Source: an uncultured Spirochaetaceae bacterium (GTDB lineage Bacteria > Myxococcota_A > UBA9160 > UBA4427). From it: a stretch of DNA of 64,000 nucleotides. The notes below the pieces were generated by a model. That model saw only the letters and a program-made list of their open reading frames with translations. It was not told the DNA's origin and searched no databases. How positions within the stretch are numbered: the stretch's first letter is position 1; each line of letters opens with the position of its first letter. This document shows, in pieces, positions 1-64,000 of this stretch. A program made the translations under genes and the position numbers. The stretch lies in the NCBI GenBank assembly GCA_964435795.1, contig CAYTAT010000030.1:876-64875 (forward strand). The letters run 5' to 3'.

Positions 1-1
1 C

Positions 2-313
2 GAGGAACTCGACCGCATCGCCGGCCATGTCGGAGAGTCGGTAGGGGGCGTCGATGGCCCCGCCTTGCCTCCAGCGATCCACTCCCCCCTCGGAGTCCAG
101 GTCCGAGCCGGATTCGATCTTCGTCGTGCGCCCGCTGTCGCGATTATCGAAGAGGATCACGTAGTGGCCGCGATCGACGAGGCCCCCGTAGAAGCCTTCC
201 TCCCAGACCGCCAGGGAGGCCCCCAACCCCATGATGAGCAGGGTCGGGATGCCCTCCGCTGAGCCGAAGGTCTGGTATTCGATCGAAATTCGCTGGCATT
301 CGGCCCGGGGCAC
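2..313 (-). CDS. Alpha/beta hydrolase, N-terminal part (runs off the window start)
   Basis: Not in the ORF track. Manual translation gives MPRAECQRISIEYQTFGSAEGIPTLLIMGLGASLAVWEEGFYGGLVDRGHYVILFDNRDSGRT...PYRLSDMAGDAVEFL, with typical LIMGLG, FDNRDxG and YxLxDMAxDA motifs. GTG start with GAGGAG upstream. Confidence 0.85.
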   Translation of the reverse strand, partial: MPRAECQRISIEYQTFGSAEGIPTLLIMGLGASLAVWEEGFYGGLVDRGHYVILFDNRDSGRTTKIESGSDLDSEGGVDRWRQGGAIDAPYRLSDMAGDAVEFL

Positions 314-508
314 GGTCGTCACTCTCCTCGAGAGGGGGCGGGTTGCGGCGGGCATCATCCGGTCGATCCGCCGCCGCTGTGATAGCACAGAAACCATCGC
401 GATCAGGGGCAGTTTGTCATAGGGGCTCTCATGCAAACGGGTGGTGGCTCACGGAGGATCAGGCGGGCTAGCATGGGGGAAATTCAAGATTCAGCGAAAG
501 GTATTGCC

Positions 509-1756
509 ATGCCGATGAACGTCCAGTCGATCCCGAGCCTCTCGGATCGAATCAACCAGATCCGCATCCTGACCGCGGAAATCGTCAACAAGGAAATCCT
601 CCCCAACGAAAATCGTCTCTGGCTCTTCAATCGCGAGAACTTCAGTGAAAAAGATGTCGAGGAATCCAGAACCCTGCGCCACGAGATCCAGGCCAAGGTC
701 AAGCAGGCCGGCCTCTGGGCCCCCCATCTGCCCGATGAATATGGCGGCTGCGGGCTGAACTTTCTCGAACACGCCTATATGAATGAAGTGCTCGCCTACA
801 GCATCGGGGCGGCTTCCCTCTTTGGCGTCGTCGCACCGAATTCGGGCAACCAGAAGATCCTGCTCAAATACGGTACCGAGGAACAGCGGAAGAAGTGGTT
901 GGTCCCCCTGACCGAGGGCAAGCTCGAATCCGGATTTTCGATGACGGAGCCCGATAATGCGGGATCCGATCCCCGCTCCATCAAGACCACGGCCACGCGG
1001 GAAGGCGATGAATGGGTGATCAACGGCCATAAATGGTTCACCTCCAACGGCAAGGCCGCCGATTTCCTGATCGTGATGTGTCGCACCGACGATCCCACGG
1101 GCCCGGCCGAGCGAAACGATAAGATGACCCAGATCATCGTTCCGACGGATACTCCCGGTGTGAATATCATCCGGGGCGTCAGGGTCTGGGGGCGCAACAG
1201 CGATCACTGCGAGATCATCTACGACGATGTCCGGGTGCCCGTGGAAAATCAACTCGGACAGACCGGCTCCGGACATCAGGCGGCCCAGGATCGATTGGGT
1301 GCGGGACGCGTCTATCATTGCATGAACTCGGTCGGCCAGATGTGGCGCGCTTTCGATCTGATGGTCGAGCGCGCGGCGAGCCGCGAGGTGCACGGTGGAT
1401 TGCTCGAGACGAAACAATTCATCCACGGCTTCATCGCGGATTCCTTCATCGACCTGCAGGCCGCGCGCCTGATGACGATTCAGACCGCCGAGAAGATGGA
1501 TAGCGGTCTGGATGCGCGAACGGATATCTCGGCCCTGAAGATCTTCGTCCCCGAGGCCTTCAGCCGGGTCGCGGATCGAGCCATCCAGGTCTGGGGCGCC
1601 GCGGGGGTTTCCGGGGATCTTCCCCTGGCGGGTATGTACCAGGGGGCCCGGACTCTGCGCCTGGCCGACGGACCCGACGAGGTGCATAAGATCCTGATCG
1701 CGAAGAACGTCCTCAAGCAATACCACGGTGGGGACGGCTGGGACTTCGGGAACTAG
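509..1756 (+). CDS. Acyl-CoA dehydrogenase family protein
   Basis: FSMTEPDNAGSD, WVINGHKWFTSNG, AIQVWGAAGVS and RLADGPDEVH motifs. Start moved from 431 to ATG 509 (GAAAGG upstream). Confidence 0.93.
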   Translation: MPMNVQSIPSLSDRINQIRILTAEIVNKEILPNENRLWLFNRENFSEKDVEESRTLRHEIQAKVKQAGLWAPHLPDEYGGCGLNFLEHAYMNEVLAYSIGAASLFGVVAPNSGNQKILLKYGTEEQRKKWLVPLTEGKLESGFSMTEPDNAGSDPRSIKTTATREGDEWVINGHKWFTSNGKAADFLIVMCRTDDPTGPAERNDKMTQIIVPTDTPGVNIIRGVRVWGRNSDHCEIIYDDVRVPVENQLGQTGSGHQAAQDRLGAGRVYHCMNSVGQMWRAFDLMVERAASREVHGGLLETKQFIHGFIADSFIDLQAARLMTIQTAEKMDSGLDARTDISALKIFVPEAFSRVADRAIQVWGAAGVSGDLPLAGMYQGARTLRLADGPDEVHKILIAKNVLKQYHGGDGWDFGN

Positions 1757-1805
1757 CCCATATGCGAGGCGGAAGGGGGGGAGGTCGCAGACTTCCCCCC
1801 GCCGC

Positions 1806-4800
1806 TCAATCCCGAGAAATCGGAAGCACCTCGAAGCGCAGCGCTTCATCGCCGCGCAGGACTCGGATTTCGATCACCTCATCGGCCTTGAGGGCGTCGA
1901 GCGCGTAGGTGTAGTCGTAGATATTCTCGATGTTGCGACCCGCAACCCCTACGATGATATCCCCACCCCGCAAACCCCCGCGTTCGGCGGGGCCGCCCCG
2001 GCTGACCCCCGAGAGCGCGACCCCGGCCACGTCGCTGCGCGCGTAGTCGGGAACCGTCCCCAGGTAGACGCGGATTCCCGACGGTGCGGGATGGTTGCCC
2101 GCGGAGCTGGCCGGCACGAAGTCCGGCCCCTGCTGCGCGCTCGCCAGGGAAAAGGCGATCTCTCCCATCAGGCTCGCGATCTCTTCCATCCCCTGGTAGT
2201 CGAGTTTTTCAGCGCTATCCCGGGGCGTGTGGTAGTCGTCATGGGATCCGGTGAAAGCGGAAAGGATCGGGGCGCCACGACTGAAGAATGCCGTGGCGTC
2301 GGTGGGCAGCGAACTCTCCTCCTGGGGGGAGATCGGCATTCCGACCCGCACGTTGGCCCGCTCGATCTCGCGTTCCCAGCCATTGCTCGATCCCACTCCG
2401 AAGAGGGAGAGGGAGTCCCGCATACGGCCCACCATATCGAAGTTCAGGTAGGCGATAACGTGATCCGAGAATTCTTCCTCCTCGGAGTGGGGGTCTACGA
2501 CGCGATCCGTCCACCAACTCGATCCCAGCAGGCCGAGTTCCTCCCCCGACCAGGCCGCGAAGACGATGTCGCGTCGCGGCTGGAATCGGCCCTGCCGGAA
2601 ATCGGTTGAGAGCTTCTCGGCCACTTCGAGCAGCGCCGCCACTCCCGAAGCGTTGTCGTCCGCACCGGGATGGATGGCGCCCTTTTCCTCTTCCCGGGCC
2701 AGGGATGAAGAACTCTCTCCCCGTCCCAGATGATCGACATGGGCCCCCATGACGAGGATTTCCTGACTCTTCTCCGGGCCCATCTGCAGGCGTCCGATCA
2801 CATTGCGCCCGCTCTTCCGCTCGGTTTCGAGAGCGACCCGGGCCGAGATCCGAAGTCCCGGGACGCTGAATCCGGGCCGATCGCTGCCGGCATCGGCCGC
2901 ATCCTGCAAAGCTTCGAGATTCTTGCTGCCGCCGCCCAGCCAATCCGACGCCAGGGAGTCGGAGATCGAGAGGGCCATGATGGAACTGCCCGCCAGGGAG
3001 ACGTCGAAGCGCAGGGGAACCAATTCTTCCCGAACCCGCGAATTCGGCCCGCTGACCACGATCAGTCCCAGCGCCCCATGGTCGCGCGCGAGCATGGCCT
3101 TGTAGCGCAGACTCGCGTAGCGGTGGAGGTGCTGGCGCGTCTCGGCGGAGATATTTTCGGGCATGTAGCGAAAGACGAGTACCCAGCTGCCCTCGACGTC
3201 GAGTTCCGCGTAATGATCGATGGCCCGCTGGCCGTCGGCCGCGGGGGCCACGATACCGTAATTCGCGTATACGACTGGCGCGGCCTCGCTCTCCCCCGAG
3301 CGGGAGAATGCGAAGGGGCGCCAATCCCGATCCACCTCGAATACCCGCGTCGCTTCGCCGTCGTCGTATTCTGCGCGCAGGCGATTGCCATCGCCCAGGG
3401 AGACCCCCGCCGTGAAGCCGAAATTCTGGAAGTAGGACTCGTCGTCCCCGTCGGGCTCGAGGCCGATGGCTCGGAAGGCCCGGGCCACGTAGCTGGTGGC
3501 GATTCGTTCCCCCGCCGTTCCCGTCAGCCGGCCCTCGGTGATTTCGCTGCTGAGGGCTCGGACGTGAGCCCGCAGATCCTCTCGGGAGACGGCGGGATCC
3601 GTTTCCTCGGGCAGGGCGAGCAGGGCCGCGGCCGAGGGCCCGCGGGTGGCGGGCAGGTCGAGGAGTTCACGGGCCAGGTCATCGTTCCAATCCGCCCGAA
3701 AGAGTTGCGAGCGATTGTCCTGGCTTCGGTTGCTGGTCCAGATCAACTGCTTTCCATCCGGGGAAAAGACCGGCAGCCCGTCGAATCCCTCCGTTCGGGT
3801 GACCCGGACGGGGGCGTGTTCGCCGCGGCTGTCGACGATATAGAGTTCGAAGTTGGCGTGTCCCTGGAGGTTGGTCGTGAAGATCAGATATTCGCCCGAG
3901 GGGTGGTAGAAGGGGGCCCAGGACATGGCGCCGAGGTCGGTGATCCGTTGCAGATCGCCGCCATCCGTCCGCATGCTGAAGATCTCCGCCGTCGCATGGT
4001 CGGCGGAAAAACGCCGCCAGACGATTCGCTGGCCATCGGGGCTGAAGAAGGGGCCGCCATCGTAGCCGTGATGATCGGTCAGGCGACGCAGATTGCGCCC
4101 GTCGGCGTCCATCAGATAGAGCTCGATGAAGAGCGAGGGATCGTCTTCGAGCGCTTGGCGGTCCACCCCAGAATCCGCCTCGTAGGCGTGGCGATTCGAC
4201 GCAAAGACGATCTGGCGCCCATTCGGCGACCAGGAGGCCTCGGCATCGTAGCCGAGGGCCGGGCCCAGGGGCGTCGGGGGAGTGGGCTCCGGAGAGGCGG
4301 CTGCCGCGGCTTCGGATGGGCCCCCGGTCGCGGGAAGGTCGACGCTGAAGAGATCGTAGTTTTCGTCGTAATCCCAGGCGTAGCGGCGCTCCTTCCCGGA
4401 TTCGCGCTGCTTCCATTCGGCCTCCTGCTTGGCCTCGGCCTCGGGGTCGAGGTGGGTGGAGGCGAAGAGTGCCCTGCGTCCGCCGGGGTGAATCCAGGCG
4501 CAGGTGGTCTTGCCCCGGCCCGGGGAGATCCGCGTCGTTTCCCCGCTGCCGAGATCCAGGAGATAGATCTGGTAGAAGGGATTGTCGGCTTCCCGCTCGC
4601 TCTGGAAGATCAGTCTATCGCCATCCCGGGAGAAGTAGCCCTCGCCCGAGCGACGTCCCTCGAAGCTCAGCTGATGGGTGCCGGCCAGCAGCGGAGTGGC
4701 GGCGAGCCCGGGAGTGGGGGAGGGCTTCGGGGCCGGCATGGGGGATTTTGTCGCGCAGGCGAAGAGGCCCGGCACGAGGGCCAGAAGACAGGGAATGAGG

Positions 4801-4829
4801 GACGTTCGCAGAGCGCGGGCTCGCGGCAT
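1806..4829 (-). CDS. Lipoprotein: TolB-like (PD40) beta-propeller + PA domain + M28 aminopeptidase + C-terminal PDZ
   Basis: Signal ending LFAC; PD40 repeats (FSRDG, WSPNG, FSPDG); M28 ligands GAHVDH, GADDNASG, SGEELG, NFDMVG, HDDYH; PDZ YLGTVPDY...GGPAERGGLRGGDII. Confidence 0.9.
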   Translation of the reverse strand: MPRARALRTSLIPCLLALVPGLFACATKSPMPAPKPSPTPGLAATPLLAGTHQLSFEGRRSGEGYFSRDGDRLIFQSEREADNPFYQIYLLDLGSGETTRISPGRGKTTCAWIHPGGRRALFASTHLDPEAEAKQEAEWKQRESGKERRYAWDYDENYDLFSVDLPATGGPSEAAAAASPEPTPPTPLGPALGYDAEASWSPNGRQIVFASNRHAYEADSGVDRQALEDDPSLFIELYLMDADGRNLRRLTDHHGYDGGPFFSPDGQRIVWRRFSADHATAEIFSMRTDGGDLQRITDLGAMSWAPFYHPSGEYLIFTTNLQGHANFELYIVDSRGEHAPVRVTRTEGFDGLPVFSPDGKQLIWTSNRSQDNRSQLFRADWNDDLARELLDLPATRGPSAAALLALPEETDPAVSREDLRAHVRALSSEITEGRLTGTAGERIATSYVARAFRAIGLEPDGDDESYFQNFGFTAGVSLGDGNRLRAEYDDGEATRVFEVDRDWRPFAFSRSGESEAAPVVYANYGIVAPAADGQRAIDHYAELDVEGSWVLVFRYMPENISAETRQHLHRYASLRYKAMLARDHGALGLIVVSGPNSRVREELVPLRFDVSLAGSSIMALSISDSLASDWLGGGSKNLEALQDAADAGSDRPGFSVPGLRISARVALETERKSGRNVIGRLQMGPEKSQEILVMGAHVDHLGRGESSSSLAREEEKGAIHPGADDNASGVAALLEVAEKLSTDFRQGRFQPRRDIVFAAWSGEELGLLGSSWWTDRVVDPHSEEEEFSDHVIAYLNFDMVGRMRDSLSLFGVGSSNGWEREIERANVRVGMPISPQEESSLPTDATAFFSRGAPILSAFTGSHDDYHTPRDSAEKLDYQGMEEIASLMGEIAFSLASAQQGPDFVPASSAGNHPAPSGIRVYLGTVPDYARSDVAGVALSGVSRGGPAERGGLRGGDIIVGVAGRNIENIYDYTYALDALKADEVIEIRVLRGDEALRFEVLPISRD

Positions 4830-5135
4830 GCTGGGATCCGATCCGGGGCTGGTCAGCAGGGGTCGGATTCTCGCCGAGTGGCCGCCCGGTCGCAAGCGGT
4901 CTCGCCCCCCCCAGGTTCAATCCCCTGGCCCCGCCGCAAGGGGCGGCCTGGCGCTTTGCGAAGAGCTTTCGCCTCGCGGGGGCATCCGCGAGGCAGATAA
5001 AGCGATCCCGCCATGGCGATCAACCCTGGGAGCGACTAAATAGAGGTCTCCCCGAACTCGGACGGTGCTGCCGACGGCCGGTCTTTCGAGGCGAATCATG
5101 CAGCGCTCCGATGGCCTCGGGGCGAGAAGAGGATC

Positions 5136-6215
5136 GTGAGTATGCTTCATCGGACAGACGATCTGCGGATCGAAGGGCTGCGCCCCCTGATTGCCCCCGC
5201 CATCCTGATGGAGGATTTGCCCATCACCGAGGCGATCTCCGCCACGGTCGCCAACGAGAGGGAGGCGATTGCGAAAATTCTCCGGGGTGAGGATGATCGG
5301 CTGCTGGTGGTCGTCGGGCCCTGCTCGATCCACGATCCCGTCGCGGGTCTCGAATACGCGCAGCGCCTGGCCGAGAAAAGGAGTGCCCTGGCCGCGGATC
5401 TTTGCCTCGTGATGCGCGTTTATTTCGAGAAGCCGCGGACGACGGTCGGCTGGAAGGGCCTGATCAACGATCCGAATCTCGACGGGAGTTTCGTGATCAA
5501 TCGCGGTCTGCGCATGGCCCGCCGCTTTCTCCTCGACGTGCTCGGCCTGGGGCTGCCTGCGGGCAGCGAATTCCTCGATCCCATCATGCCGCAATTCTAC
5601 GCGGATCTGGTGAGTTGGGGGGCCATTGGCGCGAGGACCTCGGAGAGCCAGGTGCATCGGGAATTGGCCTCGGGTCTTTCGATGCCCGTCGGATTCAAGA
5701 ATGCCACGGACGGCAATGTCGAGGTGGCCATCGATGGCATCTGCTCCAGCGCGAATGCCCATCATTTTCTTTCCGTGACCAAGCAGGGTGTCGCCGCCAT
5801 CGTGGCCACCCGCGGCAATCCCGATTGCCATGTGATCCTGCGCGGCGGAGCGAGCGGGCCCAACTACTCGGAAGAGGCCATCGCGTCGGTGGTGGAAGAG
5901 ATCGAGTCCCGGGGTTTGATCGGCCGGGTGATGGTGGACTGCAGCCATGCGAATAGCGGCAAGGATCACGAGGTTCAGCCCCAAGTCGCCGCGAATCTGG
6001 GGGGGCAGGTCGCCGCGGGGAGCGAGAAGATCTCCGGCTTGATGCTCGAGAGCTTCCTCGTCGCCGGTCAGCAGAATCATGACGAGACTTCCGACTCGCC
6101 CGCCGAACTCGTCCACGGTCAGAGCATCACCGATGCCTGCATGGGCTGGGAGGCCACGGTGGCGGCGCTCGACGATCTGGCGGCCGGCGTGCGCAGTCGC
6201 CGGCAGGGCGCCTGA
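5136..6215 (+). CDS. aroG: 3-deoxy-7-phosphoheptulonate (DAHP) synthase, class I-alpha
   Basis: GPCSIHD, RVYFEKPRTTVGWKGLINDP, GAIGARTSESQVHRE and DCSHANS motifs. The feedback isoform (AroF/G/H) cannot be determined. Confidence 0.93.
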   Translation: MSMLHRTDDLRIEGLRPLIAPAILMEDLPITEAISATVANEREAIAKILRGEDDRLLVVVGPCSIHDPVAGLEYAQRLAEKRSALAADLCLVMRVYFEKPRTTVGWKGLINDPNLDGSFVINRGLRMARRFLLDVLGLGLPAGSEFLDPIMPQFYADLVSWGAIGARTSESQVHRELASGLSMPVGFKNATDGNVEVAIDGICSSANAHHFLSVTKQGVAAIVATRGNPDCHVILRGGASGPNYSEEAIASVVEEIESRGLIGRVMVDCSHANSGKDHEVQPQVAANLGGQVAAGSEKISGLMLESFLVAGQQNHDETSDSPAELVHGQSITDACMGWEATVAALDDLAAGVRSRRQGA

Positions 6216-6234
6216 GGCGCGAGGCCGACCCCGC

Positions 6235-6501
6235 TCAGCCCCCTGCGGCCGCCTTGACGAAGCTGATGCGATCGCCCGCCCGGAGGGGGGTCTGCATGCC
6301 CTTGAGGCGATGGACCAGGACGCCATTCACCGCCACGGCCGCCACCCGGACGAGTTTCTCGAAGTCATGCCCTTCGTTCTTGAAGCGTTCTTCGACGAGG
6401 CGGAAGACGTCGGCCACCGTATCGGCCCCCGAGGCGATCTCGAAGGGATTCTCCCCGATCTTCCTGGCCATATCGTAGGTCAGCTGCACCTTGATGCTCA
6501 T
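6235..6501 (-). CDS. MoaD/ThiS family sulfur carrier
   Basis: 88 aa ubiquitin-like protein, VAVNG...TPLRAGDRISFVKAAAGG, ending in di-Gly, directly downstream of AOR. Confidence 0.88.
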   Translation of the reverse strand: MSIKVQLTYDMARKIGENPFEIASGADTVADVFRLVEERFKNEGHDFEKLVRVAAVAVNGVLVHRLKGMQTPLRAGDRISFVKAAAGG

Positions 6502-6517
6502 AGGCCCCCTTCCATGA

Positions 6518-8395
6518 TCAGATGCGCAGCCGCAATTTTTCCAGCGTACGGGTCGTCGGAATGCCGTCGGAATCCCAGCCCCTTAGTTGGTAATAGCGGG
6601 GCAGCAATTCGCTGAGGGGATGCCCGCCGCTGGCGCCGGGAAAGCTGGCTTCATTCAGGATGCGCCCGGGCAGGGTGTCGTCCTCGGAGGTGAAGCCCTC
6701 GCGCAGGTTGTACATACGCTCCAGGTTGAAGATCCGCGCCCCGATTTCCTGCAGGTGTCCACCGGATAGAGGCTCGCCCGTGATGTAGGTCAACCATTTT
6801 TCCCACCAGAGCATGGGCCTGCTCTTGAAGCCCATGAAGGTGCGAAAGAGGGGCCCGAGATTTTCCATCAGCGTGGAAAGGGAGCGATGGGTCAGGGATT
6901 TGGGATCCATGTTGTGGATGGCCGCGGGAAAGAGGCCGTAGGTGGAGAAGATGCAGAGCACCATGGAATTGATCGCACAGCCGAGGTTCTGCTGGATCAC
7001 GGGGATATCGGCCTTCAATTTCAGGTTCCGGGGGTTGATGGTCAGAGGTCCGACCGATTCCATGTACATACTTGCGCCCTGGACGTGGCAACCGCCCCGA
7101 TTCGTGGTCGCGTATTCGACACCCTGGGCATAGGAGCCCCGGGGATCGTAGGCCGAGAGTTCGAGTCCCTTGACGTGCATGGCGAATTCCGCGCCGCCAA
7201 ATCGTTCCGCCATGCGTTTCGTGCCCTCGGCGAGGATGTCCCCATCTCCCCGGCGGTATCCGATATCCCGGATCAATTCGCTGATTCCGGCCGGATCCCC
7301 GAAGGCCACCCGGGCCGAGAACATTCCCTTTTCCTGGAGTTCCATCGCAAAGCTGAGCGTCGCCCCCAGGCTGATCGTATCCATGCCGAGATCGTCGGCG
7401 AGGTAGTTCCACTCGTTGATATGCTTGAGATCGCCGATTTCGAGGTTCGTTCCGAGCAGCGCCAGGGTTTCGTATTCCGGGCCCTTGACCTTGCCCACGC
7501 CCTCGACTTCCACCTGCCGGCCGCAGGTGACCGGGCAGTGCATGCAACTGCTCTTGATGCCGACGAGTTCGTGATCCTCCATATACTCGCCCGAAATCTG
7601 CATCGCCTTCTCGAAGTATCCGTATTTGAAATTGCGAGTGGGGATGATGTTCCGGGCATTCGTCGTATTGACGATGCTCCCCGTACCGAAGCGCTTCATC
7701 GACTCTCCGAGGACGGGATGCTCTGCGAAGAGTTCTCGAATCGTCTGCGTATAGGCCTTGAAGGCTTCGGGATCCTCCATTTCGAGCTTGCGGCCGCCGT
7801 TCATGCTGATGGCCTTGAGATTCTTATCGCCCATGACTGCGCCCACGCCTGTTCTTCCCGCGATTCTCTCGTCGGAGACGATGCCCGCATAACGGACCCG
7901 ATTTTCCCCCGCAGGCCCGATCACGGCATGCTTCAACTTCTTGCCGAGGATGGATTGGGTCTCGTAGGTGCCCTTGCCCCAGAGATCCTCGGCGTCGATG
8001 AAGCGGATATCGTCATTCTCGATTTCGATGCGAAGGGGCCTGGCCGAGCGCCCGAGCAGGATCAGGATATCGACGCCCGCCCGCTTCATCGCATACGCGA
8101 AGGATCCGCCGCAAGTCGCGTTTCCGATGCCTCCTGTGAGGGGGCTCTTGCAGATGACGGCGAAACGATTGCTCTGGGGAGCGACGGATCCGTTGAGGGG
8201 GCCGGTGGCGAAGATCAGGGGGTTGGCGGGAGAGAGAGGGTCGATGCCGCTCTCGGTCAGGTCGTAGAGAAGGCGCGTGCCGTAGCCCTTGCCCCCGATG
8301 TAGAGGCGGGCAATGTCTTCGTCCAGGGCCTTGTATCGATGGCTTTGTGTGGATAGATCGATTTCCAGGATACGGCCCGCATAGCCCTTGATCAT
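6518..8395 (-). CDS. aor: Tungsten-containing aldehyde:ferredoxin oxidoreductase (AOR/WOR family)
   Basis: Starts MIKGYAGRILEIDLS (AGGAG RBS); KSPLTGG, GRTGVGAVMGDKNLKAI, CMHCPVTC, GPEYET, DDLGMDTIS and NRGGCH motifs. The ORF-track extension to 8863 is spurious. Confidence 0.93.
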   Translation of the reverse strand: MIKGYAGRILEIDLSTQSHRYKALDEDIARLYIGGKGYGTRLLYDLTESGIDPLSPANPLIFATGPLNGSVAPQSNRFAVICKSPLTGGIGNATCGGSFAYAMKRAGVDILILLGRSARPLRIEIENDDIRFIDAEDLWGKGTYETQSILGKKLKHAVIGPAGENRVRYAGIVSDERIAGRTGVGAVMGDKNLKAISMNGGRKLEMEDPEAFKAYTQTIRELFAEHPVLGESMKRFGTGSIVNTTNARNIIPTRNFKYGYFEKAMQISGEYMEDHELVGIKSSCMHCPVTCGRQVEVEGVGKVKGPEYETLALLGTNLEIGDLKHINEWNYLADDLGMDTISLGATLSFAMELQEKGMFSARVAFGDPAGISELIRDIGYRRGDGDILAEGTKRMAERFGGAEFAMHVKGLELSAYDPRGSYAQGVEYATTNRGGCHVQGASMYMESVGPLTINPRNLKLKADIPVIQQNLGCAINSMVLCIFSTYGLFPAAIHNMDPKSLTHRSLSTLMENLGPLFRTFMGFKSRPMLWWEKWLTYITGEPLSGGHLQEIGARIFNLERMYNLREGFTSEDDTLPGRILNEASFPGASGGHPLSELLPRYYQLRGWDSDGIPTTRTLEKLRLRI

Positions 8396-8457
8396 GGAGT
8401 TTCTCCTGACTCGCCTCTGTCGCTGTCGCCGGCCTCTCGAGCCGAGGCGGCCGGCGT

Positions 8458-10458
8458 CTAGCGGACCTCCAGCAGGGGTTGCCCTTCTTCGACCTGCTGA
8501 TCGAGCACGGCCGAGAGTTCCTCCACCGTGCCGGAGATCGCTGCCTGCAGGGTATATTCCATCTTCATGGCCTCGAGTAGGAGGAGGGGCTGGCCCCGCT
8601 CGACTCGATCCCCTTCGCGGACCAGGATCCCCGTGATCTTTCCCGGCATCGGGGCATGCACGCTTCCCCCGGCCGAGCCCGTCTCCTCGGTCTGGATCTT
8701 CTCGGCGAGTGGCTCGAGCAAAAGACCGTATACGCCCATCCGCATATGGATCTTTTCGCCGCTCGTCACGCAGAGGGCCCGGCATGCGATGCCGTCCAGG
8801 ATTCCGGAAACGTGAACTCCCTCGATCGCCGGATTCCGGACCACCACCGCGCGATTCTCCCATTCCAGGGTGATGGCTTCGGCGCTGAGATGTACCGAAA
8901 CTTCGATCTTCTGGCGGGCGCGACGAAGCCGGAGTCGATCGAATCCATCCTCATTCAGGCGGAAAGAATCCGTCCTGGCCCAGGGCGAGTAGGGGTCTGC
9001 GCCCGCTTGTGGAAAGCCCGAGCGCTCCCTTTCGATCAGGATCGCCACGCATGCCAGGGCGATGAGTTTATCATCGGCCCGAGCGAGGGCCGCCGCGAGG
9101 GCCGCATCGTGGTCCGAGATGAAGGCCGTATCGAAATGAGCGGCCCGAAAAGCCGGGTGTCCGGAGACCGCGTGCAGGAAGGCGAGATTCGTCGTGACTC
9201 CGACGATTTCGTAGCTCTCGAGGGCCGCGTGCAGCCTTTCGAGTGCGCGCAGTCGATTGCGATCGTGCACGATCAACTTCGAGATCATGGGATCGTAGTG
9301 GATGCCGACTTCGTCGCCCTCGGCCACCCCCGCATCGACCCGGATGCCCCTCTCTTCGGCCGGGGGCCGGTGGCGGAGCAGGCGTCCCGTCTGGGGCAGA
9401 AAGCGCCGGGACGCGTCCTCGGCATAGACGCGGACCTCGATGGCGTGGCCCTCGATATGCAACTCCTCCTGGCGGCGGGGCAGGGCCTCGCCCGCCGCGA
9501 CCCGCAGCTGCCATTCGACGAGATCCTCGCCCGTGATGGCTTCGGTAATGGGATGTTCGACCTGGAGCCGGGTATTCATCTCCATGAAATAGAAGGGGGC
9601 TTCGTCGATTCCCCGACTCACGTCGACGATGAATTCCACGGTCCCCGCTCCGCGATAATCGATGGCCCGAGTCGCCCGAAGGGCCGCCTCGGCCAGGTCC
9701 GCGCGCAGAATTGCGGGAAGGTTCGGGGCCGGGGCTTCCTCGAGGATCTTCTGATGGCGTCTTTGAATCGAGCAATCCCTCTCGAAGAGGTGGACCGCGT
9801 TGCCATGGTCATCGGCGAAAACCTGAACCTCGATATGACGCGAGCGTTCGAGCCATCTTTCGAGCAGCAGTCGGGGATCCCCGAAAGCGGATTCGGCCTC
9901 CCGGCGCGCTTCTTCCAGCGCGGCTTCGAGTGCTTCGGGCCGGCCGACCCGACGCATGCCCCGACCGCCGCCCCCCGCGATGGCCTTCACGAGCAGCGGG
10001 TAGCCGATCCGTTCGGCTGCGGCCTTCAGATCTCCGAGTTCGAGATTCTCCGCATGCTCCCCCGGTACGACGGGAACGCCCGCGGCCTCCATTCTCCGCT
10101 TGGCCTCGTCCTTCAACCCCATGGCCCGGATCGAATCGGCCGTGGGCCCCACGAAGCGAATGCCGGCCGTTTCGCAGGCCTCGGAGAAATCAGCATTCTC
10201 GGAGAGAAAGCCATAACCCGGGTGGATCGCGTCGGCCCCGCTGCTCTGGGCCGCCGCCAGGATCTTTTCGCCGCGTAGATAACTTTCACCAATCGGCGCG
10301 GCACCGATCGGAATCGCGCGATCCGCCAGCTGCATATGGGGGGCGTCGGAATCGGCCTCGGAATAAACGGCCACCGTTTGGATGCCCATTTTGCGGGCGG
10401 TTCGCATGATCCGGCAGGCGATTTCGCCGCGGTTTGCAATCAGCAGGGTCTCGAACAT
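8458..10458 (-). CDS. liuD: 3-methylcrotonyl-CoA carboxylase alpha subunit (biotin carboxylase + BCCP)
   Basis: LIANRGEIA, HPGYGFLSEN, ERDCSIQRRHQK, EMNTRLQVEHP and the biotinylation site EAMKME; adjacent to an MCC-type beta subunit. Confidence 0.88.
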   Translation of the reverse strand: MFETLLIANRGEIACRIMRTARKMGIQTVAVYSEADSDAPHMQLADRAIPIGAAPIGESYLRGEKILAAAQSSGADAIHPGYGFLSENADFSEACETAGIRFVGPTADSIRAMGLKDEAKRRMEAAGVPVVPGEHAENLELGDLKAAAERIGYPLLVKAIAGGGGRGMRRVGRPEALEAALEEARREAESAFGDPRLLLERWLERSRHIEVQVFADDHGNAVHLFERDCSIQRRHQKILEEAPAPNLPAILRADLAEAALRATRAIDYRGAGTVEFIVDVSRGIDEAPFYFMEMNTRLQVEHPITEAITGEDLVEWQLRVAAGEALPRRQEELHIEGHAIEVRVYAEDASRRFLPQTGRLLRHRPPAEERGIRVDAGVAEGDEVGIHYDPMISKLIVHDRNRLRALERLHAALESYEIVGVTTNLAFLHAVSGHPAFRAAHFDTAFISDHDAALAAALARADDKLIALACVAILIERERSGFPQAGADPYSPWARTDSFRLNEDGFDRLRLRRARQKIEVSVHLSAEAITLEWENRAVVVRNPAIEGVHVSGILDGIACRALCVTSGEKIHMRMGVYGLLLEPLAEKIQTEETGSAGGSVHAPMPGKITGILVREGDRVERGQPLLLLEAMKMEYTLQAAISGTVEELSAVLDQQVEEGQPLLEVR

Positions 10459-10460
10459 GA

Positions 10461-12059
10461 CTACATCCGGAAGACGCCGAAAGGCGTCTTTTCGATTGGG
10501 GCGTTGAGTGCAGCGCTGATTCCGAGTCCGAGGACGCGCCTGGTATCCCGTGGATCGATGATGCCATCGTCCCAGAGTCTCGCAGTCGCGTAGTAGGGAT
10601 GGCCCTGGTGTTCATAGCGCGTGCGGATTTCCTGCATGAAATCATCCCGCGCATTTTCGGGCCATGCCTCGTCCCGCGCGGCCATCGAATCGCCCCGGAC
10701 GGTCGCGAGGACGTGGGCCGCCTGCTCCCCGCCCATGACGCTGATTCGGGCGTTGGGCCACATGAAGAGCAGCCTGGCCCCGTATGCGCGTCCGCACATC
10801 GCATAATTTCCGGCGCCGAAGGAGCCGCCGATGATCACGGTGAATTTCGGAACTCGCGCGCAGGCGACGGCCGTTACCATCTTGGCGCCATCCTTGGCGA
10901 TGCCGCCTCGCTCGTATTTCTTCCCGACCATGAAGCCGGTGATATTCTGCAGGAAGACGAGGGGGATCTTTCGTTGGCAACACAATTCAACGAAATGGGC
11001 CCCCTTGAGGGCGGATTCGCCGAAGAGAACTCCGTTATTGGCCACGATCCCGACCGGGTAGCCGTGAATATGTGCAAAGCCCGTGACCAGGGTCTCCGCA
11101 TAGCGGCGCTTGAATTCGTCGAATTCACTGGCGTCGACGATTCGTGCGATCACTTCGCGCACGTCGTAGGGTTTGCGAGTATCCCGGGGAATCACGCCCA
11201 GCAACTCCTCGGGATCGTATCGGGGCTCCTGGCTGGGAAGCGTCTGCAACTCGACCGATTTGCGTGCCGGGAGGTGGGCGATCGCATTGCGTGCCAGCGA
11301 GAGGGCGTGGGGATCATCGACTGCGAGATGATCGACTACGCCACTGATTCTCGAATGGACATCCGCCCCCCCCAACTCCTCAGGGCTGACCTCTTCTCCC
11401 GTGGCGGCCTTGACGAGGGGCGGCCCTCCCAGGAAGATCGTCCCCTGCTCGCGGACGATGATGCTCTCATCCGACATGGCGGGTACGTAGGCCCCGCCGG
11501 CCGTGCAGGAGCCCATCACGACGGCAATCTGGGGAATTCCCGCCGCACTCATCGTCGCCTGGTTGTAGAAGATGCGACCGAAGTGCTCCCGATCCGGGAA
11601 GACGTCGTCCTGGTTGGGGAGATTTGCGCCCCCGGAATCCACCAGATAGATGCAGGGGAGTCGGTTCTCGGCGGCGATCTCCTGGGCGCGCAGATGTTTC
11701 TTGACCGTGATGGGGTAGTAGGTTCCGCCCTTCACGGTTGCGTCGTTGCAGACGACCATGCACTCGCGCCCCGAGACGCGCCCGATTCCGGTGATGATGC
11801 CGGCGGCCGGCACCTGCTCTTCGTAGACTTCCTCCGCGGCCAGGGCCGAAAGCTCCAGGAATGGGGAGCCCGGATCCAGGAGTTGGCGAACGCGTTCCCT
11901 CGGCAGCAGTTTCCCGCGCCCGAGATGACGGTCGACGGCGCGTTGGCCTCCGCCCTCGGCGATGCTCGCGTGTTTGGCTCGCAGATTCTCGACCAGGCGT
12001 CGCATCTGCTCGGAATTTTCCCTGAAGTCCTCGGCTTCGGGGTCGATCAGGGTCTGCAA
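10461..12059 (-). CDS. liuB: 3-methylcrotonyl-CoA carboxylase beta subunit (carboxyltransferase)
   Basis: [69 protein letters not shown] and C-terminal FGVFRM. TTG 12059 has GAGGAG 6 nt upstream; alternative GTG at 12122. Confidence 0.9.
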
Positions 12060-12145
12060 GATATTCTCCTCGGATTCGAGATATTGACCGATGAGATCCG
12101 GGAAGTCGAGGCCGGAAGGCACCTCACTTATCTACCCCATCCAGA

Positions 12146-12727
12146 TCAAGGGGAGGGCGGAGGGTATTGCGCCAATATCTCATCGACGGCCTTCCGAATC
12201 AGGACCTCGCGTTGCTCGGGGGTCGTCGTATGCTGGACTCGACTCTGTCCCGTTCCACGCCAGATCAATGCCTCTTCTTGTGGGTCGATAAAATCGATGA
12301 CGAGGGTGCCCTCATCGTATTGGCGCAAGCTTGTCGTTTCGTAGAAGCCGCCGCGCCCTTCCCAGGGCCGATCGCCGTAGCCATGACCATAGCTGTAGCG
12401 ATCCAATCGGAATCTCTTCTCGATGTTCATGTACTGGGCGACGAAAAAATCGGCCTCGGCCCTGGGCACTTCGCGGATTCCCCGAGCCAGGAGAATTTCC
12501 TCGACCGCAACCCGAACCCGATTCGCCTGGAGCGAACTATCCGCGAGAGAGGTCTCCTTCCGGCGGGGCGAATCCCGTAGCCAGGCGTATCTTTCGAGAC
12601 CCGAAAAATCGAAGGAGGGATCGTAGTCGTTGTTGACTCCGATGCTCGAACAGGAGAAGAGCATCCCCCCGAGAAGCAGAGCGAGAGCGACCGCCCTTAG
12701 TCTGGATCCACGCTTCAGGAATGACAT
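12146..12727 (-). CDS. DUF4136-domain lipoprotein
   Basis: Signal with LFSC lipobox; DYDPSFDFSGLERYAW and YDEGTLVIDFID...LIWRGTG...YPP pattern. Confidence 0.85.
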   Translation of the reverse strand: MSFLKRGSRLRAVALALLLGGMLFSCSSIGVNNDYDPSFDFSGLERYAWLRDSPRRKETSLADSSLQANRVRVAVEEILLARGIREVPRAEADFFVAQYMNIEKRFRLDRYSYGHGYGDRPWEGRGGFYETTSLRQYDEGTLVIDFIDPQEEALIWRGTGQSRVQHTTTPEQREVLIRKAVDEILAQYPPPSP

Positions 12728-12895
12728 CTTTTCGTTTCCCGTTGGCGGCCCATCTATGGCATGAAGTGGGCGGGCCAATTTTCCATGGCGACAGTGGGCA
12801 TACTATTTCAGGCCGACCCGTTTTCGAAGAGATCGATGCGTTGATCGGGGAATTCGGGCGCTTTCAGCGGCGAATGCGGAGGAAGAGGAGAAGCA

Positions 12896-14308
12896 TCATT
12901 GCCCGCTATGGGGTGGAGGCCCCTCTTCGGGTGCTCGAATTCCATGCTTCTGGGCTCTGTAGCGGAGCTTCTGCCTCGTCGTTCCGAGGTTGCGTGCCGC
13001 CGCAGTCATATTGAACTGGCTGCGCTCCAATGCGACCTGGATGATATGCAATTCCATTTCATCCAGGGACATGCTTCCGTTCAGGGGAAGCTGAATCGTA
13101 TCGCCCCGGGGACTCGGCGCCGCCTGTGGGGTCTCGGATGTGAGTTGAAGCCAGCGGATCGGGAACTCCGTTCCCTCGGAGAAGAGGACACAGCGCTCGA
13201 TCACATTCCGCAACTCGCGCACGTTGCCGGGCCAGGAATATTCCTTGAGAGCAGTCCAGACATCCCTTGAAATCGTGCGCACCGACTTTCCGGCGATGAT
13301 GTTGAATTCCTCGATGACCAACGGAACGAGCTCTTCGAGATCCTCCAGCCGTTCGCGCAAGGTCGGCAGTACGAGTTCGAATACCGAGAGCCGATGGTAG
13401 AGATCGGCACGGAAATCCCCTGCCTCGACGCGGCCGGAAAGATTCCGATTGCTGGCCGCGATGAGCTGGACATCGACGGAGGTCTCCTTGTCGGAGCCGA
13501 GAGGCCGAACCCGCTGGTCTTCGATCACCTTCAGGAGCTTTGACTGCAGGTCGATCTCCATCTCCGAAATTTCGTCCAGGAATAGAGTGCCTCCATCCGC
13601 CTGCTGGATCAGGCCCCGGCGTTTCTGGTTGGCCCCGGTAAAGGCTCCGGCTTCATGGCCAAAGAGTTCCGATTCCAGCAACTCTCTCGGAAGGGCGGCA
13701 CAATTGATTTCGACCAGGGGCCCCCCGGCGCGTCTTCCGCTGTTGTGGATGATCCGGGCGACCAGGCCCTTGCCGGTTCCCGTTTCGCCTCCGATGATCA
13801 GGGCGCTGAGAGGGATCGTGGTCAATTTCTCCAGGACTTCGCGTACTTCCTTCGCGGCGTTGCTGGTTCCCAGGAAGCTCGAGATCGGGAAGGCGCGGCT
13901 CTGGGAATCGGAATGCTCGTTCAGCCTGCGTTGCGCCTGGGCGCTGCGCGCCGCACTCGCGACGACGAGGTCGAGGCGTTTCTGGTCGCAGGGTTTTTCG
14001 AGGAAGTCGTAGGCCCCGATGCGGAGGGCTCGAACGGAGTCGGCCACGGTTCCATAACCGGTGAGGAAGAGCCACTCTCCCGACCGCTGCTCACTCGTGA
14101 TCTCTTCCAGCAGATCGAGGGCATTGCCATCGGGCAGGTTCATGTCGGAGACGACCACCAGGGGTGAAATCTTCCCGTCGAGAAGGGCCCCCCTCGCATC
14201 GGCCAGATTGGCACAATGCGTCACTTCCCATCCGTTGCGCTCGAAATGGCGCAGCATTTCCCGGGCGAGCAACTCTTCGTCTTCGATGAGAAGCAGGGTA
14301 TCAGCCAT
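12896..14308 (-). CDS. Sigma54-dependent response regulator (REC-AAA+-Fis HTH, NtrC/AtoC family)
   Basis: REC LLIEDE...VSDMNLPDG...FLEKP; Walker A GETGTGK; ESELFGHEAGAFTGA; LFLDEI; WPGNVRELRN; C-terminal HTH. Start overlaps the kinase stop codon. Confidence 0.95.
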   Translation of the reverse strand: MADTLLLIEDEELLAREMLRHFERNGWEVTHCANLADARGALLDGKISPLVVVSDMNLPDGNALDLLEEITSEQRSGEWLFLTGYGTVADSVRALRIGAYDFLEKPCDQKRLDLVVASAARSAQAQRRLNEHSDSQSRAFPISSFLGTSNAAKEVREVLEKLTTIPLSALIIGGETGTGKGLVARIIHNSGRRAGGPLVEINCAALPRELLESELFGHEAGAFTGANQKRRGLIQQADGGTLFLDEISEMEIDLQSKLLKVIEDQRVRPLGSDKETSVDVQLIAASNRNLSGRVEAGDFRADLYHRLSVFELVLPTLRERLEDLEELVPLVIEEFNIIAGKSVRTISRDVWTALKEYSWPGNVRELRNVIERCVLFSEGTEFPIRWLQLTSETPQAAPSPRGDTIQLPLNGSMSLDEMELHIIQVALERSQFNMTAAARNLGTTRQKLRYRAQKHGIRAPEEGPPPHSGQ

Positions 14309-15344
14309 GATGCTGGGACGAAGGTAGCAGCAAGACCACCCTGGCGCCGGAAGGCCTGCCCTCCTCTCCGAGATTCGACAATCGGATTTCACCCCCGACA
14401 TCGCGGATCAAACGTCGGGCCATGGTGAGTCCCAGACAGGCCTTCTTCACCTCGGATGGGTAGTGGAGACGAATCCCCTGGGAGAGAATCTCCTCGGGAA
14501 AACCCGGACCGTCGTCCTCGAGCGTGATTTCGGTTCCATCGTCAGCCCGCCGGATCGTCAGCTCGATTTCCCCCTTTTCGTCCCCGATGGCATGCACCGA
14601 ATTGAGCAGGATATTTCTCACGACCAGCCGCAACCTCTGCTTGGGGGAGCGGACGAGGATTCCCTCCTGAACGTGAGTCCGGAGTTGGATCGTGGGGGGG
14701 ATCTGGAGGCGAATCAGTTGTAGCAATTCCTTCGTCCACGAATTCGGATCGAATTCACTTTCGGCTTCGAGATCCCGGCGCGTCGATTCGATGACGTTGC
14801 CAAGACGCCGTCCGAGACGCGCAATCTCCGAAATGATTTCCTCGACCCTTTCCGAAAATTCCACATCCGTCGACTCGGAAGCGATATTCGAGAGGCTCAT
14901 TTGCATGCCCGCCAGGGAGTTCCTTATGTCATGGCTGATCGACGTCGCGAATTCGCAGGCGGCTGCCATGCGTTCGATTTCGGCCAGGGCCTGCTGCCGC
15001 AGGAGCTCTGGACTATTCGCCGGGGTCGGGGCGATACTCATCGCGGTCGAGATCTGAGCGGATGTCCCGTCGCCGGTTTCCGTGGTCCGCTCCGAACCCA
15101 CCCGGGCAAATGCCCGCAGCACGAGGGGGATCAGGAGTAGCAGGGAAGGGATTCCCAGGGCGGCGTCGCGGGGGAATTCGAATCCGGAGCCGGATCCTCC
15201 GGCCAGGAAGAGCAAGAAGATGGCGAGCGGGGTTGTTGCACCCACGACGACCGGATGTCGGAGGCGATCGGACAGGGTCGTCGTGGGCGATCCTCGCTGC
15301 CGAGTCTCCGAACCCGCTTCCTCTTGCGGACCCTGATCCTTCAC
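14301..15344 (-). CDS. Membrane sensor histidine kinase (two TM segments, short loop, atypical G2 box)
   Basis: H-box SHDIRNSL, N-box NILLNSVHAI, G1 DDGPGF, G2 KACLGL; translationally coupled to the response regulator. Confidence 0.85.
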   Translation of the reverse strand: MKDQGPQEEAGSETRQRGSPTTTLSDRLRHPVVVGATTPLAIFLLFLAGGSGSGFEFPRDAALGIPSLLLLIPLVLRAFARVGSERTTETGDGTSAQISTAMSIAPTPANSPELLRQQALAEIERMAAACEFATSISHDIRNSLAGMQMSLSNIASESTDVEFSERVEEIISEIARLGRRLGNVIESTRRDLEAESEFDPNSWTKELLQLIRLQIPPTIQLRTHVQEGILVRSPKQRLRLVVRNILLNSVHAIGDEKGEIELTIRRADDGTEITLEDDGPGFPEEILSQGIRLHYPSEVKKACLGLTMARRLIRDVGGEIRLSNLGEEGRPSGARVVLLLPSSQHHG

Positions 15345-15417
15345 GATTTCAGCATAGCGTTCTCGCGATTCGTAGTCTGGGGTTTTTCATCCCCTCGCAA
15401 GACCGACACTTCCCCGC

Positions 15418-16554
15418 CTAGGCGGGTTCTATCGGGCCGCCCGCTATTCTCTGCGCGGGAGTCGCTTCGTCGCGCGTGAGCGATACCCCCCTCTGCAAGT
15501 CGGGTTCGCATCGCTTGCGGCTGAGAATCAGCATTGGAAGTCCAAATTCCTGCTGTTTGCGTCGAATCGTAAAGGCTCGCTTGCGGACCCATTGGATACA
15601 GCGCTGCGAGCCCAGTTCCGCCTGGATTTCGGGTCCGCAGGGCGGGGTTCCATTGCGACTCACCAATTCGAGATAGGCTTGCAGGAACTCCTCTTCATGG
15701 GACGTGAATTCGGGCTCGGTGCTGTAGGCCTTGAGCCATTTGGAGGCCTGGCCCGCCAGGATCAATGGCAGGCGTGAACGCTTGATCTGCTTCCAGCGAA
15801 TTCCGTGGACGACGACGTGGATCGCCCCCGAATCCATATTTTCCATGCGCCGGGATAGATCCGCGGCCGCCGGAGGTGGGGAGGGGCTGGTCTCCAGCAC
15901 CTCGAGGTAGGTGCGCACGAGTCGGGTTTCCTTGGGGCTGAACCGATTCTCGATCAGGCTGCTATGCAGGTCTTCGAGCAGCAGATCGTGGATGTCGATC
16001 GCGTCGCGATCCCGTCGGTAGTTGATGACCGGCGGGGGACCCGCATTGGGCGTTCTCATCGAGCCGATTTCCCGCATCGGGAATTCGACCGACTGCCGCT
16101 CGCTCGTCGCATCGCCGGGGTATGCGATCAGCAGGCTCTCCAGCGTAAACGTGTAGTCCCCGAGGCGGTACGCGAGATCGCCCTTGAAACCGGCCGGGGG
16201 TTCGATGACGGCGATGCGGAGTTTGCCGAGGGAGACCTTGCCACCGGGTTGGACGAGTTCGTCGCGATTGCCCGGTATCGATGTATCCCAGGAATCGGGA
16301 CCCGCCGGCATGATCCTGACGGCGCCCGCGGAGGCTCGAAAGCTCTCGAGCTTGGGAAAACTCCGCAGCTGGCGATGGGTTTCGAGGGTGAAGGCGAGTT
16401 CCAGCCCCCGATCTTGAAGTACCCGCGCGTAGTCTCCGACGGAATTCTCGCTGGGGTGAATGATAAGTGCCTGGCGGCTCATCGGACATGCGATGAGATA
16501 ACTGCGTTGGCCTTTTTCGGTGTCCCTGAAATCGTAGAAAATTGTCATCTTCAT
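15418..16554 (-). CDS. Degenerate MBL-fold (persulfide dioxygenase/glyoxalase II-like) domain fused to two LexA-like winged-helix repeats
   Basis: N-terminus SYLIAC...ALIIHP...GLELAFTLETH matches ETHE1-like proteins but lacks HxHxDH. Two repeats with 78-aa period at the C-terminus. RBS spacing favours ATG 16548. Confidence 0.7.
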   Translation of the reverse strand: MKMTIFYDFRDTEKGQRSYLIACPMSRQALIIHPSENSVGDYARVLQDRGLELAFTLETHRQLRSFPKLESFRASAGAVRIMPAGPDSWDTSIPGNRDELVQPGGKVSLGKLRIAVIEPPAGFKGDLAYRLGDYTFTLESLLIAYPGDATSERQSVEFPMREIGSMRTPNAGPPPVINYRRDRDAIDIHDLLLEDLHSSLIENRFSPKETRLVRTYLEVLETSPSPPPAAADLSRRMENMDSGAIHVVVHGIRWKQIKRSRLPLILAGQASKWLKAYSTEPEFTSHEEEFLQAYLELVSRNGTPPCGPEIQAELGSQRCIQWVRKRAFTIRRKQQEFGLPMLILSRKRCEPDLQRGVSLTRDEATPAQRIAGGPIEPA

Positions 16555-16635
16555 TCTCCTCGATCAGTTCGTTTCCTCCGCCAAACCATTGGAAATCGTG
16601 CCGGCGGAGGTTTTCAGCGATAATAAGTTGGACAC

Positions 16636-16652
16636 TGCAGATCTCGTGCCAG
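16636..16652 (-). promoter_or_regulatory. Sigma54 (-24/-12) promoter
   Basis: Minus strand CTGGCACGAGATCTGCA: GG-N10-GC with a perfect TGGCACG -24 box, about 80 nt upstream of the 16554 gene and correctly oriented. Confidence 0.75.
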
Positions 16653-16674
16653 TGCGAAGGAAAAATGAATTCTC

Positions 16675-16703
16675 TTGGAATTTCGCAAGGTTGCGAATTC
16701 CAA
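16675..16703. promoter_or_regulatory. Near-perfect inverted repeat, candidate operator
   Basis: TTGGAATTTCGCAA-GG-TTGCGAATTCCAA; the arms differ by one extra T. Confidence 0.55.
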
Positions 16704-16725
16704 GGCTCTTTCTTCCGGAGCAATT

Positions 16726-16781
16726 TGGTCGATATTTGTCAGTGGGTGGCCGATTTGCGCCACCATGGCTGATTTGCACCG
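16726..16781. promoter_or_regulatory. Candidate enhancer (UAS) array for a sigma54 activator
   Basis: Three related 16-mers about 20 bp apart: TGGTCGATATTTGTCA, TGGCCGATTTGCGCCA, TGGCTGATTTGCACCG. The middle one lies in the palindrome GGTGGC-N8-GCCACC. Confidence 0.55.
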
Positions 16782-17361
16782 CCCCCCCAGAGGCCCGGAT
16801 GAAACGATGCGCCGGGACCCCCTGGGTAGGTTCTCGATACAGCGGCCGTCTTTCTTGATGAGACCGATGGGAATACCCATCATCCCCGGGGAGTTCTGCC
16901 GAGAACTCTGTGATCCTTCCCGGGTGGTTCGAAAATTGGGTCTCTCCCGGGCGCTCGTTGGCCACAAATCGCTTGGATCGCATTCGAGTAGCGCGCTGGA
17001 ATTGCGCTGCTGCAGGGTCCGATCGATTCGGATCGGGGCAGATGCCGTCGGCCTGTCCCGGCGTTGCGTCAACTGGCTGTTCCAGCGGGCAAAGCCGTAT
17101 AGTTCCGGGCTTTCACCGATCGCGGCGACGATGCGGACCCATTCTTCGCACCCCCTCCGAGTGATACCCCGTGGACTTTCGCGCCGTTCGCGCGGGCGAT
17201 GGGCGGCCGGGAGCGGGGCGATCGCATCGGTCGAGCCGGGACGAGGGCTGAACGCCGTCGCCCGGCTGAAGGCGGCCACGGGGTGGGAGACTCCGCGGCT
17301 GGACTTGCATCCGATACGTGCCGGGGAGTGTGCGATTGTCTCGAGGGAAAGGGGAGGCAGA

Positions 17362-18462
17362 ATGGGGGCATTGCTGATCGGAGGTACCGGGCCCACCGGC
17401 CCACCAATCGTCAGGGGATTGCTGGAGCGCGGGCACGAAGTCGCAATCCTGCATACCGGTCGTCATGAGACGTCCGAGATTCCCGACGAGGTGGAACACA
17501 TCCATGCCGACCCCTGGGATGAAGCCGCGCTTCGGGTGGTTCTCGAGGGTCGCGATTTCGATCTGCTGATCGCGGGCTATGGCCGCCTGAGGGCGATCGC
17601 CGAAATTGCGAAGGGCCGCTGCTCGCATTTCATTTCGCTCGGTGGGGGCCCCGCATATCTCGGCTACATGAATTCCGCGGCGCTCTCGCCCGTCGGTATG
17701 AGCGTGCCGATTCGCGAGGATGCCCCCCGCGTCGAGCGCGAAACCGACGATGAAAAGGGCTACCGGATCGCACGGACCGAGGACGCGGTTTTTAGCCACC
17801 ATCCCCGGGCCGCGCATTTCCGCTACCCGATCGTCTACGGGCCGCGTCAGCCTCTGCCCAGGGAGTGGAGCATCGTGCGCCGAATCCTCGATGGGCGTCG
17901 CCGGATCATCCTGCCCGACGGCGGTCTCACGCTCAGCCATTTCGGCTACGCGGACAACCTCGCCCACGCGGTTCTGCTGGCGGTCGACCAACCCGAGGCC
18001 TGCGCGGGGCGGATCTATAATTGCGGAGACGAGGATGTCCTCAGCTTGAGGCAGGTGGTGGAACTGATCGCCGAGGCCCTCGATCACCCCCTGGAGATCG
18101 TCTCCATCCCCTACGCGCTCGCCCCGCCGACCCGCCCCCTCGTCATGCAGCCGTGGACGACCCATCGCGTCTACGATCTGGGTCGCCTGCGCGCCGATCT
18201 CGGTTATCGCGATCGCGTCCCGGCCCGCGAAGCCATCCAGCGCACGGCTCGTTGGCTGGTGGAAAATCCTCCTGAAAAGGGGGGGCCGGAGGAGATCGTG
18301 CTCCAGGATCCCTTCGATTACGCGGCCGAGGATCGGCTCTTGTCGGCCTGGCAATCCGCCGTGGAGTCGATGCCCGAGATCGAATTCAAGTCCGAGCCCG
18401 GCTATACGCTCTCCTACAGCGGACCCGGAGGCCGGGTACCCTCGTCCCCGGGCTTCGAATGA
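17362..18462 (+). CDS. NAD-dependent epimerase/dehydratase family protein
   Basis: Starts MGALLIGGTGPTG (GGAGG RBS); RYPIVYGP, YADNLAHAV, GRIYNCGD. The ORF-track extension to 16675 is spurious. Confidence 0.85.
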   Translation: MGALLIGGTGPTGPPIVRGLLERGHEVAILHTGRHETSEIPDEVEHIHADPWDEAALRVVLEGRDFDLLIAGYGRLRAIAEIAKGRCSHFISLGGGPAYLGYMNSAALSPVGMSVPIREDAPRVERETDDEKGYRIARTEDAVFSHHPRAAHFRYPIVYGPRQPLPREWSIVRRILDGRRRIILPDGGLTLSHFGYADNLAHAVLLAVDQPEACAGRIYNCGDEDVLSLRQVVELIAEALDHPLEIVSIPYALAPPTRPLVMQPWTTHRVYDLGRLRADLGYRDRVPAREAIQRTARWLVENPPEKGGPEEIVLQDPFDYAAEDRLLSAWQSAVESMPEIEFKSEPGYTLSYSGPGGRVPSSPGFE

Positions 18463-18504
18463 AGGTCCCGGGGGCCATCCAGAAACTGAATCCAGGGAGT
18501 CACG

Positions 18505-19692
18505 ATGTCGGGAGCCATGCAGGGAATTCGGGTGGTCGACCTCAGTATCGCGCTATCGGGGCCCTGGGCGGTGGGGATCCTGGCCGACCAGGGGGCTGCG
18601 GTGATCAAGGTGGAGGCCCCGGGCATCGGGGATATCGGGCGCTGGGTGGGGGTGGCCCGGGGTGGTATCAGCGCCATGGCCCAGATGGTGAATCGGGGCA
18701 AGCGTTCCCTGGCCGTCGATCTCCGCTTCGAAGAGGGCAGGGATATCGTGCGTCGCCTGGCCGTCGGGGCGGATGTCTTCGTGCAGAATTTTCGCCCCGG
18801 CGTGATCGAGCGCCTGGGGCTCGCGCACTCCCTGCTGCGCGAGGAAAATCCGGATCTCATCTACGTATCCATCAGCGGTTTCGGAAGCGAGGGTCCGTAT
18901 CGTGACAAGAGCGCCTACGATCCCGTCGTCCAGGCCTACGGAGGCCTCGCGGCCACCCAGGCCGATCTCGAGACCGACGAACCGCGCCTGATCGCCCAGG
19001 TCGCCGCGGATAAGATCACGGCACTGACCGCGAGCCAGGCCATCGCGGCCGCCCTCTTTGCCCGGGAACGCGGTGCTGGAGGCCAGCATCTCGAGATTCC
19101 GATGCTGGATGCCGTGGTGAATTTCGTCTGGACGGACGCCGCGGGCAATGAGGTGATTCGAGATTCGGATGGCAGTCAGCCCTCGAGTTTCTCTCGCAGC
19201 CAACGACTCTGGCGCTTTCGGGATGGCTGGGGGATCGCGGCTCCCGTCTCCGATCAGGACTTCGTGGGCATCTGTCGGGCTCTCGATGTCGAGGGCTGGG
19301 ACGATCCGGCCGTGGCTACCATTGTTGCGCGGCGTCAGAATCCCGCAGCCATGGCGGCGATCCTCGAAAGAATTCATGCCGCAGCGGCTTCGATGGGGAT
19401 CGCCGAAGCCATGCAGAGGCTCGAAGCCGAGAAGGCCCCCTGCGGAGTGGTGCTCGGGCCAGAAGCCCTCGCATCCGACCCCCATGTCGAGGCCGTGGGT
19501 CTGCTCGAGGACTCCGAGCATCCCGTTCTGGGGCGCATTCGGCAGCCCCGCCCGGCCGTTCAATTCGAAAGAACGCCGAGCCGACTCGGCGCTCCGGCCC
19601 CCACCCTGGGCGAGCAGACCGATGAGATTCTCCGGGAGTTGGGTCTCGGGCAAGAGATTTCGCGTCTGCGCGCGGAGGGCGTCGTGGCTTGA
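18505..19692 (+). CDS. Family III CoA-transferase (CaiB/BaiF)
   Basis: GIRVVDLS, GAAVIKVE, NRGKRSLAVDL, DVFVQNFRPG, ISGFG, AYDPVVQA and APTLGEQTDEIL motifs. Confidence 0.93.
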   Translation: MSGAMQGIRVVDLSIALSGPWAVGILADQGAAVIKVEAPGIGDIGRWVGVARGGISAMAQMVNRGKRSLAVDLRFEEGRDIVRRLAVGADVFVQNFRPGVIERLGLAHSLLREENPDLIYVSISGFGSEGPYRDKSAYDPVVQAYGGLAATQADLETDEPRLIAQVAADKITALTASQAIAAALFARERGAGGQHLEIPMLDAVVNFVWTDAAGNEVIRDSDGSQPSSFSRSQRLWRFRDGWGIAAPVSDQDFVGICRALDVEGWDDPAVATIVARRQNPAAMAAILERIHAAAASMGIAEAMQRLEAEKAPCGVVLGPEALASDPHVEAVGLLEDSEHPVLGRIRQPRPAVQFERTPSRLGAPAPTLGEQTDEILRELGLGQEISRLRAEGVVA

Positions 19693-19701
19693 AGAATCCC
19701 G

Positions 19702-21237
19702 TCAGTCCTGGGTTTCGGGCAGCACCCGGCCATCTTGCAGACGATGTTTCTGGACTTTTCCGAGCGCGTTGCGCGGCAATGCCTCGACGCGGTACACGAT
19801 TCGAGGATGCTTGAAGGCGGCCAGGTGATCGGCGAGGAAAGCCCTGAGTTCCTCCAGCGCACAGGCGGCTGCGTCTTCGCAGACCACGTAGGCATTGATC
19901 CGATCCCCCCACTCCTGCGAGGGAGTCCCCACGATGGCGGCATCTTCTATGGCGGGGTGCAGGCGCAGAGCTTCTTCCACCTCTCGAGGGTAGACGTTGT
20001 AGCCCCCGCTGATCAGCAATTCCCGGGCGCGGCCGTCAATACAGAGATAGCCGGCATCATCCAATCGGCCGAGATCGCCGGTTCGAAAGAAGCCGTCGGC
20101 CGTGAAGGCCTCGGCATTGGCCTCGGATCTCTCCCAATAGCCCGCGAAGACGTTGGGGCCGCGGACCTCGATTTCCGCCGGGTCGCCCGAGAGACGCATC
20201 TCGACGCCCGGCAGGGCCAGGCCCACGGTGCCGGGGCGGCGCTCTCCCTCGACGGGATTCGAGACCAACATGACCGTCTCCGTCATTCCGTAGCGCTCGA
20301 GGATCCGCTGGCCAGTCGCCTCTTCGAAGCGTTGATGGAGTGCGGCGGGTAGGGGAGCCGAACCCGAAACGCAGAGGCGCAGCGCCGACAACTCCGCGAC
20401 CCGGGGATGGTCGGCCAGGCGGTGATAGAGGGTTGGCACCGCAAAGAAGAGAGTCGCCCTCCAAGTCCGAATCGCGTCGAATACGGCCGTCGATTCGAAG
20501 CGGGGCAGCACCACCGCCGAGGCACCGGCGTGCAACGTGCCGTGGAGTCCGACCCCGAGACCGTGCATATGAAAGAGGGGCAGGCTGAGGAGCAGGCGGT
20601 CATCCCGCGACCAGCGCCAGGCGAGTCTCAGCGCCTCGGCGCTGGCCAGCAGGTTCCCATGGGAGAGGATGGCGCCCTTGGGTCGTCCCGTCGTGCCCGA
20701 GGTGTAGCCGAGCAGAGCCGGAGAGGTGGGCGCCGCGTCGTCGAGTTTCGGCGCTTCGGCAGCGGGCAGGGGGATATCGGGCGTCAGGATCAGGATCGAG
20801 GGGTCGGCTTCACGGATCCAGGCCGCGCGCTCCGGATCGTCTACGAGGGCTGCACGTGGCCTGGCGTCGCCCACCACGAAGCGGATCTCTCCCCTCCGGT
20901 AGGCGGTATTGGTCGGTACGACCACGAGGCCCAGACGCAGGCTCGCCACGTGGGCGATGATGAGTTCCGGGCTGGCCGACGCCGAGGCCAGCAGGCGGTC
21001 GCCGGGGCGCAGGCCCGCGGCGTGCAGGCGACCCGCCACCCGTCGGGAGGCCGCTTCCAACTCGCCATAGCTGAGTTCCGGACCGGGCTGGCCGCCGCCG
21101 GGGAAAATCGCACAGGGGCGCTCGGGTGCGCTCCGCCAGTGCTCGGCCCAGACCCTCACCGGCGAGCCCCGTCCCCCTGCGCTGGGATCGAAATCCGCAC
21201 CCACTTCGAGATGCCAATCCTGTTCGGCCTGGGTCAA
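19702..21237 (-). CDS. Acyl-CoA synthetase (malonyl-CoA synthetase/MatB-like)
   Basis: YTSGTTGRPKG, LPLFHMHGL, ILERYGMTET, FRTGDLG and LPRNALGKVQK motifs. Confidence 0.9.
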   Translation of the reverse strand: MTQAEQDWHLEVGADFDPSAGGRGSPVRVWAEHWRSAPERPCAIFPGGGQPGPELSYGELEAASRRVAGRLHAAGLRPGDRLLASASASPELIIAHVASLRLGLVVVPTNTAYRRGEIRFVVGDARPRAALVDDPERAAWIREADPSILILTPDIPLPAAEAPKLDDAAPTSPALLGYTSGTTGRPKGAILSHGNLLASAEALRLAWRWSRDDRLLLSLPLFHMHGLGVGLHGTLHAGASAVVLPRFESTAVFDAIRTWRATLFFAVPTLYHRLADHPRVAELSALRLCVSGSAPLPAALHQRFEEATGQRILERYGMTETVMLVSNPVEGERRPGTVGLALPGVEMRLSGDPAEIEVRGPNVFAGYWERSEANAEAFTADGFFRTGDLGRLDDAGYLCIDGRARELLISGGYNVYPREVEEALRLHPAIEDAAIVGTPSQEWGDRINAYVVCEDAAACALEELRAFLADHLAAFKHPRIVYRVEALPRNALGKVQKHRLQDGRVLPETQD

Positions 21238-21456
21238 GTGGCGCTGCTCCTGCCGGTCCGAGGTCGCTCGAGCGGCCGAGAATACACGGCCGGGCCGCGC
21301 GGCGCCGCGCGTGTCGCTCCGTAGAACGCTCCTAAGCCACTGCCATCACAGCAAATAAATCCCTGCAGATGGAGGGGATCCCAATCCGCGCCCGCCGCCT
21401 CCGAAGCGTTCGGGAAACCATTGCCCTCCGCGGCCGAGGGTGCTAAAAATATGAGA

Positions 21457-21490
21457 CCTAACGGCGTTATACAACTGAAACATCGTTAGG
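21457..21490. promoter_or_regulatory. Candidate tandem TetR operator
   Basis: CCTAACGGCGTTA...AAACATCGTTAGG: TAAC-N3-GTTA palindrome plus a degenerate copy in an AT-rich patch upstream of the TetR gene. Confidence 0.55.
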
Positions 21491-21562
21491 ATCCGCTCTA
21501 CGGCCATGGGCCGAGGGCAGGGCCGCTGGCTCTTCCAGCAAACTTTCCGACGAGCGAGTTCT

Positions 21563-22201
21563 ATGTCTCCTCCTATCCAGGCCGCAGAATTGCGGCGGCA
21601 GCAGAATCGAGCCGAGGTGCGTCGAACGATCATCGATGCCGTGGACCTCTTGTTGGAAGAGGCCGGTGCGGGTGGATTTTCGATACGCAGCCTGGTGGAT
21701 CGCTGTGGGTATTCGGCCCCGACGATCTATTACTATTTTGGGGATAAGCCCGCCTTGCTCGATGCTGTTCTGGAGCAGAAACTCCAGGATCTCGTCGATT
21801 CCCTGCGCCGGGCTCCCCGGGTCGACGAACCCGTGGCTGCGGCCCGCAGCCTGATCCTGATCTTCGCACGTTGGGGTCTCGCCAATCCGATTCACTACAA
21901 CCTCGCGACGCGGCTGCGGGAAGAGGACGACCAATCCCACGTGCCCTCGGCCCAGGTCGCCGCGGATCTGATGTCGATGCCCCTCGATCCGCTCGTGAAG
22001 AGCGGAGCCATCACGGAGCGGGATTTCGAGTGCATCCGGCAATCGATCTGGGCCTGCGTCCACGGCCTGATCTCGCTGCCCAGCGTGCGGCCGGATCTCG
22101 CGTGGAGGGAAAATCTGCTCGAAGTGAGCATCGACGTGATCCTGCGCGGCTGGTTCGCCGCGCCCGAGTTCTCACCCGCCGTCAGGGAGTTGCAAAGATG
22201 A
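21563..22201 (+). CDS. TetR/AcrR regulator with WHG-type C-terminal domain
   Basis: HTH FSIRSLVDRCGYSAPTIYYYFGDK; IWACVHGL motif; ATGA overlap with the next gene. Confidence 0.9.
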   Translation: MSPPIQAAELRRQQNRAEVRRTIIDAVDLLLEEAGAGGFSIRSLVDRCGYSAPTIYYYFGDKPALLDAVLEQKLQDLVDSLRRAPRVDEPVAAARSLILIFARWGLANPIHYNLATRLREEDDQSHVPSAQVAADLMSMPLDPLVKSGAITERDFECIRQSIWACVHGLISLPSVRPDLAWRENLLEVSIDVILRGWFAAPEFSPAVRELQR

Positions 22202-23409
22202 AGTGGCTGAAGACAGAGTGCCCCCCGGTGGGCCCAGGTGAGCACTTTCGGGTTTCGAGGCCGGGATGGTTGATGCTCTTCTGCATCGCGTGCAGTCTGG
22301 GATGGGTTTCGGGCTGCGGGGGAGAGGGGGCGGAGGCCCCGACGGCCGCCGAGATGATCCCGCCGGTGATGTTGGCCCGGGCGATTGTGCGCGACGTCCA
22401 GGAGCGGATCGATGCGACGGGTCAACTGCTCGCCCAGGCGGAGGCCACGGTGGCCGCCCAGGTTCCGGGTCAGATCACTTCGGTTCTGGTGGAGGAGGGG
22501 GATGCCGTTCTGCGGGGCCAGATCCTGCTCGAAATCGATCCCCAGTTGCGTCTGCTCGAGGCGCGCGACGCGGGTGCACGCCTCGCGGAGGCTCGGGCAC
22601 AGGTCTTGGAGAGTCAGCGGGATGTGGACAGGATGCGAAATCTCAACCGCCGCGACGCCGCTTCCCAGGCCCGCCTGGACGATACCGAGACCGCGCTGGT
22701 TCTGGCCCATTCGCGCGAGACGGCTGCCGAGGCTCGCCTGGGCCTGGCCGAGCGGGCCCTGGCCGACGCGACGGTTCGCGCTCCCCTCGCGGGCCTGGTG
22801 GCTCGACGCCATGCCAATGCCGGCGAGTTTCTCGGGGTGGGCATGCCCCTCTTCGAGATCGTCTCCCTGGATCCGATCGAAGTAGAATTCTCGCTCTCCG
22901 AAGTGGACTCCGGTCGTGTGCGTCTCGGACAGCGCGTTGAAATCGGTCTGGCTCCCTTCCCGGATGAAACCTTCCCGGCCATCGTGATCGTGATTTCGCC
23001 GACCATCGAAACGCGGACGCGCACGCTACGCGTCAAGGCGGAACTCCCGAATCCCGATCATCGGCTGCGACCGGGACTCTTCGCTCACGTCGAATTGGGT
23101 GTGGCTGAGCGCGCGGGCGTCGTCATGGTTCCCGAGGAGTCGATCCTACAGCGGGCGGATGGGAGCTTTCTCTATCGCCTGGTCGGTCGTGATCGAGTCC
23201 AGAAGTTGAAAGTGGAAACGGGACTTCTCCAGGAGAGTTGGCTCGAGATCCGAGAAGGCATTTCCGGGCAGGATATGGTGGTGGTTCGAGGACAGGGCGA
23301 ATTGGTGGATGGAGGAAAGGTGTCGATTCGAAAGCGCGATGGGCGTCCGGTCGATGAACCCCAGTTGGCGGCGCCGTCGCCGCCGAATGCACCGGGTACG
23401 GGCGGTTGA
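22198..23409 (+). CDS. RND efflux periplasmic adaptor (MFP)
   Basis: Possible lipobox VSGC; lipoyl-like VEEGDAVLRGQILLEID; TVRAPLAG; TRTLRVKA; LRPGLF. Confidence 0.9.
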   Translation: MKWLKTECPPVGPGEHFRVSRPGWLMLFCIACSLGWVSGCGGEGAEAPTAAEMIPPVMLARAIVRDVQERIDATGQLLAQAEATVAAQVPGQITSVLVEEGDAVLRGQILLEIDPQLRLLEARDAGARLAEARAQVLESQRDVDRMRNLNRRDAASQARLDDTETALVLAHSRETAAEARLGLAERALADATVRAPLAGLVARRHANAGEFLGVGMPLFEIVSLDPIEVEFSLSEVDSGRVRLGQRVEIGLAPFPDETFPAIVIVISPTIETRTRTLRVKAELPNPDHRLRPGLFAHVELGVAERAGVVMVPEESILQRADGSFLYRLVGRDRVQKLKVETGLLQESWLEIREGISGQDMVVVRGQGELVDGGKVSIRKRDGRPVDEPQLAAPSPPNAPGTGG

Positions 23410-26400
23410 CTCTTTCCGATCTTTCCATTGAGCGCCCGATCCTGACCTGGATGATGATCCTGGCCCTGGTCGTATTCGGAGTGCTCGGGTACAACCGGCT
23501 CGGGGTCGATCAATTCCCGAATCTGGAGTTCCCGGTCCTTTCGGTTACCTCCATACTGGACGGTGCAACGCCCGAGGGCATGGAAGAGGATGTGACCGAC
23601 GTCCTCGAAGAACACTTCAATACGATCGCGGGTGTGCGCAATGTTTCCTCCAGCAGTTTTCGCGGTGCGTCGGTCATCACCGTGGAATTCGAGTTGGGGA
23701 CGGATCTCGATATAGCGGCCCAGGAAGTTCGGGATAAGGTGGCCCGGGCCCGCTACGAATTGCCCGCCGAAGTCGAACCGCCGATGGTTTCGACTTTCAA
23801 TCCGAATGATCAACCCGTTCTCTGGATCCCCCTGAAAATCGATCTCGGCTCCACGGCCGCCATGGAGGTCGTCAAGAGGCAGATCAATCCGCGTCTGGAG
23901 ACGATCGAGGGCGTTGCGGGTGTGGCTCTTTTTGGCGGACTCGAGCGCAATATCCGCATCTGGCTCGATGGAGACGCCCTGCGCGCTCGGAAACTCTCGG
24001 CCCTGGACGTCTACCAGGCCCTGAAGAAAGAGCACGTCGAATTGCCGGCCGGCAATCTCGAGGGCGATCGGCTCGAGTACTTGGTCAAGACCCGGGCCGA
24101 ATTCGAGAATCTCGAAGAATTGAGGGGAATGGTCGTCGCCCAGGTGGCCGGAGTCCCCGTATTGCTTCGCGACGTGGCCCGGGTCGAGGATGGAGCCGAG
24201 GATCTCAAAGTAATTGCCCGCTACAACGCGGCAGAGACATTGGGGCTGGGAATTCGCAAGCAGTCGGGCGGCAATACCGTGGGCATCGTCGATGAAGTTC
24301 TCAGACGCATCGACCTCATGGCCGAGAGCCTGCCCGAGGGCGTCGAATTCGAGGATCCCGAGGGCTTCATCGATTTTTCGCGCGGCGTGCGTGAAGCGGT
24401 TTCGGAGACGCAATTCACGCTGATCGTGGGCGCTCTTCTGGCCATCCTGACGGTCTTCGTATTCCTGCGGCGCACGCGCCCCACCCTGATCGTCGCTCTC
24501 GCGATACCCGTCTCGCTGGTGAGCACTTTCGGTCTCGTCTGGCTCTTCGGTTTCACACTGAATACGATGACCCTGCTGGGGATGACCCTGGCCGTCGGAG
24601 TCGTCATCGACGATGCCATCGTGGTTCTGGAAAATATCGAGAGGCATCGGGAGCGGGGAGTGCCCGCATTCGAAGCGGCCAGAACGGGCACCCGGGAGAT
24701 CGCCTTCGCGGCAACATCGGCCACGGTTTCGGTGGCGGCAGTTTTTCTTCCCGTCGCCTTCGTCGAGGGTTTGATGGGGAGTTTCCTGGGCGAGTTTGGT
24801 CTCGTCGTGGCGGGCAGCGTGATGGTTTCGCTCTTTGTCGCGCTGACCGTGACTCCGATGCTGGCGGCGAGAATGCCCCCGCCGAAGCCGCGGGGTGCGG
24901 GCAGCATCTACGTGCGTCTGGAGCATGGCTTCGAAGGCCTGGAGGGAGTCTATCGCAAGCTTCTCGACTACAGCCTGCGGCATCGAACGCTCACCGCCGG
25001 ACTCACGCTGGCCTCCCTCGGTCTGGCGGTCTTCTTCGGCACACATTTAAAGACGGAGTTCTTTCCGCCCTCGGATGAGGGAATCTTCTTCAGCAATAGC
25101 GAAGCCCTGCCCGGCACGAATCTGCAGGCCACTCTCGATTACCTGAAGAAGGACGAGGCTTTCTTCCTGGAGCAGCCCGAGGTCGTCGGCATCTTTTCGG
25201 CCGCGGGCAGCGGCGGCGGATACGATCCCACCAGCCGCAGCAACCAGGCGATGATTTTCGGCACGTTGAAGAATAGTTCGGAACGGAATCGCAGCGTGAT
25301 CGATCTCGCCAGCGCCGCCCGAAGCGAATTGGGCAAGATTCCCGGTCGCAAGGTTCGAATTTTCAATCCCGGGGACTCGATGATGGGCCGGGGAGGGGCC
25401 TTCGGCGTCGATCTGCGCGGAAACCTCTCGCTTCAGGAACTCGATCGTATCTCTGATGAATTCATGGCGGAACTCTCCGGCATCCATGGAATCGTCGATA
25501 TCGACAAGAGTCTCAAACTCGGTCTGCCCGAAATTTCGGTGATTCCGGATCGGGAGAAGGCGGCGGCGATGGGAGTCGACTCCCGCTCGATCGCCCAGGC
25601 CATCCAGATGATGGTGGGGGGGATGGATGTCGGAGTATTCAAGGAAGACGGGCGGCGCTACGACATTCGGATGAGACTCGAAGCCGAGATGCGCAGCCAT
25701 CCCGACGCGATTTCTTCCCTCTACGTGAGAAATCGGGAAGGGGAGGCCGTCGCTCTCGGCAATCTTGTTCGCCTGGAAAAGGGTGCGGCGCCCTCGGAGA
25801 TCACGCGGAGTGATCGCCAGCGCAGCGTAGAAGTCAGCGCCAATCTTCAGGGCATTCGACTCGGTGAGGCGATCGAGGCCGCCCGGGAAGTGGCGGATCG
25901 CATTCTCCCTCCCGAGGTTCGCCTCGTCGTGACCGGTGAGGCGGAAGCGATGAAGGAGGGAAGGAAGCAATTTTCCCTGGCGATGATGCTCGGAATTCTC
26001 GTGATCTACATGGTATTGGCCGCCCAATTCGAGAGTCTCGTCCACCCATTGGTCGTGATGATCGCTCTCCCCCTCTCGATGATCGGCGCGCTTGGAGGTC
26101 TCTTCCTCTTTGGTCATAGCCTCAACATCTTCAGCATGATCGGCCTCATCCTGCTCTTCGGGCTGGTGACGAAGAATTCGATTCTCCTGGTCGACTACGC
26201 GAATCAATTGCGTCGCGAGGGAATGGAAAAGACGGAGGCCATGCGGACGGCCGCCCCGATTCGAATGCGCCCGGTTCTGATGACCGCGATCTCGATGATC
26301 TTCGGCGTTCTACCGGCGGCGTTGGGAATCGGACCGGGGTCGGAGACCCGCGCTCCGATGGCCGTCGCCACGGCCACGGGGATGTTTTCATCGACCTTGT

Positions 26401-26525
26401 TGACCCTGCTCGTCGTGCCGGTTTTCTACCTCCTGATGGACGATGCCGCGGAGTGGCTGAAGGGCATCTTCAGTCGGACCCTCGGGGGCGGATCCGCGGG
26501 CGAGGCAGCCTCGGCGCCGCGCTAG
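23406..26525 (+). CDS. RND efflux permease (AcrB/AcrD/AcrF family)
   Basis: 1039 aa; SIERP, AVGVVIDDAIVVLENI, VFLPVAF, LAAQFES, KNSILLVDYA, RMRPVLMT. Confidence 0.95.
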   Translation: MTLSDLSIERPILTWMMILALVVFGVLGYNRLGVDQFPNLEFPVLSVTSILDGATPEGMEEDVTDVLEEHFNTIAGVRNVSSSSFRGASVITVEFELGTDLDIAAQEVRDKVARARYELPAEVEPPMVSTFNPNDQPVLWIPLKIDLGSTAAMEVVKRQINPRLETIEGVAGVALFGGLERNIRIWLDGDALRARKLSALDVYQALKKEHVELPAGNLEGDRLEYLVKTRAEFENLEELRGMVVAQVAGVPVLLRDVARVEDGAEDLKVIARYNAAETLGLGIRKQSGGNTVGIVDEVLRRIDLMAESLPEGVEFEDPEGFIDFSRGVREAVSETQFTLIVGALLAILTVFVFLRRTRPTLIVALAIPVSLVSTFGLVWLFGFTLNTMTLLGMTLAVGVVIDDAIVVLENIERHRERGVPAFEAARTGTREIAFAATSATVSVAAVFLPVAFVEGLMGSFLGEFGLVVAGSVMVSLFVALTVTPMLAARMPPPKPRGAGSIYVRLEHGFEGLEGVYRKLLDYSLRHRTLTAGLTLASLGLAVFFGTHLKTEFFPPSDEGIFFSNSEALPGTNLQATLDYLKKDEAFFLEQPEVVGIFSAAGSGGGYDPTSRSNQAMIFGTLKNSSERNRSVIDLASAARSELGKIPGRKVRIFNPGDSMMGRGGAFGVDLRGNLSLQELDRISDEFMAELSGIHGIVDIDKSLKLGLPEISVIPDREKAAAMGVDSRSIAQAIQMMVGGMDVGVFKEDGRRYDIRMRLEAEMRSHPDAISSLYVRNREGEAVALGNLVRLEKGAAPSEITRSDRQRSVEVSANLQGIRLGEAIEAAREVADRILPPEVRLVVTGEAEAMKEGRKQFSLAMMLGILVIYMVLAAQFESLVHPLVVMIALPLSMIGALGGLFLFGHSLNIFSMIGLILLFGLVTKNSILLVDYANQLRREGMEKTEAMRTAAPIRMRPVLMTAISMIFGVLPAALGIGPGSETRAPMAVATATGMFSSTLLTLLVVPVFYLLMDDAAEWLKGIFSRTLGGGSAGEAASAPR

Positions 26526-26742
26526 GCGGGTTGTGCCGACTGGGGTAGAATCCTCGCCTCGGGCAACCCCGCTGCGTGGGAATGGTCTGGCATGATCGGC
26601 ATCGGAAGTGTCGCCGCGGGTGGGTCTATTCCTCGCAAGCCAATTTTCGGGGGGGTGGGGGGTTGCCTTCATTCCCAGCCTCCATGAGGGGGCGGCGAGG
26701 GAAAGGTCGGTGTCGGCCCCTCGGATCTGGAGGATCGGGAGC

Positions 26743-27582
26743 ATGGGGACGCGCTTTTGGATCAGAGAGTTCTTCGCCCCCACGCTGCTGCTGGTCGCCA
26801 TAGGAGCCCTTGCGTCCGCCTCGCTGGCTGCGGATCTGGACTCACCGCCGCGCTTTCTGTTGGCCGATCAGGCCTATATCGAGCGGGTCGATCCGGAGAA
26901 GGCGCTCTTCGCAATGGAGCGCTACCAGGAGATCTATCGTTCCGATCCCCAGGACTGGCAGGCGGCCTGGCGTTTTGCCACGGCTTGCTATTTCATCGGC
27001 GACCGCGTGGTGGTCGACAAGGGGGAGCGCGAGACGCTCTTTGCCCAGGGCCGTGACGCCGCCGAGAGCGCCGCGAAGATGGAGCCGGATTGCGCACCCT
27101 GTCATCTGCTGGCGGGGGTCAACATGGCCCTCTACGGAGAATCCGTCGGCATCCTGAAGATGCTCTTCACCCTGCGCCCGATCAGGGACTACCTGAAGAG
27201 AAGCCTTGAACTCGATCCGGCTTTCGAGGGAGGAGCGGCGGCCCGAATCCTTGGAACCATTGAACAGACCATTCCCTTTCTCCTGGGGGGGTCGAAGAAA
27301 CGCGCCCTGGCCTATTTCGAACGCGCCCTCGAAATCGATTCGCGGGAACCGCTGAATTATTTTTATTTCGCGAAATTCCTGGACCGGAAGGAGAAAGACC
27401 CTCGGGCGGCACTCGCGGTTGCCCTGCGCGGGCTCGAGGAGCCTCGACCCTCGGAAGAAAGGTTGGAATCCATGGAGGCCTGGGATCGGCTGAAGAACTG
27501 GATTCCCAGCCTGCGCGAGCGGGCTGAACGGAAGAAATCGAAGCGGCGATTTGGTTTCGGCCGCCGCGCCAAGAATCGTTGA
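26743..27582 (+). CDS. Exported TPR-like protein (TatT/TRAP-T-component-like)
   Basis: Signal peptide ending ASLA; helical repeats with ELDPAFEGGAAARILG...PFLLGGSKKRALAYFERALEID. Confidence 0.65.
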   Translation: MGTRFWIREFFAPTLLLVAIGALASASLAADLDSPPRFLLADQAYIERVDPEKALFAMERYQEIYRSDPQDWQAAWRFATACYFIGDRVVVDKGERETLFAQGRDAAESAAKMEPDCAPCHLLAGVNMALYGESVGILKMLFTLRPIRDYLKRSLELDPAFEGGAAARILGTIEQTIPFLLGGSKKRALAYFERALEIDSREPLNYFYFAKFLDRKEKDPRAALAVALRGLEEPRPSEERLESMEAWDRLKNWIPSLRERAERKKSKRRFGFGRRAKNR

Positions 27583-27638
27583 GGCCTGATCTCCCGAGAT
27601 TTCGATCCGGGTGGTGCGTCGCATGGGGGTGAGATGAT

Positions 27639-28247
27639 ATGGAGAAGCAGGAGCAGGAGCGCCTGGTCGAAGCCACGCAGTGGGCCCACCTCTGGCATCA
27701 ATCCCAATCGCGCAAGGGGACGAAGATCCCCTACGTGAGCCATTTGCTGCAGGTGCAGGGTCTCGTGCTGGAACACGGTGGAAATGCCGATCAAGCGATC
27801 GCGGCGCTGCTCCACGACGGCCTTGAGGATGCCCCGACTGCCGATGAGCGGGCCGTGCGCGAGCGGGAGATCGGCGAGCGATTTGGATCCGCGGTGTTGG
27901 AGATCGTAGGGGATTGCACGGATACCCTCGCGCATGAATTCCTCGATGAGAAGGGATGCTGGAAGGAGCGCAAGACTCGCTATATCGAAAGACTCGCCGG
28001 CGCCTCGCGGCGGACTCAGCTGGTCGCCGCTTGCGACAAGCGCCACAACCTGCATGCAATCGTCTGGGATGTGGAGATCCATGGCCCGGAAGTCTTCGAG
28101 CGTTTTACGGGAAGTCCCGATCAGCAGATCTGGTACTTCTCTTCCATCATCGAAAAGCTCGGAGACAGGATCCCCAGGCGACTGGCCCGGGAACTCGAGG
28201 AACTCCTGGCCCGCTTGAGGCATCTCGTCGATGCGCTGGATTCCTGA
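27639..28247 (+). CDS. Stand-alone HD-domain hydrolase (RelA/SpoT HD, Mesh1-like)
   Basis: HQSQSRKGTKIPYVSHL, AALLHDGLED, WKERK and CDKRHN motifs. Confidence 0.85.
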   Translation: MEKQEQERLVEATQWAHLWHQSQSRKGTKIPYVSHLLQVQGLVLEHGGNADQAIAALLHDGLEDAPTADERAVREREIGERFGSAVLEIVGDCTDTLAHEFLDEKGCWKERKTRYIERLAGASRRTQLVAACDKRHNLHAIVWDVEIHGPEVFERFTGSPDQQIWYFSSIIEKLGDRIPRRLARELEELLARLRHLVDALDS

Positions 28248-28295
28248 GAGCGCCGGGATTCCGGGCCGAGCATTTGCGCTCCCGATGGCGGGCCC

Positions 28296-29222
28296 GTGAC
28301 GGAACTCTGGATTCCGATCACCATTGCCGCGGCATTTCTGCAGAATGCGCGTTCCGCGCTGCAGAAATCCCTGAAGGAAAGGCTGAGCAATACCGGGGCG
28401 ACCTACGTGCGCTTCGCCTTCGGTTTTCCAATCGCGGCGGTCTATCTGGGGGCGCTGGCGCTCTATCTGGATGAACCGTTGCCCGTCCCCGATCCGGCTT
28501 TCTTCGCCTATGGGGGCCTGGGGGGACTGGCCCAGATCCTGGGGACGGCAACCCTGCTCCACGTTTTTTCCCTGCGGAGTTTTGCGGTGGGGACCGCCTA
28601 TTCGAAAACCGAGCCCGTTCAGACCGTGCTTTTCGGCATCCTGCTCCTGGGCGAGGGCGTCGCCCCGATTGCGGCCCTCGCAATCGGGGTGTCGGTGGCG
28701 GGGGTGATCCTATTGGGTTTCGCTCGTTCGCCGAGCCGAGGCGGAGACCTCTGGCGCATGTTCTTCGATCGGGGTGCCGGCCTGGGCCTGCTGTCGGGGA
28801 CGCTATTCGGCCTCGCCGCCGTCTGTTATCGAGCCGCTTCGCTCTCCCTGGACACGGGAGCCCTGGAGGGTGGGGGAGTGGAGTTCCTGAGGGCGGCCTT
28901 TACCCTGGCCGGGGTTCTCGGCTTCCAGGCGGTCGTCATGACCATCGATCTGGGGATACGGGATCCACCGGAATTGCGGCGTGTTCTCCAGGCGTGGCAA
29001 CCTTCGCTCCGGGTGGGAATTTGCGGGGCCTTCGCCTCCGTCTGCTGGTTCACGGCGATGACGTTCCAGAACGCAGCCCATGTGCGCGCCCTGGGTCAGG
29101 TCGAGTTGTTATTCGCCCTGGCCGCTTCCTGGCTCTTCTTTCGCGAGCGGATTCTGGGAATGGAGTTGCTCGGTATTCTGCTGCTACTCGCTGGCATTCT
29201 CGGGCTGGTACTGACCCTTTGA
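28296..29222 (+). CDS. DMT/EamA family transporter
   Basis: About ten hydrophobic helices; RSALQK, FAVGTAYSKTE, VRALGQVE. Confidence 0.85.
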   Translation: MTELWIPITIAAAFLQNARSALQKSLKERLSNTGATYVRFAFGFPIAAVYLGALALYLDEPLPVPDPAFFAYGGLGGLAQILGTATLLHVFSLRSFAVGTAYSKTEPVQTVLFGILLLGEGVAPIAALAIGVSVAGVILLGFARSPSRGGDLWRMFFDRGAGLGLLSGTLFGLAAVCYRAASLSLDTGALEGGGVEFLRAAFTLAGVLGFQAVVMTIDLGIRDPPELRRVLQAWQPSLRVGICGAFASVCWFTAMTFQNAAHVRALGQVELLFALAASWLFFRERILGMELLGILLLLAGILGLVLTL

Positions 29223-29592
29223 GCCCCGGCTGCGAAGTCCGTTCCGGTCGCCCGATGGCCGGGTCGCCGCGAATTTGCGGGGGCAGGCCTCTGGTCTCGG
29301 GGCGAGCGCGGGCCCCGAGCGTCGGCCCGGATCTGCCGCCCGAGTGGCTTCGGGCGATTCGCGTCGATTTTCTGGGAACCGATGGCATTCGGCCGCCCGA
29401 GTTCGGGGGGCCAGCGGATTTCCGGCCGAATCGTGCTGCTGGGGGATTGCCCCGGGTTACCGCCTGGGGGTGCTTCAATCTTGCGGTCGAGTTTGCTACG
29501 GAGTCATCGGGTCGGAAGGGGTCTCCGCCTGCAGAGGGGCATTCGGCCCCCGGAGAATGAATCCGATAGCGGATTCGAGAGAGGAGAGTGTC

Positions 29593-30612
29593 GTGAAGGT
29601 CGACGGAGCCATTCTGGTCGAAGATCCGGTAGACGCGGGTCCCGCGGCGAGCCGCCTGGAGGCGGCGGGTTATGACGGTGGATTCGCCTTCGAGGGCCGA
29701 CACGATCCCTTCTTCCCCCTCGTCCTGGCCGCCCAGCAGACCGAACGCCTCGAATTGATCACCGCCGTCGCGATTGCCTTCGCGCGCAATCCGATGAACC
29801 TCGCCCAGATTGGCTGGGATATGCAACTGCTGAGTCGCGGTCGCTTCATTCTCGGCCTCGGCACGCAGATCCGTCCCCATATCCAAAAGCGCTTCAGCAT
29901 GGAGTGGTCGCATCCCGCCGCCCGCATGAAGGAACTCGTCGAGGCCATTCGCGCGATCTGGGATTGTTGGCAGCATGGCAGCCGCCTCGATTTCCGTGGC
30001 CAGTTCTATACCCATACGCTGATGACGCCGGTCTTTACCCCGGAAGCGAGTCCACACGGTGTTCCCCCGATCTTTCTCTCGGCGGTGGGGCCCCGGATGA
30101 CCGAGGTGGTGGCCGAGGTGGCGGACGGTTTCTTCGTGCATCCCTTTCATACGCGGGAATACATCGAAGAAGTTACGCTTCCCCATCTCGAGCGGGGCTT
30201 TGAGCGCGGGGGCAGGGGCCGGGCAGATCTGGAGATCTCCTGCCAGCTGATCGTGGCGACGGGTTCGAATGATGAGGAGATATCCGCCGCCCGGGACGGG
30301 GCCCGGGCCCAGATCTCCTTCTACGGATCGACCCCCGCCTACCGCCCCGTGCTCGATTGCATCGGGCGAGGCGATCTGCAGGAGGAGTTGAACTTCATGT
30401 CCAAGCAGGGCAAGTGGCTCGAGATGGCGGCCCGTATCGACGACGACCTGCTCGAGCGGATCGCCGTCGTGGGCAGGCGAGACGAAATCGCGGCGCGGGT
30501 TCGCGCCCGCTGCGAGGGCTTCGCCCAGCGGGTCAGCCTGGTGGCCCCCTTCGCGCCCGATGCGGATCTATGGGCCGACATCGTGAAGGATCTCGGCGAC
30601 GGGGGGAGTTGA
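29593..30612 (+). CDS. LLM-class oxidoreductase, probably F420-dependent (TIGR03617-like)
   Basis: GTG start with GAGGAG; [61 protein letters not shown]. Confidence 0.85.
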
Positions 30613-30613
30613 T

Positions 30614-31501
30614 GTGAACGATGAAGTCGTCATTACCTGTGCGGTGACCGGATCCGGAGATACGGCGGGGATTCATCCCGATCTCCCCATCAGCCCGGAA
30701 CAGATCGCAGACTCGGCCCTCGAGGCGGCCCGCGCCGGGGCCGCAGTTGTTCATATCCACGTGCGCGACCCCGAGACCGGTGCAGCCGCCCGGGATCCGG
30801 CTCTCTATCGCGAAGTCGTCGAGCGGATTCGAGAGGCGTCAACGGACGTCCTGCTGAACCTGACGGCGGGCATGGGGGGAGATCTCTTTGTCGGCGAGGA
30901 AGATCCCGCGCTGCCCGCTGAGGGGACGGATTTCATTTCCCCCCTCGAGCGCCTGGTCCACGTGGAGGAGCTGCGCCCCGAAATCTGTACCCTCGATTGC
31001 GGCACCATGAACTTCGGCGACGACCTCTACGTGATGATCAATCCGCCGCCCCATCTGCGCACCATGGCCGAGCGCATCAAGGCTCTCGGCGTCAAACCGG
31101 AGTTGGAGATATTCGATACCGGGCACTTCTGGTTTGCCCAGGAACTCATCCGGGAGGGATTTCTCGGCGAGCGCCCGCTCTACCAATTCTGTCACGGAAT
31201 TCCCTGGGGCATGCCCGCCGACGTGGGCCTGCTGAAGAATATGGTGGATCAACTGCCCCAGGGCAGTTTCTTCACGAGTTTCGCGATCAGCCGCATGCAG
31301 ATGCCGTGGGTCGCCCAGTCGATCCTGCTGGGGGGACATGTGCGCGTGGGGCTGGAGGATAACCTCTACCTTTCGCGCGGAGAGTTCGCGAGCAACGCAG
31401 AATTGGTCGAGCGGGCGCGCTCGCTGGTCGAAAGCCTCGGGGCTTCCGTGGCCGGCCCCGAGCGTGCCCGGGAGTTGATGGGTCTGGGCGGGCACGGTTG
31501 A
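30614..31501 (+). CDS. cdhC: Beta-keto acid cleavage enzyme (BKACE), probably dehydrocarnitine cleavage
   Basis: [36 protein letters not shown] and HVRVGLEDN motifs; coupled to carnitine dehydrogenase. Confidence 0.8.
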
Positions 31502-32496
31502 GGAGGTCGAGCCAGGTGGCCGACGTAGCGGTCTTCGGATTGGTGGGAAGTGGCATCATTGGCTCGGGTTGGGCCGCGCGCGCCCTCGCCCGGGGCCTCG
31601 ACGTCATCGCCTGGGATCCCGACCCCGACTTCGAGACCAAGCTGCGGGAGAGGCTGGAGAATGCCTGGCCGGCCCTCGAGGCGCTGGGACTCTTTCCGGG
31701 GGCCTCGAAGGATCGCCTGAGGGCGGCCGCCCGCCTGGAAGAAGTGGCCGAGGCAGCGGATTTTGTACAGGAGAGTGCTCCCGAGCGGATCGAATTGAAG
31801 ACGCGATTGCATGCGGCCATCGATCGGGCGGCCGGGTCCGAGGTCATCATTGCCTCAAGCACCTCCGGCCTGCTGCCGAGTGAATTCCAAGCCGAGTGCG
31901 AGAATCCCGAACGCGTGCTGGTGGGCCATCCCTTCAATCCCGTCTACCTCCTGCCCCTGGTGGAGGTGCTGGGAGGGGAGCGCACGCGACCGGAGTGCGT
32001 GGATCGCGCGATCGAATTCTATACGGATCTCGGCATGCACCCCCTGCGGGTTCGACGGGAGATCCCCGGATTTCTCGCCGATCGCCTCCAGGAGGCCCTA
32101 TGGCGGGAGGCGCTGCATCTCGTCGCTGAAGGTGTGGCCACCACCGAGGAGTTGGATGCCGCGATCGCCTACGGGCCGGGCCTCCGCTGGGCGCTCTGGG
32201 GCACTTGTCTCCACTTTCATCTGGCCGGGGGGGACGGGGGCATGCGACAGATGCTCGAGCATTTCGATCCTTCACTCTTCCCCTGGAGCCGACTCGAGCC
32301 CCCCGCGATGAGCGAAGAATTGATCCGGCGCCTGGCCGAGGGCTGCGAGGAGCAGGCCGCCGGGCGCAGCGTTCGCGAACTCGAACGGGTACGGGATGAG
32401 GCCCTGATCGGAATCCTTCGAGCCCTGGAGGAGCGGGGTCTGGCCGCTGGCCGGACCCTGGCCGAGCACCGGCGAGGAATCCCCGATCGTGAGTAA
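31498..32496 (+). CDS. cdhA: L-carnitine 3-dehydrogenase-like (3-hydroxyacyl-CoA dehydrogenase family)
   Basis: [68 protein letters not shown]. Confidence 0.8.
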
Positions 32497-32612
32497 TCTC
32501 CCGACCGGGGTGCTCGGGGTGCACGCCCCGAATTCGCGCGTCGGGATACATCGAAAACCAGATCGACTGGATTTGTCGCCATCGGAGAGGCATTCCGCCA
32601 TACTTGATCACC

Positions 32613-33191
32613 ATGCCGGGGACCACTCGCCAGCAGCCTGAAGAAGATTGGTACGCCGTCCTCGCAGCATTGCTGGAGGGCGACGCGCTCGCCCTCGCGC
32701 GGCTGACGCGCCTGGTCAACGGGTTCCTGGCCGGCTGGAATGCCTACGATTTTCGAGACGACTGGGACGATCTCCTGCAGGAGGTCGTGATCGCAGCGGC
32801 CACGGCGCTCCAAGAGGATCGCATTCGCGACCGGCGAGCGGTGGTGGGCTATCTGCGAACGACCGCCCGCTTCAAATTCGTGGATCGGCTGCGGCGGCAC
32901 CTGCGCACGAAAGAAGATCAGACCCTGCCCTGGGAAGACGTGGTGGGTCACGATGAACTCACGACCGCGGAAACGGAGCCCCAGGAGGGGATGGCCCGGG
33001 ATGTCCGGCAGGCGCTGGAGCGGTTGCCGGAAAATCGGCGCCTGGCGGTCGTCGGTGTCTACGTGGAGGGAAAGACCTACGAAGCCGTCGCCAAGGAGAC
33101 CGGGATCCCCCTGGGGTCCCTGAAGCGTTATCTACGCGATGGGCTCGCACAATTGCGTGAAGAATTATCGGATTTTCTCGACTCGGGTTGA
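32613..33191 (+). CDS. ECF RNA polymerase sigma factor
   Basis: Region 2 DWDDLLQEV...YLRTTARFKFVDRLRR; region 4 LPENRRLAVVGVYVEGKTYEAVAKETGIPLGSLKRYL. Confidence 0.9.
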   Translation: MPGTTRQQPEEDWYAVLAALLEGDALALARLTRLVNGFLAGWNAYDFRDDWDDLLQEVVIAAATALQEDRIRDRRAVVGYLRTTARFKFVDRLRRHLRTKEDQTLPWEDVVGHDELTTAETEPQEGMARDVRQALERLPENRRLAVVGVYVEGKTYEAVAKETGIPLGSLKRYLRDGLAQLREELSDFLDSG

Positions 33192-33274
33192 TCCCATTGA
33201 GGCATGGAGGCCGACTGTAAGGAGGAGCGGGTACCAGGACCGACTTCGCTGGGTACTCGCCTAAGGGGGTGGAG

Positions 33275-34753
33275 ATGAGCTGTCAGAAATCTACTGAAAT
33301 CGACCTGAGCACCTTTCTCCTGGAAAGGGATGAGAGCCAGTGGTCCGAGTTCCGTGCACACTATCCCGCTTGTGGGGATTGTTCTCGTGAAGTCGCCCTA
33401 TGGTCGAAGCTCGAAAATGCGCTGGGATCATCGAGTCCCGGTCGCGTTCATCCCCCCGAAGAAGAATTGCTCGCCCTGACGACCCTTTCCCTGGACGGCA
33501 TTCGACAAGAGCGGGTCGAGAACCACCTCGCCGACTGCGGTGCCTGCCGGAGTGAAGTGGCCGCCCTGCGCGCCTTTGATTTCTCCGCCGTGATGAGCGG
33601 GCAGCAGGCGGCCGCCATCGCCTTCCAGCCCGAGTCGTCGGAAGCACCGCTCTGGAGCCGCATCCAATCCGGGGTCGGAGAATTCTTCGAATCGATTCGA
33701 GCCAGTTCGCTTCAGCCAGCCCTGATGGCCGCGGCCCTGGTGTTGCTACTGGTTCCCGTCGGTCTTCGGCTCTTCCAGGGGGCGGAGAGCGAAGTGCCCG
33801 CCTCCATCGGCTCCGTTATCGGCTCCGTTCCGATCGCCCAGCAGGAGGCCGTTCCGGCTCCTCGCGAACTTCCGGATGCCGGGCAGCAGCTGGCCCGGGA
33901 GGATTCGCCCCCCGCCAGTGATCCGCTCCCGATCCGGGAAATACCGGTGCTCGAGGAGCCGCTCGAGATCGCGGTGAATGAAGCCGCGCCCCCGGTGGTC
34001 GAGACCGAAGCGCTTCGCGAAAATTCTTCCGCCGTCGCGCAGGCGGAGACCCGGATTCCGGTTTCCAACGACGAATCCCTTCCGGCCTGGGCCGAAGATG
34101 TGGAGGCCGAGACCGTGCTGATCGCGGCGCTGCTCCCGGACGATCTTCCCCTCTACGACGTGGCCGGTATCGCTTCCCTCGGCGGTCCGTCTGTCCGCAC
34201 GGGGGGCTTCGCACGCTCCTTATCGGGCCGGACCCCGAGTGTGCGCCTCTTCTCGCCCGAGCATGTCGGTTGGACGAGCAAAGCCTCGCCAACCCTTTTC
34301 TGGGAACTCTCCCAGGCCAGCGATCTGCCCCTCGAGATCGTCATCGGCAGCGACGAAGAACTCGTCCCGCTGCTGGAAGTCAGGCTGTCCGGTCCTCACG
34401 CGGCGGGCGTCCAGGCGATTTCCCTGGCCGAAGCCGGAGTGAAGCTGGATCCGAATCGGGTCTACCGCTGGTCCGCATCGCTGGTCGTGGACGAGCAGCG
34501 TCGGTCCCGCGACGTGGTCGCCGGATCCGCGCTGATGTTCCGACCTCCTCCAGAAGCCGAAATGGCCGACTTCCAGGCCGCCCCGGCCGGGCATCTCGCC
34601 CACCGCTTTGCGGCGCGTGGCTACTGGTACGACGCCTTCAGTCAGCTTAACCTGTGGCTCGAAGAGGAGCCCCAGGATGCCCGCCTACTCGATCACCGCA
34701 GGGCCCTGCTCAAGCAAGTGGGTCTGGTCTCCGATTCCGGGAATTCCCGGTAG
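33275..34753 (+). CDS. Membrane anti-sigma factor: two zf-HC2 zinc fingers, TM helix, acidic/Pro-rich linker, C-terminal DUF928-like domain
   Basis: HYPACGDC and HLADCGAC (HxxxCxxC); TM ALMAAALVLLLVPVGL; DUF928-like GWTSKASPTLFW, YRWSASL and FAARGYWYDA. Confidence 0.8.
   Translation: MSCQKSTEIDLSTFLLERDESQWSEFRAHYPACGDCSREVALWSKLENALGSSSPGRVHPPEEELLALTTLSLDGIRQERVENHLADCGACRSEVAALRAFDFSAVMSGQQAAAIAFQPESSEAPLWSRIQSGVGEFFESIRASSLQPALMAAALVLLLVPVGLRLFQGAESEVPASIGSVIGSVPIAQQEAVPAPRELPDAGQQLAREDSPPASDPLPIREIPVLEEPLEIAVNEAAPPVVETEALRENSSAVAQAETRIPVSNDESLPAWAEDVEAETVLIAALLPDDLPLYDVAGIASLGGPSVRTGGFARSLSGRTPSVRLFSPEHVGWTSKASPTLFWELSQASDLPLEIVIGSDEELVPLLEVRLSGPHAAGVQAISLAEAGVKLDPNRVYRWSASLVVDEQRRSRDVVAGSALMFRPPPEAEMADFQAAPAGHLAHRFAARGYWYDAFSQLNLWLEEEPQDARLLDHRRALLKQVGLVSDSGNSR
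33806..33829 (+). repeat. In-frame 12-bp tandem duplication (IGSV x2)
   Basis: ATCGGCTCCGTT occurs twice in a row. Confidence 0.85.
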
Positions 34754-34807
34754 GAGAAGAATCGAAACGTCGGCACGCAGCCGAACTGGGCTGAACGGGA
34801 AAGAATC

Positions 34808-37150
34808 GTGCGCCCGCTGATTCTTCCCCTATTGATTCTTCCCCTGAGCGTTCTGCTGATCCATTGCGCCGATTCCCGACGGCTCTCGAATGCCGAGGAC
34901 GGGATGCGGGGTCAAGAGTTTCTCGAGCGCGGTGGCTTTGCCCTGCAGCGGGGCGATTTCGAAGCCGCATTGGCGGACCTCACACTCGCGAAAGCCTTGA
35001 CGGCACGTTCGGGCGACGTCGAGGGCCACTACCGCGCCCTCATGGGGCTGGCCCGGGCCGAGGGGGCCCTGGGAGAGTTCCCGTCGGCGCAACGAGATCT
35101 GCGCCTGGCCCTGGCGGATGCCGATGCCCTCGGAGACGCGGAGAAGCACGCGCGTGCGCTGGTGGCCCTCGGAGGAGCTCAATTGGCCCTGGGAGATTCA
35201 ATAGCGGCCCGGGAGACACTGGGCGCCGGCGAGCGGATCGCCCGACGAGGCGGATTCGATCTGGCCCTGGCCGCCGCCCTCAACGACCGGGCCAACCTGG
35301 CGCGACTGGGGGGGGAAGAGGCGTCGGCCGTGGTCCTCTATTCGGAGGCGGCGGCGGCGGCCGAGCGAGCCCGGCGCCCCGCTCTGGTTGCGCGAATTCT
35401 GGCCAATGCGGCTCGAACCCTTCGGGCGGATCCCGAGCGTGCACTTTCGCTTCTCGTGAGCGCAGAGCGAGAGTTGGCGGAATCGGGGGATTCCCATGCG
35501 CTCGCGGAGTTGCTGCTGAATATCGCCCAACTCCACCGGGAACGAGCGCCGACCCCGCCGGTCGGGGAGCCGGGACCCCATGCCAGGGAAATCGCCCATG
35601 CCAGGGAAATCGCCAATGCCAGGGCGCTCGCTCTGCTCGAGCGGGCCCTGGGCGTAGCGCAGCGTGTGGAAGATGATCGGATGGCGTCCCACGCCCTGGG
35701 ATTGATGGGCGAGGTCTACGCCGAAGAGGGTCGTCCCGGAGAAGCCCTCGCGGCGAGTCGACGGGCCCTGGTCGTGGCTCGTGATCTGGACGGTCCGGAA
35801 ATCGTCTATCGCTGGCATGCCCAGGTGGGTCGCCTGCTCTTCGCAGCGGGCGAAAGCGACGGGGCCGCCGCCGCCTATCGCCGCTCGGTGGCCCTGCTGA
35901 ATCGCTTGCGCGATCGCCAGGCCTGGGCGGCGGCTCTGTCGGAGTCCTCCTTCGAAAGCAGGCTGGCGCCGATCTATTATGAGTTCGTCGAGTTGCTCCT
36001 GGAGAGTGCGGCGGCGGCTTCGGATCCCGGCGAGGAGCAGAGTCTCCTATCCGAGGCGCGGCAGGTGATGGAGAATCTCAAGGTCGCCGAATTGCGGGAT
36101 TACTTTCGCGATGACTGCGTGGATTCCCAGCGCGCCCGGGTGCAGAGTCTGGAGAGCGTTTCGGACCGGGCCGCGGTCCTCTATCCCATCCTGCTCGAGC
36201 GGCGTCTGGTGCTCCTGCTGGGACTCCCCGGTGGCCGACTCGAGCAGATCAGCGTGCCGGTACCCAGGTCGGAAGTCGAAAATACGGCCGAGCAATTTCG
36301 CGATCACCTGGAACATCGGGCGACACGTCGTTTCCTCCCCCACGCGGTTCGCCTCTACGATTGGCTCATCGCCTCCATCGAGAACCGGCTGCGGACCGCG
36401 CGGATCGAGACCCTGGTCTTCGTACCCGACGGAGTGCTGCTCACGATTCCGATGGCGGCCCTGCACGACGGGGAACGATTCCTGGTGGAGAAATTTTCCT
36501 TGGCGACGACACCCGGCCTCGATCTCGTCGATCCCGCCGCCCTGATGCGTCCAGACCTGAAATCCATTGCTGCCGGGATCTCAAAATCCATCGCCGGGCA
36601 GCCTCCGCTTCCATGGGTCGCCCGGGAAATTCGCCTCGTGGAGTCGCTGCTCGGGGGAGAGATCCTGCTCGACGATGACTTCCAACGCGCGAACCTGCGG
36701 GCCTCCCTGGAAGCGGAAGATTTCGGCGTGGTGCACATCGCCACTCACGCGCAATTTTCAGCTCGCTCCGAGGAGACGTATCTTCTGACCTGGGATGGTC
36801 GCCTCGGTCTCGATGCGCTGGCGGATCAGATCGGCCTCTTCCGTTTTCGGGATCAACCCCTCGAACTCCTCACCCTCAGCGCTTGCGAGACGGCCCAGGG
36901 GGATCGGCGTGCGGCGCTGGGCCTCTCCGGGGTCGCGGTCAAGGCGGGTGCTCGAAGCGTGTTAGGCAGTCTCTGGAGTGTCAATGACGCCGCGACCACG
37001 CTCGTGGTGGGGGAGTTCTATCGCGCCCTGCTCGAGGGCAACTCGAGGGCCCAGGCCCTGCAACGTGCACAAATCCTGCTCCTGACCGACTTTCGCTATC
37101 GGCACCCCGCCTTTTGGGCTCCCTTTTTATTGATTGGGGCATGGCTCTAG
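34808..37150 (+). CDS. Exported TPR-CHAT (caspase/HetF-like) protease
   Basis: Hydrophobic N-terminus ending LIHC; TPR-like helices; CHAT motifs LVFVPDG, VHIATHAQF (His), LTLSACETAQGD (Cys), GARSVLGSLWSVND, HPAFWAPFLLIG. Confidence 0.92.
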   Translation: MRPLILPLLILPLSVLLIHCADSRRLSNAEDGMRGQEFLERGGFALQRGDFEAALADLTLAKALTARSGDVEGHYRALMGLARAEGALGEFPSAQRDLRLALADADALGDAEKHARALVALGGAQLALGDSIAARETLGAGERIARRGGFDLALAAALNDRANLARLGGEEASAVVLYSEAAAAAERARRPALVARILANAARTLRADPERALSLLVSAERELAESGDSHALAELLLNIAQLHRERAPTPPVGEPGPHAREIAHAREIANARALALLERALGVAQRVEDDRMASHALGLMGEVYAEEGRPGEALAASRRALVVARDLDGPEIVYRWHAQVGRLLFAAGESDGAAAAYRRSVALLNRLRDRQAWAAALSESSFESRLAPIYYEFVELLLESAAAASDPGEEQSLLSEARQVMENLKVAELRDYFRDDCVDSQRARVQSLESVSDRAAVLYPILLERRLVLLLGLPGGRLEQISVPVPRSEVENTAEQFRDHLEHRATRRFLPHAVRLYDWLIASIENRLRTARIETLVFVPDGVLLTIPMAALHDGERFLVEKFSLATTPGLDLVDPAALMRPDLKSIAAGISKSIAGQPPLPWVAREIRLVESLLGGEILLDDDFQRANLRASLEAEDFGVVHIATHAQFSARSEETYLLTWDGRLGLDALADQIGLFRFRDQPLELLTLSACETAQGDRRAALGLSGVAVKAGARSVLGSLWSVNDAATTLVVGEFYRALLEGNSRAQALQRAQILLLTDFRYRHPAFWAPFLLIGAWL
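35578..35624 (+). repeat. In-frame 18-bp tandem repeat (HAREIA, about 2.6 copies)
   Basis: CCATGCCAGGGAAATCGC twice, followed by CAATGCCAGGG. Confidence 0.85.
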
Positions 37151-37497
37151 GGGAATAACGACGGCTGCTCGGACCGCTCACGGGGGTTCTCGTTGGGGCG
37201 ATCCCCTGCCGCGAGGTTCCACTTGCGGCCCTGGATTTTTCCGCCGCAGGGCGTGCGAAGGTGCTTTGCAGGCATCCTGGTAGCAGCGGGTGGGCCGTTC
37301 TGATGCGACACTGCCCCGTGGGGGAAACTTAAGGGGTCCGATTTCCATTGTTCTTACGACTTCCCTTTTACGGCTTCCGTGGGAGAGCAATTGCCATTAA
37401 GTGAAAAGCGGAGAGAAACCGAAAAGTTCTTGCGCTCAAAGGTCAATTATGAGCCTAATCGAAAGTGTTTTATGAGATGTGGCCCCCTTATCCACGA

Positions 37498-37539
37498 CGA
37501 CACGTCACCTCCACGACACGTCACCTCCATGATACGTCA
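37498..37539 (+). repeat. 16-bp direct repeat in an intergenic/promoter region
   Basis: CGACACGTCACCTCCA twice exactly, then partial TGATACGTCA. Confidence 0.85.
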
Positions 37540-37586
37540 GCGTATTTTCGAGGCTGGGGATGAAAGGGCGCTCACTCGAGATTGAG

Positions 37587-40361
37587 ATGTCGATCAGAAG
37601 GAAAATCAGCTGGGGCGGCCTCTTCTTGGCCTGCCTGCTACTGGCGGGGCAGAGTGCGCTTGCGGCTCCTCGGGCATTCTTCTGTCCCGTTGACGACGGG
37701 CTCTGCAACTGTCTGCCCTCGGGCCCCGATGCCAATTGGATCGTGAACTGGGCTGACCCCACCAACTTGCCTCTTACCTGGGACCTCTGCCTGCGAACCG
37801 ACGAGGACGCGACGACGACGGGCATAAAATGTAGCGACGGTGATGGCGACGAACTCTGCGGTTGGAGGGTCGATCTGGAGAGCGTCAGTATCGCCATTCA
37901 GGCTTTCACGCCAACTTCGGCAACGGTTACGGGCGTTGGCTACAGCCTGACGAGTTCCACCCTCTCGATCAGCTGGGTAGATGCCGACGAACCCATGAGT
38001 GCAGGAACCGATCACCACCTGGGCGCCGTGGAGTTCTCGCCCCTCCACAGCACCGGTGAAATGAGTTCGCTCGCTACCAGCGAGGCCGTGGATGCGGATC
38101 TGGATCCGGTGGTGATTTCGATGGATCACGGCCGTCTGGTCCCCGAGCCCTCGCAGGGCCTGCTGCTTGGCGCGGGGCTCCTCGGTCTCCTGGGCCTGGC
38201 GCGACGCCGTCGATGTGCCGGGTCGGTCGCGGGGTTGCTCCTCGCGCTCCTGCTGATGACTCCGGCACGGGCGGATATCGTGGGGAGCAGTTGGCAACTC
38301 ACGAATCAGGAACTGGGCCATACCGACTTGGAGTTCGGGCATCGGAGCCTGGTGGGAATCGGTGATGTCAACGGCGATGGCGTCGAGGATCTCGCCGTGG
38401 GGCTTCCCTCCGCGGAAGCCGGACAGGGCGCCGTGTTGATCGTGATGATGAAGCGCGACGGGACGGTCTGGCGCTCCCAGCGCATTGGGGCCGGAATCGG
38501 AGGCTTCAATGGGGCCCTCGGCTCGGGCGCACTCTTCGGTCTGGCCGTTGCGTCTCTGGGAGATCCGGACGGGGCGGCGGGTCCCCTCACAGGACTTCTG
38601 GCGGTCGCCGCGCCCGGCGATGGCACGGTGTGGTTGCTCGGTTTAGGCGTCGGTTCGGGAGTGGGCCGCGAGGTCGAGATCGTGACGGAGGCTGGTTTCG
38701 CGTGGGCGGATACGGCTATTCGCGCCCTGGCGAACGCTGGGGATCTCGATGGCAACGGATCGAATGATCTGGCCGTGGGTCGGCCGGGCGATGGCAGGGG
38801 TTGCGAGGGACTCGCAGTCGCCTGCGGCACGGTGGAAATCGTCCTCCTCGGTCCCAGCGGTAACAGCCTGGGTATGCATTTGCTGCAGAGCGGGAACAAT
38901 GGGATGCCGATCCTCGCCGCGAACGAAGCATTTGGGAGCGCCATTGCGGGCGTGGGCGATGTGGATGGCAACGGTGTGCCGGACCTCGCGGTGGGAACTC
39001 CCGGCCATTCCGGAGCCAACGGCGGCCTGTTGATTCTGACTTTCGCTTTGCCTCCCCAGGTCTTGTCGAGTCAGCGGATCGATATCGATTCGGTGGGCTT
39101 TTCACCCTTTCAGCCCCTCATGGGCGCGCTGGGTCAGAGCCTCATATCCCTTCCAGATCTGGATAGCAACGGAGTTGACGATCTTGCCGTGGGCATCCCG
39201 GCCGTTTCGGGAGTCGCCAGCGGTGAAGGCGCAGTGGTTTTCATCATGCTGGATGCCCTGAGCGGTATCGAGTCGATCGCCGTACTCGATTCCGCCTCCC
39301 TCGAACTCCCCCAAGCATTCGGAGACGGGACTGGATTCGGCGAGGCCCTGGCCACGACCCTGGCCCCGGACATGGGCTCGCATCGAGTCTTCGTGGGCAG
39401 CATCTCAAGCGGGATCGGGGGCCTGCCCGACATCCGTGCATTTCTCCTCTCGGATCAGGACGCCGATCTGCATCCGGATTTTGCCGACAATTGCCCGACG
39501 CTGCGGAATACCCTGCAGGCGGATGGCGACGGGGACGGCGTGGGGAACTATTGCGACAACTGTCCATTCATTCTGAATGACGACCAGTCCGACGTTGATT
39601 TCGACGGCCGCGGCGATCGCTGCGAACCGGCGCGGATCATTCTCACGGATGAGACTGTGGGTGGTGGCACCCCGGCCTGGAAATTGGAACTCGAGTGTGG
39701 GGCCTACGAGGTGACGGATCTCGTCGCGGCCCTGGTTGCGTCTGGGCAGAACGGAGTCGCCCTGAGTTGGATGAGCAGCCTCACCTTTGGAGGTGGCTGT
39801 GAAGCCCCCCTGGGCTTGGGGGGGCAGGGCTGTAGTTCGAATCCCGACCTTGGAGCCACCGTGGACGCCGGGACGTCGGGGGCATTCATGACGGATTCGA
39901 GCGGATCGTTCGGAGTGCTCCCGACCCTGAAAGAATCGACGATGTACGTCCAGCTGGCCGGAAACTCAGGCGCTGCGGCAGTGGACCTCTGCGCCCCCAA
40001 CGGAGGCAGGGTTCTGCTGGGCAACCTCAGCGCAAATGCCCCGGCCCCTGGAAGCGGAGAAGACGCCTATCTGACCCTGAGGATGGATGGTCATAATGGC
40101 GCCTTCGGCGTCGGCCCGATCGAGGGCGGCATCCCGGCCCTGGTCGTCCCCATCCAGACGGTGGACTTCGAGGTGGTGAATGTTTCCGAAGTCGCAGCTG
40201 TTTCCGGCGGATTCCATGCCCCGATTACCTGGAGCCCCGAGAAGGCGGATGCTGATCCGAGCATTACGAAGTCCCCCGTTGAGCGTTTTCCCTGGCTGGA
40301 CCTCGATTTTCAGGTTGGCGAGGGTGCCATCTTTGGCGCGCCGCGAGGGGGCCACAGATGA
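37587..40361 (+). CDS. Secreted multidomain protein: N-terminal domain + internal PEP-CTERM + second signal peptide + FG-GAP repeats + TSP3 Ca-binding repeats + C-terminal beta domain
   Basis: Signal ending SALA; VPEPSQGLLLGAGLLGLLGLARRRR; FG-GAP repeats GDVNGDGVEDLAVG, GDLDGNGSNDLAVG, GDVDGNGVPDLAVG, DLDSNGVDDLAVG; TSP3 DNCP...QADGDGDGVGNYCDNCP. Start may be 37560. Confidence 0.85.
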   Translation: MSIRRKISWGGLFLACLLLAGQSALAAPRAFFCPVDDGLCNCLPSGPDANWIVNWADPTNLPLTWDLCLRTDEDATTTGIKCSDGDGDELCGWRVDLESVSIAIQAFTPTSATVTGVGYSLTSSTLSISWVDADEPMSAGTDHHLGAVEFSPLHSTGEMSSLATSEAVDADLDPVVISMDHGRLVPEPSQGLLLGAGLLGLLGLARRRRCAGSVAGLLLALLLMTPARADIVGSSWQLTNQELGHTDLEFGHRSLVGIGDVNGDGVEDLAVGLPSAEAGQGAVLIVMMKRDGTVWRSQRIGAGIGGFNGALGSGALFGLAVASLGDPDGAAGPLTGLLAVAAPGDGTVWLLGLGVGSGVGREVEIVTEAGFAWADTAIRALANAGDLDGNGSNDLAVGRPGDGRGCEGLAVACGTVEIVLLGPSGNSLGMHLLQSGNNGMPILAANEAFGSAIAGVGDVDGNGVPDLAVGTPGHSGANGGLLILTFALPPQVLSSQRIDIDSVGFSPFQPLMGALGQSLISLPDLDSNGVDDLAVGIPAVSGVASGEGAVVFIMLDALSGIESIAVLDSASLELPQAFGDGTGFGEALATTLAPDMGSHRVFVGSISSGIGGLPDIRAFLLSDQDADLHPDFADNCPTLRNTLQADGDGDGVGNYCDNCPFILNDDQSDVDFDGRGDRCEPARIILTDETVGGGTPAWKLELECGAYEVTDLVAALVASGQNGVALSWMSSLTFGGGCEAPLGLGGQGCSSNPDLGATVDAGTSGAFMTDSSGSFGVLPTLKESTMYVQLAGNSGAAAVDLCAPNGGRVLLGNLSANAPAPGSGEDAYLTLRMDGHNGAFGVGPIEGGIPALVVPIQTVDFEVVNVSEVAAVSGGFHAPITWSPEKADADPSITKSPVERFPWLDLDFQVGEGAIFGAPRGGHR

Positions 40362-41422
40362 GCGGGTCGAAGCGCTTGCGATTCTCCGCGGCGGCGTCGA
40401 AACCGTCTCTCATGCGGGCTCTGCTCCTTCTGGTTCCCTTCTTCCTTTTTCAGGGGCCTGCGGCGGGGGCGCCGGTCAATGTCGACATCACTCTGACCCC
40501 CTTGGCGGGCGAAAGTCTTTCGTCCGTGACGACCTGGGAACTCTGCTTTACGGCGGATGCGCCGATCCATCGCCTGTCGGTCGGCGTCGAGGCTCCCACG
40601 GGCTACGGGGGCTCAATGACTTGGAATGGCTGCGACGTCTCAGAATCGGTCGGCTGGTTGAGTTGTCGGGCCTCGGGAACTCTGCCCTATACGAGTGTCG
40701 ACGCCTCGAATTCTTTCGCCGAGGAATATTCGGGCAGGCTTTTTGTCTCGCTGTCGGGGAATCTGGGAGTCGCGGATGGGAAGCTGAACCCCATGATCAA
40801 TACCCCGGTCTGTGTGGCCCGACTGATCTTCAGCACGGGCCTCAATACCGAGTTGCCCACCTCGGATATGCCCTCCTTGCTCTCGCCGACCTATCCGGAT
40901 CTCAGCGCCTCCCCGGCGACCCTGCAGTGGCCCTATCCGATTGCCCCCTCGGACCCCTGTGAGGAGCCGGTAATCGTCGATGGGGAACTCTCGTTCTGTC
41001 TCCCGCCGGCGGATGGCGCCTTCTATACGCCTACGGCTGCGAATACTCGTGCGGACGATCAGGACGGCGATTTGAGGAGAGACGAGGAAGACAACTGTCA
41101 GTACACTGCGAACGAATTGCAGGAGGATGAGGGTGGTCTTGAGACCAACTCGGCGGATGGGGCGGGGGATGTTTGCCAGTGTGGCGAGGGGGAGGGAACC
41201 GGCTCGATTTTTCCGCAACCCACTGAAGATGACCTCTCCAACATGCTCCAATATCTCAGGGAAGGAACCGCCACCGGTTTTGATGTCGGGCGATGTACCG
41301 TCGCCAGCGCATCGAATTTGCTGGGCTGCAGCATCCACGATGCCGTGGTATTGGATCGGGCCCTGCGCGCTGCTTTTTCTGAAGAGTTGGAAAACGCCTG
41401 CGAGGCCTACAACCCTCCCTAG
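40358..41422 (+). CDS. Secreted protein with beta domain, TSP3-like repeat and dockerin-like C-terminus
   Basis: Signal ending PAAGA; DQDGDLRRDEEDNC; DGAGDVCQCGEGEGTG...DDLSNMLQYL...CSIHDAVVLDRAL; ATGA overlap with the upstream gene. Confidence 0.75.
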   Translation: MSGSKRLRFSAAASKPSLMRALLLLVPFFLFQGPAAGAPVNVDITLTPLAGESLSSVTTWELCFTADAPIHRLSVGVEAPTGYGGSMTWNGCDVSESVGWLSCRASGTLPYTSVDASNSFAEEYSGRLFVSLSGNLGVADGKLNPMINTPVCVARLIFSTGLNTELPTSDMPSLLSPTYPDLSASPATLQWPYPIAPSDPCEEPVIVDGELSFCLPPADGAFYTPTAANTRADDQDGDLRRDEEDNCQYTANELQEDEGGLETNSADGAGDVCQCGEGEGTGSIFPQPTEDDLSNMLQYLREGTATGFDVGRCTVASASNLLGCSIHDAVVLDRALRAAFSEELENACEAYNPP

Positions 41423-41423
41423 A

Positions 41424-44400
41424 GTGAATTCCCCTGGCGCAAGCGGGGGACATGCGCTCGCTATCGATTTCCGGAGTTCCGCCGCATATGCGGTCCGCGG
41501 AGTGGCGCTTTGCTGGGGATTACTGCTGCTCTTCGGCTTCCCCCAGCGGGCCTCGGCCCAGTCGCCGTCCAATATCGACTGGGGGGGACTCGAGACGGCG
41601 ATTGCCACGGATGGCAGTCTCCTGGGAGTTCCGAAAACGCCCGTGGCGCCCGTGGAGGGGGATCCCCATCTCTACGAGATTTCGGACGCCCTCGGGCAGC
41701 GTCTGGGCAGCAATCTTTTTCATAGCTTCGAGTCTTTCGACCTGAGCGGCGAAGACACGGCCCGCTTCATCGGCGCAGCGGCGTCGAACGTCATCAGTCG
41801 CATCACGGGGGGCGCGGCCTCGCGCATCGATGGCAAAATCGAATCCCGGATATCGGCCGCCGACGGATCCGACGCAACTCTCTATCTGCTGAATTCCTCG
41901 GGCATTCTCTTCGGTCCCTCGGGCGAATTCGACACCGCGTCCGTGGCCCTGGCGACGGCGGATCGCCTGCGCTTTGACGCGGGCATCTTCGCCACCTCGC
42001 CGCAGTCGCCGGATACTCCGGGGATCGAATGCTGTGCGGGAGAACCGATCGCATTCGAATTCGACGGCGCTTCCTCGGCCCGGATCGATTTCGATGGCCG
42101 GGCCGAGGGCCAGAAAGCTCTCTACCGCTGGGAAGACGGCGGCTCGCTCCAGATCGTCGCCTCCGAGATTCGGGTCGAGGGTACGGATCTTCAGACGGAG
42201 GGTGGAACCCTCTACTTTTCGGCCGTCGGTTCGAATGCGGGGTCGATTCCTCTGGGGCTCAGCGGGGATTTTTTAGCGCCTCCCGTTCAGCCGGAAGCCG
42301 GGGCGATCGAGGTGTCGGATGGGAGCCTGCTTTCCACCCTCGCGACCGGGAACTCAAACGGGCGCGTGGTTCTGCGCGCCGGTCAACTGGTCTTCGAAGA
42401 CAGCTCCGGGATCGAAGCCGGCGGAGACGGCCAGGGCGTGGCGATCGATCTGGTGGCCAGCCAATCCATCCGCATCTGGAACCGTTCGCGATTGGTCGAT
42501 GAGGGTGCCCCCACGAGCGATTTTGGAGGTGCGGAGGGTATTCGCCTGGAGGCCCCGAGAATCGAAATCGCGAAGCAGAGTTGGTTGGCCTCGGGCTCCC
42601 AGGCGAGTACCTGGGCGGGCCCCATCCGCATCCTGGCGCAGGAGAGTTTCCATTTGGGAAGCGCGGAGGTGATACGCGATCGTTCCTATATTCGCTCGAG
42701 GACCTCGGCCGACAGGCCGGGTGGGGAGATCCTGATCGAGGCCGGTTTCCTGAGCCTGGCCTCCGGCGCCAGCATCCAGAGCGAGGCCAGCCGGTTTGCG
42801 ACGGCTCGGGCTCCGGGGATTCGCGTCGAGGCCGAGACGATTTCCATGCGGGGGGAGTCCATGATCTCCTCGGTGAGCAAGGCTTCCTCCCCGGGCGGCG
42901 ACCTGCACCTGATCGCGTCGTCGGCCCTCGAGTTGGTCGACGGATCGGTGCTGAAGACGCGGCCCGATGGCAGCGGCGATGCGGGTTCGATCGAGGTGGA
43001 TGCCGGTTCGCTTTCCCTGGTCGACGGTTCGCAGATTTCCTCGGAGACGGATGGCGAGGGCGCTCCAGGGGATATCGCGCTTCGGGTCGAGGGGCAGTTG
43101 CTCGTTTCGGGGGTGAAGGAATACGACCCCGGAGTGGTCGCCCAGGCGGGAATCCTGGCCCGCACCCTGGACTTGGCCCCCGCCGGCGTGGAGGGTGGAG
43201 ATATCGAGATCGACGCGGGTAGTCTCGAGGTGAGCGAGGGCGGGCTGATCTCGGTTCGTGGCTTCGGGTTGGCGAGTGCCGGAAATATCGACATCGATGT
43301 GATCTCGAGCCTGCGCGTCTCCGGTGAATCGGGTGGCGAGGCCTCGAGGTCCAGCGAAATATCGGCCCGGGGAGTGCGCGGGGGAAGTGGCGATATCGTG
43401 TTGAAGGCCGAAGAAGTCGAGGTGCTCGCCGGTGCGGCGGTGAGTGCCACCACCACGGACAGCGGAAATGCGGGTGATGTGGAGATCACCGCGGATCTTC
43501 TGCGGGTATCCGGTCATTCAATTCCCCGCGGATCGGTGGATCCCCAGCCCTCGGGCATCTATGCGGAGTCGACATCGCCGATCGCGGACGCGCTTGCGGA
43601 GGTTGGAGGGGCGGCGGGCAGTCTCATCCTGCATCTCCAGGAGGGCCTGGAGGTTAGTGATTCGGGGAAGCTGTCGGTGCGCACTCATGGAGGGGGGGCG
43701 GCGGGAGTATTGGAAGTGACGGTTGCACGGGGTTCGATCGCGATTTTTAACGACGGCCTCCTGCTCTCGGAGTCTCTATCCCGTGCCGGCGGGGCCGGGG
43801 CTGCGGGAAATATTCTTCTCTCCGCCGCCGGAAACCTGGCCGTCAGATCGGGAGGACGCCTGGAAGCCACGACCGCCAATGTGGACGCGGGTGATATTCG
43901 CCTGGATGCGGGCGGATCCGTCAGCCTGGTCGACGCTCTGGTGAGCACCAACTCCGATCTGAAATTGGGAGGCAATATCCACCTCGACGCCGTCGAAAAA
44001 GTGGAGGTGATCCGCAGCGCGATCGAGACGAATGTGGGGGGGGCGGGGGACGGGGGCAATATCTGGATCGGGCAGGGAAGGGTCGACCCCCCCGAACCGC
44101 CGCGCTACGCGGTGTTGGCCGATGGCCGGGTGACGGCGACCGCGGAAGCGGGAAGGGGCGGTTTTATCGAGATTGCGGCCGACCACTATCTGAAATCCGT
44201 GGGGAGCCGGGTGGATGCTTCCTCGGAACTCGGGGAAGACGGCGAGGTCGAGGTGGCGGCGCCGGAAGTTCGCGTCGGGGGGAATATCGTACCCCTCGAG
44301 GTCGCCTATCTCGACCTGGATCGCCTGCTGGCCCGTCCCTGTGCTGCCCGCAGCCAGTCGGATCGCAGTTCCCTGACCGTCGGGGGACGCCCGGGCATCC

Positions 44401-44609
44401 CGGCTGATCCGGAGGGGATGCTGCCGTCTCCCATTCTGATGGTTGCCGATGAGCTCCCGGAAGCGAGTCGCGCAGCGCGGGAGAGACTCGCTTCCGGGCT
44501 CGGCGTTGCCGCTCCGAGACCGCACGCCGCGGCATTCAATCAGGGCCCCGGAGTCGGTTTTCTGCCCGGCTTCCATCCCAGGAGTACGTGTTCGACGGGC
44601 CTGCGGTAG
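41424..44609 (+). CDS. Filamentous-haemagglutinin N-terminal (TPS) domain beta-helix exoprotein
   Basis: Signal ending RASA; GSNLFHSFESFDL, NVISRITGGAASRIDGKI, LYLLNSSGILFG; many GG/AG-x-I-x-I-x-A repeats; C-terminal ASSELGEDGEVEV...PCAAR...GRPGIP. Start uncertain. Confidence 0.88.
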   Translation: MNSPGASGGHALAIDFRSSAAYAVRGVALCWGLLLLFGFPQRASAQSPSNIDWGGLETAIATDGSLLGVPKTPVAPVEGDPHLYEISDALGQRLGSNLFHSFESFDLSGEDTARFIGAAASNVISRITGGAASRIDGKIESRISAADGSDATLYLLNSSGILFGPSGEFDTASVALATADRLRFDAGIFATSPQSPDTPGIECCAGEPIAFEFDGASSARIDFDGRAEGQKALYRWEDGGSLQIVASEIRVEGTDLQTEGGTLYFSAVGSNAGSIPLGLSGDFLAPPVQPEAGAIEVSDGSLLSTLATGNSNGRVVLRAGQLVFEDSSGIEAGGDGQGVAIDLVASQSIRIWNRSRLVDEGAPTSDFGGAEGIRLEAPRIEIAKQSWLASGSQASTWAGPIRILAQESFHLGSAEVIRDRSYIRSRTSADRPGGEILIEAGFLSLASGASIQSEASRFATARAPGIRVEAETISMRGESMISSVSKASSPGGDLHLIASSALELVDGSVLKTRPDGSGDAGSIEVDAGSLSLVDGSQISSETDGEGAPGDIALRVEGQLLVSGVKEYDPGVVAQAGILARTLDLAPAGVEGGDIEIDAGSLEVSEGGLISVRGFGLASAGNIDIDVISSLRVSGESGGEASRSSEISARGVRGGSGDIVLKAEEVEVLAGAAVSATTTDSGNAGDVEITADLLRVSGHSIPRGSVDPQPSGIYAESTSPIADALAEVGGAAGSLILHLQEGLEVSDSGKLSVRTHGGGAAGVLEVTVARGSIAIFNDGLLLSESLSRAGGAGAAGNILLSAAGNLAVRSGGRLEATTANVDAGDIRLDAGGSVSLVDALVSTNSDLKLGGNIHLDAVEKVEVIRSAIETNVGGAGDGGNIWIGQGRVDPPEPPRYAVLADGRVTATAEAGRGGFIEIAADHYLKSVGSRVDASSELGEDGEVEVAAPEVRVGGNIVPLEVAYLDLDRLLARPCAARSQSDRSSLTVGGRPGIPADPEGMLPSPILMVADELPEASRAARERLASGLGVAAPRPHAAAFNQGPGVGFLPGFHPRSTCSTGLR

Positions 44610-46216
44610 CGCTCTCTGCCCTCACTCGCCGGAATCCTCAACTCGAAATCCCGATAGAAATAGTAGTTGACCACCCAGGGGTGGGTTCGCGGTACGTCGA
44701 CGGGAAAGGGGATTTCCCGACCGGCCGCCACGCGCGCCCGGAGATCCTCGTGCAGGGCTGCAACGGGGGAGAGATGATCCGCGTAGGCGAGGGGGAGCAG
44801 GCCCCGAAGCAGCCCGTAGGCGATGAAGAGTGCGAGCAATCCGGCGGCGAGGGCAGCCGAGAGAAGCTCTCCGAATCGCCTGCGCGCCAGGAGCAGAACG
44901 CCGAGGATCGCCCCGGCCAGGAGCACCGCCCCGGGCAGGGGAGCGACGATCCGGTGGGCACGCCAATTCGTCGGCATCGGGATCCCGTAGGCATCCTGGC
45001 CAAATGGGTTGTAATCCCAGATGCGGGGCTCGACCCAGTAGACCAGGGAGAGTACGACCGAAATTCCGAGCAGGCCCCAGATCGTGATCCCGGAACGAGT
45101 CGAGAGCTTCGCCAGCCAGATTCCCACGAGTGCGGCGAGGAATGGATAGGCGTGAACGATATACCAGGGTCCGACCTTGGAAATGCCGACGTAGAAGACG
45201 AGGATCGTCAAGGCGTAGATCAGCACGATGCGGATACCGTCTCGTCGCCTCGCTTCTTCTTCCCGGAATCCGCGCCCGATGCCGAGGGCGGCGACGATCG
45301 CGAGGGGATAGAGGAGGACGTGGGGGAAGCTTCCGAAGAGCATCTTCTGGGCGTAGTAGAGCCCCCTTCCCAGCATCCCCCCGGCTGGGCTCATCGCAAA
45401 TCCCCCCCCCGCCTGATGCCCTACTGCCGCCAGCACTCCCTCGAATTGGTCCGGGTAATGGATCATCTGAAATACATGCCAAAGAACTCCGAGGGGGAGG
45501 ATCAGCAGCCCGGTTCTCAGCCAACTGCCGAAGCCCGCCCGGCAACGGGGAATCAGTCCGAAGCAGACCAGCTCGGCCGCCACGGGCAGGAATACCGTAG
45601 GGGCTTTCAGGTTGAAGAGGAGGACGATAAAGAGATGATGAAGCCACCATCCCCGATTCGAATCGTCCACTCGGCGAATGAAGAGGTAGGTCGAGCAGAC
45701 CAGGAAGAAGCAGACGCTGGGCTCCAATTCTCCAGTGCGAGCTGAATGCAGGTAGAGAAATTGAAAGGTCGTCAGGAATATCAGTGCCGCGGCAAATGCG
45801 GCGCTTCTTCCGGCCAGGTAGAGGACCAGCCTATAGACGCCCAGAACTGCCAGCAGAGCCGAGATCCCCGAGAGGATTCGCATGCTGAGCATGCTCTTGC
45901 CCAGCAGCGAGGCGATTCCAGCGCGGATCCAATATTGAAGAGGCGCATTGGCGAACGTGTCGTAGACGTAGACCGAAGCTCCTGAACGTAATTCGAAGAA
46001 GTTCCCACTCTCCAGCATGCCGAGCGCGATATCCTGATAGAAGGCTTCATCGCTCCCCACGACTCCGTAGCGGCCCATTCCCAGGAAGATCAGGGGAATC
46101 GAGAGCAAGATGATCGTGCTGACGGCCACCCGCGGAGTGGGAACCGGAACCTTGGGGCATCCGTGCGGCATTTTCGGCATGGAAAAGGGGATCTGCCTCT
46201 CGTCGTCCGCCCGCAT
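44540..46216 (-). CDS. ArnT/PMT-like (GT39/GT83) membrane glycosyltransferase
   Basis: DEAFYQDIALGMLESGNF, PLQYW, SMRILSGI and ARTGELEP motifs; many TM helices. True start may be 46180 or 46171. Confidence 0.8.
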   Translation of the reverse strand: MRADDERQIPFSMPKMPHGCPKVPVPTPRVAVSTIILLSIPLIFLGMGRYGVVGSDEAFYQDIALGMLESGNFFELRSGASVYVYDTFANAPLQYWIRAGIASLLGKSMLSMRILSGISALLAVLGVYRLVLYLAGRSAAFAAALIFLTTFQFLYLHSARTGELEPSVCFFLVCSTYLFIRRVDDSNRGWWLHHLFIVLLFNLKAPTVFLPVAAELVCFGLIPRCRAGFGSWLRTGLLILPLGVLWHVFQMIHYPDQFEGVLAAVGHQAGGGFAMSPAGGMLGRGLYYAQKMLFGSFPHVLLYPLAIVAALGIGRGFREEEARRRDGIRIVLIYALTILVFYVGISKVGPWYIVHAYPFLAALVGIWLAKLSTRSGITIWGLLGISVVLSLVYWVEPRIWDYNPFGQDAYGIPMPTNWRAHRIVAPLPGAVLLAGAILGVLLLARRRFGELLSAALAAGLLALFIAYGLLRGLLPLAYADHLSPVAALHEDLRARVAAGREIPFPVDVPRTHPWVVNYYFYRDFELRIPASEGRERYRRPVEHVLLGWKPGRKPTPGP

Positions 46217-46515
46217 CGGCTAGAGCGTCGAAGCGGCCATTTCGGGAGAAGAAGGTCTGGCAATCATGGGTGGTAACTCCGAAGGCTTCGGCGTCGTCAT
46301 GATCGGCATGGAGACGCCCGGAATGAACGGAGGGGAAGAGGCTCTCAGCATCGGGGAAGAAGGCTACTCGGCCCGACCGGTTCTTTCGAGTGACTGCGCG
46401 AGGGGTCTCGATGAGATACTCGCTGCGGACTGACTTTTCGATGATTTCATGCCAGAAACCCTATCGAATCCAGAAACTCTGCCAGCTCATTTCCAGGATG
46501 ATCGAAGAGCCTTGA
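46212..46515 (+). pseudogene. Decayed response-regulator receiver (REC) domain
   Basis: Reads RIG*SVEAAISGEEGLAIM...FGVVMIGMETPGMNGGE...VLSS...D*LFDDFM, then after a +1 frameshift QKPYRIQKLCQLISRMI. Stops at 46221 and 46431; the phospho-Asp position is Gly. Confidence 0.7.
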
Positions 46516-46592
46516 GAAGACGAACTGTCCCGGTCAAGCCCGCTTTCCCGCTCGTCGGGGGCAGCCTCCCACTCGATCTCTTCGAACGGCTT

Positions 46593-47168
46593 TCAGTTGC
46601 TCCAGACGATTGAAAGCGTGAATTCATGCGTATTGGCATTCGTATCCGGACCGCCGCTCGTCACGGAGGTCTGGCGGAAGACATACCTGGGACCGACGGC
46701 GAATGCCGAGTTGATCTCATACTCGAAGCCGCCGCCGACCGCCCAGGCGAAATTCCAGTCGTCGTACGAGGTCTCGACCATTTGAGCGGCTCCGATGCCG
46801 CCCCCCACATAGGGGCGAAAGCGGTTGGCATGGGTGAAATTTCCCAGCCAGATATTGCTGGCGATATCCAGTCGCGAACCGTTGTAGCGTCCCTGGGGTG
46901 AACTGCCATCCCATTTGCTGTAGGCGATTCCCATAACGTCCCAGCGCACCCTATTCGAGAGGGTGACGCCGGCCGCAGCCTCCATGGTAAAACCGCCCTC
47001 GCTGGAGGAATCGTTGGAAAGGCTGGTACGGGCGGTCCCGAGGCCCAGGCGCAGATAGCCCGCTTCATCGAGAGAGGATGCATAGCCGAGTTCGAACTGG
47101 CTCTGGCCCAGAACTGGCGCCGAATGGGCGAGCAGTGCCAGGACCGCGATGATCAGGATTCGCTTCAC
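46593..47168 (-). CDS. Outer-membrane beta-barrel protein (OmpA-like/porin family)
   Basis: Signal MKRILIIAVLALLA; RPYVGGGIG and FAWAVGGGFEYEIN; amphipathic C-terminal strand. Confidence 0.85.
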   Translation of the reverse strand: MKRILIIAVLALLAHSAPVLGQSQFELGYASSLDEAGYLRLGLGTARTSLSNDSSSEGGFTMEAAAGVTLSNRVRWDVMGIAYSKWDGSSPQGRYNGSRLDIASNIWLGNFTHANRFRPYVGGGIGAAQMVETSYDDWNFAWAVGGGFEYEINSAFAVGPRYVFRQTSVTSGGPDTNANTHEFTLSIVWSN

Positions 47169-47634
47169 GTTTCTTCCTTTCGCGAATTTTAGCTCGCATG
47201 GCGGTTCTGCCAGAGGTCGCCTTTGGGGATGGCCACCCGTATTTGGCGGTCGATGACAGAGTCATGGAGAAGTTCGATGTCGGGCTGGATCGAGAATAAC
47301 GGATTTTCTGATCGGGGCCGAGGGTTCGACTGAGAGCAGGCCTGAGAGCTTGCCCTGGGCCCCGGGGTGTGGTGCAATTCCGCCAGTTGGCGCAGGGTTC
47401 GTGATATCCCCAAACGGAGCCCTGGGCGGTGGTCATTTTCTCGCCTCGTGCGGTTCAGGCCCTGCGAGAGTTCGCGAATCGATTCCGTTTCGCCCGATTC
47501 GAATCGGCCCACTCGAATCGCGAATGACGTATGATCTATACCCAGGCTTTCCCATTGGCCCTGGCGCCGATGTCGAGGGAATCTGATGCCTCCCCGCTTC
47601 AGGCCACGCGCCTGTGAACTTGAGGAGAAGAGCT

Positions 47635-49932
47635 ATGTCCCCGTCTGCGAATGCCCCCGGATCGGCTTCGGGAGGGAACTGGCATACCACCTCCTGCATC
47701 CTCTGCAGCGTCAACTGCGGGCTGCTGGCTCGCGTCGAGGATGGGCGGATCGTGAAGATCAAGGGCGATCGCAGCAATCCCCGATCCCGCGGCTATACCT
47801 GCGAGAAGCCCGCAAATGTCGACCACTACCAGAACCATCGGGATCGCCTGAAGAGCCCGCTGCGTCGTCGCCCCGACGGAAGTTTCGAAGAGGTCGATTG
47901 GGAGACGGCGATCGCCGAGGTCGCCGAAAAGCTGAAATCGATTCGGGACGATTATGGTGGCGAGAAGATCCTCTACTACGGCGGTGGAGGACAGGGAAAT
48001 CATCTCGGCGGGGCCTATAGCTCCGCAACCCGCAGAATGCTGGGGATGCGTTACGCATCCAATGCTCTGGCCCAGGAGAAGACAGGAGAGTTCTGGGTTG
48101 AGCGCAAGATGTTCGGCGCTCGTCCGGAGCCGGATTTCGAAAACGCGGAAGTGTCGGTCTTTGTCGGCAAGAATCCCTGGCATTCCCATGGTTTCGAGCG
48201 CGCCCGGGTGATTCTCCGGCAGATCGCGAAGGATGAGGCGCGCTCGATGATCGTGATCGATCCGCGGCGCAGTGAGACAGCTGAATTGGCGGATTTCTTC
48301 CTGCAGGTGCGGCCCGGTACCGACGCCTTCTGCCTCTCGGCCCTGCTCGCTGTGCTCGTCCAGGAGGATTGGATCGATCGCAAATTCCTTGCGTCCCACG
48401 CAGGCGAGGCCGGCCCGCTTCTGGAGGCACTCGCGGCCGTGCCGATTCCGGACTATTGCCGCAGAGCCGATATTCCGGAGGAACTTCTTCGGGCCGCCGC
48501 CAGGCGTCTGGCCGAGGCCGAGAGCGTGGCCGTGCTTGAGGATCTGGGTATCGAGATGGCTCCCCATAGCACGCTGAACTCCTATCTCGAGAAACTCCTC
48601 TACACGCTGACCGGCAATTTTGGCCGACCGGGGACCATGAACCTGACTACCCATATGGGGCAATTGGCCGGGGAATCGAAGGTCGACCGTCGCACGCCCG
48701 TGGAGGGTCGGCGGATCATCACCGGGCTGATCGCCTGCAACCACATTCCAGACGAAATCCTGACGGACCATCCGGAGCGGTTCCGGGCGCTGCTGATTGA
48801 GAGCGGCAATCCCGTTCATTCCCTGGCCGATAGCGCCCGCATGCGTGAGTGTCTCGATGCCCTCGAATTCGTAGTGGTCATCGATGTGGCGATGACCGAG
48901 ACCGCGGAGCGGGCGGATTATATTCTGCCGGGTTCGTCACAATTCGAGAAGGTCGAGACCACATTCTTCGGCGGTGGTTTTCCGGATCATGTCTTCCAGT
49001 TGCGGCATCCCCTCTTCGAACCGGCGTCTGGCACGCTGCCGGAAAGCGAAATCCATAGCCGTCTGGTGGCGGCCCTTGGCGGCTACCGGGAGGAAGACCT
49101 CACGGAGTTGCGGGTCGCGGCCGAAGAGGGATTGGAGGAATTCAGTCGCGCCTTCAGCCGGACGCTCTCCGATCGGCCGGATCTGGCGGGGATTGCTCCA
49201 GTACTCCTCTACGAGACGCTCGGTCCCTCCCTCGGCGCTCAGCGACAGTCGGCCGCTCTGCTCTGGGGAGCCGCCCAGGCCTGCGCGGCCCGTTATCCGG
49301 ACTCGCTGCGGCGTGCGGGTTTCGAGGGGGAGGGCACGACCCTCGGCAATGCCCTCTTTCAGGAGATCGTGGCGCGAAAAGAAGGAGTCGTCATCACTTC
49401 GGATCCCTACGAGGTGAGCTTCGAGCGTATTGCCACCGACGATGGGCTGATCCAACTCGTGATTCCGGAACTGCTCAAAGAACTCCTCACACTTCGAGAC
49501 GAGGAGCCGCCCTCCGCGGACGACGCCTATCCCTTCGTGTTGGCAGCGGGGGAGCGACGGGGAAGTACGGCGAATACGATTCTCCGCGATCCCGCATGGC
49601 GGAGCAAGGATCGCGAGGGAGCACTGCGAATCAGCAGGGAAGATGCGGAGGCTCTGGGCATCGAGACCGGAGCTCGTCTACGAGTTCGAACGAGGCGGGC
49701 TTCATGCGAAACGGTGGCAGAAGTTACCGATACGCTTCGATCGGGCCATATTACCCTGCCGAATGGCTTTGGGCTTGCCTATCCGAATGAGCGCGGAGAA
49801 CGCATTGTTCACGGCGTTGCGCCCAATGAACTGACGGCCTCTGAAGATTGCGATTGGCTCGCGGGCACGCCATGGCATAAATATGTGAAGGCCCGGCTCG
49901 AGGTCATCGAGGATTCGGATCGGCAGGTTTAA
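47635..49932 (+). CDS. Molybdopterin-dependent oxidoreductase (DMSO reductase family) with N-terminal [4Fe-4S] domain
   Basis: CILCSVNCG...YTCEK; RLKSPLRR; VIDPRRSETA; ADYILP; C-terminal bis-MGD-binding domain; GAGGAG RBS. Confidence 0.92.
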   Translation: MSPSANAPGSASGGNWHTTSCILCSVNCGLLARVEDGRIVKIKGDRSNPRSRGYTCEKPANVDHYQNHRDRLKSPLRRRPDGSFEEVDWETAIAEVAEKLKSIRDDYGGEKILYYGGGGQGNHLGGAYSSATRRMLGMRYASNALAQEKTGEFWVERKMFGARPEPDFENAEVSVFVGKNPWHSHGFERARVILRQIAKDEARSMIVIDPRRSETAELADFFLQVRPGTDAFCLSALLAVLVQEDWIDRKFLASHAGEAGPLLEALAAVPIPDYCRRADIPEELLRAAARRLAEAESVAVLEDLGIEMAPHSTLNSYLEKLLYTLTGNFGRPGTMNLTTHMGQLAGESKVDRRTPVEGRRIITGLIACNHIPDEILTDHPERFRALLIESGNPVHSLADSARMRECLDALEFVVVIDVAMTETAERADYILPGSSQFEKVETTFFGGGFPDHVFQLRHPLFEPASGTLPESEIHSRLVAALGGYREEDLTELRVAAEEGLEEFSRAFSRTLSDRPDLAGIAPVLLYETLGPSLGAQRQSAALLWGAAQACAARYPDSLRRAGFEGEGTTLGNALFQEIVARKEGVVITSDPYEVSFERIATDDGLIQLVIPELLKELLTLRDEEPPSADDAYPFVLAAGERRGSTANTILRDPAWRSKDREGALRISREDAEALGIETGARLRVRTRRASCETVAEVTDTLRSGHITLPNGFGLAYPNERGERIVHGVAPNELTASEDCDWLAGTPWHKYVKARLEVIEDSDRQV

Positions 49933-49962
49933 AACGCAGACGGAACGGCTCGGAGGTCGCTG

Positions 49963-51246
49963 ATGGAAATTCAAAGGGTATTGAAGGCCGAAGAGGTTGA
50001 CCTCTCGGACCTGGAGTTCTGGCTTCGTCCGATCGAAGAGAGGGAAGGAGCTTTTGCGACGCTGAGGGAGGAGCGCCCGATTCCCTTCATGGACGAGATT
50101 GACATCCCGATCGAGGGGATTCCCCGAGGTCGCGGCTACTGGTCCCTCACACGCCACGATCATCTGCAAGAGGCCAGTCGTCGACCCGAGATATTCAGTT
50201 CCGCCCAGGGTGCGACTTCGATCTTCGATCTGCCCCGGGAATTCAGCGAGTTCTTCGGGGGTCTGATCAATATGGATGATCCCCGCCACGGTCGTCAGAG
50301 AAGACTGATTTCTCGGGGGTTCATCCCGAGTTCCCTGAGGCGCATCGAGGTGGATATCGAAACTCGGGCCGCGGCAATCATCGATCGGGTGATTGAAAAG
50401 GGTGAATGCGATTTCGTATCCGAGATTGCGGCCCCGCTCCCTCTCGAGATCATCTGCGACATGATGGGCATCCCCGCGAGTGAGCGGCGGATGGTTTTTG
50501 AACAGACGAATACGATATTGGGTCTTGGCGATCCGGATATCGTGCAGGGTCAGGAGAATCCCGTGGTCGCTGCTCTCCAGGCGGGCTCCCGGCTTGGAGA
50601 ATTGATGAGCGAGATGGTTGCCGATCGCCGAAAGAGACCCCGCGACGATCTGACCACCACCCTGATCAGCGGCGACTCGAGAGATCTTGCGATGAGTTCG
50701 GAGGAGTTGTCTTCATTCTTCGTGCTCCTCGTGGTGGCGGGCAACGAGACTACCCGCAATGCCATCAGCCACGGCATGAAGGCCCTCTGCGATTATCCGG
50801 ATCAGCGCCGTCGCTGGGCTGCTGATTTCGAGGGTATGGCGGTTAAGGCGATCGAAGAGATCGTTCGCTGGGCGAGTCCGGTTATCCATATGCGCCGAAC
50901 ATGCACGAAGGAAACGATGATCGGCGGGCAGCGTTTGGAAGAGGGAGACAAGGTTGTTCTCTGGTATTCTTCGGCCAATCGAGACGAGTGCGCGTTTGCG
51001 GATCCATACCGCTTTGATCTCTCACGGACGCCCAATGAGCATGTTGGTTTCGGCGGGCCCGGCCCCCACTACTGTCTCGGCGCGAATCTCGCGCGGCGCG
51101 AGATGCGTATCATGTTTCGCCAGATCTTCGAGCGACTTCCCGATCTCGAGATCACTGCCGCTCCAGAGCGCCTGAGATCCAACTTCATCAATGGGATCAA
51201 GCGGATGCCATGTCGTTTCAGACCGGGAAAAGCCAGGTCGAACTGA
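49963..51246 (+). CDS. Cytochrome P450 (CYP124/125-like)
   Basis: VAGNETT, EEIVRWASPV and FGGPGPHYCLG motifs. Confidence 0.93.
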   Translation: MEIQRVLKAEEVDLSDLEFWLRPIEEREGAFATLREERPIPFMDEIDIPIEGIPRGRGYWSLTRHDHLQEASRRPEIFSSAQGATSIFDLPREFSEFFGGLINMDDPRHGRQRRLISRGFIPSSLRRIEVDIETRAAAIIDRVIEKGECDFVSEIAAPLPLEIICDMMGIPASERRMVFEQTNTILGLGDPDIVQGQENPVVAALQAGSRLGELMSEMVADRRKRPRDDLTTTLISGDSRDLAMSSEELSSFFVLLVVAGNETTRNAISHGMKALCDYPDQRRRWAADFEGMAVKAIEEIVRWASPVIHMRRTCTKETMIGGQRLEEGDKVVLWYSSANRDECAFADPYRFDLSRTPNEHVGFGGPGPHYCLGANLARREMRIMFRQIFERLPDLEITAAPERLRSNFINGIKRMPCRFRPGKARSN

Positions 51247-51279
51247 GCCTGCCCGGGATCGGGGAAGCCATGGAGGGAT

Positions 51280-51651
51280 ATGGATGAGTCCTCCCTCTCC
51301 TCGGCCAAGAAGGAAGCCCTGGAATTTTTCCCGAAGCGCAGGGGCGTTCAGGCTATTGGCCTTATTTCTCCATTCTTTCGTCGGTCGAAACCAGGTCTCC
51401 TCGAAGACACAAAATCAGGTCGGCGTGATGCGCTCGCCCGGGGATTGCTGGAAATCACATCTGAGTCTGGCCGCTTGAGGATGCTTCTGGCCCGGTCGCT
51501 CGCTGCCCGGATCCAACTGCCACTGGCAGGGCGCCAGGCACCGGAGGGGGATCGCGACTCGGAAAGCCCCCGCCGGTTCGTTGCCCTCGAAGGAGGGCTT
51601 CCGGATTTGGTGTCGATGGTGTCGTCAATGCGCGGCGACGAACCCCGATAA
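51280..51651 (+). CDS. Hypothetical helical protein, possibly a degenerate Hpt-like domain
   Basis: GGAGG RBS; weak resemblance of DALARGLLEITSESGRL...LAARIQ to the Hpt core, without the His. Confidence 0.35.
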   Translation: MDESSLSSAKKEALEFFPKRRGVQAIGLISPFFRRSKPGLLEDTKSGRRDALARGLLEITSESGRLRMLLARSLAARIQLPLAGRQAPEGDRDSESPRRFVALEGGLPDLVSMVSSMRGDEPR

Positions 51652-52106
51652 GCGACGGTTGAGATGGGAATGGAGGTTACAATTGCGTTACCGGCGGATC
51701 TCGCTGCCCTCGAGAGTCGAGTAATCAGAAGCACCCGAGCCCCAAAGCCAAGGCTTGTTGGAACGAGGAGTTAGGGTACTTTTTACCTCAATTCCCGGTC
51801 TTGTGCGCCAAATTGTCTCACTCCACATTCGCTTTGGATGTGACAACCGATCCGTCCATAACGGACTTGTAACGATTACTTAGCGAGGAATCCTGTAAAA
51901 AGAACATACATAGTCGTAATGTCTTTTACCTTTGGGACATGTCGCTTCTACTTTCAGGTTTCAGGAATCAACGACGGGCGAAAGCAGTTCATTGTCGATT
52001 GCATGGAGGGTTCTCGTCGGGAACCCGATGCGAGGGATGCCTTCATGAGGGTTGACGTTTTCGCCTGGGTGTAGGACGAAGGGTGTTTGAGGGAAATGGG
52101 AAATCG

Positions 52107-53315
52107 ATGATCGAGCATCAGGTTGTGATTTCGGCGGATTGCCCCGTTGGTCTACCGACCGAGGAGTATGTCGGCTATCTCGACCCGCGCTTCAGAGTCG
52201 ATTTCGAAGACTCATTTCGTACGATGGTAAGCAGTTTTCGCGGCTCCCTTCGCGGATCTCCATCCAATTATACGAAAGGCGGGGGGGGCTGCTCGATGAG
52301 TGCCGCCGACTTGTGGGAGCACCCCAAGAGGGCTCGACTGCTCGATCACCAGGGCTGTAGTGCTGAGATCATAAGCCCGGATACGTCGATTGAACTGAAT
52401 AGTCCTCCCTTCGGCGCCGGCCTCACGCTTCGATCGAGGACGCTTGCTGCGGAGTTGCGCTGGGCCGGAGCTCGAGCCCACAATCGCTGGGCTGCTGAGT
52501 TCTGTGCGCAGTCTCCGGACCGGCACGTCGGGTTGGCTGTTCTGCCCGTGCCCGAGGATCGCGAGCCAGCGATTGCGGAAATTCTCTGGGCGTCGGATAA
52601 AGGGCTTCGTGGAGTCGTTCTTCCCGCGAGAGGAGAAGGCGGTCGCGCTCATTCTCGCGAGATATACGATCCAATCTGGGAGATCTGCGAGGATCTCGGG
52701 CTGGTCGTCAGTTTTCAACTGGGTGACCACCTGCGCAGATGGGGTGAAGCCTGCGATAGCGAAACGATGCTTTTCCTGCCGACGACTCGAATGATTTTGG
52801 ATGGGGTTTTCGAGCGTTTCCCGAATTTGAAGGTGATGCTCGCGAAGTCATCGGCAGATTGGGTGCCCAGGTACCTCTCTCTCCTCGATTCGAATCACGA
52901 AACCTCGTATCCACTCGCTTCTCCCATGCGTCCGGGCACCTCGCTCTCCATGAAACCGAGCGAATGCTTCAGGAGAAATGTCTCTATCAGCGTATCCGAT
53001 TTGACGCATCGAGAAGTTCGAATGCGTCATGAAATTGGATTGAAGAACATCCTCTGGAGTTCTGATTGCCCCCTGGCAGACGGAAGTTGGAAACAGGGCC
53101 GAATTCAGTTCATAGATCTCATGAAGGGTGTTCCTGTTGACGAGGCCTCGGATCTGCTCGGTCGCAATTGCGCGCGCATCTTTGGACTGAATCTCGCGAA
53201 ACTCCGCCCGATCGCAAATCGGATTGGCCCGGCAAAGGATGAGTCTTTCGAGCCGAGCCTGATCTCGGAGAATTTGCGCGAGGAATTCGAAGGATGCCGT
53301 CGAAGCGTCGGTTGA
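52107..53315 (+). CDS. Amidohydrolase-2 family homologue with substituted metal ligands
   Basis: VISADC, WAGARAHNRW, YDPIWEIC, GVFERFPNLK, KPSECFRRN and ILWSSDCP follow the family pattern, but key His/Glu residues are replaced. Confidence 0.8.
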   Translation: MIEHQVVISADCPVGLPTEEYVGYLDPRFRVDFEDSFRTMVSSFRGSLRGSPSNYTKGGGGCSMSAADLWEHPKRARLLDHQGCSAEIISPDTSIELNSPPFGAGLTLRSRTLAAELRWAGARAHNRWAAEFCAQSPDRHVGLAVLPVPEDREPAIAEILWASDKGLRGVVLPARGEGGRAHSREIYDPIWEICEDLGLVVSFQLGDHLRRWGEACDSETMLFLPTTRMILDGVFERFPNLKVMLAKSSADWVPRYLSLLDSNHETSYPLASPMRPGTSLSMKPSECFRRNVSISVSDLTHREVRMRHEIGLKNILWSSDCPLADGSWKQGRIQFIDLMKGVPVDEASDLLGRNCARIFGLNLAKLRPIANRIGPAKDESFEPSLISENLREEFEGCRRSVG

Positions 53316-53377
53316 GATTGCTTCTGCTCTCGGATTGATGGCAGGAATGGCTGCTATCCCCAAAGAGGCATTCATTC

Positions 53378-54775
53378 CTATCGCGTGAACCCACGAAGCA
53401 GGTCGATCATGATTCTCGTCCCCCGCCGGATATTCTCGACGGAAATGCGTTCGTTATTTCCGTGGATTCCGTGCCGCTCGGAGACTTTCAGTACGAAGGG
53501 CGAGTAGCCGTAGCTGACGATCCCCAGATCCCGGAAGAAGTGACTGTCGGTGAATCCTCCTGAGACGCTCGGTATGACCCGGGCGTCTGGAAAGTACTTC
53601 TGGCTGATCTCGACGATGGCCTCGAAGAGTTCTGTTTCGGAACTGCTGACGGCGGGTTCGAAACCCATGATGCGATCGATACGAACCTGATCGTCGTTGA
53701 TGATCGCCCGCAACTCGGTGATGAAGGCTTCCGGATCCTGATCGGGCAGGAGGCGGCAATCGATTTCCGCCCGGGATTCGCTCGGAACGACGTTGATCTT
53801 GGCGCTTCCTTCCAGGCGAGTAATCGAGCAGGTATTGCGAAGGAGTGCGTGCAGGCCGGGTTGTTCCAGCTGCAGTGAGAGCATGAAGTCGGCATTCTTG
53901 ACGGCGTCTTCCGGATCGGCCAGAACTGCGGCGAAGCGTCCATCCTGCAGGAGTGCCATTTCCCGGAGCATCTGATTGACTGCCGGAACAACGCGCGGGA
54001 CGAATTTGGTTTCCGCGATTCGATTTGTCGCGCGGATGAGGCGCGTGACGGAGGTTTGGACCTGGGGAGCCGACCCATGCCCAGGTCGCCCCACGGCCGT
54101 CAGTCGAAGCCAGAGAGGCACCTTCTGGGTTACCTCCACCATGACGGCGAGTTTATCGCCCAACTCCTGAACTGCACCGCCTTCGTTCAGCAGGTAGCCG
54201 ACATTGGAGAATACTTCCCCCTGCGTCCTGACCAGCCAGCCGGCGCCAAAAGAGCCTCCCGCTTCTTCGTCCGCCGTTGCGACAAAGAAGACGTCTCGAT
54301 TCAGGGGAAGACCCGATTCCTTCAAGGCCAGGAAAGCCTCGAGCTGGATGATCCCGAGTCCCTTCGTGTCGAGGGCGCCACGGCCGTAGAGATAGCCTTC
54401 GCTGATTCTGCCGGAAAGAGGGTCGAAGTCCCAGTACGCGGGATCGGCCGGCACGACATCGATGTGGTGAAGGAGCACGATTCCCGGTTCATTTCCCCCT
54501 TCAAGTCTGGCCCAGAGATTGCCCCGTCCGGGCGCGGACTCGCCGGTGGAATACTCGATTCCGTGGGCAGCGAGGATCCTGCCGAGATAGTCGACACCAC
54601 GTGATTCGTTGCCGGGAGGGTTGGTGGTATCAACTCTCAAATACCCGGCGAGGTTCCTGACGGCCCGGGCAGCATGATCTTCGGCATTTGTCGGGGATCC
54701 GCTGACGACCATGAGAACGAGGGGAATTGCTGCGCAGAGGGCGCGGAGGCAGAAGGCATTCCGTTTATTTTCCAA
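53378..54775 (-). CDS. Exported M20/M25/M40 family metallopeptidase
   Basis: Signal peptide; HHIDVVP, YGRGALDTK, ADEEAGG, NEGG, GHGS, GFTDS, HGNNERI. Confidence 0.92.
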   Translation of the reverse strand: MENKRNAFCLRALCAAIPLVLMVVSGSPTNAEDHAARAVRNLAGYLRVDTTNPPGNESRGVDYLGRILAAHGIEYSTGESAPGRGNLWARLEGGNEPGIVLLHHIDVVPADPAYWDFDPLSGRISEGYLYGRGALDTKGLGIIQLEAFLALKESGLPLNRDVFFVATADEEAGGSFGAGWLVRTQGEVFSNVGYLLNEGGAVQELGDKLAVMVEVTQKVPLWLRLTAVGRPGHGSAPQVQTSVTRLIRATNRIAETKFVPRVVPAVNQMLREMALLQDGRFAAVLADPEDAVKNADFMLSLQLEQPGLHALLRNTCSITRLEGSAKINVVPSESRAEIDCRLLPDQDPEAFITELRAIINDDQVRIDRIMGFEPAVSSSETELFEAIVEISQKYFPDARVIPSVSGGFTDSHFFRDLGIVSYGYSPFVLKVSERHGIHGNNERISVENIRRGTRIMIDLLRGFTR

Positions 54776-54995
54776 TCGGGACTCTCCTCCGGATGGGGAA
54801 AATACTGCTGCTTCGATATTCCGAGGCCCTTCAACTACGGGTCGGATAACTCCGATCGGTTCTCGCTCTCGAGAGAATGTGCTTTTTCGTATAAGACTCT
54901 GCCATACGCCGAAGCCTTATGGGGCTCGAATGATATGGAAGTATAGGACCGAAGCCCTCAGCGGAGCGAAGAATTCGGGCTAGAATTCAGGCACG

Positions 54996-55604
54996 ATGAA
55001 GGATACCCAGAGGGGAGTGTCTGGAGCCACAGTTCTGGTCACGGCTGTTGTTTCGGGAATCGGGTCGGCGGCGAGATTTCTCCTGATCTCGAGCGCTGCC
55101 CGTGTCATCGCAGTGGAGCGCGATGAAGAGAGATGCCAACGGGCAGTGGCCGCGATCCACGCCCGGGGCGAGGAGGCAGATGCCTGCGTTCTGAACCTGA
55201 CTTCAATGCAAGAAGTCGAATCTGCAGCGGAGAAGATTTGGGTGAACTGTGGTCTGCCCCATATTCCGATCAGTCCGCCCGGTGGGGGCCTGATCCGACC
55301 CCTTGCTGAAATCGATGGTTTGGTTCTCGAATTGCTGGTTCGAATGAACGCGATCGATCCGATCAGGCCGATGCGTGCTTCGCCTCCTCGCATACTCGGG
55401 TCGGAGCCGGCTCGGTGGTATCCGCCCTTTCCTGCTTCCCTGCTGGCAAAGATTCGCGATGGGCTGATTCGTAGGATTCCCTTTCTTCGCCGGGCACGAC
55501 CGGAAGAGGCCGCCAAGGTCATCGCATTCCTGGCCAGCCAGCGCTCGAATTTCGTAACGCGGCAGCCTCTGAGCGTGAGCGGGGGGCTCGCGATGGCCGA
55601 TTGA
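54996..55604 (+). pseudogene. Internally deleted, degenerate SDR resembling BadH (2-hydroxycyclohexanecarboxyl-CoA dehydrogenase)
   Basis: N-terminal VLVTAVVSGIG (eroded TGxxxGIG) and C-terminal PEEAAKVIAFLAS...FVTRQPLSVSGGLAM are present; the S/YxxxK catalytic segment is absent; 202 aa open frame. Confidence 0.65.
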
Positions 55605-55660
55605 TTCGGCGGGCTCGGGGCATAGCGCGTCGGATTTTCGAATTGAATAGGAGAGTTTGG

Positions 55661-56452
55661 ATGCAATATCAGGATATTCGCTACGAGGTTGACGGTCGCG
55701 CCGCCATAATTACGATCGATCGCCCCGAGCGCTTGAATGCTTTTCGGGGCCGCACGATCGAGGAATTGATCCACGCATTCAAGATCGTCTGGGGGGATGA
55801 CAGCATCGCGGCTGCAATCCTGACGGGGGAAGGCGAACGGGCTTTTTGTGCGGGCGGAGATCAGAAGGAATACGTCGAAAAAGGATCCTACGGTACCAGC
55901 GAGACGGGAATCTTCGAGGTGGAGGCCCTCCATCATGCGATTCGCGATTGTCCGAAGCCAGTGATCGCAGCGGTCAATGGCGTCGCGATCGGAGGCGGGC
56001 ATGTTCTGCACGTCATTTGCGACGTTTCGATCGCCGCGGATAGCGCTCGCTTCGGTCAGGCGGGGCCGAAGGTTGCTTCATTCGATGCGGGATTCGGAAC
56101 TGCCTATCTTTCCCGCGTCGTCGGAGAAAAGAGGGCCCGAGAGATCTGGTTCTTCTGTCGTCAATACAATTCGAGCACGGCCCTCGAGTGGGGTCTCGTC
56201 AACAAGGTGGTTCCCGCCGACCAGTTGATGAAGGAAGCCCGGGCCTGGGTGGGGGAGATCGAAGCCCTTTCGCCCAGTGCATTGCGTTTCCTGAAAATGT
56301 CCTTCAACGCTGATTCTGCCCAGATCTCCGGACAGCAACGCCTCGCATTCACAGGGCTCGAGGCTTTCGGGAAGAGCGAGGAGGCCCGTGAAGGTCGCGA
56401 GGCCTTTGCGGAAAAGCGCACGCCCGATTTTGACCGCTTTCGGGGAGGATGA
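55661..56452 (+). CDS. badI: 2-ketocyclohexanecarboxyl-CoA hydrolase-like crotonase (BadI/MenB group)
   Basis: NAFRGRT, AFCAGGDQ, LHHAIRDCPKPVIA, FGQAGPKVASFDAGFGTAYLSRVVGEKRAREIW; follows a BadH-like SDR. Confidence 0.75.
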   Translation: MQYQDIRYEVDGRAAIITIDRPERLNAFRGRTIEELIHAFKIVWGDDSIAAAILTGEGERAFCAGGDQKEYVEKGSYGTSETGIFEVEALHHAIRDCPKPVIAAVNGVAIGGGHVLHVICDVSIAADSARFGQAGPKVASFDAGFGTAYLSRVVGEKRAREIWFFCRQYNSSTALEWGLVNKVVPADQLMKEARAWVGEIEALSPSALRFLKMSFNADSAQISGQQRLAFTGLEAFGKSEEAREGREAFAEKRTPDFDRFRGG

Positions 56453-56568
56453 AAAGGGCTGAATCTGATGCGGACTGGATTTTCCTGTCGATAGAGTGGA
56501 TGTTGTCTGAGCGGCCGCAAGGTCCGTCCTCGGATCTTGCCGGAATGAAAATAGATAGAAGGAAGCAT

Positions 56569-57762
56569 ATGATGGAATTTGATCCCTACGATCCGAAATT
56601 GCACGTCGATCCCTATCCCGTCTATCAGGAGCTTCGAGACGAGCATCCCGCCTACTACAACAGCAAGATGGACTTCTGGGTTCTTTCCCGTTACGCGGAT
56701 GTAGACGCAGCCCTCAAGAATCCCGATCTATTTATTTCTTCCGAGGGAGTTACGGTGGGCCTTGCAAATGAGGCCATTCCCAATCGGGAGGTGCCGCTTC
56801 TCATCATGATGGACGGAATCGAGCATACGCGCCTTCGATCCCTTGTCAGCGGCGCATTTGCCCCGCGGCGGGTACGTGCTCTCGAGCAATCGATTCGGCG
56901 GGTTGCGACTCTTCTCCTCGAGGATCTCGAAAGCCAACCCGATCCCGACCTCGTCTATCATTTTTCCAATCCCCTGCCGACGATTGTCATCGCTGAACTC
57001 CTGGGAGTTCCAGGCGAAGATCGGGAACAATTCAAGGAATGGTCCAACGCCATCACCCAATTCGATCCGGCCAGGCCAGGGGGCGTCCACCCTGGGGCGG
57101 CCATGGGGCCAGCGGCCGAATTGGCGGGCTATTTGAATGCAGTGATCGAGGAGCGGAAAAGGAAGCCGGGCGATGATCTCCTCAGTCATCTTCTGGCGAC
57201 TGAGATCGATGGACGTTCACTCACTCGGGCCGAGCTTCTGGGCTTCGGTTTTCTTCTTCTCGTTGCGGGGCATGAGACGACAACGAATTTGATCAGCAAT
57301 TCCATCGTTCTTCTGGATCGCCACCGGGACCAGCGGAAGATGCTCATCGAAGATGAGACCCTCCTGCCCGCGGCGATTGAAGAATTCCTGCGATTCGATG
57401 CACCGGTGCAGGGTCTTGGGCGTACGACCACGGCCGATGTGGAGTTGCACGGAAGGGTGCTTCCGAAGGGCGCCAAGGTTCTGCTTCTCTTCGCCTCTGC
57501 GAATCGAGATGAGCGCTCTTTCGCCGAGCCAGGGAAATTTGATATTACGCGCTCCCCCAATCCCCACCTCGGCTTTGGCTTTGGTAAGCACTTCTGCCTG
57601 GGATCGGGTCTGGCTCGCCTGGAGGCAAAGGTGGCCTTCTCTGAACTGTTGGCAAAATTTCCCGACTACGGGCTGAAGAATCCAGAGGTCGAGCGTATTC
57701 GCTCAGGCCCGATTCGAGGCGCCGTCTGTCTTCCGGCTGAGTTGGAGAGTCGGCCCGGCTGA
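56569..57762 (+). CDS. Cytochrome P450
   Basis: DPYPVYQELR, VAGHETT, EEFLRFDAP and FGFGKHFCLG motifs. Confidence 0.93.
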   Translation: MMEFDPYDPKLHVDPYPVYQELRDEHPAYYNSKMDFWVLSRYADVDAALKNPDLFISSEGVTVGLANEAIPNREVPLLIMMDGIEHTRLRSLVSGAFAPRRVRALEQSIRRVATLLLEDLESQPDPDLVYHFSNPLPTIVIAELLGVPGEDREQFKEWSNAITQFDPARPGGVHPGAAMGPAAELAGYLNAVIEERKRKPGDDLLSHLLATEIDGRSLTRAELLGFGFLLLVAGHETTTNLISNSIVLLDRHRDQRKMLIEDETLLPAAIEEFLRFDAPVQGLGRTTTADVELHGRVLPKGAKVLLLFASANRDERSFAEPGKFDITRSPNPHLGFGFGKHFCLGSGLARLEAKVAFSELLAKFPDYGLKNPEVERIRSGPIRGAVCLPAELESRPG

Positions 57763-57825
57763 GGTTGGAGAGTTGATTGCGGGGATCGGGAAGTCTTACA
57801 CGTTCCTTCGGAGAGGAAGGGGGGA

Positions 57826-58386
57826 TCAGCTTCGATCGAGACGCTTCGTGAATTCTTCACGCCATTCCGGGAAGGGCCGGAACTCGGCGTCGGATTCGAT
57901 GCAGCGGCGAGTTTCCTCGACGATTTCTTCATCGCTCTGATCGAGGTTGAAGCCTTCGGCATGGGGTTGGGCCACATGGAAGGGGGTGTCGACGAAGCAT
58001 TCGATGCCGTTCCCTTCGGGATCCTGGAAGTAGAGAGACCAGGCATTGCCATGGCTGATGGGCATGATGTTCTCTATCCCGGCTGCGATCAAGTTGGCGC
58101 GCAGCATCCTCAGATCGTCGAGACTTCCGGTTTGGAAGGCCAGATGATCGACCATGACGAAGTCCGAGTCGGGTACCCCGATGCCTTTGACCATCGCGAT
58201 TTGATGGTGGAATGAGGGATCCTGGGAGAGGAAGGCGATTTCAGCACCATCGTTTCCAGCGGGTCCACGGTTGGTGATCTCGAAGCCCAGCACATCGCTA
58301 TAGAAGGCCAGAAGCCCGTCCAGGTCGCGGGCTGCCAGCGTGCTATGCCCCAGGACAAGTTTTGGCTTATAGGATTGGCTGGCCAT
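57826..58386 (-). CDS. VOC/glyoxalase family protein (CatE-like)
   Basis: LGHSTL, FYSDVLGF, HHQIAM, DHLAF and HGNAWSLYFQDPEGNGIE motifs. Confidence 0.88.
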   Translation of the reverse strand: MASQSYKPKLVLGHSTLAARDLDGLLAFYSDVLGFEITNRGPAGNDGAEIAFLSQDPSFHHQIAMVKGIGVPDSDFVMVDHLAFQTGSLDDLRMLRANLIAAGIENIMPISHGNAWSLYFQDPEGNGIECFVDTPFHVAQPHAEGFNLDQSDEEIVEETRRCIESDAEFRPFPEWREEFTKRLDRS

Positions 58387-58430
58387 GATTCTCCTTCGCT
58401 TGAAAGTCGTGCCCCCGTCGCGGGCTGAGT

Positions 58431-59612
58431 CTAGACCAGGGGGTCCACGGTCGGAAGTCCCAGCATCGCGCGCGCATAGCTTTCCCCGGCCGCATCCCAG
58501 TCTGCGACCACATGGGAGGCCAGTACCTGGACATCCCGAAGTGATCGCTGCATCGGATCATCGAGGAAAATCGCGTGGCCACCGGCCGCGGGGCTGAGGC
58601 GGGCGATGGCTTCGGAACAGGTCTGGATACACCAGGCGGCGTCACGACGATAGCGGCCCCGTTGCTCGAGCGAGGCCCGTCTTCCGGCCCCGGCGTCGGC
58701 CATCATCTCCGACAGATCCCGCATGACGATCAATTCGGCGGCATCTACATCGGCACAGGATTTGGCGTAGCGCAACTGAGCCCCGACCTGCTGCTCGGAA
58801 TTCTTGCCAGTGGCCTCGCGCAGTTTTCCGCTCAGGCGTTGCTTGAAGTGATCGAGGGCACCCAGGGCGATTCCCAGGCCGACGCCCACGAGGCCGAGGG
58901 TGGCGATCGATGCCCCCGGCACGTCATTCGCGAGGTTTCCTCGAGCCGTCGTATCCCGATCCCCCGTGACCGCGAAATCGAGGATGGTCTTCATGACGAA
59001 ATCCGGATGGACCTCTATTTCGTCAACGAGAATGCGTTTACTCCCCGTCCCCACCAACCCCGAGACATGCCAATTATCCTCGATTTCGAAGTCCTGACGT
59101 CGTACGAGAAAGCTCCCCATACCGGCGGGCTCGGCGCCCGGTTCTTCAATGATGAAGGCCGCGAGAACTGCGAAGTCCGCATGGTCGCAGGTGCTCGCGA
59201 AATCCCATGCCCCCGAAAGCCGATAGCCACCTTCTGTTTTCACCGCCGTCCCACCGGGCCGGAATACGCCGCAGACGACGGCGTCGGGCCCATTCTCGTA
59301 GACCTTCTTCACGGCGGCTTCCGAAAAACCCGACACCACATGGTGATGCAGCGTGCAGATGGCGAGGCACCAGGCACTGTTGCCGCAGGCCCGCCCGATC
59401 TCTCGTGACGTCTCGATGACGGTCTGCAACTCGAGCCCGTAGCCGCCGTGCGCGGGAGATACGAAGGCCCGCAGCAGGCCCTCGCGTTTGAAATCGGCGA
59501 TGGTTTGATCCGGCAGTCGCCGCAATTCTTCGCATTCTCGGGCGCGCTCCGCGAGGACGGGCGCGAGTTTTCGGGCTCTTTCGGTCAGTTCCCATCGGGT
59601 GACTGGACTCAT
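58431..59612 (-). CDS. Flavin-dependent monooxygenase, oxygenase subunit (HsaA-like, acyl-CoA dehydrogenase fold)
   Basis: ECEELRRLP, CGNSAWC, YRLSGAWDFASTCDHA, DNWHVSGLVGTGS, MQRSLRDV. Confidence 0.88.
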   Translation of the reverse strand: MSPVTRWELTERARKLAPVLAERARECEELRRLPDQTIADFKREGLLRAFVSPAHGGYGLELQTVIETSREIGRACGNSAWCLAICTLHHHVVSGFSEAAVKKVYENGPDAVVCGVFRPGGTAVKTEGGYRLSGAWDFASTCDHADFAVLAAFIIEEPGAEPAGMGSFLVRRQDFEIEDNWHVSGLVGTGSKRILVDEIEVHPDFVMKTILDFAVTGDRDTTARGNLANDVPGASIATLGLVGVGLGIALGALDHFKQRLSGKLREATGKNSEQQVGAQLRYAKSCADVDAAELIVMRDLSEMMADAGAGRRASLEQRGRYRRDAAWCIQTCSEAIARLSPAAGGHAIFLDDPMQRSLRDVQVLASHVVADWDAAGESYARAMLGLPTVDPLV

Positions 59613-59890
59613 ATTCAACCTCTTCAGGCAAGGATCAACCCGCGGCGCGGAGAGTTCTTCCTGGCCGGCATGGATTGTTCTTTCCATTCGAAAGAGTATA
59701 AATCGATATAGAACTATGCGGATATTGCGAATTTGATGCTACTGTCGCCCAAAGATTGGTCCCCGTCAAGTTCTGCTGACCTGTTCCGACGACGAGACCC
59801 GGGGGCTGGGAGAAGCAGAAGTTGAGACCGCAGAGCGAGAAGAAGCCGGAAAGAGGCGTCGAAAAGCTTCCCAGTGACTCGGCTGGGGAG

Positions 59891-60490
59891 ATGGGAAAGG
59901 CGCAGCCCCGCACGATCGCCAAGCGTCGCTACATCATCGAGGTGGCCGCCGAGTTGTTCACCGAGCGCGGTTTTGAGAAAACCAGCATCAAGGCCGTGGC
60001 CGAAGCGGCCCAGGTCTCGACCTCCACCATCTATAGCTACTTCGAGAATAAATCAGATCTCTTTGATCAGACGATGTACACGATCATCGACGAGGTGCTG
60101 CAGAAGGCTCAGGAGGAGGCGGCGCGGCATTCCGATCCCTTTGAGAGCGTGGCTGCGGTCATGAGGTTGGTGAATGGCAGCCTGTCGAGCAATTTACTGC
60201 TGAGACGGATCTATACCTTTCAGCGCCACTCCACTGGCCACCGAATTCGCGTATACGCCGATCAATTTGCTGACCGAATGGATGACCTATGCCGCGAGGC
60301 TCTGGTGGGCGTCTTCGTCGACGGGCCTTCCCAATGCGATGATCCAGAGGCTCTCAATGCGGTGATGCGCTTCGCGATACAGGGCTGGCTCATGAGTGCA
60401 AGTTTTGGGAAGCCAACTGTCTCCGAAGAGCGGCTTACCGAAGCCTTCCTTTCCCTTCTGCAGGCTGCGGCGCAGGGGAAAGCATCTTGA
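59891..60490 (+). CDS. TetR/AcrR family regulator
   Basis: IIEVAAELFTERGFEKTSIKAVAEAAQVSTSTIYSYFENKSDLF; divergent from the monooxygenase. Confidence 0.9.
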   Translation: MGKAQPRTIAKRRYIIEVAAELFTERGFEKTSIKAVAEAAQVSTSTIYSYFENKSDLFDQTMYTIIDEVLQKAQEEAARHSDPFESVAAVMRLVNGSLSSNLLLRRIYTFQRHSTGHRIRVYADQFADRMDDLCREALVGVFVDGPSQCDDPEALNAVMRFAIQGWLMSASFGKPTVSEERLTEAFLSLLQAAAQGKAS

Positions 60491-60601
60491 TGAGAGGGCA
60501 GGGGAGCTGAAACGGATTGCTTCGGCGTAGAGATGCGGACCTGTCGTGCGGGGATCGGACTCGTAGCGGGCAGTGGCCGAAATAATTGCATCCGGATCGA
60601 A

Positions 60602-62647
60602 TCAGGACCTTCTTTCCTCGCCGGGCCGTTTCTGCTCATCCGGTGTGTACCAGATTGGAGAGGTCCATGCGCGTTCCTGCTGCACTTGCTGCATGATGTT
60701 GTGGGCACAGCCGCTCGGTCGTTCTTCGGGCGGCAGGCTCGCACAGTCCAGAGCCGAGTAACGGCAGCTCGGAACTTCCAGGACCCGCGCGTAGTAGACG
60801 GCGCGTCGATTGGGATCGAATTCGGGATCCCGCCAGACGCTGCAAAGCTGACGGGCGCCATGACCATGCTGCTCGCACGTATTCGGGTCGACCGAGGCGT
60901 CGTGGTCTCCGCCGACGACATCGAAAACTCTCTGATGCAGCCCTCCCTCATCGTCCACCCAGCCTTTGATGATCTGGATCCTGTCCAGGTCGGCACCGGG
61001 AGCTGTGGCAATGCCTGGATCCGCCAACGCGAAGGCAGCGAAAACCGGTACGCCGGAAGCCGGAGGCGGGGGCAGGTCCCCTCCCATTGGGATGCCTCCG
61101 CGATCCGCCTCTGCGACCCGCTCCGGGGAAGCGCAGAGTTCTTCGGGATAGCCCCAGCCCCCGAAGAAGCGCGGTTGGATGCGCGGGCCGCTGGTTCCAA
61201 AAACTTCCCTCTTCCGGATAGCCAGAAAAATGGCCTCCCGTGAATTCTCCGGGGCCCACACGCCCACGAGCCCACCCGGGTTGCTGGAAAGATTTCCCAT
61301 CCCCCCACTTTCCTCGATCAGTCGCGAGGCGAGTTCCGCGTCCGCGACTCCCAAATGCCCGGGCCAATCGCGTTCAGTCACTCCGCCTGCCATGCCGTTA
61401 TGCGTGTCGGTACTGGCCATCAATCCGAGCTTGAAGGGGTTGATGCCCAGCCTCTTCTCCTCGGCCAGCCCCTCGGTCAGCACATAACGCAGGTAGTTGC
61501 GGTGGTTGATGCACGCGCCCGGACCCAATTTCGGGATGGAGTCGGCCATGAAATCCCAACATATGCTGGGCTCTTCGGCGCGCCCGTCGGCATCCAGGTG
61601 CCGAAAGTTTTCGAATTTTTCGAACGCACAGAACTCGTCTGCCTCGCCCAGAATCCCGGCCATCTGGATGCGGCACTCGGAATCGCCTTTATGCTGCATG
61701 ATTTCCGCTACGGGCTCCATTCGGGCGCGCAATCTGGCCCTTTGGATCTCTTCTTCAAGCGTAGCGGTACTCGGATAATCGATGGAGAACATCCGGCCAT
61801 TGCTGATATTCGAATTATGGGGGATGGATAGGGCGTCGCAGCCCCTTCCCGAGTGGATACACGCCGCTTCCAGCAACCGCCAGAGTTCCCACTCTCGCTG
61901 GACCTCCATATAGCTGATGGGTCTCGATAGAGTGACATGATTTCGGAAGATCACGTTACGATGCAGGTTGGATCCCAGGCGAAGTGAACTGTATTCGAAA
62001 GCGATGAAGGTCGTGCGTTCACACGCATCGCTCTCGTCGTTCCATTCTTCAGCAGCATCGATGATTTCATTCCAGGCCGAGAGGCTGGCTCGTTCGCATC
62101 GCAGACCATTTTCTCCGCAGACATCTTCATCATGAGATGGCCATGGCCATGCGATCTTGAATGTGAGCGGACTATCAAGAGGTGTTTTCGCCGCCCGAAT
62201 TCGCGCACATGTCTCTGATTCGAAAGCTGGTGAGTCGCGATCCTCGCATAGAATTCGCTCCCCGAGGAATTCGGCATGATCGGTGACTGCAGCGAAATCG
62301 AGGGGGCGGTCGATTTGAGCGATACGCTTTCCCCGGCCCTTTTCATCGTTTGGCGGCAGTCGAATGGGACGACCAAAAGCGTAAGCATAGGCTTCTCGGG
62401 GCCCGATCCGAACATCGTAGTTCCAGGCATCGCTCGATAGTCCCGTATGTACATGGAGGTCTCCGAAATACGCATTGCGAAGAGCCTCTCGGATGCGGCA
62501 GCTCTCTGCCGACGCCTTTCTGCCCGTCCGGGAGAGTTCTTCCGCCTCAGGCTGGAAGGCTTCGGGTCGAATGTGATTGCGATCGCAAGCAATCAGGGAA
62601 ATGACTGCAAGAGTCGAGAGGAGGGCCAGTTTTCCCGCTTTTATCAT
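60602..62647 (-). CDS. DUF3604-domain lipoprotein (PHP-like metallo-hydrolase fold)
   Basis: Lipobox LIAC; YFGDLHVHT, AVTDHAE, HRNVIFR, IPHNSN, STDTHN, QERAWTSPIWY. Confidence 0.88.
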   Translation of the reverse strand: MIKAGKLALLSTLAVISLIACDRNHIRPEAFQPEAEELSRTGRKASAESCRIREALRNAYFGDLHVHTGLSSDAWNYDVRIGPREAYAYAFGRPIRLPPNDEKGRGKRIAQIDRPLDFAAVTDHAEFLGERILCEDRDSPAFESETCARIRAAKTPLDSPLTFKIAWPWPSHDEDVCGENGLRCERASLSAWNEIIDAAEEWNDESDACERTTFIAFEYSSLRLGSNLHRNVIFRNHVTLSRPISYMEVQREWELWRLLEAACIHSGRGCDALSIPHNSNISNGRMFSIDYPSTATLEEEIQRARLRARMEPVAEIMQHKGDSECRIQMAGILGEADEFCAFEKFENFRHLDADGRAEEPSICWDFMADSIPKLGPGACINHRNYLRYVLTEGLAEEKRLGINPFKLGLMASTDTHNGMAGGVTERDWPGHLGVADAELASRLIEESGGMGNLSSNPGGLVGVWAPENSREAIFLAIRKREVFGTSGPRIQPRFFGGWGYPEELCASPERVAEADRGGIPMGGDLPPPPASGVPVFAAFALADPGIATAPGADLDRIQIIKGWVDDEGGLHQRVFDVVGGDHDASVDPNTCEQHGHGARQLCSVWRDPEFDPNRRAVYYARVLEVPSCRYSALDCASLPPEERPSGCAHNIMQQVQQERAWTSPIWYTPDEQKRPGEERRS

Positions 62648-62940
62648 GCATATCCGCCTGATGGCAACACCTGAGCCTGAACGATCCACCCGGTTGATTC
62701 CAAAATGGAGGAGGTTATCAGCCGCTGGCTTAGGCTCGCGCTAGCATAGCCTGGAATCATGTCCCATCCATGTTCCGGCTTTCCGATTTGCATTCCCGGA
62801 GTTGAACCGGCCTATTCGCAGGCCTTCGATTCTCTTGAGCGATTGAAGACTTCGGCCATACATCTTCTGGGCGCTGGAGAGGGGGCCCAGAGTAGGCCGA
62901 TGTTGCCGGCGAGACATTACTTCTCTATGGACCCATCAAT

Positions 62941-63933
62941 ATGCGTGCAATGATTCTGAATTCAAATAGCGGGATGCTCGAGGAGGTCGCGCGTCCGGAG
63001 CCCAGCACAATAGCAGGATCCGTTCTGATCCGGGTACTGGCCTGCGGGGTGTGCCGCACGGATCTCCATATCCTTGATGGAGACCTTCCGGCGTGCAGGC
63101 CAGAAGTGATTCCGGGTCACCAGGTCGTCGGCGAGGTGATCGAGATGGGGGAGGGTGTCGAAGGGCTCCGTCTGGGAGACCGAGTCGGAGTCCCCTGGCT
63201 CGGGCATACCTGCCAGAGTTGCAGCTACTGCTCCAATGGGATGGAGAATCTCTGCGATCGAGCCCGTTTCACTGGCTATCACCTGAACGGCGGATTTGCA
63301 GAAGTCTGCCTGGCGGATGCTCGTTATTGCTTTCGTATTCCCGAGCGCTATCCCAGCGAGCACGCGGCACCTCTTCTTTGTGCCGGCTTCATCGGATACC
63401 GTGCACTGCGCATGGCGGGCGACGCTGAAGATCTCGGTCTTTTCGGCTTTGGAGCCTCCGCCCATATCCTGGCCCAGGTCGCGGTCTTCGAGGGGCGTCG
63501 TGTCTCGGCTTTCACGCGTGATGGAGATGATGCGACTCAGGACTTCGCACGATCTCTGGGGGCGGTATGGGCCGGGGGAGCTTCCGAAACTCCGCCGGGG
63601 CCGCTCGACGCGGCCATCATCTTCGCTCCTGTGGGACTGCTTGTTCCAACAGCCCTTCGCAATATTCGCAAAGGGGGCATCGTGGTCTGTGCCGGAATTC
63701 ACATGAGTGACATTCCTTCTTTTCCCTACTCGCTTTTGTGGGGAGAACGTCAGATACGATCCGTGGCGAATCTTACGCGGCGCGACGGAGAGGAATTTCT
63801 GATGCTTGCTCCGAGGGTACCGGTCGAGACAAATGTGCGGACCTACGGCCTTTCCCAGGCCAATCACGCGTTGGAAGATCTCCGCGGTGGCCACTTCAGC
63901 GGTGCAGCTGTGATCGTGCCTTCCCGGAGTTGA
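62941..63933 (+). CDS. Zinc-dependent alcohol dehydrogenase family protein
   Basis: CGVCRTDLH, PGHQVVG, CQSCSYC...C, PLLCAGFIGYR, GFGASAH. Confidence 0.93.
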   Translation: MRAMILNSNSGMLEEVARPEPSTIAGSVLIRVLACGVCRTDLHILDGDLPACRPEVIPGHQVVGEVIEMGEGVEGLRLGDRVGVPWLGHTCQSCSYCSNGMENLCDRARFTGYHLNGGFAEVCLADARYCFRIPERYPSEHAAPLLCAGFIGYRALRMAGDAEDLGLFGFGASAHILAQVAVFEGRRVSAFTRDGDDATQDFARSLGAVWAGGASETPPGPLDAAIIFAPVGLLVPTALRNIRKGGIVVCAGIHMSDIPSFPYSLLWGERQIRSVANLTRRDGEEFLMLAPRVPVETNVRTYGLSQANHALEDLRGGHFSGAAVIVPSRS

Positions 63934-64000
63934 CGGAGTTTCCTCTCGCGGTAGAGGGTTCTCCTCATCCCGCAGCTCGATCGGAATCGCTCACTCATAT

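Follow-up and report, generated by a model that had tools for sequence, protein, structure and literature searches.

What might a protein do when its first half resembles an enzyme without a metal site, its second half carries two copies of a helix-turn-helix (HTH) unit, and its gene leads a set of two-component genes? The question is raised by a gene on the reverse strand of the window, the 64,000-nucleotide stretch of DNA analysed here; its product is referred to as protein X. We think it probable, if only just, that X acts by binding DNA, as the output of a sigma-54 circuit or as a feedback regulator within it, and that its first half is a scaffold without catalytic activity. The features discussed below are collected in Table 1.

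Table 1. Positions of the features in and around the gene for protein X within the window
Feature	Position	Strand	Evidence and details
CDS of protein X, 378 aa	15418..16554	-	ORF list and translation; probable true start ATG 16548
N-domain, residues 1-147, predicted truncated, metal-site-less half-fold of persulfide dioxygenase (PDO)-type MBL	16114..16554	-	phmmer against PDB, Foldseek, ligand motifs lost
Variable linker, residues 148-187, low-confidence	15994..16113	-	Model, conservation, dN/dS
Conserved helix, residues 188-201 (EDLHSSL)	15952..15993	-	Model helix, pLDDT ~91
Predicted HTH repeat 1, residues 205-268 (helices 207-222, 230-237, 242-258)	15751..15942	-	Models, hhalign
Predicted HTH repeat 2, residues 283-346 (helices 285-301, 307-314, 320-336)	15517..15708	-	Models, LexA 3jso_A match
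Disordered C-terminal tail, residues 349-378	15421..15510	-	pLDDT below 50; consensus frequency 0.38
Histidine kinase: hydrophobic N-terminal stretches, HisKA, HATPase_c	14301..15344	-	Pfam
NtrC-type sigma-54 activator (REC, AAA+ with GAFTGA, Fis-type HTH)	12896..14308	-	Pfam, NCBIfam
Sigma-54 type promoter TGGCACgagatCTGCA (-24 GG, -12 GC)	16636..16651	-	Sole match in the 64-kb window
AT-rich promoter-proximal element	16668..16704	-	Near-palindrome CTTGGAATTCGCAA-CC-TTGCGAAATTCCAAG overlapping block ATTCCAAGAGAATT
Three enhancer-like (UAS) near-palindromes	16727..16780	-	GGTGCAAATCAGCC 16767-16780, GGCGCAAATCGGCC 16748-16761, GACAAATATCGACC 16727-16740

The initial annotation had described a reading frame at 15418..16554 with two C-terminal repeats 78 aa apart. 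The frame is present and encodes 378 aa, and so are the repeats, with F205 of FSPKET at 15942 and F283 of FTSHEE at 15708. The second ATG, at 16548, is the likely start codon, because GAGGAG lies 7 nt upstream and homologues begin with MI[LF] there. No Pfam family matches the window's X at E ≤ 1, including Lactamase_B, HTH and Peptidase_S24. Besides X itself, 26 homologues of 260-405 aa were listed, the same architecture is kept in about 27, and those that bear a name are annotated solely as 'hypothetical protein'. In a sample of 401 genomes of the phylum, the homologues are confined to the window's own GTDB family, and their hosts are uncultured marine and hydrothermal-vent bacteria. No paralogue was found by tblastn within the protein's own genome. 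Other architectures were not found among longer proteins, which is weak evidence, and the one shorter protein (187 aa, on a 984-bp contig) is probably a fragment. As seen here, protein X would be the founding member of a family of regulators restricted to one lineage.

The N-terminal domain had been likened to ETHE1/Blh-type proteins with a dead metal motif, and sequence and fold both lead to the same group. Residues 5-147 match PDO-type MBL chains in a phmmer search against the PDB (3tp9, E 5.4e-6; further matches to 9rhq, 3r2u, 4ysb, 2gcu and 5ve3), and ETHE1 itself (4chl) is matched at E 0.14. For the structural model, the Foldseek top ten are all PDO or PDO-like, beginning with 8zbd (E 2.5e-10), and 4chl stands at rank 16; the low-rmsd PDO rows align 133-160 columns, with a TM on target of 0.45-0.48 for PDO chains of ~235 residues. 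Like the PDOs (ETHE1, bacterial PDO, Blh, CstB and the PDO-rhodanese fusion PRF), X carries the N-terminal signatures SYLI...TR.A..I.P and ETH. It falls below every Pfam and NCBIfam cut-off for MBL/PDO models (Lactamase_B, GloB and Blh); for instance, it scores 12.8 bits with NCBIfam GloB against a cut-off of 200.8 bits.

Unlike the PDOs, X lacks the histidines of HxHxDH and TPGH, has mostly lost the Asp of the GD motif, has no rhodanese domain and is fused to HTH repeats. HMMER alignments place ETHRQLRS under ETHIHADF, PPAGFKG under TPGHTPE, and FTLESLLI under FTGDALLI. None of the seven family members aligned with real MBLs has the histidines of HxHxDH or TPGH. Where the window's X has ETHRQLRS, relatives have LLTKTEPE, FLTDTSDE, LETTYGEA and similar strings, and T59 is the sole conserved residue at this position. 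We take the His of TPGH and the Asp of GD to be the remaining iron ligands (ETHE1 ligand numbering); the Asp is retained in three of the seven aligned members (P0014, P0023 and P0038), and the window's X has a Glu (E139) aligned with it. The first ~60% of the MBL fold is present, ending after the FTxxSLLI strand, and its C-terminal third is replaced by the low-confidence linker. Taken together, sequence and model mark the N-domain as an apparently dead PDO-like MBL remnant, with its metal ligands gone and its fold truncated. Having lost the iron ligands and the last third of a PDO-type MBL enzyme, the domain would be a non-catalytic, folded scaffold, which may serve oligomerisation or partner contact.

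It is hardly credible that X has remained an enzyme and uses the MBL scaffold for a changed chemistry. The similarity to the MBL fold and the alignment of E139 with the ligand Asp would suit such a reading, but none of the three PDO iron-ligand positions is kept across the family (HxHxDH is absent in seven of seven members), the fold is truncated, and conservation is highest in the HTH module, not in the MBL remnant.

The distribution of constraint along the protein also bears on a second possibility. Purifying selection acts on the homologues and is most marked in the HTH module (dN/dS 0.03-0.26 in the C-module, against 0.10-0.51 in the N-domain and 0.31-0.99 in the linker), and this module, rather than the MBL remnant, is the most conserved part of X (mean consensus frequency 0.81 in the C-module vs 0.52 in the N-domain, in a 24-member alignment). 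The dead PDO domain could be a small-molecule sensor for glutathione, persulfide or a related thiol metabolite, allosterically controlling a single-chain pseudo-dimeric DNA-binding unit, which would make X a one-component regulator. The N-domain appears to descend from enzymes that use glutathione persulfide, remains under purifying selection and models confidently, and the recruitment of enzyme folds as effector domains is a known theme (MocR/GabR). We nevertheless regard a sensor as improbable: the N-domain evolves fast (31-51% identity between clades, against 64-84% for the C-module), it lacks the third of the fold needed to complete the active-site cleft, and the invariant residues (I5, L20, R27, A29, P34, L53, T59, G110 and Y129) are core MBL positions, kept in real MBLs too, that form no new pocket. 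Thiol-based persulfide sensors of the CstR, SqrR and BigR types have a conserved sensing cysteine pair. No Cys is invariant or nearly invariant in a 24-sequence alignment of the X family, so a thiol switch of this type is excluded.

Within the variable linker (mean consensus frequency 0.38), residues 150-169 have pLDDT below 50. The conserved helix that follows is set by MAFFT under the helix that precedes LPDxT in real MBLs, and is possibly the surviving MBL helix after the GD motif.

The tandem repeat reported for the C-terminal half was borne out. BLASTP relates the two repeats weakly (E 4e-4 over 26 residues), and profile-profile comparison with hhalign gives a probability of 93.5% (E 2.2e-7, 66 columns); from their profiles, they are evidently a real internal duplication. 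Two confident models (pLDDT 80.4 and 85.7) fold each repeat as a three-helix HTH, and by DSSP neither has a beta-hairpin (wing) after helix 3. The repeats had also been called LexA-like winged helices. With the LexA N-domain (PF01726) they share three helices of similar lengths and a G-x-P-P-S/T-x-x-E-I turn between helices 1 and 2. The best Foldseek match of the C-module is a LexA-DNA complex (3jso_A, probability 0.99, E 0.45, rmsd 1.4 Å, 52 columns), and other LexA DNA-binding domains (1lea, 1jhh and 3k2z) are among the best matches.

Other comparisons are less specific. Pfam LexA_DNA_bind (PF01726) scores five of 16 members at 15.0-20.4 bits, below its 23.7-bit cut-off, and does not match the window's X; these sub-threshold matches occur in both repeats, and within repeat 1 in L011, L012 and L015. 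A scan with the same model of the whole genome that holds X (G000) has a canonical LexA, at C28, as its sole match. The second aligner, VIA, superposes LexA on repeat 2 of X over 61 residues (LexA residues 2-65, rmsd 2.4 Å, 23% identity) at Z 6.7, tied with sigma region 3 (Z 7.0), MntR-type (6.6) and OmpR-type domains; the domains that it matches, at Z 5.5-7.0, are of the HTH or winged-helix type and in many cases belong to DNA-binding proteins, and the tool classes scores in this range as a common arrangement. Against a LexA N-domain profile, hhalign gives 12.3% for repeat 2 and 1.1% for repeat 1, with shallow profiles (Neff ~2) and with a negative control, the LexA N-domain against the sigma-54 core-binding domain (CBD), at 36.1%, above both. 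A C-module HMM profile found one noise match among PDB sequences (E 2.3), and the ESM Atlas gave nothing usable for residues 185-352. The LexA-like shape is supported, and the wing is not; the resemblance appears real but weak. Membership of the LexA family is not established: the Pfam scores stay below the cut-off, VIA places LexA level with further HTH classes, and the models show no wing. Unlike LexA, X has no S24 peptidase/dimerisation domain and no cleavage site, carries two tandem copies per chain, and has its HTH units at the C-terminal end, followed by the disordered tail alone, where LexA has the S24 domain. Helix 3 of repeat 2 is also longer and far more basic than that of LexA.

Helix 3 is the most conserved element of each repeat, with consensus frequencies of 0.91 (repeat 1) and 0.94 (repeat 2). 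Its median charge is +2 in repeat 1 and +6 in repeat 2; helices 1 and 2 are acidic or neutral. The third helices would most likely read DNA, above all helix 320-336, which is strongly basic in the manner typical of recognition helices. Helix 3 of repeat 1 (IHVLVHSIRW) is much more hydrophobic, which is unusual for an exposed recognition helix, and nearly all residues on its every face are invariant; it may offer a surface for packing or for contact with a protein.

Such a surface would suit a role of X as a protein-binding feedback modulator, an anti-activator or co-factor whose repeats contact the NtrC-type activator, a kinase or sigma-54 RNA polymerase and not DNA. PspA, NifL and HrpV are models for this, acting on their activators. 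The highly conserved inter-repeat linker (consensus frequency 0.88) would fit a modulator as well, as would the sigma-factor domains among the top VIA rows, which work through protein contacts. We consider this reading unlikely, though worth keeping in view, since helix 320-336 carries a charge of +5 to +7 in all 24 members, as is typical of nucleic-acid binding, and the best Foldseek match is DNA-bound LexA. The sole specific lead also failed. Mimicry of the sigma-54 CBD was suggested by weak Pfam matches to Sigma54_CBD in three of 16 members (E 0.087-0.13) and by a VIA match to 2k9m (Z 5.8, again in the common-arrangement range), and was dropped when hhalign against a 13-sequence profile gave 15.6% (repeat 1 6.1%, repeat 2 0.2%), a generic helical similarity.

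The same basic helix could alternatively bind RNA, or X could be a general nucleoid-associated protein rather than a sequence-specific transcription factor. Repeat 2 is very basic in helix 3 and in the segment after it, and weak Foldseek rows include tandem winged-helix RNA-binding or architectural proteins (SelB 5lzb_z; ScpB 6juv and 3w6j). These rows have probabilities of 0.16-0.20 and rmsd of 8-12 Å, however, the C-module as a whole is only mildly basic (median +2), and tight, dedicated sigma-54 control better suits a specific regulator, which together make this role very improbable.

If X is a DNA-binding regulator, as we favour, its two HTH units could read adjacent stretches of DNA without dimerising. 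Monomers with two HTH units per chain are known from the AraC-family proteins MarA, SoxS and Rob, the Pax paired domain and Myb R2R3. X has no sequence relation or convincing structural relation to these (Pax5 1k78_A, probability 0.15, rmsd 14.4 Å) and, unlike them, has units that are true duplicates with a conserved 26-residue linker between them. Should the tandem HTH read DNA as a monomer, it would represent a new solution to asymmetric operator recognition built from a LexA-shaped unit.

The promoter region links X to sigma-54. Taken alone, the motif in the window is not significant (0.23 matches expected; 19 of 100 shuffles reach one match). Among related loci, all 15 that could be scored have, like the window, a sigma-54 element 60-200 nt ahead of X; the element occurs nowhere else in 174,909 bases, and its consensus is gtTGGCACG-N4-cTGCAAT. 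From the -12 GC at 16637/16638, the start site is predicted near 16625. No sigma-70-like promoter was found between 12000 and 17400, and an Rfam search of 15200-17400 returned two chance-level rows (E ~0.6).

X is covered by metatranscriptome contigs of four studies, whose ends fall at 16594-16616, a short way downstream of the predicted start, although such contigs carry neither strand nor true 5' ends. The stretch 16650-17265 is uncovered in all four RNA runs, a pattern from which contigs cannot prove absence. One contig (X8) spans 14457-16609 and runs from X into the kinase gene, and no terminator-like site lies between the two. X would be transcribed from the sigma-54 promoter, since the element is present in every scorable relative, the ends of the RNA contigs are consistent with it and the genome has rpoN (G000 C17, E 7.2e-60).

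Upstream of this promoter, the three palindromic sites, of the form GGC-N8-GCC, are phased and lie ~75-130 bp upstream. At most loci the sites of an array stand 30-31 bp apart; in the window the interval is 19-21 bp. From their position, symmetry and helical phasing, these putative UAS are most likely bound by the NtrC-type regulator encoded two genes downstream, which would drive the X promoter through them. They could instead be candidate operators of X itself.

That X heads a sigma-54 two-component operon, as first proposed, agrees with the kinase and activator genes that follow it and with the conserved promoter element. No Pfam sensor domain was found in the kinase. The activator ORF as listed extends to 14401, with 14308 as the probable start; it contains REC, Sigma54_activat (8.3e-63) and HTH_8 domains, GAFTGA is visible in the translation, and the protein is 64-75% identical across loci. 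The order X, kinase, regulator is found at 14 of 16 loci. In the L016 genome, X lies ~870 kb away from the regulator's 60%-identical orthologue; here X keeps its sigma-54 promoter and a UAS, and the locus of the regulator orthologue has neither motif.

Genome-wide in G000, at least two UAS occur 60-200 bp upstream of a sigma-54-like site at three units only: the X operon, a kinase on C7 and a kinase on C5. The kinase beside X has no BLASTP match to the C7 kinase at E ≤ 1e-3, which argues that the two are not recent duplicates. X is the sole product of the three units that is not a two-component protein, and for this reason it would most likely be the DNA-binding output or feedback element of a multi-kinase sigma-54 circuit. 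That X is apparently transcribed together with the regulator that it would modulate, or is activated by it, likewise speaks for the protein-binding modulator described above.

Related arrangements are known. In Myxococcus, the mrpAB-mrpC system forms a sigma-54 cascade, with a kinase and an NtrC-type activator that together drive the gene of another transcription factor. PDO genes, too, are known to come under sigma-54 control of the FisR type. As in the former, a gene for a putative DNA-binding protein lies behind a sigma-54 promoter with activator sites and adjoins kinase and activator genes. In contrast, X is unrelated to the CRP-family protein MrpC and usually leads the kinase/activator operon. 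As in FisR systems, a PDO-derived gene is under apparent sigma-54 control, but the PDO part of X appears dead. Both systems differ from X in that the other units of G000 with its promoter design encode kinases.

The locus is a clear case of an enzyme fold, apparently without catalysis, fused to a putative DNA-reading module. Neither Pfam nor the PDB nor the literature searched yielded this combination, and the initial annotation likewise knew of no described protein of this kind. The locus also outlines a compact sigma-54 circuit in which a single activator and three kinases accompany one putative output regulator, with all promoters recognisable by sequence, in uncultured marine and vent bacteria whose regulation is almost entirely unstudied. 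The general impact is moderate, as the X family is narrow (one GTDB family).

Between the promoter and the UAS, the AT-rich element at 16668-16704 is a candidate bending site or operator. By eye, its AT-rich block has no good match to the IHF consensus WATCAANNNNTTR. A bolder proposal, which we hold to be a long shot, is that X stands for a novel class of DNA readers with two heads on one chain and acts at this conserved GAAAT/GAATT-repeat block, directly upstream of the -24 element, in its own and the kinase promoters. It would gate sigma-54 open-complex formation or enhancer looping in the place usually taken by IHF, with the PDO-derived domain coupling it to a thiol/sulfur metabolite or to oligomerisation; three kinases, one activator and X would then form a self-contained sigma-54 feedback oscillator or switch. 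In the promoter of the C7 kinase, the block ATTCCAAGAGAATT reappears 16 nt ahead of TGGCA, and across 17 promoters the AT fraction at the position of the element is 0.57-0.65.

X, the protein encoded by the first ORF in the table, joins a truncated, metal-site-less remnant of a persulfide dioxygenase (PDO, ETHE1 type) to a duplicated helix-turn-helix (HTH) module under strong constraint. Its sigma-54 promoter is conserved, as is its association with an NtrC-type system. Pfam gives X no family match at E<=1, and NCBIfam yields GloB alone, below its cut-off (12.8 vs 200.8 bits). Translation more likely starts at the second ATG (16548), with GAGGAG ending 7 nt upstream and homologues beginning MI[LF] where they align with it.

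Residues 5-147 align with PDO-type metallo-beta-lactamase (MBL) proteins among PDB sequences (phmmer; 3tp9, E 5.4e-6; also 9rhq, 3r2u, 4ysb, 2gcu, 8zbd and the PDO-rhodanese fusion 5ve3; human ETHE1 4chl, E 0.14). An AlphaFold model with 24 homologues as input was confident (mean pLDDT 80.4). With this model, Foldseek placed 8zbd first (E 2.5e-10), filled its top ten with 3tp9, 3r2u, 5ve3-5 and 4ysb, and ranked 2gcu 12th and 4chl 16th. Low-rmsd rows aligned only 133-160 columns, with TM on target of 0.45-0.48 for PDOs of ~235 residues, so ~60% of the MBL fold is present. HMMER alignments set ETHIHADF over ETHRQLRS of X, TPGHTPE over PPAGFKG and FTGDALLI over FTLESLLI. In a MAFFT alignment with seven genuine MBLs, HxHxDH and the TPGH histidine are absent from 7/7 family members and the GD aspartate is retained in three (P0014, P0023, P0038); we take these positions to be iron ligands of ETHE1-type enzymes. 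The chain leaves the fold directly after the GD-position strand. The domain is thus dead, as the initial annotation held, and also truncated, which must be added to that description. That X is an active enzyme, despite its resemblance to PDOs, is hardly credible given the lost metal-site motifs. MAFFT sets the helix that follows the linker beneath the MBL helix preceding LPDxT, to which it may be homologous. Fuller PDO/GloB-like MBL proteins are encoded elsewhere in the window's own genome, on contigs C31 (19495-20214) and C33 (12162-12821; tblastn with PDO-like queries, E down to 7e-29), and are possible relatives of the ancestor of this domain.

Residues 188-348 are the conserved heart of X (mean consensus frequency 0.81 vs 0.52 for the N-domain). 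They hold the two repeats located by the initial annotation, whose positions were exact (FSPKET, F205 at 15942; FTSHEE, F283 at 15708; 78 residues apart). The repeats are barely detectable to each other by BLASTP (E 4e-4 across 26 residues), and profile-profile comparison establishes a real internal duplication (hhalign probability 93.5%, E 2.2e-7, 66 columns). The full-length model and a module-alone model (pLDDT 85.7) show the same three helices per repeat. DSSP found no hairpin wing in either repeat of either model, so the description "winged" is not supported.

The likeness to LexA holds for shape and motif. LexA was the best Foldseek match of the module in the PDB (3jso_A, probability 0.99, rmsd 1.4 A over 52 columns, 23% identity; also 1lea, 1jhh and 3k2z), but LexA E-values were only 0.45-0.84. 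Pfam LexA_DNA_bind appears in 5/16 members, always below cut-off (15.0-20.4 vs 23.7 bits; repeat 1 in L011, L012 and L015, repeat 2 in L013 and L016), and has no match in the window's own X. VIA-align gave LexA Z 6.7 (61 residues over LexA 2-65, rmsd 2.4 A), tied with sigma-A region 3 (Z 7.0), MntR/DtxR, OmpR-type and GerE domains, and the tool warns that Z <8 possibly reflects just a common arrangement. Compared by hhalign with a profile of LexA N-domains from 21 genomes in the order, repeat 2 scored 12.3% and repeat 1 1.1%, below the negative control (36.1%). The repeats therefore appear to be HTH units of LexA-like shape, and membership of the LexA family is unsupported. A resemblance to the sigma-54 core-binding domain was tested and rejected. 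Helix 3 is the most conserved element of each repeat (consensus frequency 0.91 and 0.94 in repeats 1 and 2) and carries a positive median charge (+2 and +6); helices 1-2 are acidic or neutral. Such a conserved, basic helix 3 is typical of recognition helices. In repeat 1 this helix (IHVLVHSIRW) is strikingly hydrophobic, which makes it less certain as a DNA reader. X would bind DNA mainly via helix 320-336, possibly via helix 242-258 too. That X is an RNA-binding or nucleoid protein is quite improbable.

Positions of features of X, its operon and related promoters
Feature	Position	Strand	Basis or remark
X CDS	15418-16554	minus	ORF list and translation; 378 residues
Linker	residues 148-187		low confidence, poorly conserved; pLDDT <50 for 150-169
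Conserved helix	residues 188-201		after linker; model and conservation
HTH repeat 1	helices 207-222/230-237/242-258		both models
HTH repeat 2	helices 285-301/307-314/320-336		both models
Histidine kinase	gene 1 3' of X	as X	HisKA, HATPase_c; without Pfam sensor domain
NtrC-type activator	gene 2 3' of X	as X	REC, Sigma54_activat (8.3e-63), AAA lid, HTH_8; GAFTGA in translation
DUF4136 protein	gene 3 3' of X	as X	
Sigma-54 type promoter	16636-16651	minus	TGGCAY-N6-TGCW; only match in window
Near-palindromes (candidate enhancers, UAS)	16767-16780, 16748-16761, 16727-16740		pattern search
X promoter			one of three sites in the genome with >=2 palindromes
C7 promoter	C7:65571		upstream of histidine kinase L020:1150-2361 (HisKA and HATPase_c by Pfam; hydrophobic N-terminal stretches by eye)
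C5 promoter	C5:127425		upstream of paralogue of C7 kinase, 52% identical; >=2 palindromes

X belongs to a small family. A word-indexed search gave 27 proteins, the query among them (40-53% identity, 260-405 aa); those listed with a name are "hypothetical protein", and three of these come from Myxococcota MAGs. An exhaustive HMMER search of 1.84 billion representatives gave 46 matches at E<=1e-3, of which 17 reached E<=1e-10 and 14 reached E<=1e-30, the weaker rows covering the MBL part alone. Shorter proteins yielded one match, a probable fragment, and longer proteins none. Among 401 sampled genomes of the phylum, the C-module occurs in eight including the window's own, all within its GTDB family (7/25 other genomes: genera g1 4/4, g3 2/2, g4 1/1) and in none of 375 outside it. 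Every carrier has one copy, and the window's genome has no paralogue. A scan of species-representative genomes found 16 loci with X, with record titles of Myxococcota/Myxococcales (8), Deltaproteobacteria (2), Proteobacteria (1), "bacterium" (2) and "uncultured Spirochaetaceae" (3).

Among pairs with defined dS, dN/dS (Nei-Gojobori) ranged over 0.03-0.26 in the C-module, 0.10-0.51 in the N-domain and 0.31-0.99 in the linker. The homologues are thus under purifying selection, the absence of which the initial annotation had named as a refuting outcome. The N-domain and linker evidently evolve much faster than neighbouring genes. This fast evolution, invariant residues at MBL core positions and the lack of any conserved Cys in the family alignment suggest that the N-domain would act as a scaffold, mediating oligomerisation or contact with a partner, and not as a small-molecule sensor. 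For the same reasons, the ligand-sensing one-component regulator initially proposed is improbable. A protein-binding modulator is unlikely, if somewhat less so.

The order X, kinase, activator recurs in 14/16 loci (tblastn), with DUF4136 next in 12, and no terminator was detected between X and the kinase; the proposed place of X at the head of an operon with a sigma-54 two-component system is supported. The region around X is a stable chromosomal neighbourhood without sign of a mobile island. The exceptions, L014 and L016, form the most divergent branch, in which a convergent M20 peptidase gene takes the place of kinase and activator after X. In the L016 genome, the activator orthologue (60% identical; next best 39%) lies ~870 kb from X, at a locus without kinase match, sigma-54 element or palindrome, and X retains its promoter and one palindrome. 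X therefore behaves as a conserved target of the activator.

A single window match to TGGCAY-N6-TGCW is insignificant alone (0.23 expected; 19/100 shuffles give one match). Across 15 related loci (L013, with only 19 nt of upstream sequence, was left out), a relaxed pattern matches exactly once per locus, always on the strand of X and 60-200 nt upstream of the gene, and nowhere else on either strand of 174,909 bases. The consensus is gtTGGCACG-N4-cTGCAAT. rpoN is present in the window's genome and in 20/21 genomes searched, and no sigma-70-like promoter was found in 12000-17400. Some 75-130 bp upstream of -24 lie 14-bp near-palindromes of type GGCTCAAATGAGCC (relaxed pattern: >=2 in 10/16 upstream regions, one in five, none in L006, which has Ns), mostly spaced 30-31 bp, 19-21 bp in the window. 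Their symmetry, phasing and position suggest enhancer sites for Fis-type HTH dimers of the activator, which would bind them and drive X transcription; they could also be bound by X itself.

Strict sigma-54-like sites number 40 in the window's genome, and only the X promoter has a palindrome 40-260 bp upstream. Of 562 relaxed sites, exactly three have >=2 palindromes 60-200 bp upstream; three more (C18, C19, C42) have one, possibly by chance. The other two sites with >=2 palindromes serve kinases, so X is the only non-two-component product of this promoter class. Together, the three units look like a small multi-kinase sigma-54 regulon. C7/C5-type kinases lie directly upstream of X in L001, L002, L003 and L007, and on the X contig in two same-genus genomes (the same-genus comparison set being G134, G144, G234 and G329). 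The X and C7 promoters share a block, ATTCC[AC]AGAGAATT, exactly 16 nt upstream of TGGCA, and the 40 nt preceding -24 are AT-rich (0.57-0.65 across 17 promoters), a candidate bending site or operator.

Region 15300-16800 was found in 20 runs from 15 studies, including six RNA libraries from four studies (marine, seawater and hydrothermal-vent metagenomes). From each of these four studies, contigs of one RNA run were compared with 12800-17400; all cover X, ending at 16609, 16616, 16597 and 16594 without loose ends there, and one of 2,164 nt (14457-16609) runs from X into the kinase gene. With a start site predicted at ~16625 from the -12 GC at 16637/16638, these ends are a weak hint of the sigma-54 promoter, as strand and true ends are not visible in such contigs and RNA libraries may contain DNA.

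On balance, X is somewhat more probably than not a DNA-binding regulator that serves the circuit as its output or as feedback. MrpAB-MrpC, FisR, MarA, MocR and PspA offer comparisons; HTH regulators that bear a domain of enzymatic origin and are controlled by sigma-54 are already known as a kind. Novelty lies in the joining of PDO remnant and HTH, in the tandem LexA-shaped module and in the kinase-only regulon. Consistent with the initial annotation, no protein of this architecture appeared among the papers listed on PDO/HTH/pseudoenzyme and MBL/LexA/fusion/sigma-54, judged by titles and abstract openings.

Several further observations concern the locus. Compared with the window, related loci are 36-46% identical in X, 64-75% in the activator and 76-84% in a carboxyltransferase. 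The downstream flank (10461-12778, minus; DUF4136 and a carboxyltransferase subunit, the latter 76-84% identical) and the upstream flank (17395-19692, plus; two divergent ORFs, 64-85%) are syntenic with X in many loci. L013, L014 and L015 are those titled "uncultured Spirochaetaceae", and these bin labels may be wrong: L013 and L015 share the X-kinase-regulator order of Myxococcota-labelled loci, and the gene arrangement in L014 (M20 peptidase, HTH_3-cupin protein, EF-G) is that of L016, a Myxococcota chromosome. The kinase promoters at C7:65441-66860 (L020:942-2361) and C5:127347-127536 are built like the X promoter, each with 2-3 phased GGC-N8-GCC palindromes followed by TGGCATggtgtTTGCG or TGGCCCgatagTTGCG. 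Between UAS and -24 element, a 31-nt near-perfect inverted repeat with one indel, CTTGGAATTCGCAA-CC-TTGCGAAATTCCAAG, occupies 16674-16704 (minus), and GAATT/GAAAT motifs recur at its position in other loci. The X stop codon TAG is overlapped by a GC-rich inverted repeat, CCCGCC-TA-GGCGGG (15413-15426, minus), which lacks a following T-run, is read across by one RNA contig and might tune the X:kinase ratio. Finally, most aligned homologues close the disordered tail (residues 349-378; 15421-15510) with ...P[IT]A or ...P[LF]S (VPIA, LPIA, FPTA; EPA in the window's protein), which could be a short linear motif or degradation tag.

Follow-up and report, generated by a model that had tools for sequence, protein, structure and literature searches.

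The general scheme for regulated intramembrane proteolysis of anti-sigma factors is that of DegS and RseP acting on RseA, in which a single-pass anti-sigma factor receives a periplasmic site-1 cut and then a site-2 cut from an M50 protease (PMC10028731, PMC11506125). In the type III-E CRISPR craspase, Cas7-11 together with the TPR-CHAT protein Csx29 cuts Csx30, relieving the inhibition of CASP-sigma (PMC10028731). DdvA of Myxococcus xanthus, described in 2024, is a transmembrane anti-sigma factor with a periplasmic TPR-CHAT region, partnered by the ECF sigma factor DdvS, for which a self-cleaving site-1 role has been proposed and whose active site is described as incomplete (PMC11506125). In the PUMA3 system (VreA-VreI-VreR) of Pseudomonas aeruginosa, an ECF sigma factor drives a neighbouring two-partner secretion (TPS) system (PMC2729926). 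PMC5587647 was the only paper found that names the domain DUF928.

Here we describe a six-gene cassette in a 64,000-nucleotide stretch of DNA from an uncultured bacterium of the Myxococcota (the window). The cassette is real and uncharacterised; it may be a split form of protease-gated ECF signalling and may constitute an undescribed bacterial route from a cell-surface signal to gene expression. Its closest precedent is DdvA/DdvS, from the same phylum: both have an ECF sigma factor held by a single-pass zinc anti-sigma factor, and a periplasmic TPR-CHAT of the craspase/separase type whose proposed site-1 cut lets RseP proceed. However, TPR-CHAT is fused to the anti-sigma factor in DdvA (PMC11506125), whereas here the two are encoded separately: CHAT is exported on its own and the anti-sigma factor ends in DUF928. 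The catalytic dyad is invariant here, unlike the incomplete active site reported for DdvA, and the module includes TpsA/TpsB and surface proteins where DdvA/DdvS sits in a CBASS-CRISPR island. Likeness in sequence between the two anti-sigma domains is faint (E 0.2). Given this precedent, which the sequence-only reading did not cite, it would be an overstatement to call the locus a first CRISPR-independent, trans-envelope route from CHAT to sigma, and its novelty is correspondingly lower.

The craspase shares with our locus a TPR-CHAT protease, and the protein holding an ECF-type sigma factor is the target there and a candidate substrate here. Yet the craspase is cytoplasmic, RNA-guided and CRISPR-bound, whereas the present protease is exported and its candidate substrate is a membrane anti-sigma factor with DUF928. 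The DegS/RseP order of cuts on a single-pass anti-sigma factor may also apply here, but the site-1 candidate is an operon-encoded, caspase-fold cysteine protease and not a serine protease of the DegS/Prc type. Like PUMA3, the locus encodes a component of the outer membrane as well as an ECF sigma factor and its inner-membrane regulator, with a TPS system adjoining. Unlike PUMA3, it has no protein resembling a TonB-dependent transducer and its TpsA/TpsB may sit on the sensor side instead of being targets alone; PUMA3 as described has no counterpart of DUF928 or CHAT. Lastly, pairs of DUF928 with a CHASE2 receptor have the same domain with the same Arg motif, and CHAT and TpsA/TpsB genes nearby; there the output is a nucleotide cyclase and DUF928 is a free secreted protein, whereas here DUF928 forms part of the transducer itself and the output is an ECF sigma factor.

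Organization of the cassette

Open reading frames and profile matches place six genes at 32613-44609, all on the + strand and at the positions first claimed for this co-directional set: an ECF sigma factor, an anti-sigma-DUF928 protein, an exported TPR-CHAT protein, two FG-GAP/TSP3 surface proteins (g4 and g5) and a TpsA-type protein. Pfam searches bore out the sigma, DUF928, CHAT and TPS domains. The flanking genes (BKACE, 3-hydroxyacyl-CoA dehydrogenase and a PMT_2 glycosyltransferase) are unrelated. No cas genes occur among the genes examined, at ~21.9-53.3 kb of the window, and PADLOC gave no match for this module.

The first gene (32613..33191, + strand) encodes a sigma factor of the ECF class (group IV). 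The ATG at 32613 is a likelier start than the TTG at 32604 that the ORF lister chose. Sigma70_r4_2 (E 1.9e-11) and Sigma70_r4 exceeded their Pfam cut-offs, Sigma70_r2 fell just under its own (21.3 against 24 bits), and TIGR02937 (sigma70-ECF), with a cut-off of 42.9, scored 62.4 bits. Among solved structures its best relatives are R. sphaeroides RpoE and M. tuberculosis SigH and SigE. At the sigma/anti-sigma junction lies an ECF-type promoter-like site of putative function, TGATCC-N17-CGACT (33185..33220, +), which scored 18.8 with a weight matrix trained solely on the g4-upstream sites of eight relatives. Sites scoring above 14 occur at this junction in seven of the eight loci that cover it, the window included, and are independent of the training. 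Upstream of g4, the window has a weak match, GGTCC-N17-CGACT (37330..37365, +), scoring 12.4 against 23.8-28.5 in all eight relatives, which are themselves the training set. Genome-wide, 122 of 10,065,070 positions scored above 14 and 18 sites above 18; being this frequent, the motif may belong to several sigma factors.

The second gene (33269..34753, +) encodes a single-pass anti-sigma factor of 494 residues. In the cytoplasm it has two helical bundles with zinc motifs (residues 1-57 and 58-135), followed by one hydrophobic transmembrane helix (150-173), a disordered, Pro/Ala/Glu-rich periplasmic tether of ~110 residues (174-282) and a C-terminal DUF928 domain (PF06051, residues 320-486; 34226..34726, +). 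The bundles carry two HxxxCxxC motifs (C5/H31/C35/C38 and H61/H86/C90/C93); across 51 homologues six of the eight motif residues are invariant, with C5 and H61 nearly so. A zf-HC2 match at residues 75-94 lies slightly under its cut-off (20.6 against 22.2 bits), residues 59-104 gave weak profile matches to the anti-sigma domains of RslA, DdvA and ChrR, and an NCBIfam anti-sigma model matched with E 2.1e-6. The DUF928 match is strong, with E 5.5e-21 and a score of 75.6 bits where 26 is the cut-off. AF2 modelled this domain with block-mean pLDDT above 90 across residues 321-480, as an Ig/FN3-like β-sandwich (~320-424) and a four-helix C-terminal bundle (429-483), for which Foldseek returned generic Ig/FN3-like folds only. 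Profiles, motifs and topology thus agree with the anti-sigma architecture initially proposed, with zinc motifs, one transmembrane helix and DUF928 outside. Before the sandwich runs an Arg motif, PSVRTGGFARS (residues 307-317; 34187..34219, +), modelled alone as a loop with block-mean pLDDT of 61-70. Its conservation and model contacts, given below, make it a candidate docking loop for CHAT or, possibly, a cleavage loop.

The third gene (34808..37150, +) encodes a caspase-like TPR-CHAT protein of 780 residues, comprising a signal segment and Cys (1-20), a TPR solenoid (~23-445) and a CHAT domain (513-778; Pfam E 1.5e-57). It is predicted to be exported to the extracytoplasmic compartment of DUF928, probably as a lipoprotein: a signal-like segment, mostly followed by Cys, begins all 14 orthologues with a strong CHAT match, as judged by eye and by a crude hydrophobicity score. 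H643, H647 and C693 show no substitution in any of the 15 orthologues (dyad codons at 36746-36748 for H647 and 36884-36886 for C693), which argues that catalysis has been kept, the substrate not being thereby specified. The export signal, intact His/Cys dyad and shared compartment first read from the sequence therefore hold. In the AF2 model (pLDDT 85.6, pTM 0.80), the best protease neighbour by Foldseek was Csx29 (8eex_B, E 5e-15), and DdvA chains (8rw5 and 8rot, E ~2-3e-13) and separase (E 2e-12) also matched. A terminator-like hairpin after the gene (37208..37229, +; an 8-pair stem, 6 of the pairs G-C, with a T-rich tail) is a likely operon boundary on positional evidence; the count of such hairpins in the region was not above that in shuffled sequences.

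The fourth gene, g4 (37560..40361, +), encodes a predicted surface protein of 933 residues with an N-terminal Cys-rich domain, an internal PEP-CTERM-like anchor (194-218), a second signal-like segment, and FG-GAP and calcium-binding TSP_3 repeats, a single-frame architecture identical in eight of eight sequences, the window's counted. The predicted secreted protein g5 (40358..41422, +; 354 residues) has a TSP_3-like repeat below cut-off (22.7 against 25 bits), and orthologues in the equivalent position at loci L005-L007, L009-L011 and G183. The sixth frame (41127-44609) probably starts at a GTG at 41424, directly past the g5 stop, giving a TpsA-type passenger of ~1061 residues (41424..44609, +) with an N-terminal TPS domain (Pfam E 3.9e-21; TIGR01901 above cut-off). 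The label 'FHA' stands here for filamentous haemagglutinin, the type to which the TPS domain belongs; no forkhead-associated domain was found. No TpsB gene stands beside TpsA in this cassette, and those of this genome lie on contigs C24 and C83. In relatives, TpsB is part of the module, a component that the earlier reading overlooked.

Predicted CHAT-DUF928 complex and proposed mechanism

Modelled with the DUF928 region of the anti-sigma factor, CHAT gave ipSAE values of 0.77, 0.79 and 0.76 in three runs that had at least 97% of contacts in common and partner pLDDT of at least 84, against a best value of 0.00 in three controls. In calibration, 58 of 80 solved complexes reached the ipSAE mark, as did 2 of 110 mismatched pairs, a scale that is only rough here given our custom alignments. 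The predicted interface joins CHAT residues 645, 647, 649, 691-692 and 694, at or flanking the dyad, to anti-sigma residues 307-322, which take in the Arg motif, and 410-415. These partner residues are the best conserved of the whole DUF928 family (R310 in 90, R316 in 93, R412 in 86, S413 in 82 and D415 in 90 of 95 stand-alone DUF928 proteins), and their conservation was not given to the model. Among solved structures we found no DUF928-CHAT complex, the anti-sigma profile matching no solved DUF928 chain and structure searches no such pair. The model suggests that the CHAT domain binds the DUF928 region, in line with the contact that the sequence-only reading had put forward for modelling.

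We tentatively read the cassette as a trans-envelope, protease-gated ECF module, giving this reading a little under an even chance. On a signal, CHAT would cut the anti-sigma factor at or near the Arg motif (307-317), removing the DUF928 cap; the leftover tail would be trimmed, and an RseP-like site-2 protease would cut the membrane helix. The genome has a gene for an RseP-like M50 protease. A cut at 310 or 316 would leave ~135 periplasmic residues, a longer tail than RseP-type proteases are generally taken to accept, so extra trimming must be assumed. Freed sigma would then read TGATCC-N17-CGACT promoters before anti-sigma/CHAT and g4-g5-tpsA. The outer-membrane pair TpsA/TpsB may form the sensor side and govern the protease, as synteny and fusions suggest: TPS-TPR-CHAT (1520 aa) and TPS-CHAT (1252 aa) proteins occur elsewhere, and a TpsA-TPR frame of this genome is cut short by the end of contig C76.

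The TpsA-CHAT fusions, which join the protease physically to TpsA, also suit a different reading, one we consider unlikely but worth serious weight. DUF928 would be a docking or pseudo-substrate (inhibitor) domain and CHAT would act on the TpsA filament or on g4/g5; the anti-sigma factor would report CHAT as bound or busy, and then be degraded by other proteases or switch shape. Binding at the active site, where the complex model puts it, does not separate substrate from inhibitor, and stand-alone DUF928 proteins, which are not anti-sigma factors, have the same Arg motif. In Bordetella, the TpsA protein FhaB has a C-terminal prodomain that periplasmic proteases process (PMC8263021). On the other hand, the flexibility of the modelled loop and its invariant Arg resemble a cleavage loop, and the invariant dyad speaks for retained catalysis, although it does not tell on which substrate.

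Conservation and genomic context

The gene linkage was followed in two sets of loci, 10 from named MAG records of Myxococcota relatives and 13 further ones out of 401 Myxococcota genomes. In the first set, nine of ten loci have CHAT no more than 10 kb from the anti-sigma-DUF928 gene, the tenth being a 1,960-base contig, and seven of the ten keep the window's gene order. In the second, CHAT is present in seven of 13 loci (one a weak, 29%-identity match), and five of the six misses are contigs of 7-16 kb; over both sets, six of seven misses are short contigs. Where 40 kb was fetched (eight second-set loci), CHAT was found in seven and TpsA with TpsB in six. A second-copy sigma/anti-sigma-DUF928 pair (G398:C5) has no CHAT within 20 kb. 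Overall, sigma, anti-sigma-DUF928, CHAT and TpsA, usually with TpsB, are linked despite rearrangement across families of the phylum, and this persistence while gene order and orientation vary argues for functional linkage. The gene set is thus conserved together among Myxococcota relatives, as the synteny search proposed with the original reading was meant to establish.

The same genome holds a separate pair of DUF928 and CHASE2-cyclase genes (contig C22), of 20 other DUF928 loci in Myxococcota 16 adjoin a CHASE2-cyclase, and one protein fuses CHASE2-cyclase to DUF928 (932 aa), all of which supports the earlier idea that an anti-sigma factor here replaces CHASE2 as the output of DUF928. CHAT and TpsB accompany DUF928 in five of the 16 CHASE2-type loci, and the fetched stretch contains no CHAT at 13 of the 20 loci.

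The lack of CHAT there and near the G398:C5 pair tells against the protease-gated reading, as do the weak promoter match before g4 and the missing TpsB of this cassette. The count of 13 also favours a reading we think less probable still, in which the sigma/anti-sigma pair senses another cue through DUF928, such as a ligand or envelope state, CHAT, g4, g5 and TpsA are mere regulon members, and the CHAT-DUF928 interface is a false positive of the kind that two mismatched pairs produced in calibration. ECF regulons commonly adjoin the sigma gene, as with VreI of PUMA3 and its neighbouring TPS system (PMC2729926). Yet the three concordant runs stand far from their controls, and the predicted interface falls on the most conserved residues of the family. 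Moreover, CHAT is linked even in scrambled loci and also at CHASE2-type DUF928 loci, which fits a sensor component better than a target gene. Adjacency by chance, without functional meaning, is a general possibility, and the flanking genes are unrelated, but it is highly improbable: the six genes recur jointly in the relatives' loci and the flanks do not, the core stays linked through rearrangement, and the co-occurrence of the same genes in many diverged genomes places the arrangement far beyond chance.

An ECF sigma factor paired with a DUF928-bearing anti-sigma factor

The six genes of the cassette were called on the forward strand at window positions 32613–44609, between flanks of unrelated metabolic and glycosyltransferase genes. 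The first gene, which likely starts at the ATG at 32613, encodes a 195-residue protein that scores above the cut-offs for the Pfam families Sigma70_r4_2 (43.9 bits versus 25.7) and Sigma70_r4 and for TIGR02937 (62.4 bits versus 42.9), and just under that for Sigma70_r2 (21.3 bits versus 24). Its solved relatives in the PDB are all ECF sigma factors, the best being R. sphaeroides RpoE and M. tuberculosis SigH and SigE; by these matches the protein is an ECF (group IV) sigma-70 factor. A CATACT/GATACT hexamer, located by eye, lies 7–9 bases 5′ of the sigma ATG in the window (32595–32615) and in six relatives (L005–L009 and L011, loci from named MAG records), and points to transcription from a housekeeping-type −10 element, with no leader or a very short one.

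The anti-sigma gene (33269–34753, forward strand, 494 residues) follows on the same strand after a gap of 77 bases. Of 23 related loci, the 22 that reach the sigma position all keep the pair; the contig of locus L010 ends there. The two are very probably a cognate pair. At its N-terminus, the anti-sigma factor carries two HxxxCxxC zinc motifs with upstream ligands, C5/H31/C35/C38 and H61/H86/C90/C93; across 51 sequences, six of these eight ligands are invariant and C5 and H61 nearly so. The zf-HC2 profile falls just below its Pfam cut-off (20.6 bits versus 22.2); a weak alignment links the second motif to the anti-sigma domains of RslA, DdvA and ChrR. In the AlphaFold model (mean pLDDT 77.4), two small helical bundles, whose helices reach block-mean pLDDT values of 84–96, precede one long hydrophobic helix at residues 150–173. 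A helical bundle before a transmembrane helix, with predicted zinc binding, fits the class I ZAS/zf-HC2 anti-sigma factors. The two bundles stand in tandem (window 33269–33680, residues 1–135) with equal spacing, C5...H31xxxC35xxC38 and H61...H86xxxC90xxC93, and the same double zinc N-terminus is joined to other periplasmic domains in some anti-sigma factors, seen as N-terminal-only matches in a search of 401 genomes.

Beyond the membrane helix, residues 174–282 are disordered and Pro/Ala/Glu-rich (pLDDT <50), followed by a confidently folded C-terminal domain of a β-sandwich (about 320–424) and four helices (429–483). This domain matches DUF928 (PF06051) at E 5.5e-21 and 75.6 bits versus 26, over model positions 13–176 of 184. 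Since the anti-sigma domain sits in the cytoplasm, DUF928 lies outside the inner membrane. A Foldseek search with the anti-sigma model gave three matches at E ≤ 0.001, all generic Ig/FN3-like sandwiches and none informative; the modelled DUF928 fold thus gives no functional lead.

A TPR-CHAT protein with a conserved catalytic dyad and an export signal

The third gene (34808–37150, forward strand) encodes a 780-residue TPR-CHAT protein, here CHAT, that matches PF12770 at E 1.5e-57 and 195.7 bits. Its model (pLDDT 85.6, pTM 0.80) consists of helical repeats at residues 23–445 plus the CHAT domain, in which H647 follows a strand at 641–645 and C693 a strand at 687–691, as in caspase-fold enzymes. 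H643, H647 and C693 are invariant in 15/15 orthologues. Profile match and the placement of His and Cys, each after a strand, identify a predicted caspase-fold protease. By Foldseek, the nearest solved proteases to the model are Csx29, DdvA and separase (E 5e-15 to 1e-11), and the protein has a TPR-CHAT architecture of their type. A sequence search against solved structures returned 10 matches, all TPR proteins and no CHAT protease, so it is the comparison of folds that supports the kinship to Csx29, DdvA and separase.

A charged-then-hydrophobic N-terminus occurs in all 14 strong-match orthologues, followed directly by a cysteine in most, as in lipoproteins; the export signal was called by eye and with a crude hydrophobicity score, and two of the 14 orthologue starts are uncertain. 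The sequence-only reading had placed an intact-dyad CHAT protease and the DUF928 domain in a shared extracytoplasmic compartment, which the profile matches, the export signal and the invariant H647 and C693 bear out. No cas genes (Cas7-11/gRAMP, Csx30/Csx31) were found among the cassette or the examined flanking genes. Craspase is cytoplasmic and works with Cas7-11, whereas CHAT here carries an export signal, which sets the cassette apart from type III-E. PADLOC found no defence-family match among the six cassette proteins except one TPR, and a reading as a known defence system was rejected.

Predicted complex of CHAT with DUF928

To model the pair, CHAT residues 22–780 (15-row alignment) were combined with anti-sigma residues 270–494 (51-row alignment). 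The complex reached ipSAE values of 0.77, 0.79 and 0.76, against 0.00 for the best of three controls, with at least 97% of contacts in common between runs and a partner pLDDT of at least 84. Of 80 solved complexes, 58 reach this ipSAE mark, as do 2 of 110 mismatched pairs; these counts are only rough with custom alignments. Searches of solved structures found no DUF928–CHAT complex, so a pass from the model's memory seems unlikely. This multimer model, proposed in the sequence-only reading as a check, supports a predicted association, and CHAT probably binds DUF928 directly.

On the CHAT side, the predicted interface includes residues 645, 647, 649, 691–692 and 694, positions at or next to the dyad, together with 723–730 and 761–772; on the anti-sigma side it includes 307–322 and 410–415. 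The interface residues of the DUF928 partner are the best-conserved in the whole family: of 95 stand-alone DUF928 proteins, 90 have R310, 93 have R316, 86 have R412, 82 have S413 and 90 have D415. Modelled alone, the loop at 307–317, just before the β-sandwich, has moderate confidence (block-mean pLDDT 61–70). A flexible loop with invariant arginines, in a predicted interface with catalytic residues, looks like a cleavage site or a pseudo-substrate.

The TpsA-like protein and its transporter

The last cassette gene encodes a TpsA-like protein with a TPS domain (PF05860, 76.5 bits versus 33.5; TIGR01901, 49.2 versus 29.1). It had been noted from sequence as an "FHA" protein; since TPS is the domain it matches, "FHA" there stands for filamentous haemagglutinin, and a forkhead-associated domain is ruled out. 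We sought a TpsB gene (ShlB/FhaC, POTRA) beside TpsA and found none in the window cassette; the TpsB genes of the window's genome lie on contigs C24, at the contig end, and C83. In two other Myxococcota genomes, G078 and G183, TpsB follows TpsA, and their cassettes consist of the window's six genes plus this terminal TpsB, which is missing at that place in the window's genus: in the same-genus genomes G233 and G143, none occurs within 8–10 kb downstream. TpsB is linked in six further loci.

Conservation of the cassette

Thirty-nine database proteins match the anti-sigma factor, most of them full-length, at 36–50% identity. Its named homologues come from Myxococcota MAGs, all labelled Myxococcota or "delta proteobacterium" other than those of loci L012 and L013, where the module is present under the label uncultured Spirochaetales, which could reflect a binning or labelling error or transfer. 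Among 10 named MAG loci, the window gene order is kept in seven, as far as contigs extend; two hold sigma, anti-sigma-DUF928, CHAT and TpsA rearranged, and one is a 1,960-base contig. In one rearranged locus, TpsB (ShlB plus POTRA_2) is divergent, upstream of sigma, and CHAT is convergent.

A profile search with the anti-sigma factor across 401 Myxococcota genomes found matches in 42, full-length in 17 of those. Thirteen further loci, beyond the 10, hold CHAT in seven cases (one a weak match) and TpsA with TpsB in six. Of the six without CHAT, five are contigs of 7–16 kb, and the remaining one is an additional copy from a genome with a complete module elsewhere. Gene orders vary, from sigma/anti-sigma/TpsA/TpsB/CHAT to TpsA/TpsB/CHAT/sigma/anti-sigma and convergent blocks. 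The expectation that the gene set would be kept together thus holds for sigma, anti-sigma-DUF928, CHAT and TpsA, which are linked in related Myxococcota loci. This linkage defines a core of sigma, anti-sigma-DUF928, TPR-CHAT, TpsA and TpsB; the fourth and fifth genes, g4 and g5, are by the same comparison of sequences a clade-specific addition.

A CHASE2 form of the module

At E ≤ 0.001, the DUF928 family comprises 2,568 representative clusters (50% identity). Among the best 150 representatives, 39 have the window architecture, assigned by pattern as two HxxxCxxC motifs, a hydrophobic helix near 94–168 and a C-terminal DUF928; in two others one motif is present, and short secreted forms account for 98. 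Stand-alone DUF928 proteins begin with a signal-like hydrophobic segment. A second DUF928 in the window's genome is such a stand-alone gene and adjoins a CHASE2-adenylate/guanylate cyclase and a Crp-type regulator.

At 20 other Myxococcota DUF928 loci, hand-picked from about 45 partial matches in favour of contig room and hence a non-random sample, a CHASE2-cyclase is adjacent in 16; CHAT is present in seven, TpsB in six and a sigma factor in two, with none of these in two. Fusions occur on both sides: TPS-TPR-CHAT (1520 residues) and TPS-CHAT (1252 residues) on the TPS side, CHASE2-cyclase-DUF928 (932 residues) and the anti-sigma-DUF928 family on the other. The CHASE2-neighbour loci and these fusions support the earlier proposal that the anti-sigma factor stands in for CHASE2 as the output of one module.

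Parts of a second, CHASE2-type module are scattered over contigs in the window's genome. DUF928, the CHASE2-cyclase and the Crp-like regulator lie at C22:40882–43620, a TpsA-TPR frame at C76:2–4435 and TpsB at C24:76870–78633, at a contig end; the C76 frame runs off its contig, so its CHAT part is presumably unassembled. The 932-residue fusion (P0161, from the DUF928 representative library) combines CHASE2 with a nucleotide cyclase, one more hydrophobic helix and, at its C-terminus, DUF928; on the CHASE2 side it corresponds to the fusion of anti-sigma factor and DUF928.

A possible CHAT-gated release of the sigma factor

DdvA is a transmembrane anti-sigma factor with a periplasmic TPR-CHAT, suggested to clip itself off so that RseP can act (PMC11506125). 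In DdvA-type anti-sigma factors the TPR-CHAT is fused as the periplasmic domain, whereas here DUF928 forms the end of the anti-sigma factor and CHAT has a gene of its own, so the cassette may work like DdvA yet is no member of the DdvA type. In this split form, the protease is separate, and the DUF928 domain of the anti-sigma factor sits on a tether whose roughly 110 residues could extend towards the outer membrane. CHAT would bind the DUF928 motif, as modelled, and cut there; the remaining anti-sigma tail would be trimmed, and an RseP-like protease would then cut the membrane helix and free the sigma factor. The state of the protease would be set by TpsA/TpsB, a step for which we draw only on fusions and synteny. 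Taken whole, this chain has in our estimate slightly less than an even chance of being right. A site-2 protease gene is present in the genome (PF02163 on C10, E 2.4e-60, 609-residue frame); M50 RseP-type protease genes are nearly universal, which makes this a weak test of a RIP cascade. Several points count against the chain: a cut at the motif would leave about 135 periplasmic residues; nearby CHAT is absent at 13 of the 20 DUF928 loci, and one sigma/anti-sigma-DUF928 copy stands alone; and the cassette has no TpsB of its own. Alternatively, DUF928 could serve as a docking or pseudo-substrate domain, the true substrates being TpsA or the surface proteins; a parallel is the FhaB prodomain, whose processing in the periplasm is regulated (PMC8263021). 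We regard this as rather unlikely.

The split, CHAT-gated scheme builds on a known principle, since CHAT proteases acting on sigma inhibitors and protease-gated anti-sigma factors are already described (PMC10028731, PMC11506125). CHAT control of a sigma factor has recently been shown or proposed twice, for the cytoplasmic CRISPR craspase and for the fused DdvA, whose signal and cleavage are unproven. Given the DdvA precedent (PMC11506125), the trans-envelope CHAT-to-sigma route suggested in the sequence-only reading would not be the first. New, as far as the literature was searched, are the split arrangement, the link to two-partner secretion, DUF928 as an anti-sigma sensor cap and predicted CHAT target, and the view that the CHASE2 and ECF forms are alternative outputs of a single module. 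We found papers that treat the CHAT domain together with ECF and anti-sigma factors, none with DUF928, and supplementary tables of ECF classifications may list an ECF group with DUF928 anti-sigma factors; nothing in the literature searched joined the CHAT domain to two-partner secretion or to CHASE2, with or without hemagglutinin. In that literature, a single paper was found to name DUF928, a family of thousands of clusters.

A wider reading, which we hold tentatively and think somewhat unlikely, is that DUF928 is a dedicated recognition and cleavage module of periplasmic CHAT proteases tied to two-partner secretion and forms, with TpsA/TpsB, a widespread modular surface-to-cytoplasm signalling system. 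A surface filament would be the sensor and the caspase-fold protease the switch, with an interchangeable output, which here is an ECF sigma factor and in the CHASE2 form a cyclic-nucleotide cyclase. If true, this would be a class of cell-surface signalling without TonB-type transducers. The cassette provides a first concrete hypothesis for DUF928, one that also covers the recurrent, unexplained DUF928/CHAT/TpsA/TpsB/CHASE2 neighbourhood and, if right, ties two-partner secretion to transcription and second-messenger signalling via a bacterial caspase relative. Because the cassette splits what DdvA fuses, binding, cleavage site and signal are accessible in trans by simple co-expression.

Promoter motifs and the putative regulon

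A TGATCC-N17-CGACT motif, similar to the R. sphaeroides RpoE-group promoter, occurs in the CHAT–g4 gap of 8/8 relatives. A weight matrix built from those g4-upstream sites alone found sites at the sigma/anti-sigma junction in seven of eight loci, the window among them (33185, score 18.8), and 5′ of the sigma gene in four of eight; the cassette may be its own regulon. At g4 the window itself has a weak site (12.4), and genome-wide 122 sites score >14 and 18 score >18 over about 10 million positions; given the 122 sites and the weak g4 site, the motif is only partly useful as a specific regulon marker. CHAT and TpsA could be mere regulon members of a sigma factor that senses something else, for which PUMA3, with its TPS system driven by the nearby VreI (PMC2729926), is a precedent; we consider this improbable, and chance adjacency of the cassette genes is excluded. 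The split scheme with CHAT as gatekeeper remains our preferred reading. A sigma-70 promoter scan of the region gave one site against 1.5 expected, an uninformative result, and terminator-like sites numbered six against 8.6 expected, one of them notable by position only. TGATCC(G/A)ATT-N-CGACT also occurs elsewhere in the window's genome, for example at C39:40103, C41:33811 and C23:35825, and is common enough that several sigma factors may share it, perhaps as the promoter type of an ECF family.

Surface proteins g4 and g5

The gap between CHAT and g4 measures 409 bases and contains a terminator-like hairpin. The g4 protein has FG-GAP and TSP_3 matches and an internal PEP-CTERM, and g5 is TSP_3-like. 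Within g4 (window 37560–40361), at residues 194–245, an internal PEP-CTERM-like motif of VPEP, a hydrophobic stretch and an Arg-rich segment leads straight into another segment resembling a signal peptide; the FG-GAP/TSP_3 region comes next, all in a single frame. This layout recurs in 8/8 sequences, the window counted, with TIGR02595 above cut-off at residues 194–218. Exosortase and signal peptidase could both act on g4, which would make it a precursor in two parts.
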